46,693 nucleotides of DNA from Octopus bimaculoides (taxonomy: Eukaryota). The notes beneath the pieces are model-generated. The model had not been told where the DNA came from and did no database searches. It saw only the letters and a program-made list of their open reading frames with translations. Below are positions 1 through 46,693 of the stretch, in pieces (positions within the stretch are counted from its first letter, which is position 1; every line of letters begins with the position of its first letter). The DNA lies in NCBI RefSeq assembly GCF_001194135.2, contig NC_068982.1, positions 111,660,760 through 111,707,452 on the forward strand. Direction: 5' to 3'. A program made the translations under genes and the position numbers.

Positions 1-999
1 GAACAATATGGCCACACCATCTCAATTGGTTCCTCAAAATCATGGCTTTAATTGAGGGGATGCCTACAGATGCAAGGATATCTGTGTTTGGAGTAAAAGA
101 ATTCCATTTAATTCTTAAAATATGACGAAGGCATTTTTGGTGGAATTTTTCTAACATTTTAAAATGCCTTTCATAACAGGTCCAAGTTTCACAGGAATAC
201 AATAGGGATGTTAAGACAAATGATTTGTAAAGAGCCAGCTTTGTATTGTTATTTATATGTCGCTGGCGCCAGACGCGTGACTCCAAGCCACCAAATGCTT
301 TTGCTGCCCTTTGAATTCGCAGGTGTATTTCCGTATATATATATATATACACATAAATACATACATACATGCATACACACACATATAAACACATTTGCAC
401 ACATACATATATATAAATATATAGAAAATGCAAATTCGTAAATATAATATTTACTCTTTTTTAAGTTTTGGCATTCAACTAGATACAAGAATGGTCAATC
501 CTTTCTTTTACTTCTTATCAGATTAATATTAGCCAAATATTAAAAGTTGGCTTTAATTCAAATTTGTTAAATGACAATGTGAGATCTTATGTTTTGAAGG
601 TTTCTGCAAAACAACAGTTATATTTATAGATTAATCATGAAAGACAACTCATTTCTGTTATAAAGTGGAAATAAAATACAACATAAAAGTCATGGAAAAA
701 TTTCATCTGAATTCCAACATAATGATAGATGAACCTATAAACCATATGAACCTATGGCTTTCAAATCTATAACTTACTTGAAGTTGTCTTGAAATTTCTA
801 ACACTTTGGTTGTAAAAACACTGCGCAACATGAACTGTTCATGGGTCAAAGATAAAAGTTAAGGAAAAATCTTAAATATACGGGTATTTCGAGGTTGGTA
901 GTGTGTTAGAAACATTAGAAGTTTAGAATATGTGCCGTGCAATAGCTGAGCTTATATCTCAGTATCTCTGTTTCGATATATGTTCGTAATAGATATATA

Positions 1000-1430
1000 G
1001 ACACACTACTGGCGTAGAAAAATGTCCTGTATTTTCCTTCACAAAGTAGTGACCATGCTGTGCAGCCTAACACACTGGGCCATTAAATTCAAATTCCAGT
1101 TCTTTGAGTGGATTTATTGAAGTTCTTGCTGTTGTATGTATTCCAGCTAGATTTCTATTCATTCCTTGCTCACGTGGTAATGGTTTTCGCGTAATCATTG
1201 ACTCGATGGTGTTCAAGTTTGATATCAGCAGCATATGTTTGATCAGTATGTAAAAGTATCTTTAATATTCTGGAATATTGGTAACCCTCTCATTGACTCA
1301 CTGTATCCGACTTTTGACATACCTACATCAAAGAGTTTTGTTATATCACAAGTTAGTAAGAGAGTACAGTATTATTTTTACCTGCTAGGAATAACAACTA
1401 ACTGTCCTTCAAACAAACTCCTTACTGGTT
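1000..1430 (-). pseudogene. Possible Helitron helicase remnant
   Basis: Minus-strand NTIESMIT...GIHTTARTSINP...FEF...PVC resembles NVIEAxIxT..G..V.IPRI.L.P...F.F.R.QFPV. Weak. Confidence 0.3.
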
Positions 1431-2139
1431 GAAAACATAAAAGTACATCTTACATTATGTAATTATAGATATATTACAAGGGAATGATGGAACGCCGGAG
1501 AATAATACCTAAAAGGAAACCTTAATGTGGTCACCTGACTCAATAGAAATATTAGCGGAATTCCCTGTAATCACACCAAATGTCTTGAAAAAAGAATAGA
1601 CTCAGTGGGCTACAAAAAATAAAGACAGAGCTACAAACACACGCATAAACAGGCTGTACAGTGTGCACAGCATACCTAAATATACAAATAAGATGGGATG
1701 GTCAGAGTTGGAATACCTTTGGTCATATGCCTGCTTAATCAAAACCAACCAGTAATGTTTATTTACGGACGTTAACTTCTACATTCAAATCTAAGTATAC
1801 TTTGCCTCCCAGTTCAGTAGAATAAGTATCACTACTATATAATGCATCTCTATTATACTAAGAGTCGTTTTAATCTATCATACTTCTTCCCTATAAAGGC
1901 AAACACACACATACATACACATACTTAATTATAAATAATCTTTTGGTACCATGGCTGCTGAACAGAAAAGGTAGAACATATTGGACTGTAAAAGGAATGA
2001 GCGATGAGAAGACTAACGAGAAAACTGAGACCAGTTCTGTTGCTGTGATAGAATAAGGGACCGTAACCATTAAGCTAACACCTGGAATCTGAGAAAACTG
2101 GTGATGGTCTGTATCAGCAAGGGTTAGCAGTTCCTACTA

Positions 2140-2385
2140 AAGTTGAAGACCCACGGAGGTCGACTTTCCCTTTCATCCATTCGTGGTCGATAAAATAAGT
2201 AACAATTGAACACTGAGATCGAGGTAGTCGATTTACCCCCACCCCCTGAAAATGGTGGCCTTGTGCCAAAATTTGAAACCACTATTAAAGTTGAAAATCT
2301 ACCGAGGTCGACTTTGCTTTTCGTCATTTCGGAGTCAATAAAATAAGTGCCAGTTTAGGTCAATTTTGATTGACTAGCCTTTATA
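2140..2385 (+). mobile_element. Two tandem 5'-truncated short-SINE copies
   Basis: The core gaggtcgacttt...gtcgataaaataagt occurs at ~2155 and again at ~2303. Confidence 0.75.
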
Positions 2386-2699
2386 ATCAAACGTTTTCAG
2401 TCCATGACCTGCCCGTCTTTGTTTGCGATCGTGACCAGAACTATATTATTCTACACATCTCTTTTTATGACAATAGAATGCGATTTGAAAGAAATTTGGG
2501 TGCTATTTCTAGTAAGTTGAGAAACTAGTCAATGGTCTTCTGTTTGTCTCACGGTATTTGCATTTTTAGCTTTCCTTAGTTAGTCAGAGTTTTGAATCCT
2601 AGTATGAGAACGCATAAACTATGGTAAAGTTATTTAGAATGGCATCCAATGGAAATCATTACGATCAGTGTTTAAAAGAACATGTAGATAGTCTGAGAA

Positions 2700-3560
2700 T
2701 GGCGTTATGAGTGCGGTAAGAGACAGTTATTGTGAATATAGAGAGTGGAAATGAGACAAGTGTTCGTAATGTAGTAAGTATAGTAGTAAGTATAAGAGAG
2801 AAAGAAACATGTTTTGAATGTTGGAGAGTAGAGATGACGTAAGCATCCTGAGTGATAGACAGTGGAAGTGAGGGTACATGTTTAGAATTAGTCAGTCTTG
2901 TTAATCGTTATAAGCAACTCTACTAATAGACATACATTGAGCACGTATCTCTGATCTACTCACCAAACTCAGAACACTTCGTCTCAGCCACTCTCAGTAC
3001 TCACTGAATCACATCTCCCTAAAATTTGTACTAAAAATTTATCTTAACTATTTTTCACAACTATCCTCTGTTTATTGCGTAGATGATCACCTGGTTTTGG
3101 TTGCTGGAAGAGTCTTTTCTAGAGGTCTACATGGACCAGATATCAAGTGTAGTGGAGCAAATGTGACAGACAGTGCGAACAGATTAAAACAGGTATAAGC
3201 TATGTATAGCTCAGTCAGGGGCGGAAGAGCCTTTTTATGATATCCGAGAAGATATCATATAAATGGTGAGCTGAGCTGACAGGGGTACTGGTCGTAACGG
3301 GCACTACTAAAGACAGGCCTTTTAATATCAAGGCTGATCTAAAGACAATATGTTGATTCTCCTCATGGATATCGCTGATAGGTTGGGTATTTTACCTGGA
3401 TGAATACACAAGGGAGCTTTACGTGATCATTTGGCCTACATAAAACATATCTCAAATTACATTCTACTATCAGGGAGTCCCTATAGCGAGAGAATATCAG
3501 TTGATAATATTTAGTATTGGAAAAGTCGGGGAGTTGTCAGGATCTCTAGTGTGATGGATA
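2700..3560 (-). pseudogene. Degraded LINE APE-domain remnant
   Basis: ILGE...EWLR (~2975-3030) and NxLTxI-like motifs on the minus strand; heavily mutated. Confidence 0.4.
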
Positions 3561-3609
3561 AAATTCTTTCGTTACTGTCCCTTAGGTCTATCTACAGAAT
3601 TTAATTACT

Positions 3610-3940
3610 AACCTGTTGTTCTCAGTTCATTTCTTCAAGGGTCGATAAAATAAATGCCAGTCAAGTACTGGGTTTGCTATAATCGATTCCACCTTCCCCT
3701 AACATTTTTAACCTTGTGCCAATGTTAGAAATCAACATTTATCATGGGATTGGCACAGTCGTTGTGGTATTCAGTTAGATGCTTTTTACTCTGCGTTCAA
3801 CCACACAGAGGCTAACATTAGTTCTCATCCTTTGTGGATCGATAAAATAAAGTATTAGTCAAGTAGTGGGCTCGATTTAATCGACTATACCTTCCCCAAA
3901 ATTTTGTGGCTTTTTACCAAAGTTCTAAATTAATATTTAC
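3610..3940 (+). mobile_element. Two degraded short-SINE copies
   Basis: gggtcgataaaataaatgccag (~3640) and gatcgataaaataaagtattag (~3837), each followed by aatcga...ccttcccc and a tail-like sequence. Confidence 0.6.
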
Positions 3941-4172
3941 CATGCAAGAAAGAATACGGATGAGTCGAAGAATGTGGAGTATTAAGGTGAAGATATATTG
4001 TAGGAATCACATTATAAGAAGCGAAAATAGATTTATAAAAATTTTGAAATAAAATGCTACAAGTGAATTGACCTTATACTTTATAAACAGGAATAATTCA
4101 AGTTGTCTTGAAGAACTTCTACCTGAACACTTCCATAGAATTACAGAAGAAAGTCACGAAGCGAAGAATCAC

Positions 4173-4227
<55 letters not shown>

Positions 4228-6308
4228 CAGAAGAAGAGAAGGCGGGTGAGAGAGATTATGGTTGGTTGGGAGAAAGCCACAATGTAAGAATTGAAAGCTG
4301 CCTCCACCTTTTTTTAGTGAAAGGTTATTGTGCTGATGGTGATGTTTAGTGCTGGGTTAATTCTGGTCAAGTATACCTATGATCAAAAGCGTTCCACTTG
4401 TGACCATTCCAGCTTTTCTTTATGAAGCAGTGTATCTATGAATACGTTATCCAAAGTGTCCTTCCTTATTTAAGACGACAGTGTAATTTGAGGTAAATTC
4501 TGCAGTTATTTATAATAACCGAATATTCACGCAGATGTTCACTCATTGGCTTGGTTAAGTACCAGTACCAGTAATATAATTAGACCGAATTAATCATTGT
4601 GCTACCCGCCAAAAAGAAAAACAAAATGTCCTTGTACCAATATTAGAAATTATTCACTTTCATTCTTAGGACTAAACTCCACCAGTTTTCAGTCTTGTTT
4701 TAGCTATTAAACCGTAACAATTCAAATCAAACATGAGTTCCATGCTCATACAACAATCAAACTTGCCATTTATAGAAGTTAATTAAATATTAGCATGAAA
4801 ATTAATTAAACATTTAATCGTTTACTTCATACCCACACTTTGAAACGAACTCAAAAATCAGTAGAACAACAAATATATTAATAATAGCTACAAAGGGTAA
4901 ATAAGAATCTGAAACAGGTTATTCATGATCGGCATATCTTTGTGCATAGATCCGCTTGAGTTGGACTGAACGGCTGATGATGGTGGTTGTGGTGGCTAAA
5001 CAGCAATAACGAAAAAAACTGGAAAGGTGAGAAGCAAAGTCGGTTGCATTGTAACTGGAAACATAAAGGGCGTTCGTAATTAAATCTTAGGCCTGTCATT
5101 AGTTTCCGGCTCATTAATCTGTAGCTTATCCTGGTTTCCATGGGGGTATAAGCTACTAAGAGTACAATACTGCTTCCCCCAACTGAGCGAGGCACCAACT
5201 TGTCGCAAGTTTACTACCCCACTGGTTGCTGCTGGTACTCATTTTCAGTGGAGTAAATTGGGATAATGTGAAATGAAATGTTTTGTCCAAGGACACAGCT
5301 CGTCTACCGATCTGAAAATTGAAACTTACGATTGTGGGTTCACTACCTCTAGCCACTAGACATCATTGAATGCTAAGAGGTTTTCAATCCATCACTTTTA
5401 CTGTTTTGCCATTCATTACTATCTAGGAAAGAACAAGAGGAGGAAAATAAAGATCAAGTAAACTTTAAATGAAAGTACATAGATTCATCAATTCAGAGAA
5501 GCAGACGTTGTGTTGTGGTTGAGTGTGGTTGATAGCGTTGTATACAGGTGTCGAATTGGCAGAATGGTCAGAGAGTTAGATAGAAAGTGTTTCAGTATTT
5601 TCCTTGACTTTCTGATTTCGGAGTTAAAATTCCACTGAAGTAAATATTACCATTCAGCATTTCAGGGTCGATAAAGATGTATAAATTCAGGTTGGCAGAT
5701 TGGAGGAATTATTTAAAAGATTGGATAAGAGGACCTTCCTTTATTTCTTTCGGCTCTTTGCGTTCTGACAGCAGCAGAGCTTGCGATTAAATTGTCGGTC
5801 CAAGCTGGTGGCCGTTTTTTTAAAATAAACAACGACAGTGTAGAGAGGGAAATTGCATGAAAGGACAACTGCTAGTCTTCTTTAAAAATTCACGCTCAAT
5901 CCTGCGCATATATGTGCAGATGCACATGTTTGACCTTGACTGATGGAGGCCTCACATAAAATACATTTTGGTGGTTGTCTGTATTTACATTTTTAAAAAC
6001 TTTTTATGGCTTAGTCAGGGGAGGAAGAAACTTCGAAACTTTTAGGAGGAAGGAAGAAAGTTATCTTTAGAGCAGAGACTTCCCCCAAATAGTTTTGACA
6101 GGTTTGACTCCAATAAAACCACCCAAAGGCCAGGTGATGGTGATAAATTGGGTGACAGACATCTACCACCCACTAACTAAATAATCCTGTTAGTTTTCAT
6201 GCATATTATCGTATATTTCTCAGTTTATCTGTTGCATCTTCATTTAATCAACTGTAATCAAATTCTTAACAGGGTGTTCACTGAACATTAGCAAATAAGC
6301 ATTAGGTT

Positions 6309-6700
6309 TTGTTGTTGTTGTTGGCACTCCGTCGCTTACGACGTCCAGGGTTCCAGTTGATCCGATCAACGGAACAGCCTGCTCGTGAAATTAACGTGCA
6401 AGTGGCTGAACACTCCACAGACACGTGTACCCTTAACGTAGTTCTTGGGGATATTCAGCGTGACACAGTGTGACAAGGCTGACCCTTTGAATTACAGGCA
6501 CAACAGAAACAGGAAGTATGAGTGAGAGAAAGTTGTGGTGAAAGAGTACAGCAGGGTTCGCCACCATCGCCTGCCGGAGCCTCGTGGAACTTCAGGTGTT
6601 TTCGCTCAATAAACACTCACAACGCCCGGTCTGGGAATCGAAACCGCGATCCTATGACCGCGAGTCCGCTGCCCTAACCACTGGGCCATTGCGCCTCCAC
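6309..6700 (-). mobile_element. ~390-bp tRNA-derived SINE with (CAA)n tail, full length
   Basis: Minus-strand head has A box TGGCCCAGTGGTTAGG and B box GGTTTCGATTCC. The tail is (CAA)n. A 13-bp TSD taagcattaggtt lies at 6296-6308 and 6701-6713. A near-identical copy is at 19043-19427. Confidence 0.9.
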
Positions 6701-7920
6701 TAAGCATTAGGTTAAGAGAAGACGAATCAACGATTTCTTTTCCAATTGTAACTATTTCACTTCAGGTACGCCACTAACACTAATATTACGGAGAGAGGTA
6801 TGAACATTCTTATACCTAAGTTAGGACTAGTTTAAAAGCCATGGGTTTCTTAGAGTGTCTTATTAAAAAATGAAAATCTAATTTTCCTCTCTCCTGTAAT
6901 CAATTAATCGAACTCCTTTATCCTTTTGTCTCTACGAGAGAAGATACACGAGCGAACCTCAGATGGAATCGCTTTACTTGCTAGAAATAGCAACTAAATC
7001 TGCTTCAAACCACAACTTACTCATAAAAAGTAATGAATATATTGAATAATATAGTTTTAAAGGCAATATGACTAAAAATAAGATGATGGGATGGCTACGG
7101 CTGGAATCCTTTTTACTATAAATCGGCTCAGTCAGGGTAGACATATGCTAAGCAATGACATAGAAAGTAACCAGCCATGGTATAAACTCTTAGTGGTTAA
7201 TCGACTGGCTAGAAATAATAGCTAAATTTCCCTTAAATCACACTCAACTGTATTAAAATAAATATCTGACACTATAAGGGGTAATATAATATTAGATAAA
7301 GGATGCTTGAAAGCCAAATATGTGTTCGTTACAAGAACGTTTTGGACATAGGCCCACTGTTTCAGGACCGACAGTAAGTTTCAATACTAATCAGCATCAC
7401 CAGCAGCACCATGCTATATTGAAGCAATTTTCCTTTTTCTTTTTTTAGGCAAAAAACCCCCAGTCAATTCCATTAACCCTCAGACTATCTGCCAAATTTA
7501 GTTCGTTTTTATGTATTTTCTGAACGATACTTTCTGTAATTCCTTAGTTTGTTATTGTTTGATTATCACCAATTCAGTTTTGATCTAATAAAAATGGCTC
7601 ACTGTATTCTTGCCGTAACCATTCCATCTTCTTTATACCCACTGTTACATCGCAGAGGAGCGGTGAGTTGGAAGAGTCATTTGATCGTCGGATAAAACTC
7701 TTTGCAGCATTTGTTCCTACTCTCTGTACTTTGTGTTCAACTCCTGTCGGGGTCAGCTTTATTTTTCATTCTTGCGGGGTCGATCAATGAATCTAGGACT
7801 GTGGCTTAGCGAAATTGTTAAGCGATATGTTCTGGCTTTTCACTTTCTGATGGCAAAACCTACAAGGTGCCACGCTGTGTCAAACCTTGCCTTCCTAAGG
7901 GCAATATTAAGAGGGGAGAG

Positions 7921-8134
7921 AAGGTGACGAGTTGACAGAATCGTTAGCACGCTAGGCAACATGCTTAGCAGCATTTCGTCCGTCTTCACGTTCTGAGTTC
8001 AGATTCCGCAGAAGTTGACTTTGCCTTTCATCCTTTCGAGGTCGATAAAATAAGTACCAGTGGAACACTGGGGTTGATATAAATCGACTTAAACCCTCCT
8101 CTGAACTTGTTGCTCTTGAGTCAAAGTTTGAAAT
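7921..8134 (+). mobile_element. ~210-230-bp tRNA-derived SINE (most abundant family here), with TSD
   Basis: A-box-like gagttgacagaatcgttag, B-box gagttcagattcc, core gactttgcctttcatcctttcgaggtcgataaaataagtacc. Direct repeat caatattaagagg at 7902-7914 and 8135-8147. Confidence 0.85.
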
Positions 8135-8549
8135 CAATATTAAGAGGAGAGAGAGAGAGAGCGAGAGAGAGAGGAGAATTGCATGTATAGTCTATTGTTT
8201 GTGCTTACATAAATGTGTGATTATAATTGTACATGTGTATACAGATGTACCGTTATTATTCGGTTTCAAGTTAAGGCTAGCTGAAAGATGGAGAATACTA
8301 TTTCTTTTATGTAGAGACTCATAAATTGATTTGTTTTTGTTTTAACATCTGACTTCAAGAAGTAACGTATGTAGAATGGTCTGTTCGACTGACCTTGTAT
8401 ACAGAGTTGTCTATATTCCAAGTGGCGTTTTGAGTAGACTAAGTCTTTTTCTGTTGACGGTAATGTGTGTAGAATGAAACTATAATTTGTTAACAACTGC
8501 GAGTGTAGAATGAAGCTGACTGGTTAGGTACGCCTATTGTCGCATAATT

Positions 8550-8830
8550 CTCTCTATTATAGGCATAAAGCCTGAAATTTTGGGGGAAGGCCAGATAGTT
8601 ATTTTAAGGATGAAGGGCAAAGTCGACCTCGACAGAATATGAACGAAGATCTTAAACTGCTGGAACAAATACCGCCAAGCATTTTGTTCGACGAGCTAAC
8701 GATTCTACTGGCTCGCTACCTTGCCTATTGATCTTATCTACTGTAGATACAAGGCCTGAGATTTTGGAGGAAAGGGTTAGTTGATTATATCGACCCCAGT
8801 GCCTGACTGGTACTTATTTTATCATCCCCC
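8550..8830 (-). mobile_element. Degraded short-SINE copies (two partial)
   Basis: Reverse-complement core ggatgaagggcaaagtcgacctcg (~8610); a second tail and body at ~8735-8830. Confidence 0.65.
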
Positions 8831-9230
8831 AAATCTATTGATACATAATAGCACTATAATAACTAATATAATTTGCATGTTAAATTTAACCGAGGGTGTG
8901 AGTTCGATTGCGGCCATGAGACGAAATGTAGCTTACCTATTTTCAGGTGATATTTATTACAAATTAACAATGTTAAAAATTAACCTCATTCCTTACTGCT
9001 TTCTTTTATTCTTTTACTGATCTCAGTCACTGGCCTGGGGCACCACACTAACGGGTTTAGTCAATCATATCGACCCCACTACTTATTCCAGTCTGGTGGT
9101 TATTTTATCGATTGTATTTGTTGAAGTGTAAAGTTACGGGACATAAAGAGACACAATATAAATAAAAAACCGGTTTCAAGATTGGTACCGGTGCAGCAAA
9201 AGCACAAACACATCTAACGATACTAGCATA

Positions 9231-9275
<45 letters not shown>

Positions 9276-9399
9276 ACATGTATACGTTTAAACACACCTA
9301 CAAATATACACAGACGTTTATCCATTCACACACATACACACATACACACAAATACATGCATACGCTTATGCACACCTACAATCACACACAGACATTCCA

Positions 9400-9450
<51 letters not shown>

Positions 9451-9623
9451 TCCTTTGACACACACACACAGAGCCTACAAACACACACAGATGTCTATCC
9501 ATTCACACACACACACATGCACACATACTCACTTGCCCAAGGTTCAATTTGGAGGGATCAAAACCAGAACAACATTCTTAACAACATTTCTTAAGTGTAA
9601 TTAATATTTATTAACTTCGTTAC

Positions 9624-9812
9624 GGTGGCGAGCTGGCAGAAACGTTAGCACGACGTTCTGAGTTCAAATTTTGCCCGGCTTTCGACTTAATCTTTCACCC
9701 TTTCGGGAGTCAATAAAATAAGTACCAGTTGGGTATCAAGAGTTGATGTAATCGACTTAGTCCCTCCCTCCCTCAAAGTTGGTGGTCTTGTGCCAAAATT
9801 TGAAGTCAATAT
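9624..9812 (+). mobile_element. Short tRNA-derived SINE copy abutting the Helentron 5' end
   Basis: ggtggcgagctggcagaaacgttagc head, gagttcaaatt B box, tail ggtcttgtgccaaaatttgaagtcaatatt. Confidence 0.85.
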
Positions 9813-10925
9813 TTATTTACTTCCGCCAAGGGAGGAAGTTATGTTTTCATCGGCATTGGTTTGTCTGTCTGTCCCTCTGTCTGTCCCTCTGTGTGCAAAA
9901 TAACTCAAAAGGTTGTGAACGGTATTTAATGAAACTTGCAAGGAAAGTTGGTAATGACACAAGGAACAGATGATGAAATTTTGGTAGTGTCCAGGAATTT
10001 TTATATATCCTTGAAGGATTTTTCATTTGTTATATTTACTTTAGATGAAGTATTACAATGTTACGTTGTTTGAAGTCTTTCTCTGATTATCTCCCTTGAA
10101 AACACGTTCATGGTTTTCACGTAACCTATAGTGGCATTGCTGTTTCCAAAGTTTTATTTTCGTTTCTCTATTAGTAATTTTACTCGCGTGTCTATCTTAC
10201 TAGAAACTGATGGATAAAGAGATCAAACTGCATAAACAAACGGCAGCGAAACAGTTCAGAAACTAAATGACACTAACATATTCAAGGGTTGCTAAAAGCA
10301 GCAGCAGAGGAGGAGGCAGTGGTAGCAACAACTGACGCTGGACCCTTGAGGGATGATTGATACTATACTGAACACAGAGTGATGTAAAGTAGGTAGGTAG
10401 GTTTGGTTTGGTAAGTAGACAGATACCTCTTTTAAAAGTAGCTTATATTGAAAACTGTTCATACTGACCTGACTAGTAGTTGAAAACAACTGATAGAGAA
10501 CTACACACACAACTCCAGTTGTGTCTAAGAATAATCTTTTCTACTATAGACACAAGGCCTGAAATTAATCATTTTCTGAAACACTTTCACTTGCACTAGA
10601 CTCACACACACCATCACTTGCAGACATGATCACTAATACACCAGCACTTGTAGATGGAGTAGTATATTTCTTTTTAAAAAAGAAGTCTAGAGTTATTTGC
10701 TTAAAAGAAGCTTTGTTTCGCTCTCTATACATTTCTCAGTAACGCGCAGAACCATTTGTTATGGTAGTAGAAACTATTGCACTTTATTCACAATTTCACA
10801 TACTTGAATCCTGTGCTTGAAAAATATAACTTGTAAAAGAGCTTCAGTAAGACACCAGCTGATCTTACAGGAGTGACTTATCAGATAGTAGGCCTACTTT
10901 GGAAAAACATTCAACCACAGCAGTC

Positions 10926-12074
10926 ATGCCTCCCTCTAGATCTAAAAGTGTGGAGCAACGAAAGAAAGAAAATGCAGAGCGCATGAAAAGGAAAAGGCAG
11001 GAAGAAGCACCAGCGGCTGCCGACAGTCGCCGTGCGACTGACAGTGTACAAAGCGAAGACATAGGGAAAACGAAACGCCGGAGGCTGCGGAGATTCACCG
11101 TGCGAGTGACAATGCATTATCCCTCTTCTGAAACTGTGATTACTCGCCAGCCTGACGCAGACGACTTTATGTTTGCAAAGCTCATGCTCAACGCTAAAGC
11201 AGATATCTTCAAAAAAGTCAGCGATGTCATGGAAGACAAGGATGTTCCCGAGGATACTTCCTTCGAAGATTTCCTGCAAAAGGCTGATGTCAACCCGCAG
11301 TGTGTGGGGAAACTAGTGAAATCGGAGAAACAGGTGGTGTTGAAGCTTCAACCTTCAGAAAGGTGGATCAACCAGTATAATCCGAAGATCCTCAAAACTT
11401 GGTGTGCCAACATGGACCTGCAGTTCATCATGGACCCATACTCGTGCATCATGTACATCACCAGTTACATGATGAAACGTGAGAGGGCTATGAGTGAACT
11501 GCTGAAAAAAGTAGCTGAAGAAAGCAGAGGTGAAGACTTGAAATCAAAACTGAGAAAAGTAGGATCAGTTTTTCTGAACAACAGAGAAGTTAGTGCTCAG
11601 GGGGCTGCTTACAGGATCCTTTCCCTGCCATTGAAGAGGGCTAGTCGAAAAGTGGTGTTTATCAACACTGCACCAAAAGACAAACGTGTGTCAATGCTTA
11701 AGCCGCAGAAGATCCTCCAAGGTATGGACGAAGACGATGAAGATATCTTTTGTACGTCACCTCTTGATCTCTATGCCATGCGACCTGATGTTCTCGAAGA
11801 TATGTGCTTTGCAGAATTTGCAGCCACTTACACAACTGGAGGAAAAGATGCTCCTGATGATGCAGCTGACCACATCTCTGATTCCCTTAACCATGAGATC
11901 TTGACAACTATGAACCAGTTTGGGTTCGACCAACTAGTCCAAAATCCCACCACCGACTATGGAAGCCTTCTAGATCATGTTTACGTGAACCAGGATCGGT
12001 GTCCACAAGTCACCGTAACCGACTGTTACTTTTCGACTATGATGTTGTGTGTGTATCACTCAAGTTTTAGGTAA
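10926..12074 (+). CDS. Helentron Rep/endonuclease deletion-fusion ORF (non-functional transposase derivative, helicase absent)
   Basis: ATG at 10926 (the track's 10899 start is TTG). WINQYNPKILKTWCANMDLQFIMDPYSCIMYITSYMMK matches the Helitron2 Rep region including the YxxxYxxK tyrosine motif. REVSAQGAAYRILSLPL follows. GFDQLVQNPTTDYGSLLDHVYVN matches the C-terminus of an APE/EEP endonuclease. Confidence 0.8.
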   Translation: MPPSRSKSVEQRKKENAERMKRKRQEEAPAAADSRRATDSVQSEDIGKTKRRRLRRFTVRVTMHYPSSETVITRQPDADDFMFAKLMLNAKADIFKKVSDVMEDKDVPEDTSFEDFLQKADVNPQCVGKLVKSEKQVVLKLQPSERWINQYNPKILKTWCANMDLQFIMDPYSCIMYITSYMMKRERAMSELLKKVAEESRGEDLKSKLRKVGSVFLNNREVSAQGAAYRILSLPLKRASRKVVFINTAPKDKRVSMLKPQKILQGMDEDDEDIFCTSPLDLYAMRPDVLEDMCFAEFAATYTTGGKDAPDDAADHISDSLNHEILTTMNQFGFDQLVQNPTTDYGSLLDHVYVNQDRCPQVTVTDCYFSTMMLCVYHSSFR

Positions 12075-12199
12075 TTGTTGTTTCTTTTTAGTTGTATGGT
12101 GAAGCCAGCTTGCTGTTGTCATTGATGTATTATAACTGCTTCAGATGATTCCTGCTTTTAGAGGGTTTAAAAAAAAAAAAATCATATGGCTGTGTTATT

Positions 12200-12335
12200 T
12201 TTTTTTACCCCTGCCAAGGAGGTTATGTTTTTGCCGGCGTTGGTTTGGGAAATTGGGCGATTTTCAGCATGCGTATATATGGGTGGAAATGAGCTGCTTG
12301 GCGGAGGTCTGCGCTCTCCGAGTGCTTTTCTAGTT
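12200..12335 (+). mobile_element. Minimal HINE-like unit: second 5'-type terminus plus the 3' terminus
   Basis: ttttacccctgccaaggaggttatgtttttgccggcgttggtttg (12203-12247) resembles the 9816-9860 start and lies about 90 bp upstream of the 3' subTIR and hairpin. Confidence 0.65.
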
Positions 12336-12347
12336 AACTTTGTGAAT

Positions 12348-12572
12348 GCGACGAGCTGGCAAAAGCGTTAGGAGACCAGACAAAATGCCTAGGGACATTT
12401 CGCCCGTCTTTACGTTCTTAGTTTAAATTCTGCGGAGGTCGACTTTGCCTTTCATCATTTCGGGATCGATAAAATAAGTACTACTTAAATTCTGGAGTCG
12501 ATGTAATCGAATTACCCCACCCCAAAGAAAAAAAATATTACTAGTCTTGTGTCAAAATTTGAAACCAATATT
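12348..12572 (+). mobile_element. Short tRNA-derived SINE copy just after the Helentron 3' end
   Basis: gcgacgagctggcaaaagcgttag head; core gaggtcgactttgcctttcatc; tail gtcttgtgtcaaaatttgaaaccaatatt. Confidence 0.85.
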
Positions 12573-12849
12573 TATTAATTTTGGAGTTGTGCCCCTTTCT
12601 TTCTAAAGCTAATGGCCTTTAGCTAAATTTGTGATCTTGTTAAATTAAGTAAACTAGCATCGTCTTGGTTTTATTACTCTATCAAAAATTTAGAGTGTTC
12701 CTTGAGGATGAAAATGAAGTATCTACCCTTCCATAGATATGTCTAGCTGGCATTGAGAGGATGCTCTTTTTTACTCAATGTTTGTTTAGCTCAGCTACAA
12801 CCGGAGATCAGAAAAACAATAATAACGGTAGTTTTTGATATAAGTAAAA

Positions 12850-13150
12850 GGCCCATTGATTTTGAGTGGAGGGGTTAGTCGCCCCCATTGTCTCCAGTAT
12901 TTTGCTTATTCGGCTCGGTGGGATGAAAAGCAAAATTGCTTTCGATGAGATTTGAACTCACTAACCAATGTGTCGGGAAAAAATACAGGGAAATATTTCT
13001 TCGACGACGCTCTAACGTTACTGCTTACGCACCGCTGATATTAACGCCTTCCAATTTAGGCACAAGTTCAGCAATTTCGAATGGTGGGGGTTAGTCGATA
13101 CCTTCGATCTCAGTATTTGAGATATACTTTATTTTATGGACCTCAGAAGG
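12850..13150 (-). mobile_element. Degraded short-SINE copies (two partial)
   Basis: ggatgaaaagcaaaattgct...atttgaactc (~12920-12960) and tail ttaggcacaagttcagcaattt (~13057). Confidence 0.6.
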
Positions 13151-13845
13151 ATGAATGACAAAGGTGACATCATAAAGAGCATAATCGACGCTTTATCTTT
13201 TCTGCTAGTTCTCTGCTTTGCCACCAAAATAATAGTAACAAATGTAACGCGAGAAAGGCGAAAACGAAGATGAAAGGTTGTCATGCACAGAATTAGAAAT
13301 AAAAGTGCTTTAAATATGTTTTTCTTATCTAAATAGTTTGTTTCTATATAACAATTCTTTAAGAAGTATTTTATCCAAGTTGGCCAAATTATTTCTTCCA
13401 CAAAACTAAATTGGAGTTGAAAAATTGCCATTGCGCTGTATAATGACGCCGTGTTTTGCATACATGATAATATACACAGGGCTCTGCCTGTCTATTTTTC
13501 TCTCTGTGTTTCTCTCTTTCTCTGTTTTTCACTCTTTCCTTCTATCTAATATCATATTGAGCTAGTTGTGGCAGTTGATCAGTAAATAACAGACGGTAAA
13601 GAGTAGAAGTAGGAGTGTGGGGCATTCATAGGCCAACTACTTTCCTGAAACTGTTAAAATCTAAGTTGAGAAGTGATGACTGCAGAGATGAGTATCTGTA
13701 GAGAGTTGGCAACTATGGGCGCAGACCATGGTTGAGAGTTAATAACTGTGGGTAACTTTAGAACGTGGGTAGCCTAGATGTAAATTGAATCAACATAGAT
13801 GTAGAGTCAACTTAGTGAAAGTACTGCAGTATTAAGTATCATTAA

Positions 13846-14060
13846 GGCGGCTAGCTGGCTGAATCGTTAGAACGCCACACAAAATGCTAAGCGGCATTTC
13901 GCCCATCTTTACGTTCTGAGTTCAAATTCTGAGGTTGACTTTGCCTTTCATACTTTTGGGGTCGATAAAGTAAGTACTGGTTGATTACTGAGGTCGATGT
14001 AATCGACTTACTTCTTCCCACGAAATTGTTGGTCTTGTGCCAAGATTTGAAACCAATATT
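13846..14060 (+). mobile_element. Short tRNA-derived SINE, full length
   Basis: ggcggctagctggctgaatcgttag head, gagttcaaattc B box, same core and tail as the other copies. Confidence 0.85.
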
Positions 14061-14218
14061 ACGGATAGCATTATTTCTTATTAATAGCAGTATAATATAT
14101 CACAGAAGATGTGCTTTTTTGTTTGTGGTTCCCTAACGTTCTGAAAACAACGACGACTAATTTCATTCACATTTTTCCTGTGCATAAAAACATAGATTAA
14201 AATTGGCAGTGCATATAT

Positions 14219-14355
14219 GTACATACATACATACATACATACATAATACATACATACATACATACATACATACATACATACATACACACGGACATACATA
14301 CATATATACATACATTCATACATACATATATACATACATTCATACATACATACTT

Positions 14356-14447
<92 letters not shown>
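14219..14447. repeat. Compound microsatellite (TACA)n-(CA)n
   Basis: Read directly; it explains the YIHT/THTH/VCVC ORFs. Confidence 0.95.
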
Positions 14448-14449
<2 letters not shown>

Positions 14450-15199
14450 GTATATACATGAACATAAGATTCCGATACCAGAGATTATTCGTGGGAGCAT
14501 TTGCAACCACAATTGGGAACCCCTCGAATGACATCGAAATCTTGTGCGTTTTATTGCAAGGGAGAGTTGCCAACTAATAAAACCAGCAGAAAACAATAAG
14601 TAAAACAAATGGAAGAGAGAGGAGAGGTTGGGGTGGGGTGGGTGGCAATAATATTTAGTTTTGGAAAGAACGAGTAAATATGTGAAAGCGTATTGTGGTG
14701 TAAGTAAATGAAAACTGGACCTGTGTAACAAGTGAATGAATAGACATGTTCAACGTGTTAAATTATATTAATTAGATGAAAAGAAATCACGAACAAAGGA
14801 ATAAGTTGCGAGAACAAGTTAAAGAAGAATTGATAAGGCGAACGAAAATGATTTATTTATGAAAAATTATTGAGGTGGGGTTACGATTAAGGTAGAGGTA
14901 AAGAATGAGTTGATAAAATCAAGTAAAGAGGACTAGAACGAAAGAAGGAATAAGGAGAAAGAAATGAATACATGAAAATAGAATGAGAACGAATGAAAGA
15001 AAAGAGCTGTTAAATGGTTGAAAGGGCAGTTCTATACATGAAATGTTAAAAATTACAGACGAGAAAATAGCGAAGGAATGGCGAATGAAGTATAGAAAAA
15101 TGACGTATGAAAAACGATTGAAGAAAGTTCTTTAATAAGGTATAATATAAATGAGAAAACAGAACGACAAAGTTAAAAAGAAGAAAAAAAGTAGGAGTA

Positions 15200-15620
15200 A
15201 ATCATTCGCACTAGGAAAGGGGTCAATATTCACCAATATAATAAAGCTGGCTTAAAGGGTAATAGGTCTAAGAATAGATACATTTAACAAAAGAATAACA
15301 GCTTCGATCTATAATTTCTTTGGCAACAGACCAAACATAGTTGCTGTTTGTTTACTAACGAAGTGTTCTGTGAGAGTTTTACCAGTTGGTCACTTCCGCT
15401 GGCTTCATTACAACATGACCAGCACTGAATTAGAAATATTGTGCTGAGAATGAAGACGAGGAAAATGAAAGAAAATATATAACTAGAGAAGTGGAACGAA
15501 TGGAGAACACTGATGTGAATAGCTTCCGCTGTAGTTTGGAGATGTGAACTGCTTGTTTACACAAAAGCTCAGCTATCAGACTTTCAACTGTTAGTTGGAG
15601 CAAAACCTACTAATTTTGAC
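15200..15620 (-). pseudogene. Possible LINE ORF2 fragment (EN-RT linker)
   Basis: Minus-strand WSVAKEI resembles FWSLAKxI of the linker region. Weak. Confidence 0.3.
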
Positions 15621-16314
15621 ACACACTATTCATTAGAATTCATACCATTCACAATTAACGGCTAAATTCAAATAATAAGTAAATATATATAACAAATATA
15701 AAATTGTCATCCAGTTATTATATTCTGTACCATTTAATAAATCAGATTAACGAATAATAACAATAAGCTTAAATGAACAATAAATCAGACTTTTGTGATA
15801 TTTTATTCACTTATCTGCCATTGCCAGAAGTGGTAAGGAGATTTAAAAATTAGTTAAGAAAGAGACAGACAAGCACCCTATTCATCACCATATTTTAAAT
15901 GTTGAGCACGAAGCTTTGCTGTAAATATGAAGCGAATTTGAAATTATACACGTGTGAATTGCCACAAAACATGAAATGTATTGTTACTGTTGTAGTCAGT
16001 AGTGTTATACTGGAAGATTACAAGAGGTGATGCTAAAAATTTTCTTTTTTAATCTTCGATCACCGGTGTCTCGACAACAACTCTCACTTTCTCTCTGTCT
16101 CTCTCTCTTTCTCTCTGTCTCTCTCTCTTTCTCTCTGACTCTCTCTCTTTCTCTCTGTCTCTCTCTTTCTATCTCTCACACACATACATACACACATACA
16201 CGCATACATATATATATACATATACATACACATGCATACACATATACTGCTTTGCAGTAAATACTATCTTGTTAAAATTTCTTATGTGCGGTCTTTCAAG
16301 CGACAAAAAGACTT

Positions 16315-16361
<47 letters not shown>

Positions 16362-16639
16362 ATCTGCAGAGAAGAAAAGAGAGTGCCCATGACGTTCTCA
16401 AGACATTCAGTATTAGAGAAATTGCTGTAGTTAATGTTCATCTTGAACCTGTATTTGTGTGTCTGTTAGTGGAGGTACTGTTGAGTTTTCGATATCACAG
16501 AGAAGAAAGATTAGATGAAATGTTTATTGAGGGATCTGGGAGGTTGAACTTATTAAGGGACACAGGAGGCGGAGATAGAAGAGTTAGTTGGGGACGATTG
16601 TCCTTGGGTGGAGAAGCGATAGTATACAGCTAGCTATTT

Positions 16640-17560
16640 CAGGCGAGTAGAAATATTTGTAGTGACGATATAATACACCGAGAGAAGGACCTCGTACCTG
16701 TGAGCTAAAAGGTTATAACATGTTGAAGACTGGATCCTGCCAATAAATCAATTAGATTTTATTTGGGTTCATCTTGGATGTTTGTGGCTGACACAGGAGT
16801 AGAATCTCATGAATATGATGACAACTCGCATGTCGGTTATATTTGAACTTTGTAAATAATTATAGTAATTGATCAGTACTGAAGCATTTCATGTATCTAG
16901 AGAAGTATCATAGTCTGTGTGATGAAATTTTGAGAACGTTATATGTGGAGTTACCATAAGAGGTAATCGAAGATTGCGAGGAATGGTATTTTGAGTGCAA
17001 TATTGAGTGTTGCGTATGACGTAGAAGTATTCCATGATATGAGTAGGGGAAAAGAGCTCGGGCTGTTGAAACCTGTTAAGTCCTCTGTTCATGGTGTCAA
17101 TGAACGTATGGCTTGAGATGTTTAAGCTGTGTGTAGATGGCACCTATTGAGAAGTTGTTAGGCTTGTCAGAAGTATTAGCAAGTAAGTTATTAATTCACA
17201 AATGAGAAATATAGGTGTCATTACGGAAAATTAGGGTATATCAGAGTTAATATAGTGAGGGTTGGAGACTGCTTCGTCATCAAACCTTTCAATGACGTAG
17301 TTTAACAAGACGCCTTTGAACCATATTGTGAAGGAGATAAGCGAGTGACTTCACTCCTCGGAAGTTCTTGTGACAGACACTGTCGAAGGCTTTACGAATG
17401 TCTGCTGTTACATTGCTTTCAGCGAAATTCTCAGGTACTTCCTATCATTGATGAATATCGCAAGAGAGTAAGTCTCCAGTCTACACAGAAATAGTTAAAT
17501 TTGCCCCGTTTATAATATCTGCTACATAGGTTACATATGATTTTACTGAAACCATACTAA
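16640..17560 (-). pseudogene. Possible highly degraded Penelope-like fragment (thumb and GIY-YIG region)
   Basis: Minus-strand IIYKVQ...C...HIHE (~16810-16865) resembles VxYKIxC..C..YIGET; ORF 16889-17143 loosely resembles the RT thumb. Many stops. Confidence 0.35.
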
Positions 17561-17821
17561 CATTCACTGAAGGTGATGCAAGTGTTTTATTGACAACTGT
17601 TTCAATTGTTTTTGAGATGTTGGAATGAAAGCGCTAGATTGTTGGTTGGCAGGATTAAACAATTTTTAATGTTTTTAGAAACTGAACACATCGTAGTATG
17701 TTTCTAAAGATTGGGATAGATATATGGAAAGGAACAGAGAAAGTGGGGAAGTGTGTGTATCTATGAGTGAGAGAGAGTGAGAAAGAGAAAGAGAGAGTCA
17801 AAGAGTAAGAGAGAGGGAAAG

Positions 17822-17877
<56 letters not shown>

Positions 17878-17889
17878 TCTATCTTTAGA

Positions 17890-18660
17890 TGTTGCGATGG
17901 ATAGATACCTTGTATTTTGGGTTACTTTCATGAGGAATTAAGGTGGTGCTTTTTGCTTGTACTATTGTACGCGAATCAACTGAAAGATTTGGCCGCATGA
18001 GCTTTGGCTGTATGAGTAATATTAAGAGATATGACTACGAAGATGGCTTCAATCACCAACTTTGCCGCCTGAGATAGATCAAGGGTGAGAAACACTGGCT
18101 ATATTGGATTGTGGATATAAAGCCAGCGTGGCACCAACCAGTTGAGTTGTAGTGCCAAAGAGCTCGAGTCGAGATTTGCTGTTGGACAACGTATAGTATG
18201 TTGTCTTATTGGACAGTAATTACACGAAACTGAAATATATAAGTAACGGTTAGGTTCCAAGGTGAGGAATATATTGAGTTTATTTGTCAGAGATACAAGT
18301 ATGAGTGGATATTAACTGGTGCTAACGGTTAACGGTGGCAAACGATTCGGTCTCTACATCAGTAACATCGGTGTTGGTGGAGTGCGAGAGCGAGAAGTCT
18401 TTGTGTACTTTGAAGCCCCCAAGAATAATGACTTCAGAGAGAGGTAAGTGAAATAAGTATCTTCAATGTAGTCAAGTAGCTGATTGTGACTGGCTGAGTT
18501 TGGTGTGCGATAGAAGAAATAGTTGAATTTAACGAAAAAGGGGCGAAAAGCCTTTGGGTCAGAACAACTGAAAGTCGTTGATGACTTACGTGGTACGTCT
18601 GGAATTATCCAGTTCGAAATTGTAAAAATAATAGGTATATTAAATTTAGAGACGCGCAAT
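17890..18660 (-). pseudogene. LINE apurinic-endonuclease (APE) domain remnant
   Basis: FFYRTPNS (~18498-18518), then ILGGFKVH (18403-18426, resembling ILGDFNVH), then TD...ESFATVN..QLISTHTCISD (resembling FA..N.L.QLI..PTRIPD). Confidence 0.7.
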
Positions 18661-18749
18661 TTCTGAAGCTTACGAGACGAAAGGAGCAGAAACAGATGGA
18701 ATGGGAAGGAGTGAAAGACAGGTAGAAAAAGAGAAAGAGAAAAAAGGAG

Positions 18750-18867
<118 letters not shown>

Positions 18868-19042
18868 GGCTGAGATACAGAGCGAAAAATAATGATATAC
18901 ACACACATACATGTATGTATGTTAAATTTTACTTCCATGATAATGCTCATTTCAATCCTGTTTGTTGAAGTTAAAGCTGATGCGTGCATTAGAAAATTCG
19001 ATGAGACTCTTCGAAAACAAAAGGTATCATGCAGTGAGAATA

Positions 19043-19427
19043 TGTTGCTGTTGGCACTCCGTCGATTACGACTTCGAGGGTTCCAGTTGATCTGATCAAC
19101 GGAACAGCCTGCTCGTGAAATTAACGTGCAAGTGGCTGAGCATTCCACAGACACGCGTACCCTTAACGTAGTTCTCGGGAGATTCAGCGTGACACAGTGT
19201 GACAAAGCTGACCCTTTGAATTACAGGCACAACAGAAACAGGAAGTAAGAGTGAGAGAAAGTTGTGGTGAAAGAGTACAGCAGGGTTCGCACCATCCCCT
19301 GCCAGAGCCTCGTGGAGCTTTAGGTGTTTTCGCTCAATAAACACTCACAACGCCCGGTCTGGGAATCGAAAGCGCGATCCTATGACCGCGAGTCCGCTGC
19401 CCTAACCACTGGGCCATTGCACCTCCG
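19043..19427 (-). mobile_element. Second copy of the ~390-bp tRNA-derived SINE
   Basis: Colinear and highly similar to 6309-6700. Imperfect TSD gtgagaata (19034-19042) / gtgaaaata (19428-19436). Confidence 0.9.
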
Positions 19428-19449
19428 GTGAAAATAGAGGAAATAAAAT

Positions 19450-21190
19450 CTGTTATCAATCTGAGTAAAAAAAATAAACTCTATGTATCTGAACTGGAAT
19501 AATTAGTGCTGAAGAGAGGGATATAGTTTGTTGATATCGTCAAATTGAACACTTATATATACTTCCAATTAATGAGCCAACAAAGAAAATTACAATAGTT
19601 GAAATAGATGAGTTACAGTTTAGAATTCGAATATTGAAAAATTCAAAGATTCCTAAGCTAACCATTTACAAGCGGAAAAAGAATGTCAGAAAGATCTTCA
19701 AAACTATACCAAAATTCATTATACTATCTACAGACAATGGCTATGTTTCTGATGCATTGCACAGAACAATCGTAAATAACGACTCTTGTATATAAATTAC
19801 CGCAAGTATTGAACTCAAACTGTCAGTTATATTAAAGAAGCCCTGTCTTACCGACAGCCACGTCAGTATGTCATGCTCTGAGCAGTTTGTTGGTTAATGT
19901 TTCTTCTTTCGTAGATAGAACTTCCTCCTGTCTGAAAGTTCAGCTCATAACATACAGCTAATCAAATACATGGCCATTATGTCCTGCCAAATGATTAGTA
20001 TTGATGTATTCAGGTTATTTGTTATAGTTCCAACTGACGAAGCTGTGTCACTTGTCAGAGCCAGACTGGAAGCAAACCAAAGTCATCAAAAAAAAAGGAC
20101 AAATATACCAACGAATAGCATAAAGAAAATTCTGACATTGTGCATAAGAATGGCAAATTTCCATATCAAAAACAAGTTATACATCAAGTGGAAATGACAG
20201 CTGTAGATTCATTATCACCAATAATGCCCCAAATCTATATAAAATACGAGCATTTTGAATATATAATTCTTGAAAGTAGAACAGTAAAACTTTAACTAAA
20301 TTTTTGATACATATATAACACCTTCGACACCAGTAGGATGTCCCATCTCTGCTTAATCATATGGTTTCTTGGAATTCCAGAGAACCATGGAAACTGTTGT
20401 TAGAACATCGGTGTAGAGGAATGCGATAGAAAATAATCTACACCAATGAATCTATGATTAAGCAATACAATTATAAAGAAAGAAATGTCATGATTTCCAC
20501 AGTATAAAGTAAATTAAAACAGAAAACAGTAACAACCTCATTTGAAGAATCTTGCTGAAGAAATATCGAGAATTTGTGGAATGAATAGAACCATATCAGT
20601 CTTTAGAAGTAATTGTACTGCATAGAATCTTCACCAAAAGAAAACGTATGCGGAAGATACTGAAGATTGGATGGTGAACAGACGCAGAAAATGATAGCAA
20701 AGAGGCTCATTATCTTGCTTGGAGAATGTGAGATTTAAAATATTTTTCAAAATACTACGCCCGTATGTATCATTTTACAAGCTGCATTGTCGTTGTCAGG
20801 CGTTGCGGTAAATTGCTCAAACATATCAAGCAACTGTTTGGAGCCTTGGAATAAAGTTAGTCCATAAATGTTGTGCAGGAGTTGTATTAGAATTGTAAAA
20901 TCTCCCATTTGAATTTGTTTATATTGTTTTCTGATATAGCCACAAGGCAAGCAATTTCAGGGGAGTATGGAGCAAAATGTATTCTTGTTTATATCGCTAG
21001 CATGGTGACCTTCCTTTGTTTTATCAATGATGAGCGGTCGACCGCTAGAGGTTTCAGCAAGTCATCTCCCCCGCGAGCGATATATAGAATAACAAGGGCT
21101 GTTTTTGAGCAACTGCTGATTCCAACGATGAAGCTTTCTATCTTGGTTAGGAAGCGCTCCTTCCTTCAAATAATCAAAAATAGAAGAGAG
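19450..21190 (+). pseudogene. Degraded Penelope-like element (RT remnant and 3' terminal repeat)
   Basis: IILSTDNG (~19718) resembles IILPADKG. ORF 19970-20197 ISIDVFRLFVIVPTDEAVSLVRARLE...IKKILTLCIRMANFHIKNKLY resembles the Penelope RT VSFDVxSLFTxVP...LLxLCLxxTYF. LSPIMPQIY (~20215) resembles LSPxxANIYM. Confidence 0.75.
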
Positions 21191-21393
21191 CATACATACA
21201 TATATACATACATGTATGTATGCACACACACACATACATATTAATATTCTCTTGTTGAATAAACCGTTAAGAGAAAGTTAAAGTTTCAGTTGACATCAAT
21301 TTTACAATAATTTGACCCTATTCTCACTAGTGAGTCACCACATCAGTAAATATTCCCCTGTTCTTAAACCTGCTTTAAAATCTCAATCAATTA

Positions 21394-21453
<60 letters not shown>

Positions 21454-21466
21454 GTCTATCTGTCTG

Positions 21467-21534
<68 letters not shown>

Positions 21535-21540
21535 CCTATC
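21394..21540. repeat. (TCTA)n/(TCTG)n tetranucleotide microsatellite
   Basis: Read directly; similar tracts at ~22714-22905 and ~40676-40755. Confidence 0.95.
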
Positions 21541-21551
21541 TGACATATATA

Positions 21552-22096
21552 GGTAAACAAATTTTAGAGGTAATACTTGATAATTGCAAGGACCTGTATA
21601 TGCCAGATAGTGGCCGAGGTGAAATAATAAATTAAAAACGTAAAATTAAAACAGAACACAAAGGATTCCGCGGTACACGTGTTTCAAGCTTTATACACAA
21701 ACAGTCGTTGCATCATTATATGGGTATATAATTGATAGTTTATGTATCAACCTAAAAGATAAACATATTACAATGGATATTACAATGGATAATACCAAGT
21801 GGACTTCCCTTTTTTCTCTCTTTTGTTTCTCTCTCTTTTTCTTTTTTCTTGGTGATTTCTTCTTTGTGATATAATCTTGGGAAAGAATATATTTGCGGCT
21901 GAAAATAGCTTTTGGTGATTTCTTCTTTGTGATATAATCTTGGGAAAGAATATATTTGCGGCTGAAAATAGCTTTATACCATCCTGTCTATCAATTATAT
22001 ACCCATATAATGATGCAACGACTGTTTGTGTATAAAGCTTGAAACACGTGTACCGCGGAATCTTTTGTGTTCTGTTTTAATTTTACGTTTTTAATT
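21552..22096 (+). mobile_element. Penelope-like terminal-repeat insertion with inverted arms and 15-bp TSD
   Basis: Inverted arms 21629-21738 and 21988-22097 (110 bp, one mismatch seen). TSD tatctgacatatata at 21537-21551 and 22097-22111. Internal 63-bp tandem duplication at 21849-21974. Homologous copy at 31770-32086. Confidence 0.7.
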
Positions 22097-22710
22097 TATC
22101 TGACATATATACATATAAACATATACATATAAACATATACATATATATTTTATATATATGTAAATGTGTGTGTACCTATGTGAGTGTAAAATAACAAAGA
22201 AAGATGTTAAGATGTGATCAATTCAATGTGTAATATTTTGAATATGATTAAAGAAAAATACTAATATTTGTAAAAATGTGTTTTTTATTGCAAGATTTTC
22301 AAAAGATATCGAAATATTCGAATTTATTTACAACTATTATACAATATTAATTATTTTGATATTTTAATCTTGTTCATCACATGAGAGATAGTATTCTGCT
22401 GAATAAACATATAAATGTAGAATGATATGAAACAATAAATTAAAGATTCATAGAAATCTATTCTTGACTATTTACTATTGAAACAACTATTAAATAGCAG
22501 TGCAAAAATATTCACCCTTATCCGAAAATACAAAAGTAAACGTTATTTTTCATGATTTACAATGAAACGCCAGATGAAGAATGGGGTAGCTAATAATCTT
22601 CAAATAATCCTCATAGCATTTTCCTCTTGGTCATTCCGCTGGAACATTCTTATCATTTCTTCATTATGAACAGAAATGTCTTTTTGGTGTTCAATAGAAG
22701 GAGAACAGAG

Positions 22711-22812
<102 letters not shown>

Positions 22813-22813
22813 C

Positions 22814-22845
<32 letters not shown>

Positions 22846-22856
22846 TTTATCCATCC

Positions 22857-22906
<50 letters not shown>

Positions 22907-22929
22907 GTGTGCGTGTCTTTGTGTCTGTG

Positions 22930-23115
22930 TTTGCACCCCCCCCCCCACCGTTTGATAATCGGTGTCAGTGTGTTTACATTTCCGTAACTTAGCGGTTTGG
23001 CAAAAGATATCGATAGAATAAGTACTAGACTTTTAAAAAATAAGTAATGAGATCGATTCATTCAAGTAAAATTCTTCAAGGCGGTGTCTCAGTCTAATGA
23101 TTGAAACAAATAAAG
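22930..23115 (+). mobile_element. 3' part of the same third SINE-like family
   Basis: gtgtgtttacatttccgtaacttagcggtttggcaaaagatatcgatagaataagtactag...aggcggtgtctcagtctaatgattgaaacaaataaagataa. Confidence 0.7.
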
Positions 23116-23149
23116 ATAAACAGTATAAAATATAAAATTCAAAGAACTT

Positions 23150-24660
23150 GCAGACAATATTTAGATTATGTACTGAAGTACTTGTTGCCAAGTGTCTACC
23201 TGGCTTTCAAGTTTGTGACGCCATTAGATTATGGAGCGTCTTTAGGATTTTTCTATTTCTTTTAACTCTTCTAATTTCTTAAATAAATGTATCCAGCCTC
23301 GAACCTTGCCTACACTTTTCTCGTGCGACCCGATTAGGAATATATTCTGAATTTTCATTGTGTGCATCTTGCACCATTAAATTACATTTTGATTTGCTGT
23401 CTTTTTTAGTCTCGGTTCAAAAACTTTTTGCAGAATAACTTAAATTTGTAGCTTGTAAATCAAGGTCTTGCTGTTGAAGAACACTTGATATGGTACCTAC
23501 CTTCACGAATAATTGTGTTGCAAGTTTGGACAAAATGAAACTAAAAATTGATACTATGCAACAGTATTACTGCGTGTTCACCTGCTGGATCTGATGGTTT
23601 TATTTCACATACTGTACTTGAGTCGTAATCATTTTCTTTAAGTTTCTGTGACTCTATCTGGTGTCAGAGAGATTTTTCAGTTGCTGAGCACTCGACTTTA
23701 GGTCGTTTGCATGAATAAAACATACCGTTTACTTGATATGAAAACAAAATTGTGTAGCTTTTGTACCGTATTAGCAATGAAACAATAACGGCCTCATTTT
23801 GCACTTTATACAAATGCAAGGCTCAATAAGTATGTATAGCAGGGAGCATAAAAAACTTTTACACTATAAAGAAGAATTCTCGATGGAAGCCTTTTTTTAC
23901 AATTTAACGTAGTTCCATCGTAAACATGTGTCATTTATAAACCATTTCTTTCCAAAAAGAAGATAATTTCCTCCAGATTTTCACAAGTTGTAAATTCTAA
24001 ATCACACACTTCAATGACACACTCTTTGATTTTATTGTCAGACACATAGCGTAAGCACATAATAGCCTGTTGAATGTAGAAAACATCTGTAGTTTCATCC
24101 ATAAGAAATGATTATATTGTTGTTGCCTTTATTTCATTTAATATTGATTTTCTTACATAAGTGGCCAACGATTTGATTATGTCGTTTTGAAAACTGTTTG
24201 AGAGCATTGACACCTGTGGTTTCTCTTTTTTCAGACTAGATACTCTATAGAGCATTCTAGATGTGTTTTGATAACACTCATTTTTGTCAAACGGTTCGAC
24301 GAATTCAAGAAAATGTTTTTCTTGTCTAAACTTGTTTGGCTTTCATTCTCTCCACTTAACGTTCGCTAGTCCTTGTTGAGCTGAATATAAAGTTGTAATA
24401 TCTATTGTTTATTTATTTCAATATTTTCTTGCATTCTTTGCCACATATTTTTGTTTATTTGCTGCTGCAAAATATTGTTCCAAAGATCTTATACTTGTTC
24501 CGTCTGACCAGATGTTTCCTGTACTTCTGATGATGCATGCTTCTTTACGCTGCACGTACCTGATATCAATAATTTGTTCCTACAGATCTCCATGTTAGTT
24601 TCTGATTTATTTGCTTTCACCGCAATAATCGACAATCGAAGCTATTCATACAAACGAGTT
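23150..24660 (-). pseudogene. hAT-superfamily transposase pseudogene (DUF4371/ZMYM1-like)
   Basis: Minus frame from 24207: MLSNSFQNDIIKSLATYVRKSILNEIKATTI*SFLMDETTDVFYIQQAIMCLRYVSDNKIKE, which carries the DETTD first catalytic Asp; a YDG motif follows (~23915). Stops and frameshifts are present. Confidence 0.8.
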
Positions 24661-26199
24661 CTACAGATTACTCAAGATAAGGTATATTCTTTTCTTTGCG
24701 CTTGTAGAAAGACCGTTCTTTTTTACTGAGGGATAACTTACTACTTACTGGCTTATTTGTCCTTATTGAAGTATTGATAATACAAGAAAAAAAAAACAAA
24801 CTATTTTTTGCCGGGTGATTTATTTTTATACAAATTTTTATATTTTGGTTGTGAGCGTTAATACTTTTGCCATTATAAATATAGATCTCTTTAAACAAGC
24901 TATATTACATGCGTTTCAAATTCTGGCTTATTTTGTTCATAAAAGACTCAGGCCAAACTCCTGCTTACTTCTAATCACACATCTAATAACAATTTGTAAA
25001 ACAGATACAAAAATCAAGCATATTGTGGGTATGTGTGTGTGGGTATATAAAGGCAGCAGGAATTATCATCATAAATTACGATAATTGCGGAAAAAAACAT
25101 TATAAGAAGTATTTTTATTCACTTTTAATGAAAATAATGTTGATTTTAAAAATAAATTTCGTATTAAAATTGGAGAAGTTATAATATCTTGTTTAATATA
25201 TTGTTTATTAATTTTAAAATATAAATGTTAGTCTTTGTACTTTGGTGACTGCAATGAGTTGCACATTTTATAGATTGATTTAAAAATGCTGCAACTAGTA
25301 TCTGAAAAATAAGTGCTTGTAATTTGTTTCGTATTAAAGTATATTTTTTGAATTTTGATTGAAAGGGTACATTTGACATGGAGAACAAAAAATGCAAGAA
25401 TTCAAACACCTAAAGAACTCTCCTTGTACATGTACCTGTGCATATGGGCATAGTTTTATGAATATAGCTATACGCGTGTTTAACTATGTCTTTCTCTCTT
25501 TCCTCTCTCTCTCTCTCGTCCTCTCTCTCTCTATCTCTCTCCCTCTCTCTCTCGTCCTCTCTCTCCATCGTAGATTTAGTATACCTACCTGTACAATGGA
25601 TTTCTCATGGATTTCTCAGACATCAAACCGGTGCCTTTCTGTCCACAAGTCGGTTTGCCAAGATTCTCCAGTTTCCTCTGTATTATGCTGCACACCTCCA
25701 ATCTTCACACCCAATCTTTTAGGACTTAGCTTGCTACTCGTTTCTACATCCTATTTATGTCAAGCAAGCCTTGTGGTACCGGATTGACAATGCTTCGCTG
25801 ATTTGCTTTAATAAAACTGAAACCTGTCTGGAGTTGCTGTCTTACTACCACCGCGTTCTAAATTTGTCACTTCCACCGCATTCTAATTTTGACTAAACTG
25901 AATCAATTTAAATTCGTGAGTTGCCCCCTCTGTATATTTGTTTTAAACCAAAAATAATCATTAAATTAGCATAGAATAGCAGACTGGATTATTTATTGTA
26001 TCTTAACTTGGAATCTCCTGTTGCTGAGAAAGGCATAATACTTCCTAGAAGGGGTGTATTCTGCCATTCAAATCAATAAATAGCAGTAATGCACTAAGGA
26101 TAAGTCAATTATTTTTCACCATTTTGCACAAAAATGCTCTTGCGTGAAGGAGATAAATCAAATTAATTTTGTGTGATTAATATTTTCTAGCTTTACTAC

Positions 26200-26420
26200 T
26201 TAGTTAAACTGGTTGAAGTGGAGAGAGTGAAAAACGTGTGCTCTGCTAAAGAAAAGATTAGATGTGTCGTATTTGATATAGTTTTCTGCCGTGAATATCA
26301 TTAGTCTTGTGATCAAACGTGTCAGAATGAAGGTGCGAGATACAACTAGCTTGTAAAAGAATGAAAGATATGAACATAATGTGTTAGTTGAGAACAATAA
26401 GTTAGACGAGGTACTGATAA
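26200..26420 (-). pseudogene. Possible LINE ORF2 3' end
   Basis: NLFFSRAHVFHSL resembles SFFxRTxxxWNSL. Weak. Confidence 0.3.
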
Positions 26421-26884
26421 AGTAGCATATGAATATCCTGAAATCAGATAAATTTATAAAATTGGAAAAATTAATGGAAACTCAGGGGGTCATAGTTCAA
26501 GGACGGTAGTGTAACAAAATCAACGACATATCATTACACCATTACAATAAAATGTTAAAAGCCAGCTTCACTGCATGTTCATCGATGCAACTTTGCGTTA
26601 GTCTGAAATCTAATATGTCAGGTTTCGATTCATGCGAAAAACAGATGGAAATATACAATTACAGCAATTAAAAAAAAAGAATCATATTTGAAATATAAAG
26701 GACTTAGGAAAGTTTGTGAAATTTGAATTTTAGTTCCTGTGTGAATGGTAGCTTTGTAGGAAGTTGTTGTGGTACGTCACATTAGAGTGTAAATGGAATA
26801 GCTTACAAATATTCTTTTGTTAAATTCTATTACATGAGCTTCCTTCTATATTATACAGTAACTACATATAGAGAGAGAAAAAGA

Positions 26885-26930
<46 letters not shown>

Positions 26931-26969
26931 AAGATAGAAAGAAAAAGAGAGAAACAGAAGGGTGAGGGT

Positions 26970-27000
<31 letters not shown>

Positions 27001-28534
27001 GCAGGCTGTTATTTAAGACTCAGTTTCCTACCTGACCGTACTCCTGGAAGAAAAATAATCTTGCCACTGACATGTTGCAATGTTTTATTTAATAGATAGA
27101 GTTCTATGCCACAGAATTTAAACCAACACTTCTCATAATGCTCTCACTGTTTTGAGATTTGACAAAGCATTTTAACTAACATTTGGTTATATTATATGTT
27201 TTGCTTATTTTGTTCTAAAATTGATAGCATTCACATTTGAACAAGAAAAATATTTGCTCTTAGAAAATATTTTTTCTTTTTTACTTTCGTTTATATTTAC
27301 ACCTATTTAGTTTCACGATATCTTACGTTGCAAAATAGTAAAATTTTTTATTTTTATCTCGGGAATAACACAATAATCTGTAATATAAATTATATAACAT
27401 GATACATTCAGTTTGGAAATACCGATTTAAAATTATTTTGTCAATTCTTCTAAGTCAGAATCCTGGAAGATATGAAAAAGATATCTATAGCCTTTTCCCA
27501 TGTGCTTTAACATTAACAGATGTCATTTATTTGAAGTGATACGCAAATAAATTATAAGCTATTTTAAAGTATTATTTACCAGGAAAGTTAATCAAGGTTC
27601 AAAATTATAACCCCAAATGGTTCAGAGATAGGATATCTATGTGATTGCTCGACTTTCAAGAGAAACTTTCCCCCCTCCCCAAATAAGATCTCATAGTCTT
27701 AAAAGGATTCATTGCATAATGTAGTCCTGTTTATCTTCATGACAGATAGGATGCCTACGGTTGGAACTCTCGTAATCCTATGTCTGCCCGATCACAGCTG
27801 ATCCTGAGTAAAGCAACAGAAGAAACAATGACGACGACGATGATAACGATAACCATGGCACTCTGAAGTGAGGGTGACACTGTATTTCTATTACAAACAG
27901 CATAAGATAGTTCACTCTTCATAACCGAGGCCACCAAATTATAGATATATTCAATAGGGGAAGATAGACGAATGACTTAAGCATTAGTTTCGCTGATGAG
28001 CAGATCCAAAGTTCTCTTCCGGGCTTGGCCCATGATAAAAATGAAAGAAAAAAATGCGAATTTACTTTCAATTCTATCACAATCATTCGAAACTAGAGAA
28101 AAGTTAGTACGAGAAGGCTGCAAGATAATGGTTTCTTTCCAGCAGAGAAAAGTTGACGGAAAAAAGTGTGAGAAACTTATAACTTATCACGAAATATCCC
28201 TCCTCAAGTTAAGATGAGAGATTTTGAACATGTTCACACACATACACACACACGCGCCCGCGCGTATGAATTTCTGATTGGAGATATCTTATATGTTTCT
28301 CCGACATGTACAATTTTGAAAATCCTATTAGCAAATGAAACTCGTGTAATAATGAATAAATAATAACAAAAAAATTTCCCAATCTCCTGTTATGGTAAAA
28401 CTACATTCCAGTATTTTTCCACTCTTATGAATGCCTCATACAATTATAACATCTACATACAATTTTAGAGTACTGGAATATGCAGATGTGTTTCTCGAAG
28501 ACACAGCTTGGATTATAACCGTATTTATACACTA

Positions 28535-29436
28535 CGTATTCTGATCAATAAGTATCAGGACTGTTGCCATGGTAACGAAACTAAAACACGCAGAGTAAAG
28601 CCGCTTGGCACAGATTGACCTTGGACTCTGTTGTGTGTAAGCACCAAGTTTTAATGTTCCAGCTTCCTTCCGCTGTTTACAGTAGTGCTTGGAAGGAATG
28701 GGTGTAGCGTGAGATCGTCGCATTGAACATTATAGAAAGTTGAGCAGAGAATCTGCATCAAATTTTGCCAAAAGCTTGGTGATACCTGCTGAGGGTCCTA
28801 TGCAAAGTTTTCAAAAAGTTTTCAAAAAGTTTTCATCGTTCTCGACACAATCAAGGAGATTTTGTGCAACTGAAACCCGAATGTCCTTTTGGTCAGCTGA
28901 AAGCAGTTTTGGCACAAACTTGGCAAACACGTGTTTCATACCCAAATCTTCTGTGATAATGAACTGAACTGAACCGCAACTATTCTGCACACCCTGATAA
29001 CTCACGAATTGTGGTTCGACGATTTTTTCCTTACAGCTGCACGCATACCTGCGATGTTTTTCTCAGTTCTGCTGGTTTCGAGTCTCCAAGAACGTTTGTC
29101 AATATCAACATTTTTCGGCCATCTTGGAAACGTCTGAACCACTCGTACAGTTGTGTGCAGCTCATACACTCCTCTCTATACACTTTCTTCAGCTTTGCGT
29201 AGGTCTCTCAGCAGGTATCGCCACGACAACTTTCTCTGTCATGGTCAATGCGACGATCACACACTACACCTCTTCCTTCCAAGCACTACTGTAAACAGTG
29301 GATGTGAGCTAGAACGTTAAAACGTGGTGCGCGTGCACAGCAGAGTTTAAGGTCAATCTTTGCCAAGCAGCTTTAATCTACGTGCTTTAGGTTCGTTACT
29401 ATGGCTACAGATCGGATAGTTATTGATCATACCTCG
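28535..29436. mobile_element. Fold-back mariner derivative with two left ends, TA-flanked
   Basis: TA at 28533-34 and 29437-38. About 210 bp of imperfect inverted repeat (28533-28742 vs ~29230-29438). The minus strand encodes ETYAKLKKVY...YEWFRRFQDG and ITEDLGMKHVFAKFVPKLLSADQK (WVPxxL-type linker). The plus strand encodes KVEQRICIKFCQKLGDT. Confidence 0.85.
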
Positions 29437-29464
29437 TATCTATGTATGCACACATATACACACG

Positions 29465-29513
<49 letters not shown>

Positions 29514-29571
29514 GCACACACATGCACACACATGCACACACATACACACACACGTACACATACACACACAC

Positions 29572-29876
29572 NNNNNNNNNNNNNNNNNNNNNNNNNNNNN
29601 NNNNNNNNNNNNNNNNNNNNNNNNNNNNNNNNNNNNNNNNNNNNNNNNNNNNNNNNNNNNNNNNNNNNNNNNNNNNNNNNNNNNNNNNNNNNNNNNNNNN
29701 NNNNNNNNNNNNNNNNNNNNNNNNNNNNNNNNNNNNNNNNNNNNNNNNNNNNNNNNNNNNNNNNNNNNNNNNNNNNNNNNNNNNNNNNNNNNNNNNNNNN
29801 NNNNNNNNNNNNNNNNNNNNNNNNNNNNNNNNNNNNNNNNNNNNNNNNNNNNNNNNNNNNNNNNNNNNNNNNNNNN
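29572..29876. other. Assembly gap (N run)
   Basis: 305 N. Confidence 0.99.
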
Positions 29877-30043
29877 TTACATTTGAAGTCAATTCGTTAA
29901 GTGCCATACACAAAATTCTCTGGCCTTCAGTCACTTTTGTAACTTTCTGTTGTTTAAAAAAAAAAAAATGCATCTATACTCATATTTCAAGTTCTATATT
30001 TCTTGTTTGTTCTACCAAACCTATACACACACGCGTACGGTCA

Positions 30044-30097
<54 letters not shown>

Positions 30098-30234
30098 CAC
30101 ATGTACACAAACACACATACACATAAACACACACAAAGCTTTACTGAAGTCAAAATAAACGACATCTATATTTTAGCCCTGTTCCAGAGCATTTAGAATT
30201 ACGTCAGTGACGGAAAAGCTGTGTTAGTCATATA

Positions 30235-30428
30235 TATTCTTTCTACACTAGGCACAAAGCCCGACATTTTGGAGGAAAGGAACTAGTTGATTACATCGAC
30301 TCCAGTGCGAAACCGGTGCTTATTTTATTGACCCCGAAAGGATAAAAGGCAAAGTCGATCTCGGCGGAATTTGAACTCAGAACGCAAAAGCAGGAGAAAC
30401 GCTCCTAAGCATTTTGCCTGGTGTGCTA
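30235..30428 (-). mobile_element. Short tRNA-derived SINE
   Basis: ggcaaagtcgatctcggcggaatttgaactcagaacg core and B box on the minus strand; tail ctacactaggcacaaagccc. Confidence 0.85.
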
Positions 30429-31288
30429 ATTGTGTTCTAATTTTTCTAATTTTTATTTATGATTTCTCTAACTTTTTATCAGCTCCTGGCGATGTATGTA
30501 GTATATTGTAATTTTTACTTGTATGTGCATGATGAACCGAAGGGAAAGTAGGAATCGTCAAGTTTATAAAATTTACACAAGATCAAACAAGACTAGATAG
30601 GAAATAATTGATAAATTGCATATATATTCTATATATTCCTTACAGAATCGATGATTAATGATGGAAGTACTGTACCTTGCTAAAATAAACAGATAAAGTC
30701 GAAAAGTCAAGAAACACTCTTTGATTTCTGAAGTAAAACGCTAAGGGTCAAGCATTGAAATTTCAATTCTGACAGTAATTTTAACCATAATTCCACTCGC
30801 CTTACCAAGCTTGGACTAACCTTAAATAATCTACACATGTGTTTGGGGTTGATAAAAAAACAGAAGGCGGGGAGCTTCAAATTTTTCCAGTGCTGTATTC
30901 AGTATGGTGCAAATGGCAAATTATAAAAAATTTTGCCAAATAAAAAAAACTTATAAAAAATTTCTAATTTCTTGTCACTCTAGTTATTAGTCAATAATTT
31001 GTACATATTTCTTAATGCTATATACTATTAAAGACATAAGATTAAAAAAAAAGCACGTTATATTTAATAGAATTGTCGGGTGTTACCCAAGAGTAGCGTG
31101 GAAGAAAGATGAACGTTTAATCTGATATTTCACATTGAGTAATTATGGAAGTTTCGAAAGTACACTTTGTTGAGCTATCCCTTGGGTATTAGTTGGCCTT
31201 AACCCGGCCCCGGTCCAAGTCCTTTATAAAATGGCAACAATATGCCAACTTCATCCAGAAGAGAAGACCATGCATATCTATAAATTCC

Positions 31289-31565
<277 letters not shown>

Positions 31566-31769
31566 GACGCATATATGTGACACCACCCACATCAACACTA
31601 CAGCGTAGCTGTCCATTTCATTACTCTTTTACCAGTGTTCGCACACAGTGATTCTACATACTCAAGGAAACGGAAAGAACAACGCTTCATATTCGAACGC
31701 GGTACCATGTTACCGATGGGTTTAAACAAACGCTTTTCCTTCTACTCCTACACATCCTCTCAACTAAAA

Positions 31770-32086
31770 ATATATTAAAACGTACAATTAAAACAGAACA
31801 CAGAGGATTCTGCGGTACACGTGTTTCAAGCATTATACACAAACAGTCGTTGCATCGTTATCTGAGTATATAATTGATAGAAAGGATGGTTTAAAGTTAT
31901 CTTCAGCCGCAAATATATTCAGTCCCAAGATTACATCACAAAGAAGAAATCACAAAGAAAAAAGAAAAAGAGAGACAAAAAGGAGAGAGAAAAAGTGGAA
32001 GTCCACTTGGTATTATCCAATGTAATATGCTTTACCTTTAAATTGCTATATTTATATAGAAGTTCCTCGGTATTACCTCTCAACTA
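31770..32086 (-). mobile_element. Second, solo copy of the same Penelope-like terminal repeat
   Basis: acgtacaattaaaacagaacacagaggattctgcggtacacgtgtttcaagc...gaagtccacttggtattatcca aligns by eye to 21750-22097 in reverse. Confidence 0.7.
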
Positions 32087-32394
32087 GGTAATCCCTATCT
32101 TATCTTTCAGCTCTCCTCTTACTTCAATGTTTCCCTTTCACCTCACCTTGTCCTTTGCCCGTTTTTATCTTTTCTTCTTACCTCTATCACCAAGTTCCTC
32201 CTCCTACTTCCTGTATACTATGATGTTGACTTTCTCTCGCGTTCCTCTTCAGCTGCAACCGATTTAAACACAGAGGACTTAAAACCAGCTGCCTTTCTTA
32301 AATTTCACTTGTGTTAGTTTTTCTCAGATGAAGGTCACTGCCCAAAACGTTGGATTTTTCGCTCGCTGCGTCAGTTTCACGATATTCTTTCTGC

Positions 32395-32426
<32 letters not shown>

Positions 32427-32542
32427 GTACGCACATTCTTACATACGTACAAACAGGATAATAACCGAGGGAAAATAACACTCAACGCATTTAGTTGAGG
32501 CTTTAAGAATACGTCCACATCCTCAGATATACTCAGTCAGAT

Positions 32543-32714
32543 TGGGGAGAATGTATAAGTCGATTAGATCGACCCCAGCACGCAACTGTTACTTAATGTA
32601 TCGACCTCGGAAGGATGAAAGACAAAGTCGACCTCGGTGGAATTTGAACTCAGAACGTAAAGATAGACAAAATACCGCTAAGCATTTCGCCCGGCGTGCT
32701 AACGTTTCTGCCAG
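32543..32714 (-). mobile_element. Short tRNA-derived SINE
   Basis: gacaaagtcgacctcggtggaatttgaactcagaacg...gctaacgtttctgccag. Confidence 0.85.
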
Positions 32715-32753
32715 GAAGATTTAGACTCTTACTTACCCATGGAACAGTCAACC

Positions 32754-32791
<38 letters not shown>

Positions 32792-33190
32792 ATACATATA
32801 CATTCATACGCAAACATAAACACACACACACACACAAACACACACACATAATGAGTATTGCACAATTACTTATCTGCATGTTGCCACTGGTTTTATGCAA
32901 AAACGGCTGCATAAGAAACAAACCCTGCTAGACTCGTTATAAGTACATATTTCACTCGTTATCTAAATTGAGCTCCCTCGATGCATGTTGACATATAAAT
33001 GAAATGTAATTCATTCATTCATTTAAATCATTCATTCATTCATGCATACTTAATATGTATATACACATCTGTACATAAATATGCGTTTACATATATTTGT
33101 ATATATAAGTGTATATATACATACATATCTGTACACATAGACACGCATCTATAGACACATACATACACTTATACATACATTACATTATAT

Positions 33191-33271
<81 letters not shown>

Positions 33272-33794
33272 NNNNNNNNNNNNNNNNNNNNNNNNNNNNN
33301 NNNNNNNNNNNNNNNNNNNNNNNNNNNNNNNNNNNNNNNNNNNNNNNNNNNNNNNNNNNNNNNNNNNNNNNNNNNNNNNNNNNNNNNNNNNNNNNNNNNN
33401 NNNNNNNNNNNNNNNNNNNNNNNNNNNNNNNNNNNNNNNNNNNNNNNNNNNNNNNNNNNNNNNNNNNNNNNNNNNNNNNNNNNNNNNNNNNNNNNNNNNN
33501 NNNNNNNNNNNNNNNNNNNNNNNNNNNNNNNNNNNNNNNNNNNNNNNNNNNNNNNNNNNNNNNNNNNNNNNNNNNNNNNNNNNNNNNNNNNNNNNNNNNN
33601 NNNNNNNNNNNNNNNNNNNNNNNNNNNNNNNNNNNNNNNNNNNNNNNNNNNNNNNNNNNNNNNNNNNNNNNNNNNNNNNNNNNNNNNNNNNNNNNNNNNN
33701 NNNNNNNNNNNNNNNNNNNNNNNNNNNNNNNNNNNNNNNNNNNNNNNNNNNNNNNNNNNNNNNNNNNNNNNNNNNNNNNNNNNNNNNNNNNNNN
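33272..33794. other. Assembly gap (N run)
   Basis: 523 N, flanked by (CA)n and (TA)n. Confidence 0.99.
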
Positions 33795-33825
<31 letters not shown>

Positions 33826-34324
33826 TATATATACGTATATAGATACATTATACGTACATAGATACATATACGTACATAGATACATTATACACACACACAC
33901 ACACACACACACACAAATATTCTACCTATATTTCAGTGTGGACTTGAAAAAAAAGTCCACGTAAAAAACTAAAAAAAAACTTATTTGATATAAAATATGG
34001 TATAAAAGAACAACAAACACCACCCAACGCCCCGAACCCATAACACCAGCAAAATGCAGTACTGTACAACGTGATATGTGCCATAATGCAATTTGAAAAA
34101 AAAAAAATATATATATATATATATGGTTTGTGATTAACTCAGAAAAGTAAATGGAAATTGCAGCAGATAAATTTAAGGAAACTGAGTTGAAGACAAAAAG
34201 TTGTTTTTAGGACAGCTAAATATAGTTTGTAAGATGAACTGTTGAGAGAATCAATAGTGTACTTCACATAGCAATAAATCATATACGCTTTTCTGGAACC
34301 CATTGAAATTTCTAATAACAACCT

Positions 34325-34418
<94 letters not shown>

Positions 34419-34912
34419 GTGTCTATCTCTCTCTTTGTTTCTCTTTCTCAATCTCTATCACTCACGTACAAGCTTTTCCTCTCTTTCTTATCACTCCGGC
34501 TCTTCTCTGTCACTGTTCCTCCCTTTGTATCTTTTATTCTTTCACAAGCACACTCTTTCACAGAAACACTAACAGGCACACACTCTCTCTCTCTCTCTCT
34601 CTCTCGCACACACACACACACACACGCTTCCTCATCTTAGTCTTTCTTATTCCTTTTACCTTTTCCACTCTTTCATCTTTCATGTTTACTTAACCTCTCA
34701 TTCTTATTTCACTCACTCTGCCCCCTCTCTCACTCTCACACACACACACACACATATACACGCACACAAACACACTCACACATACAATACATTTATATAC
34801 ACTCACTCTCCCATAAACACTCACCTGTCTATCTCTGTCCCTCATTCATATATTTTTGCACAACACACTTCTCTCACCTTCTTTCATAATTTTTCTCTCT
34901 CTCTCTCTCTCT

Positions 34913-35064
34913 NNNNNNNNNNNNNNNNNNNNNNNNNNNNNNNNNNNNNNNNNNNNNNNNNNNNNNNNNNNNNNNNNNNNNNNNNNNNNNNNNNNNNNNN
35001 NNNNNNNNNNNNNNNNNNNNNNNNNNNNNNNNNNNNNNNNNNNNNNNNNNNNNNNNNNNNNNNN
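34913..35064. other. Assembly gap (N run)
   Basis: 152 N, flanked by (CT)n and (TA)n. Confidence 0.99.
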
Positions 35065-35098
<34 letters not shown>

Positions 35099-35458
35099 GT
35101 ATAAGGTCCTCTTGATGTTGGTCTGTTGGGCCGAAGGAGTGTCACTCTAATGTCTAAAACCGCAAATATGACCAAAATTTTACTTGAGGAATTGTCTCTA
35201 CCATATCTGCTATCAACGACAATTCACGTTCGTCGTCTTCTTACTTGGTTCATATGCACACACACACACACACACACACACATTTATCTTCTTTTAATTC
35301 TCTCCCATACATACACTCTTACTCTCTCTCTCCCACCCTCTCTCCATCATATAACTTTTTAAATATACCTGCACCTTTCTCTTCATTTTTACTAAACACC
35401 CATCCCTCACTTTGCGACCCATTTCTCTGCCTCCCCTCTTTCCTCTCCTTCAGTCTCT

Positions 35459-35500
<42 letters not shown>

Positions 35501-36334
35501 TACCTTCTCTCTCCTTTCTACTAGCTTTTCTCTTTTCATTTCCTCCTTACCCCCTCTTCCTTCTCCTTACGTCTCTCTCCTCTCCACTCCTCTGTTCCTC
35601 TTGTTCGTTCAGCTCTCTCACCACCTCCGCTTTCTATATGTTCCGTGTTAGTTGGTAGATTTATATTAATATATATATATATATATATAAATTAGATCTG
35701 TATATTGGACGAATGCGGTCGATTGGCAGAATCGGTAGAGTGCCTAACAAACATACCTTACGGTATTGTGCCGGGTCTTCGATTCACGTTCTGAGTTTTA
35801 ATCCCTGCATTTCACTATTCCATGATCCGTCAAATATGCCTGATTTCTCAATGTCACTGTTATGAGACAAGCACTGAACCATCTACATTTATACTTTCAG
35901 TTAGGTGCGAGTTAACATATTTAGTGCAATGAACCAACATATTGTTTAAACAATTCAATTTAACATCGGATTGAAAATAAATGACGTTTGTATTAATGAC
36001 AGAAATTGTCGAGGAAGGCAAGAAAAGGAAGTCCAAAATTAAAACAAGACCTTTGATTCAGATGGATTCCAGGCATGACCAACTCAACTTTTACCAGATT
36101 TAGGTTTTATTCATTTATGGTTTTACTCATTGGACTGCGGCCATATCAGAGTACTACCTTCAGCTATTTTTAGACATCGTAGTGATCCCCGCTATTAATT
36201 AATTCAGTCCGGTACTTTATCGCGTTCTCGTTCGTTTTATTTTCCCCCTACTTTTATGTTTTTGTCCATCTTTGTACTGTCCATCTATATTTAGCCTCCT
36301 GTGGGCAATAAAGAAATCGTTGTTACAGTAATCT

Positions 36335-36515
36335 GAAATAGAAGTGTCAAAGCGCGATATTCGAGCAATTTTGTTATTCAACTTCAAAAAAGGACGTAAA
36401 GCAGCTGAAACTGTTCGCAGTATCAACGAAACGTTTGGTGTGAAAATGACCAGTTAGTGGTCAGCTCGAAAATGGTTTAAACGATTTCGCAGTAGAGAGT
36501 TGAGCCTTGAAGATC
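36335..36515 (+). pseudogene. Mariner transposase N-terminal HTH fragment
   Basis: EVSKRDIRAILLFNFKKGRKAAETVRSINETFG...KWFKRFRSRELSLED resembles the Mos1/SETMAR-type HTH. Confidence 0.8.
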
Positions 36516-36619
36516 GTTGTGTAGCATGCAAAAGTTTGTCTTCGTATTTCATGTTGTGTACGTTTTATGAAGTCCTGTACCCATTTATGCATGTATATAT
36601 ACATATATATGTAAGTATG

Positions 36620-36960
36620 GACCTATATATATCGTCGTCATCGGTTGTCTGTCGTCGGTCAACGTTGGCTGTTCTGTTTGCAGCAGCGATGATATTGCTT
36701 GACGCAACGGAGAAGTGATGCCTCTCATGTGCTCTTTCTTATTCTCTCTGTTGTTTCTTCTCGATTGCTGGAATTATTAGTTTCAGTGACCGGTACCATT
36801 CATCGCGCCGCATGGCCTTCCCCTCCAAGGTATCTAGGGAAATACTTGACTTATTCACATGACTCTTCTGCCTATCTCTGTATTGCAATCTTTGGCCACA
36901 ATGGGTCCTCCTGCTCCGTCATAGTCCCGCAATGAAAACTGCCTTTAGGACCCTACTACT
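36620..36960 (-). pseudogene. Possible RTE-clade LINE 3' end
   Basis: Minus-strand IEKKQQRE...NIIAAANRTANVDRRQTTDDD resembles RTE C-termini. Confidence 0.4.
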
Positions 36961-37959
36961 CTTCATCATCCTAGTAGTTGCTATGAAGTTATGAGGGTCT
37001 AAGCACTAACTGCACCAGTGCAGAACCTATACATCAGGTATGCGATCCCGCCATTTTATATGCAAGATGGAGTGCAGATGACGAAGTTGGACTCGTGTTA
37101 GGGTCTTGATGTGCATGTTGTAGAGGGCCATATATATAAAATACACACAAATGATAGATTAAATACATTTATTGAAGGTTTACCAATGTTTCGGATAAGT
37201 GCTGGAGGGATTTAATTCCATAGTTCAATCGTATTAATCAATCATTCCATGGTCGATCGACTGAAAAACAAAAAACAAAACAATCACCCTCATATACCTT
37301 CCGCAGAGTCATAATGAATTGACTGCCAAATGAAAGGAATTTGATCAAGACGGTATTATTTGAAAACTAGATCATCTATTTTAAGCAAGTGTCTAACCAG
37401 TACTATCCAGGTAAAGCAGGAAATGTGAATAGTTGTAGCAACAAGAATCAAGGAATAGCAGGCCTGACCATGAAAGGGAATGAAATCTGATACCTTACTA
37501 CCTCGTTTAGGGCTGTCACAGATAGCCGGAACAGTGTATTGAAGTTTACTAATAGATTTTGAAATATTAGTAGATTGGAGATAGTCCTAAGTAATACAAA
37601 AGGGGGGAAAAATTGACAGATTGGAGATTCGCCAATTAATGAAACAGAAAGAAAAAAATAGCTATTCAATATATACTGAGATAACCAGTTTACAGTAAAT
37701 GATAAAGGTAGTAAGATTAATAACCAGAGATCATAAAGAGACTATAAATTGAAACAATATAGTAACAGGAAGACGACTGGAAAAATAGTGCCTAAAAGAG
37801 GCTGTTAAAGGAAATTAATGTAAAAATAGAATAAAAGAATGATAGCAATACAGGAAATTTACATTGAATGACTCTTTCATATGTGTGTGTGTTTGTGTGT
37901 GTGTGTGCATATATATATATATTACCTGTATCACCTGTATTACCTGTATCGACCAGAAT

Positions 37960-38350
37960 ATCGGATGTTGTCATATACCGTTGGTCACAATGTGCTTCAA
38001 GTTCTTTCTTGATTGCGCCATTCTTATCCACCTTGGCTCAAATAGTTTTACTAAATCATCTTCTCGGCGTCGTGGACGCCTTCTGAGTGGCTTTTTCGAT
38101 CTCTTGAATACCACTCATCACTCGTACGGGTTCACCTATTCTCGGTGAGCCTTGCAACATGAACGGCCCAGCGGAGCTTGTCCGTTCGGTTTTCTGCGAT
38201 CATTTCATCCACTCCACTCTATTCTCAAATTACCTTATTTTGGAAATACTCTTGCAATGATATAACTAGCATGGAACTTTCCATCGCCCTTTGCACCGTA
38301 GCCAATCGACATTTTTCTTTCTCCGGGGAATCTCATGTCACTCTTGAATG
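37960..38350 (-). pseudogene. RTE-clade LINE C-terminal fragment
   Basis: QRAMESSMLVISL...SGV...KLRWAVHVARLTENR*T resembles QRAMERxMLGISL...KWRWAGHVARxxDNRWT. Confidence 0.75.
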
Positions 38351-38504
38351 GAAGGCATTTACTTTGATAAAAAGATGTGTTCAAAGCAAAGCTGGACAAA
38401 ACACCACGTGCTAGTCACACCAACAACACCGTCTTTTATATAGATATACATACGTACATATATATATATATATATATATATGTACGTATGTATATCTATA
38501 TTGC

Positions 38505-38719
38505 TTTTATTTCTTTTACTTGTTTCAGTAATTTGACTGCGGCCAAGCTGGAGCACCGCCTTTAGTCGAGCAAATAGACCCCTGGACTTATTCTATATGT
38601 AAGCTTAGTACTTATTGTATCGGTTTCTTATGCCGAACCGCTAAGTTATGGGGACGTAAACACGCCAACATCGGTTGTCGAGCGATGGTGGAGGGGGACA
38701 AACAGACATACAAATACAT

Positions 38720-38770
<51 letters not shown>

Positions 38771-38825
38771 CGAGGGGCTTCTTTCAGTTTCCGTCCACCA
38801 AAGCCACTCACAAGGCTTTGGTCGT
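38505..38825 (-). mobile_element. Third SINE-like family with internal (TA)n tract
   Basis: gactgcggccaagctggagcaccgcctttagtcgagc...ccgctaagttatggggacgtaaacac, then a microsatellite, then ggcttctttcagtttccgtccaccaaagccactcacaaggctttgg. It is homologous in opposite orientation to 22930-23115. Confidence 0.7.
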
Positions 38826-38840
38826 CTCGAGACAAGCTTC

Positions 38841-38938
38841 TTATTTCTTTATTGCCCACAAGGGGCTAAACATAGAGGGGACAAACAAGGACAGACAAAG
38901 GGACTAAGTTGATTACATCGATCCCAGTGCGTAACTGG
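38841..38938 (-). mobile_element. 3' tail of a short SINE (alternative-tail subfamily), cut by an assembly gap
   Basis: ttatttctttattgcccacaaggggctaaacatagagggg matches 46264-46300. Confidence 0.8.
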
Positions 38939-39335
38939 NNNNNNNNNNNNNNNNNNNNNNNNNNNNNNNNNNNNNNNNNNNNNNNNNNNNNNNNNNNNNN
39001 NNNNNNNNNNNNNNNNNNNNNNNNNNNNNNNNNNNNNNNNNNNNNNNNNNNNNNNNNNNNNNNNNNNNNNNNNNNNNNNNNNNNNNNNNNNNNNNNNNNN
39101 NNNNNNNNNNNNNNNNNNNNNNNNNNNNNNNNNNNNNNNNNNNNNNNNNNNNNNNNNNNNNNNNNNNNNNNNNNNNNNNNNNNNNNNNNNNNNNNNNNNN
39201 NNNNNNNNNNNNNNNNNNNNNNNNNNNNNNNNNNNNNNNNNNNNNNNNNNNNNNNNNNNNNNNNNNNNNNNNNNNNNNNNNNNNNNNNNNNNNNNNNNNN
39301 NNNNNNNNNNNNNNNNNNNNNNNNNNNNNNNNNNN
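38939..39335. other. Assembly gap (N run)
   Basis: 397 N, starting inside a SINE. Confidence 0.99.
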
Positions 39336-39378
<43 letters not shown>

Positions 39379-39428
39379 TATATATATAAAAGAAAAATGT
39401 ATGGTAAATAAACAAACGACATAACGTA

Positions 39429-39738
39429 TATTGAGTGTGCAGCCGGACGGGAGACAAACACAAAATGTCCCTCATTGTTCGTCACTTATCAGCCAATAGG
39501 TAATACTCAGTTTTTGCACCATTAATGATAAGACTGAGAGTTTCCCATGTTGGCGGTGCCCGCAAAAAGATTTTTCTTGCGGAGAATTCAGGGCCGAGAG
39601 CAAACAAAACAAAGCAAAATAACAGAGTGTGATTTGGGACGTCCAGACATTGGGTCCTCTTCAAGACTTTCCCTTCCCCTCTTAAATTCAACTGCTCACT
39701 TTTGCACTTTTGTCTCCCGTCCGGTTGCACACTCAATA
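39429..39738. mobile_element. MITE, ~310 bp, TA-flanked
   Basis: tatattgagtgtgcagccggacgggagacaaa (39427-39458) and its reverse complement (39709-39740) match at 31/32 positions; no coding capacity. Confidence 0.85.
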
Positions 39739-39946
39739 TACAAGGACGAATAGACGAGTAAAATACGGCCTTAGAGCCAAGAAGACAAGAATAGTGGGTA
39801 ACACTTAGAAGATATCCTATAAGATAGAGAACGGAGAGAGAATTTGCGACTGGTTAGCTACGGGACCAGAGAAAGGGATGAATGACTGCAACAAATAAAA
39901 GAATAAAGAAAGAATAAATGAATATATATATATATATATATATATA

Positions 39947-40300
39947 NNNNNNNNNNNNNNNNNNNNNNNNNNNNNNNNNNNNNNNNNNNNNNNNNNNNNN
40001 NNNNNNNNNNNNNNNNNNNNNNNNNNNNNNNNNNNNNNNNNNNNNNNNNNNNNNNNNNNNNNNNNNNNNNNNNNNNNNNNNNNNNNNNNNNNNNNNNNNN
40101 NNNNNNNNNNNNNNNNNNNNNNNNNNNNNNNNNNNNNNNNNNNNNNNNNNNNNNNNNNNNNNNNNNNNNNNNNNNNNNNNNNNNNNNNNNNNNNNNNNNN
40201 NNNNNNNNNNNNNNNNNNNNNNNNNNNNNNNNNNNNNNNNNNNNNNNNNNNNNNNNNNNNNNNNNNNNNNNNNNNNNNNNNNNNNNNNNNNNNNNNNNNN
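39947..40300. other. Assembly gap (N run)
   Basis: 354 N between (TA)n tracts. Confidence 0.99.
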
Positions 40301-40353
40301 TATATATATATATATATGCATGTAAATTAATCTATACAAAATACAATGCTATA

Positions 40354-40568
40354 GATCCATTTCAGCCAATCTTACCAGTCGGTTTCGCACACGAATTCGG
40401 TAATTAGATGGTTACTTTAGACTGCAGTTGTCAGAGTGGCTGGGATGAGAAACTTGTCAACGGCTCTCTTTTCCACACCACCTATTCTGATGAGTGCAGT
40501 TACAGGTAATCACCTAATTACCTAATTTGTGTGCGAAAACCTATTAGTGAGATCGGCTGATTTGGATG
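40354..40568. mobile_element. MITE, ~215 bp, long imperfect TIRs, TA-flanked
   Basis: tagatccatttcagccaatc...tttcgcacacgaattcggtaattagatggttac (40352-~40415) versus gtaatcacctaattacctaatttgtgtgcgaaaacc...gatcggctgatttggatgta (~40506-40570). Confidence 0.75.
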
Positions 40569-40670
40569 TATAATACTATATACTATAAACATTTATATAC
40601 CCAGTGTATTGGACTAGGATATTAAAAACGAGTATCTCTTTTGTTTAAACTTATGGATTTTGGATTCTGG

Positions 40671-40721
<51 letters not shown>

Positions 40722-40722
40722 G

Positions 40723-40755
<33 letters not shown>

Positions 40756-40782
40756 ACATACATATATACTAAAAATATGTAT

Positions 40783-40840
40783 GTGCACACATACGTGCAC
40801 ACATACGTGCACACATACGTGCACACATACGTGCACACAC
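40783..40840. repeat. 12-bp tandem repeat (gtgcacacatac)n, ~4.5 units
   Basis: Read directly from the sequence. Confidence 0.9.
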
Positions 40841-42039
40841 ACGCACACATATCCAAGCATGCACATCAGTTCCTCGATTAACGAAATTAAAATTCTGTTC
40901 TTCTTCGTAATTAGAAACCAGGTTTTTTTAATGTAGATAAGTTATTTTGCTTATTGAAAATACTCCTTTTATATGTAAAACATAGTTGAAATAAATTTAT
41001 GTGCAAGCCAATAAAAGAATATACATCCTTTAGTTTATGAAATAAGCAAAATATACGAAATATACAAAATAATATGGCGCTCCTCGTTCCGTTAGGCTTT
41101 TTATTTTTATAGAATAATATCAAATATTGACTTCTTTGTCTACTTCTTACGCACCTCTTATTCTTCCCTTTAATAATTTAATACTATCAATACATATTTT
41201 TTAACTTGCATACTTCGTTCAAAATTTGAATTCTTTTCTGAAGCACAATGCATATGTTTTAGACATGTCTTCGTGGTTAAAACAGATTGTGGAGGACAGT
41301 GGCGTTGCTAGAGTGTGTGTAGCCATTAAGTTTGCCGCACCACTCGGCAATGCCTATATAAGCTTATAATGGAATTAGGTATGGATTAGGCAAAAATAAA
41401 AAAGGGTCGGAGAATGGCAAAAGGAATATATGTTTGTAGTATGGGTTGTGAGGAAAGGATGATGGGGACAGTCTTCCTATTTAAGGAGGGAGTGGGGTTG
41501 TTATTATTTGGGTTCATTCAGGCATACCTGTAAAGGAGACCGTTAGAAAACTTTCATGACCATGAATAAAACATACAAAAGTAGCTGTTGTTAATGAGGG
41601 TTTAGTGTTGACAAATAACTGGGTGTTTTTTGATATCCAATCATCTTTTAACATATAGCAAATCCACTATATGGAAAGTTGATTATTTCAGAATGTTGAT
41701 AGCTTGAGTTTGCTCAATAAATATTGAATTCACCAGTTCTTTCGTTCAAAATTGCAAAATACTGTAATAGGATGTTATATTTTGCCGCACGACAAAAATG
41801 AAGCTTATTGAAATTATTTATATGGAGGAACATGTGTTACATTTTCGATTTGATAATTATCTATATAGATTTATATATGATGGGTTTCAGCACTATTTCG
41901 CCTGCTCATACTCTGGTAGTTTCTGGTAGAAGACAACTCACTGTATGACTTATAAGAGATCGTACTGCATATATTTGTAAAGATGAGTTAGTCACGGTTA
42001 GAACGGCGTTCACCAAAAGTCTGTTGGATCAAGTTTAAC

Positions 42040-42720
42040 TGATGATTAAACTGAAAGAAGTTGGAAGTTGGGGGAAGATAAAAGAATATATCCAACTAGA
42101 TTAATGTTTTTGATGATTAGTTTCAGGTCATCTGTGAGGGTGTAGACCATTGGCCAAAGGCATTGCAGCTGTGCTCTCCTATAATTGTTTTGTGTTTTAT
42201 TTTTAGAAGTAACCATTGACAGGGAAGGAATTCTAGAGAGACAACATTTTAATGAGGAAGGATTGGACGCAGTGCTTAGCCCAGAAAGTGGAGTGACGAG
42301 AGTAGTGAGGAATGAGGTGAGTTTTTTTGAGTACTGATGGTACGAAGTCGTCCACTTGCCGAATGAACATCTTAACCACACAGCCATTCTTGTGCATATT
42401 GTATCTTGGACAACTCAAGTCAATGTAACCTTTTTTTTTACAGAATGTAGTTGTAATTTAAGGGTGATTTGGCAGGTATTTCTAGGAGACTGAGCAACCA
42501 TGTAGATAACCTCCTGTAGGCCAAAAGTTTTGGAAGAGGATTCAGTCGATTTACTGATATGTCCTTTCCTATTTCAAGCGATAAGCTGTAATTTTCGGGA
42601 AATTTAGCCGCTTTTCTTAACAAGTTGAGCAACCACATTAATTTCATCTTTCGTACGTCTAATAGGTAGTTTTCAGTATCAAGCCGGATGCATTTTAGTT
42701 CGAAGCTCAAATCCAGTTTA
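42040..42720 (-). pseudogene. Degraded LINE APE-domain remnant
   Basis: TIIGEHSCNAFGQW resembles IIGDFNAHxxxW; the overall layout resembles 17890-18660. Confidence 0.4.
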
Positions 42721-42789
42721 GATGGATTATATTTTCGTTAATCAGGTAATATTGTTAGCAAATATGAATTTCTAACATAAGCGCAAAGA

Positions 42790-42950
42790 TGTAGTCGTTT
42801 ATATCGGACCAGTACTTGACTGCTATTTTATTTCATCGACCCTTGTAAGATTGAAAAGCAGATCTGGATCTTGGTGGGATTTGAATCCATGCCGTCAAAG
42901 GTTGTAACTAAGTACCGCTAGGCGTTTCGTTTCGACACCCTAACGATCTC
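42790..42950 (-). mobile_element. Degraded short SINE
   Basis: tttatttcatcgaccc...gggatttgaatcc...accctaacgatct resembles the family consensus seen elsewhere in the window. Confidence 0.55.
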
Positions 42951-43239
42951 AGACAATACCTAGCTTTTGATTTAAACCTGAAAGTTTTAACGAAAAGATA
43001 TAAATGAGTGATTCGAAATTAGAACTGGTATATGAACCAACAATGAAGGAGTCTCTACTAGGCTGCTTGTTATGTTAGAAATAGAATCCAAGTCTCCGTG
43101 TAACCTTTCCTCGGTATCTTTAAAACAGGAGATAATATAGTATTAGCTACTTCATGTCTGGCAAGAGGTAAGATTGAAACCCTTTTGATCATAAGTCCTC
43201 TGCTCGATTATGATTGACCTGGGGCTAAATAACAACAAG

Positions 43240-43355
43240 ACTTTGCTTTCATTCTTTTGGGGTCGATAAATCAAGTACCAGTTGCATAGTGGGGTCGATC
43301 TAATCGAATGGCCCCCTCCCCCAAAAGTTCAGGCCTTGTGCCTAGAGTAGAAAAA
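43240..43355 (+). mobile_element. 5'-truncated short SINE
   Basis: gactttgctttcattcttttggggtcgataaatcaagtacc...ggccttgtgcctagagtagaaa. Confidence 0.75.
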
Positions 43356-43628
43356 AATAGTAGTAGTTCAGTCCCAGATCAGCTCAAACTAAGCAGACCT
43401 TTGATCCAAGGAATGCCAGTCGTAACCAACCCGTCTTTTTATAGGTATGTAGGACTACATTTCTCAGTATGGTATTTTTTTTTACTTAAGACAGACTGGA
43501 GGATGGAATCGAAGGGAATTTGGGTGCTAATTCTTGAAACTAGAAAGACCGCATAGAGGCCTCCTCCATGTATTAGATTACTCACACAATGTTTCATTCG
43601 TGCCGTTCCTTTAAGTTTACTACACATC

Positions 43629-43713
43629 TGAATTTATCACATACATGAGTTTATCACACACCTGAGTTTATCACACTCGTGAGCTTACCACACACTTGAA
43701 TTTAGCACACACC
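43629..43713. repeat. 17-bp minisatellite, 5 units (tgagtttatcacacacc)
   Basis: Units start at 43629, 43646, 43663, 43680 and 43697. Confidence 0.9.
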
Positions 43714-44709
43714 GGATTTTCAATGAATCAAGTAATCTCCTCTCTTGCTACCCGAGTTAAAGATGGTTTCAGGAATAACATAGGAAGCATTTATAGAAAT
43801 CTTAAAAGAATACATTTGGCAATAACATTCTGTTCATTACTTAACATCTAACTTAACACTTGCGAGAAGACAAAGTGCTGGTAAATTATACAGTGTAGTA
43901 CTCCCAGTACTTACTGCGGTAAGATGTACTTATCACCTATCAAACTGTACGTAGCTTCCAAGAGGTAAGGGGTTAAGCATGCTGCTTAAGAACACCATGT
44001 AGAAGCAATGACAGAATACAAAATACATGAACTCTTTATCAGATTCTTTACTAAGAATAGCGACACTAAATCGACATTTATTTTAAAGATATTGTTAGAA
44101 ATAGCTTCTAAATTTCTATGATGAGAGTAATTATTAGTATTTAAGGAGAAATATTTCAGACTCTTAACTTCCCATCTCTATCTATGCTGCTATGTTTGGT
44201 AAATTACGCCTCCAACGATTTCTTTTTTGGTTGTTGTTGTTGTTGATGATGATGCGACTCTGAGAAAAATTATCAAAAACTTTTCAGACCTGACCACCTC
44301 GTTTTTTTTGTATTTCAGGGAGTACATTTCTCAACGTGTTATTCTTATTTTTGTTGTTGTTTGTCCCACGCAACTCCAAATTTATCCTGAATGATTAAAT
44401 CTATGATCATATGCATTCCATTTACAATTATTTTTTACAGACATAGTGTAACCCGGACTACACTATACATGTTCGGGTTGTCCATCACTAATCCTGTTCC
44501 ATCACTAATTCGGCACAAATTTCAGCCGACCTACTTCTAATCTAAATTTTTCCGAGTGGCCGAATCAATCTGCTGCTAAAGTTTGTTACATAAACACATA
44601 CCGACATTACTCACAAGTACAGGCAAGGTATTTCGATTTTTTTTTGTTCTTTAATATTATAACCGGTTCACTTTCAGCCCCAACCATAGTTCTAATGAAT
44701 AAAGAAAAT

Positions 44710-45600
44710 GCATCTTGTTTTGTAAAGCGTAAATACCAGACATAGTTCATAAAAGATTAGGTTGAATTTTTTTAAAAAACTTGCCAGCAGTATGTCTGTA
44801 AAACGTCTGTGTGAATTATGCAGCATGGGCTTTTTCACAGTTTATTACATTAAGAAACATATAATTCTTTTCTTTTGCCAACAGTAATTCAAATAAACAG
44901 ATGTATAAAAGGAAAACAGTGAAAGATGGAAAAAGTTTAAAATTAGATCATGTTCTAATGAAATTCTAATACGTATAAGTGAAGGTGTTGAATTGTCTGA
45001 AGATCTGGAAGGAACTCGACAAAAAATTTCATAATCAATTAGTCCTACAATGTGTGGTGAAAAACGTTCTGTAGACAAGGAAGCACCTGCTAAATTTGTC
45101 GAGTTTGCACAATAGAATCATATAGAAAAGATGAAATTTTAAGTCTTGAGTAGGTTTACAATGAGGCTGAGACAGCAGTGATTTGGAAATGTACGTCACG
45201 AAGAACACTTACAATTAAAAGGCTATGAAGCATCAAATATGCATCAATCCCTATGTAGGATTGGTCTAATGCCACAAGAACACCGAGGCACAAGTTGCTG
45301 GTCGTCGATAAAGATTCACGCTCTGAGCATTTAGAAATATGGCTCAGTTACCTGTGAAAATATCCTACCAACAAAAGAGTTTGGATAACAAAGACATTGC
45401 ATTGTATTGATTTAGAAATTACTTTAAGAGCTCACTGTAACTCTGTTGTACTAAACCCTCAATTGTAAAGTTGTGCTTTTTTTAGTCAAGTGTTCCGCAC
45501 ATTATAAAGCAAAACTCCTAGTAAACAACGTTTTGGCATTTACCCTCCATCTAACTGCACCCCATCAATTCTGGCTGTCTTCGAGATTAATTTCGGTAAC
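44710..45600 (+). pseudogene. pogo/Tigger-like transposase pseudogene
   Basis: MSVKRLCE (HTH-psq-like), LDHVLMKF, CGEKRSVDKEA, VYNEAETAVIWK (resembles VYNADETGLFWK), NKRVWIT and KCSAH (resembles DNCxAH) occur in the expected order, with frameshifts. Confidence 0.75.
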
Positions 45601-45735
45601 GCTTAGTTGTAATGGGATTTAGCTCTCTCAGAAATATCTTTGCTCCGAGGATAATTTAGAGATTCTTATGCTGGTTCTGACAATTCAGTTTCTAAATATA
45701 ACTCGGGTAGAGTGGTTCCTATTAACACACACACG

Positions 45736-45768
<33 letters not shown>

Positions 45769-46099
45769 ACACACATGCACACACACACACACACACACAC
45801 ATGCACACACACAAACACACAAGCGCACGCACACAAAATACGATGATCAGATGATCTTCGTTTATTTAAAGCTTTTACTCATGCAAGTCTCAGTCAAATT
45901 GGTAATGCAATTATTTAAACCATCATTTTATATGTTGAGTGCTTTTTCTTTCCTTTGTACACATACTCTCCCACACTCACACATACACACACACACATAT
46001 GACGGCAACATTGTCACTAACCCAGTAACGTTACGTATGAATGTTACGCTTCTCTGAAGATTTGACAATGCAATTTGATTATATAATTTATATTCTTTT

Positions 46100-46494
46100 T
46101 TACTCTAGGCACAAGGCCCGAAATTTTTTAAGAGGTGGGGGCCAGTCGATTAGATCAGCCCCCACTACGCAACTGGTACTTAATTTATCGACCCCGAAAG
46201 GATGAAAGGCAAAATTGACCTCGGTGGAATTTGAACTCAGAAAGTAAAGACAGACAAAATACCTATTTCGTTATTGCCCACAAGGGGCTAAACGTAGAGG
46301 GAACAAACAAGAACAGACGAACGGATTAAGTCGATTACATCGACCCCAGTGCGTAACTGGTACTTAATTTATCGACCCCGAAAGGATGAAAGGCAAAGTC
46401 GACCTCGGCAGAATTTGAACTCAGAACGTAACGGCAGACGAAATACCGCTAAGCATTTCGCCCGACGTGCTAACGTTTCTGCCAGCGCACCGCC
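46100..46494 (-). mobile_element. Head-to-tail SINE dimer (full copy 46264-46494 plus truncated copy 46100-46263)
   Basis: Two cores aaggatgaaaggcaaa(a/g)t(t/c)gacctcgg with different 3' tails; junction at aaatacc (46257-46263). Confidence 0.85.
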
Positions 46495-46693
46495 TTACCT
46501 ATATGCATATATTGTCACTTGTATGTATATATCTTGAATGTGTATGCGTGCATATGAGTGTATACATGTTTGTATGTACACACACGCACCGACTACGGCT
46601 GCATGGCTGAGACGAGTAAAAGAGTATATATGTCTCTCTCTCCCCCACCCCTTTCTCTCTCTCTCTTTGTATATATATATATATATAAATATA

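What the first reader, a model, noticed from the sequence alone, without database searches (positions are those of the whole stretch)
10926..12074. Helentron deletion derivative keeps one open frame fusing N-terminus, Rep tyrosine region and endonuclease C-terminus
Seen: this is the only long, non-repetitive ORF in 46 kb, while every other TE here is full of stops. It joins a basic N-terminus (MPPSRSK...RMKRKRQ), a Rep segment with YITSYMMK (11454-11477), and an APE/EEP C-terminus (TTDYGSLLDHVY). Known: autonomous Helentrons encode Rep (HUH plus YxxxY), a PIF1-like helicase and often an endonuclease. Inferred: two large deletions (junctions near 11100-11120 and 11890) removed the HUH motif and the whole helicase, yet both stayed in frame. 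That could be chance in a young copy. It could also mean an amplified non-autonomous subfamily producing a truncated Rep (a possible dominant-negative regulator), or early domestication.
Basis: partly seen in the sequence, partly recalled or inferred. Interest (0 to 1): 0.72.

Follow-up and report, generated by a model that had tools for sequence, protein, structure and literature searches.

The report
Decayed internally deleted octopus Helentron copy
This is an ordinary dead copy of a rolling-circle transposon (Helentron) in an octopus-type genome that lost most of its gene through two internal deletions, and its long open reading frame is best explained by luck and fairly young age, not by function.

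Summary
The ORF is real: 10926-12074, + strand, 382 codons. It is the only ORF of at least 120 aa in the window that is not a microsatellite or N-run read-through.

The three-part make-up is confirmed by homology:
- aa 1-42 are the native N-terminus of an octopus Helentron family.
- aa 64-319 are the second half of Rep, with the invariant YITSYMMK motif, plus the Rep-helicase linker.
- aa 320-370 are the last ~50 residues of the endonuclease.
- The HUH motif, DUF6570, OTU, the helicase and most of the endonuclease are absent.

The claim that both deletions stayed in frame is only half right. Junction 2 is in frame. Junction 1 is out of the native frame, and a 1-nt deletion 65 nt upstream (11050|11051) happens to connect the ATG to the Rep frame, so aa 43-63 are out-of-frame filler. 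A second 1-nt deletion (12034|12035) and a His-to-Tyr change destroy the endonuclease's final SDH motif.

Coding and non-coding parts are equally diverged from two Octopus vulgaris copies, which carry different deletions. About 10 lineage-specific replacements hit conserved Rep sites. No database protein spans either junction.

Verdict: a neutrally decaying, non-autonomous deletion derivative of a known kind. Low interest.

The parts
9809..9863 (+). Possible true 5' end of the element, or a fragment of a related short non-autonomous element. It contains CCGCCAAGG (9823-9831) and resembles the 5'-end-like segment at 12197-12247. Whether it belongs to this copy is uncertain.
   Evidence: 55 nt at 74.5% identity to 12197-12247. 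It is not shared with L004, whose homology starts at 10033.
10033..10925 (+). 5' non-coding region of the Helentron family (leader or promoter region), shared with an O. vulgaris copy.
   Evidence: Aligns with L004 8083-8952 at 7.9% substitution divergence with 4 gap events.
10926..12074 (+). The composite ORF: 382 codons plus a TAA stop.
10926..11051 (+). Native N-terminus of the family's protein (aa 1-42). It is basic and is the first unit of a ~67-nt imperfect repeat.
   Evidence: P0105 aa 1-37 match 10941-11051 at 92% in the ORF frame. L004 DNA is collinear. No other homologue was found by word search.
11050..11051 (+). Site of a 1-nt deletion (frameshift) relative to P0105 and L004.
   Evidence: Gap in the window against L004. 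P0105 aa 38-51 (KRRHRVNETPEAAE) match 11051-11092 in a different frame at 93%.
11052..11114 (+). Out-of-frame stretch (aa 43-63, SEDIGKTKRRRLRRFTVRVTM). This is the second N-terminal repeat unit read in the wrong frame. In the native frame a TGA would follow at 11128-11130.
   Evidence: and direct reading.
11115..11116 (+). Junction 1. Homology to the left parent (L004) ends at ...GTGCA, and Rep homology (FHYPSSETV) begins at CATTATCCC. There is a 2-nt microhomology (CA). The deletion removes the rest of the N-terminal repeats, DUF6570, OTU and the first half of Rep including HUH.
11115..11882 (+). Second half of the Rep domain plus the Rep-helicase linker (aa 64-319).
   Evidence: 77% identical to P0001, and 56-68% to many proteins that carry PF14214 upstream or PF05970 downstream. 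Collinear with L001 7699-8484.
11454..11477 (+). YITSYMMK, the two-tyrosine (Y-x3-Y-x2-K) motif of the Rep nuclease.
   Evidence: Y177, Y181 and K184 are invariant in alignment A1. The pattern is the same as Helraiser Y727-LFK-Y731-IYK, printed. The HMM alignment of that stretch is weak and offset, so the equivalence is inferred.
11876..11883 (+). Junction 2: linker ...GACCACAT(N)CCTGAT | GATTCCCCTAACCA... of the endonuclease. There is a microhomology of at least 4 nt (TGAT), and the shared GAT codon keeps the frame. About 2.5 kb is deleted (helicase plus most of the endonuclease).
   Evidence: L003 and L004 continue upstream into ...GDFNVDLLDS, so this breakpoint is private to the window copy.
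11883..12034 (+). Last ~50 residues of the EEP/APE endonuclease in the native frame (aa 320-370).
   Evidence: 80% to P0098 and 76% to P0099. Weaker matches to PF03372-bearing proteins P0101-P0104.
12034..12038 (+). A 1-nt deletion (CC to C, at 12034|12035) and a CAT-to-TAT change (12038). Together they destroy the terminal S-D-H catalytic motif. The native frame resumes at 12035 and would stop at TAG 12068-12070.
   Evidence: Second tblastn HSP of P0098/P0099 in another frame at 12035-12067. Three-way DNA alignment. Polarised changes.
12075..12333 (+). 3' non-coding and terminal region of the element. Features: an internal 5'-end-like CTGCCAAGG at 12211-12219, the inverted partner CTTGGCGGAGG at 12297-12307, a short GGAG..CTCC palindrome at 12303-12319, and a terminal CTAG at 12330-12333 followed by TT.
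   Evidence: Shared with L003 and L004 up to ...TTTTCTA(G/T)TT, after which similarity stops. The hairpin energy is not significant (z = -0.6).

Best explanation
Window about 10033 (possibly 9820) to 12333 is one non-autonomous, internally deleted copy of an octopus Helentron family. The intact gene of that family reads: basic repeats, DUF6570, OTU, Rep (HUH plus YY), PIF1 helicase, EEP endonuclease.

Two DNA-level deletions with short microhomologies removed about 1.5-2.5 kb each. This is typical of abortive gap repair or template switching.

The 382-codon ORF is a by-product, not a maintained gene:
- Deletion 2 happens to be in frame.
- Deletion 1 is not in frame, but a random 1-nt deletion 65 nt upstream joins the ATG to the Rep frame through 21 nonsense-free out-of-frame codons.
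- A further 1-nt deletion alters the last 12 codons.

The copy has since drifted neutrally, about 2-4% on its own branch. Any product would lack the HUH metal site, the helicase and a functional endonuclease, so it cannot transpose anything. If the element ever moved, it moved in trans through its retained termini.

Shown: the homology of each segment, the junctions, the frameshifts, and equal divergence of coding and non-coding parts. Inferred: the deletion mechanism, neutrality of the Rep segment, and the absence of function.
For: Segment homology.

Near-full-length relative L001 has the gene order DUF6570, OTU, Helitron_like_N, linker, PIF1, Exo_endo_phos. The window is collinear with it on both sides of a ~2.5 kb gap.

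O. vulgaris copies L003 and L004 share the 5' leader, the N-terminus, the EEP tail and the 3' end up to CTAG. They have different internal deletions and broken frames.

There are frameshifts at 11050|11051 and 12034|12035, and a His-to-Tyr change in SDH.

The junctions show 2-nt and at least 4-nt microhomology and no GT..AG.

Pairwise substitution divergence is 7.3-11.3% in coding and 7.9-10.3% in non-coding segments. Window-specific changes are 2.8% in the EEP coding part and 4.6% in the 3' non-coding part. They include 3 replacement and 2 silent changes; one of the replacements lies next to the 1-nt deletion and may be an alignment artefact.

In the Rep part there are 10 window-specific replacements against 11 for the paralogue P0001. 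Several fall at sites invariant in all outgroups: A73T, S185R, R282L, P318S, and in 6 of 7, R141L and E226G. The window deviates at 7 of 74 strongly conserved columns (9.5%), against a median of 4.3% among homologues.

The chance of no new stop codon is 0.43 at K = 0.02 and 0.24 at K = 0.034.

No protein more than 77% identical, and none spanning a junction, was found among 5.8 billion clusters that include octopus proteomes.

[quoted passage not shown] In O. vulgaris, Helitron-type elements expanded at a JC distance of about 0.09, and some copies are still 2% or less diverged (PMC13282606).
Against: With the indel rate estimated here (about 0.08 per substitution), the chance that the 920-nt Rep-to-EEP stretch escaped both stops and frameshifts is only about 0.02-0.13, depending on K. 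So the open frame is mildly unusual for a single copy.

Synonymous change in the Rep segment could not be measured, because no close DNA relative of that part was obtainable. Purifying selection on aa 64-319 is therefore not formally excluded.

The compensating frameshift near junction 1 could in principle be read as frame restoration.

Copy number and transcription in the source genome were not testable.
Confidence: 0.85

Rival explanations
1. The copy belongs to an amplified non-autonomous subfamily whose truncated Rep is produced and damps transposition of the autonomous element. The product would have a basic N-terminus, the Tyr motif and the linker, but no HUH or helicase. It could act by titrating DNA ends or partners, as a dominant-negative in the manner of the P-element KP repressor.
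For: The ORF is open over 382 codons, and the family's 5' leader is retained upstream. The YxxxYxxK motif is intact. The open frame has a single-copy chance of roughly 0.02-0.13.
Against: 21 residues between the N-terminus and Rep are out-of-frame filler. Replacements fall at invariant Rep positions, at the same rate as in a paralogue. Coding and non-coding divergence are equal in the segments that could be tested. The only related copies found have other junctions. No predicted protein spans the junctions. By inference from the Helraiser structure 7LCC, the retained piece lacks the beta-sheet core of the HUH fold.
Confidence: 0.05
2. Early domestication: the ORF is a host gene, or an exon of one, derived from a Helentron and kept by selection at this locus.
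For: It is the only long ORF in a 46-kb repeat-rich window. G+C is higher there, 0.465 against about 0.37.
Against: TE leader and terminal sequences still flank it. It carries two frameshifts and has lost the catalytic His. It is absent from all predicted proteomes searched. The higher G+C is simply that of the TE coding sequence.
Confidence: 0.02
3. The junctions are not genomic deletions. They would be either a retro-copied spliced transcript of a Helentron gene or an assembly chimera in a draft genome.
For: An A13 run lies at 12169-12181, about 95 nt past the stop. The window contains several N gaps.
Against: Neither junction has GT..AG in the parental sequences. The element keeps non-transcribed-looking 5' and 3' terminal regions. 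The A run sits in a T/A-rich spot present in all three copies, and the shared sequence continues 150 nt beyond it to the common CTAG end. Both junctions lie in uninterrupted sequence far from the N runs.
Confidence: 0.03

Closest known systems
Helentrons and their deletion derivatives / HINEs (Thomas, Vadnagara and Pritham 2014, PMC4067079)
   Same: The family's gene order is Rep, PIF1 helicase, C-terminal APE/EEP endonuclease, with an OTU protease upstream (L001). It has non-autonomous internally deleted copies that keep the ends. There is a short inverted pair near the ends (CCGCCAAG / CTTGGCGG), a small palindrome 14-30 nt from the 3' end, and T residues after the end.
   Different: This copy still carries 1.1 kb of coding remnants, whereas classic HINEs are non-coding. 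Its 3' end reads CTAG like canonical Helitrons. The 5' terminus and the TT target could not be fixed because no empty site was available. The palindrome is not energetically significant.
Helraiser / canonical animal Helitron RepHel (PDB 7LCC)
   Same: A profile of the family matches the Helraiser HUH region (E = 4.8e-7). The Y-x3-Y-x2-K motif and the following F..R.VSA.EA..R motif are shared.
   Different: Helraiser has no endonuclease or OTU. The window copy lacks the HUH half and the helicase altogether.
Internally deleted transposons that encode truncated repressors (P-element KP, own knowledge)
   Same: An internal deletion leaves an ORF that joins the N-terminus to downstream parts of the transposase.
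   Different: KP elements are amplified, share one junction and have shown repressor activity. Here no second copy with these junctions was found, the join contains out-of-frame filler, and no activity is known.

Membership tests
Helentron (Helitron-like rolling-circle transposon with endonuclease) | Rep nuclease with an HUH motif | tested here: not met
   The HUH stretch (RGSPHAHTILW) is present in relatives but deleted in the window ORF. It is met for the family and not for this copy, so this copy is a derivative and not an autonomous member.
Helentron (Helitron-like rolling-circle transposon with endonuclease) | Rep two-tyrosine motif | tested here: met
   YITSYMMK lies at 11454-11477. Y177, Y181 and K184 are invariant in A1. 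The pattern equals Helraiser Y727/Y731. The catalytic role is inferred.
Helentron (Helitron-like rolling-circle transposon with endonuclease) | PIF1-family helicase downstream of Rep | tested here: not met
   No helicase sequence is found anywhere in the window (tblastn). It is present in relatives (P0016, P0021, L001).
Helentron (Helitron-like rolling-circle transposon with endonuclease) | C-terminal APE/EEP endonuclease fused after the helicase. This feature separates Helentrons from Helitrons. | tested here: met
   The remnant (aa 320-370) is 76-80% identical to the ends of PF03372 proteins. L001 and P0101 show EEP directly after PIF1. In this copy only about 50 residues remain and the SDH motif is destroyed.
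Helentron (Helitron-like rolling-circle transposon with endonuclease) | Subterminal inverted repeats, a 3' palindrome and insertion at TT without a target duplication (PMC4067079) | tested here: inconclusive
   The 3' end is defined by three copies (CTAG, then TT). An 8-nt inverted pair and a GGAG/CTCC palindrome are present, but the fold z-score is -0.6. The 5' end is ambiguous, 9823 or 10033. No empty site was available.
Functional truncated-transposase regulator (KP-like) | Several copies sharing the same deletion junction, with constraint on the ORF | tested here: inconclusive
   No junction-spanning protein was found in 5.8 billion clusters. The two related loci obtained have other junctions. 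The divergence pattern looks neutral where it could be tested. The source genome itself could not be searched.
Functional truncated-transposase regulator (KP-like) | Transcription and translation of the truncated ORF | not testable with these tools
   No RNA-seq or proteomic data were accessible. The ORF is absent from the predicted-protein collections.

The most novel reading that the evidence does not exclude
The ORF is expressed from the retained Helentron leader. Its HUH-less, helicase-less Rep fragment, carrying a basic NLS-like N-terminus, would act as a trans-dominant inhibitor of the autonomous Helentron, or would be in the first stage of host co-option. That would be the first KP-like repressor described for rolling-circle transposons.
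Probability: 0.04. Interest if true: 0.6.

Novelty: new member of a known kind. Interest (0 to 1): 0.12.

Why it matters
As it stands it matters little. It is one more decayed deletion derivative of a Helitron-like element in a cephalopod genome where such elements are already catalogued.

Its practical value is for annotation. The ORF should be masked as TE-derived and not called as a gene. The copy, together with L003 and L004, also documents that this octopus Helentron family produces heterogeneous internal-deletion derivatives through microhomology junctions.

It would bear on an open question, whether rolling-circle transposons self-regulate through truncated Rep proteins, only if junction-sharing, constrained and transcribed copies were found.

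Tried and rejected
- Pfam scan of the ORF gave no Rep or EEP hit, only a chance hit at E = 0.14. A PDB sequence search with the single ORF gave only a chance GINS hit. The retained pieces lie outside the Pfam models or are too short for them.
- A word-index search with the N-terminal 65 aa found nothing. The exhaustive HMMER search was needed to find P0105. The second hit, P0106, is a low-complexity repeat protein and was disregarded.
- Retrocopy or splicing idea: rejected. There is no GT..AG, the TE ends are retained, and the A-run is not terminal.
- Shared right-hand breakpoint idea: both L003 and L004 alignments start at window 11874. Rejected, because L003 and L004 continue upstream into the EEP GDFN motif, so the breakpoint is private to the window.
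- SINE-SINE junction at 9596-9620 as a paralogous empty site for the whole 9823-12333 insertion: the alignment is too weak to use.
- The 3' hairpin was not significant by folding energy.
- ARAGORN and TRF found nothing in or around the element.
- P0001, P0098, P0099 and P0105 are held only as UniRef or MetaClust proteins without contigs. No close DNA relative of the Rep segment could be fetched, so dN/dS could not be computed for it.
- No scan of the metagenome or prokaryote genome collections was made for the junctions. They do not hold octopus genomes, so a null result would say nothing.

Full report
**Observation.** The window is eukaryotic, AT-rich and full of microsatellites and N gaps. 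Its best protein matches are to Octopus bimaculoides and O. vulgaris. An ATG..TAA ORF of 382 codons lies at 10926-12074 on the + strand. Every other ORF of at least 120 aa in the 46.7 kb is a read-through of a microsatellite or an N run. So the observation of a single long, non-repetitive ORF is correct.

**What the ORF is made of.** A direct Pfam scan and a single-sequence PDB search give nothing meaningful. Homology searches are clear instead.
- 104 proteins match.
- aa 63/64-322 align with the part of Helitron-like Rep proteins that follows the HUH motif and precedes the PIF1 helicase. The best hit is 77% identical (87% outside one gap), to an O. bimaculoides 'OTU domain-containing protein'. 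Many proteins carrying PF14214 upstream or PF05970 downstream match at 56-68%.
- aa 319-376 align at 76-80% with the extreme C-terminus of O. bimaculoides proteins that carry the Exo_endo_phos domain.

A near-full-length, decayed relative, L001, shows the family's gene order: basic repeats, DUF6570, OTU, Helitron_like_N, linker, PIF1, Exo_endo_phos. That is the Helentron architecture described in PMC4067079. The window is collinear with L001 7699-8484 and then jumps to 10993-11157, a gap of about 2.5 kb.

A profile of the family hits the Helraiser HUH region (PDB 7LCC, E = 4.8e-7). The motif YITSYMMK (11454-11477; Y177, Y181 and K184 invariant in A1) has the same Y-x3-Y-x2-K pattern as Helraiser Y727/Y731. 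The HMM alignment of that stretch is weak, so this equivalence is an inference.

**The N-terminus.** A word-index search found nothing. The exhaustive HMMER search found P0105. Its first 37 residues are 92% identical to window aa 6-42, and it continues into the OTU domain of the same family.

**Junctions and frames.** P0105's relatives in O. vulgaris gave two 20-kb chromosomal loci, L003 and L004.
- L004 aligns with window 10033-11116 at 87%.
- Both loci align with window 11874-12335 at 86-89%.

The detailed alignments show five things:
1. The window has a 1-nt deletion at 11050|11051 relative to both L004 and P0105. After it the native reading (KRRHRENETPEAAE...) is in another frame, and aa 43-63 of the ORF (SEDIGKTKRRRLRRFTVRVTM) are out-of-frame filler.
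2. Junction 1 is at 11115-11116, with CA microhomology. It joins the second N-terminal repeat to Rep ...FHYPSSETV out of the native frame. Without the upstream 1-nt deletion, the ATG frame would stop at TGA 11128-11130.
3. Junction 2 is at about 11876-11883, with TGAT microhomology and a shared GAT codon, and it is in frame.
4. Junction 2 is private to the window. L003 and L004 continue upstream into the endonuclease GDFN motif.
5. Neither junction has GT..AG in the parental sequences, so these are DNA deletions and not splicing.

At the 3' end a 1-nt deletion (12034|12035) shifts the last 12 codons. In the native frame the catalytic S-D-H reads S-D-Y, and the native TAG is at 12068-12070.

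**Element boundaries.** Similarity among the three copies ends at ...TTTTCTA(G/T)TT (window CTAG 12330-12333).
- Upstream of that end lie an 8-nt inverted pair (CTGCCAAG at 12211 and CTTGGCGG at 12297) and a GGAG..CTCC palindrome. This resembles Helentron subTIR and palindrome ends. The hairpin is not energetically significant.
- On the 5' side, homology with L004 starts at 10033. A segment at 9809-9863 resembles the 5'-end-like sequence at 12197-12247. The true 5' end may therefore be near 9823. This remains open.
- The A13 run at 12169-12181 is a T/A-rich spot in all copies and is not a retro-tail.

**Is the open frame more than chance?**
- Pairwise substitution divergence between the window and the O. 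vulgaris copies is the same in coding segments (7.3-11.3%) and non-coding segments (7.9-10.3%).
- In a three-way comparison, the window's own branch is 3.8% (2.8% in the EEP coding part, 4.6% in the 3' non-coding part), against 5.0% and 6.2% for L003 and L004. There are 3 replacement and 2 silent window-specific changes in the EEP remnant; one of the replacements lies next to the 1-nt deletion and may be an alignment artefact.
- In the Rep part, polarising against six outgroups gives 10 window-specific replacements against 11 for the paralogue P0001. Several are at otherwise invariant positions: A73T, S185R, R282L, P318S; R141L and E226G in 6 of 7 outgroups.
- The window deviates at 9.5% of strongly conserved columns, against a median of 4.3% among 63 homologues.
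- About 3.7% of random substitutions in this ORF would create a stop. The chance of no stop is 0.43 at K = 0.02 and 0.24 at K = 0.034.
- With the rough indel rate seen between copies, the joint chance for the Rep-to-EEP stretch is about 0.02-0.13. That is mildly unusual for one copy. It is unremarkable given how many TE fragments a repeat-rich octopus genome holds, and given that the ORF was picked because it was open.

The other two copies are broken into short ORFs, in line with their longer branches. No protein more than 77% identical, and none spanning either junction, exists in a 5.8-billion-cluster collection that includes octopus proteomes.

**Conclusion.** The feature is a non-autonomous, internally deleted Helentron copy that is decaying neutrally. 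Its product, if any, would lack the HUH site, the helicase and a working endonuclease.

They cannot be strictly excluded without searching the source genome and transcriptome.

Helitron-type elements, including recently active ones, are already catalogued in O. vulgaris, with a burst at a JC distance of about 0.09 (PMC13282606). Helentrons are also known to spawn deletion derivatives (PMC4067079). The novelty is low.

Noticed in passing
L003 10001-10809; L004 8083-10699; protein P0099: A different deletion-derivative type of the same Helentron family occurs on two O. vulgaris chromosomes: N-terminus, DUF6570, partial OTU, then directly the EEP C-terminus from GDFN onward, then the 3' end. The O. 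bimaculoides protein model P0099 looks like the same type. This one, and not the window's type, may be an amplified subfamily.
   Followed up: partly
window 9611-9822, 12334-12582, 13833-14060; also about 2141-2355, 7929-8141, 30250-30430, 32542-32714, 43239-43353, 46108-46497: An abundant ~210-230-nt SINE-like repeat (GGCGAGCTGGCAGAAACGTTAG...). Copies directly abut both ends of the Helentron-derived segment. The same repeat is in tandem triplicate in L003 18100-18800. ARAGORN finds no tRNA in it.
   Followed up: partly
window 9809-9863 vs 12197-12247: Two copies of a 5'-end-like sequence (..CCGCCAAGGAGGTTATGTTTT..GGTTTG). The segment 12205-12333 by itself looks like a ~130-nt mini-element with both Helentron-type ends. 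It could be a nested or tandem HINE, or a duplicated terminus.
   Followed up: partly
proteins P0005, P0031, P0072: The Rep-linker segment is 64-66% identical to proteins from a killifish (Austrofundulus limnaeus) and a porcelain crab (Petrolisthes manimaculis). That is about as close as the non-octopus mollusc-like hits. Such a patchy distribution is compatible with horizontal transfer of this Helentron lineage.
   Followed up: no
window 6332-6699 and 19062-19426 (vs L003 11947-12315, reverse); window 38462-38771 (vs L003 15962-16275): Other interspersed repeat families shared at 80-82% with the O. vulgaris loci. They were not classified.
   Followed up: no
window 11005-11049 and 11072-11116: The N-terminal coding region is built of imperfect ~67-nt (22-aa) repeats (E-x-P-x-A-A-x-x-R-R-A-x-D-S-x-Q-K-R-R-H-R). 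L004 has a further unit. Junction 1 falls exactly at the end of the second unit.
   Followed up: partly
L001 2947-4377 and 11982-14780: The near-full-length Helentron relative is flanked by a 476-aa ORF upstream that resembles a hAT transposase (my own reading of its sequence; no Pfam hit is on record for it) and by a reverse-transcriptase (RVT_1) ORF on the opposite strand. This is a TE-dense region in an unidentified host (ENA ERZ27247860).
   Followed up: no
window about 29.5 kb, 33.3-33.8 kb, 38.9-39.3 kb, 39.9-40.3 kb: N runs (assembly gaps) flanked by CA/TA microsatellites. The window comes from a draft-quality assembly.
   Followed up: no
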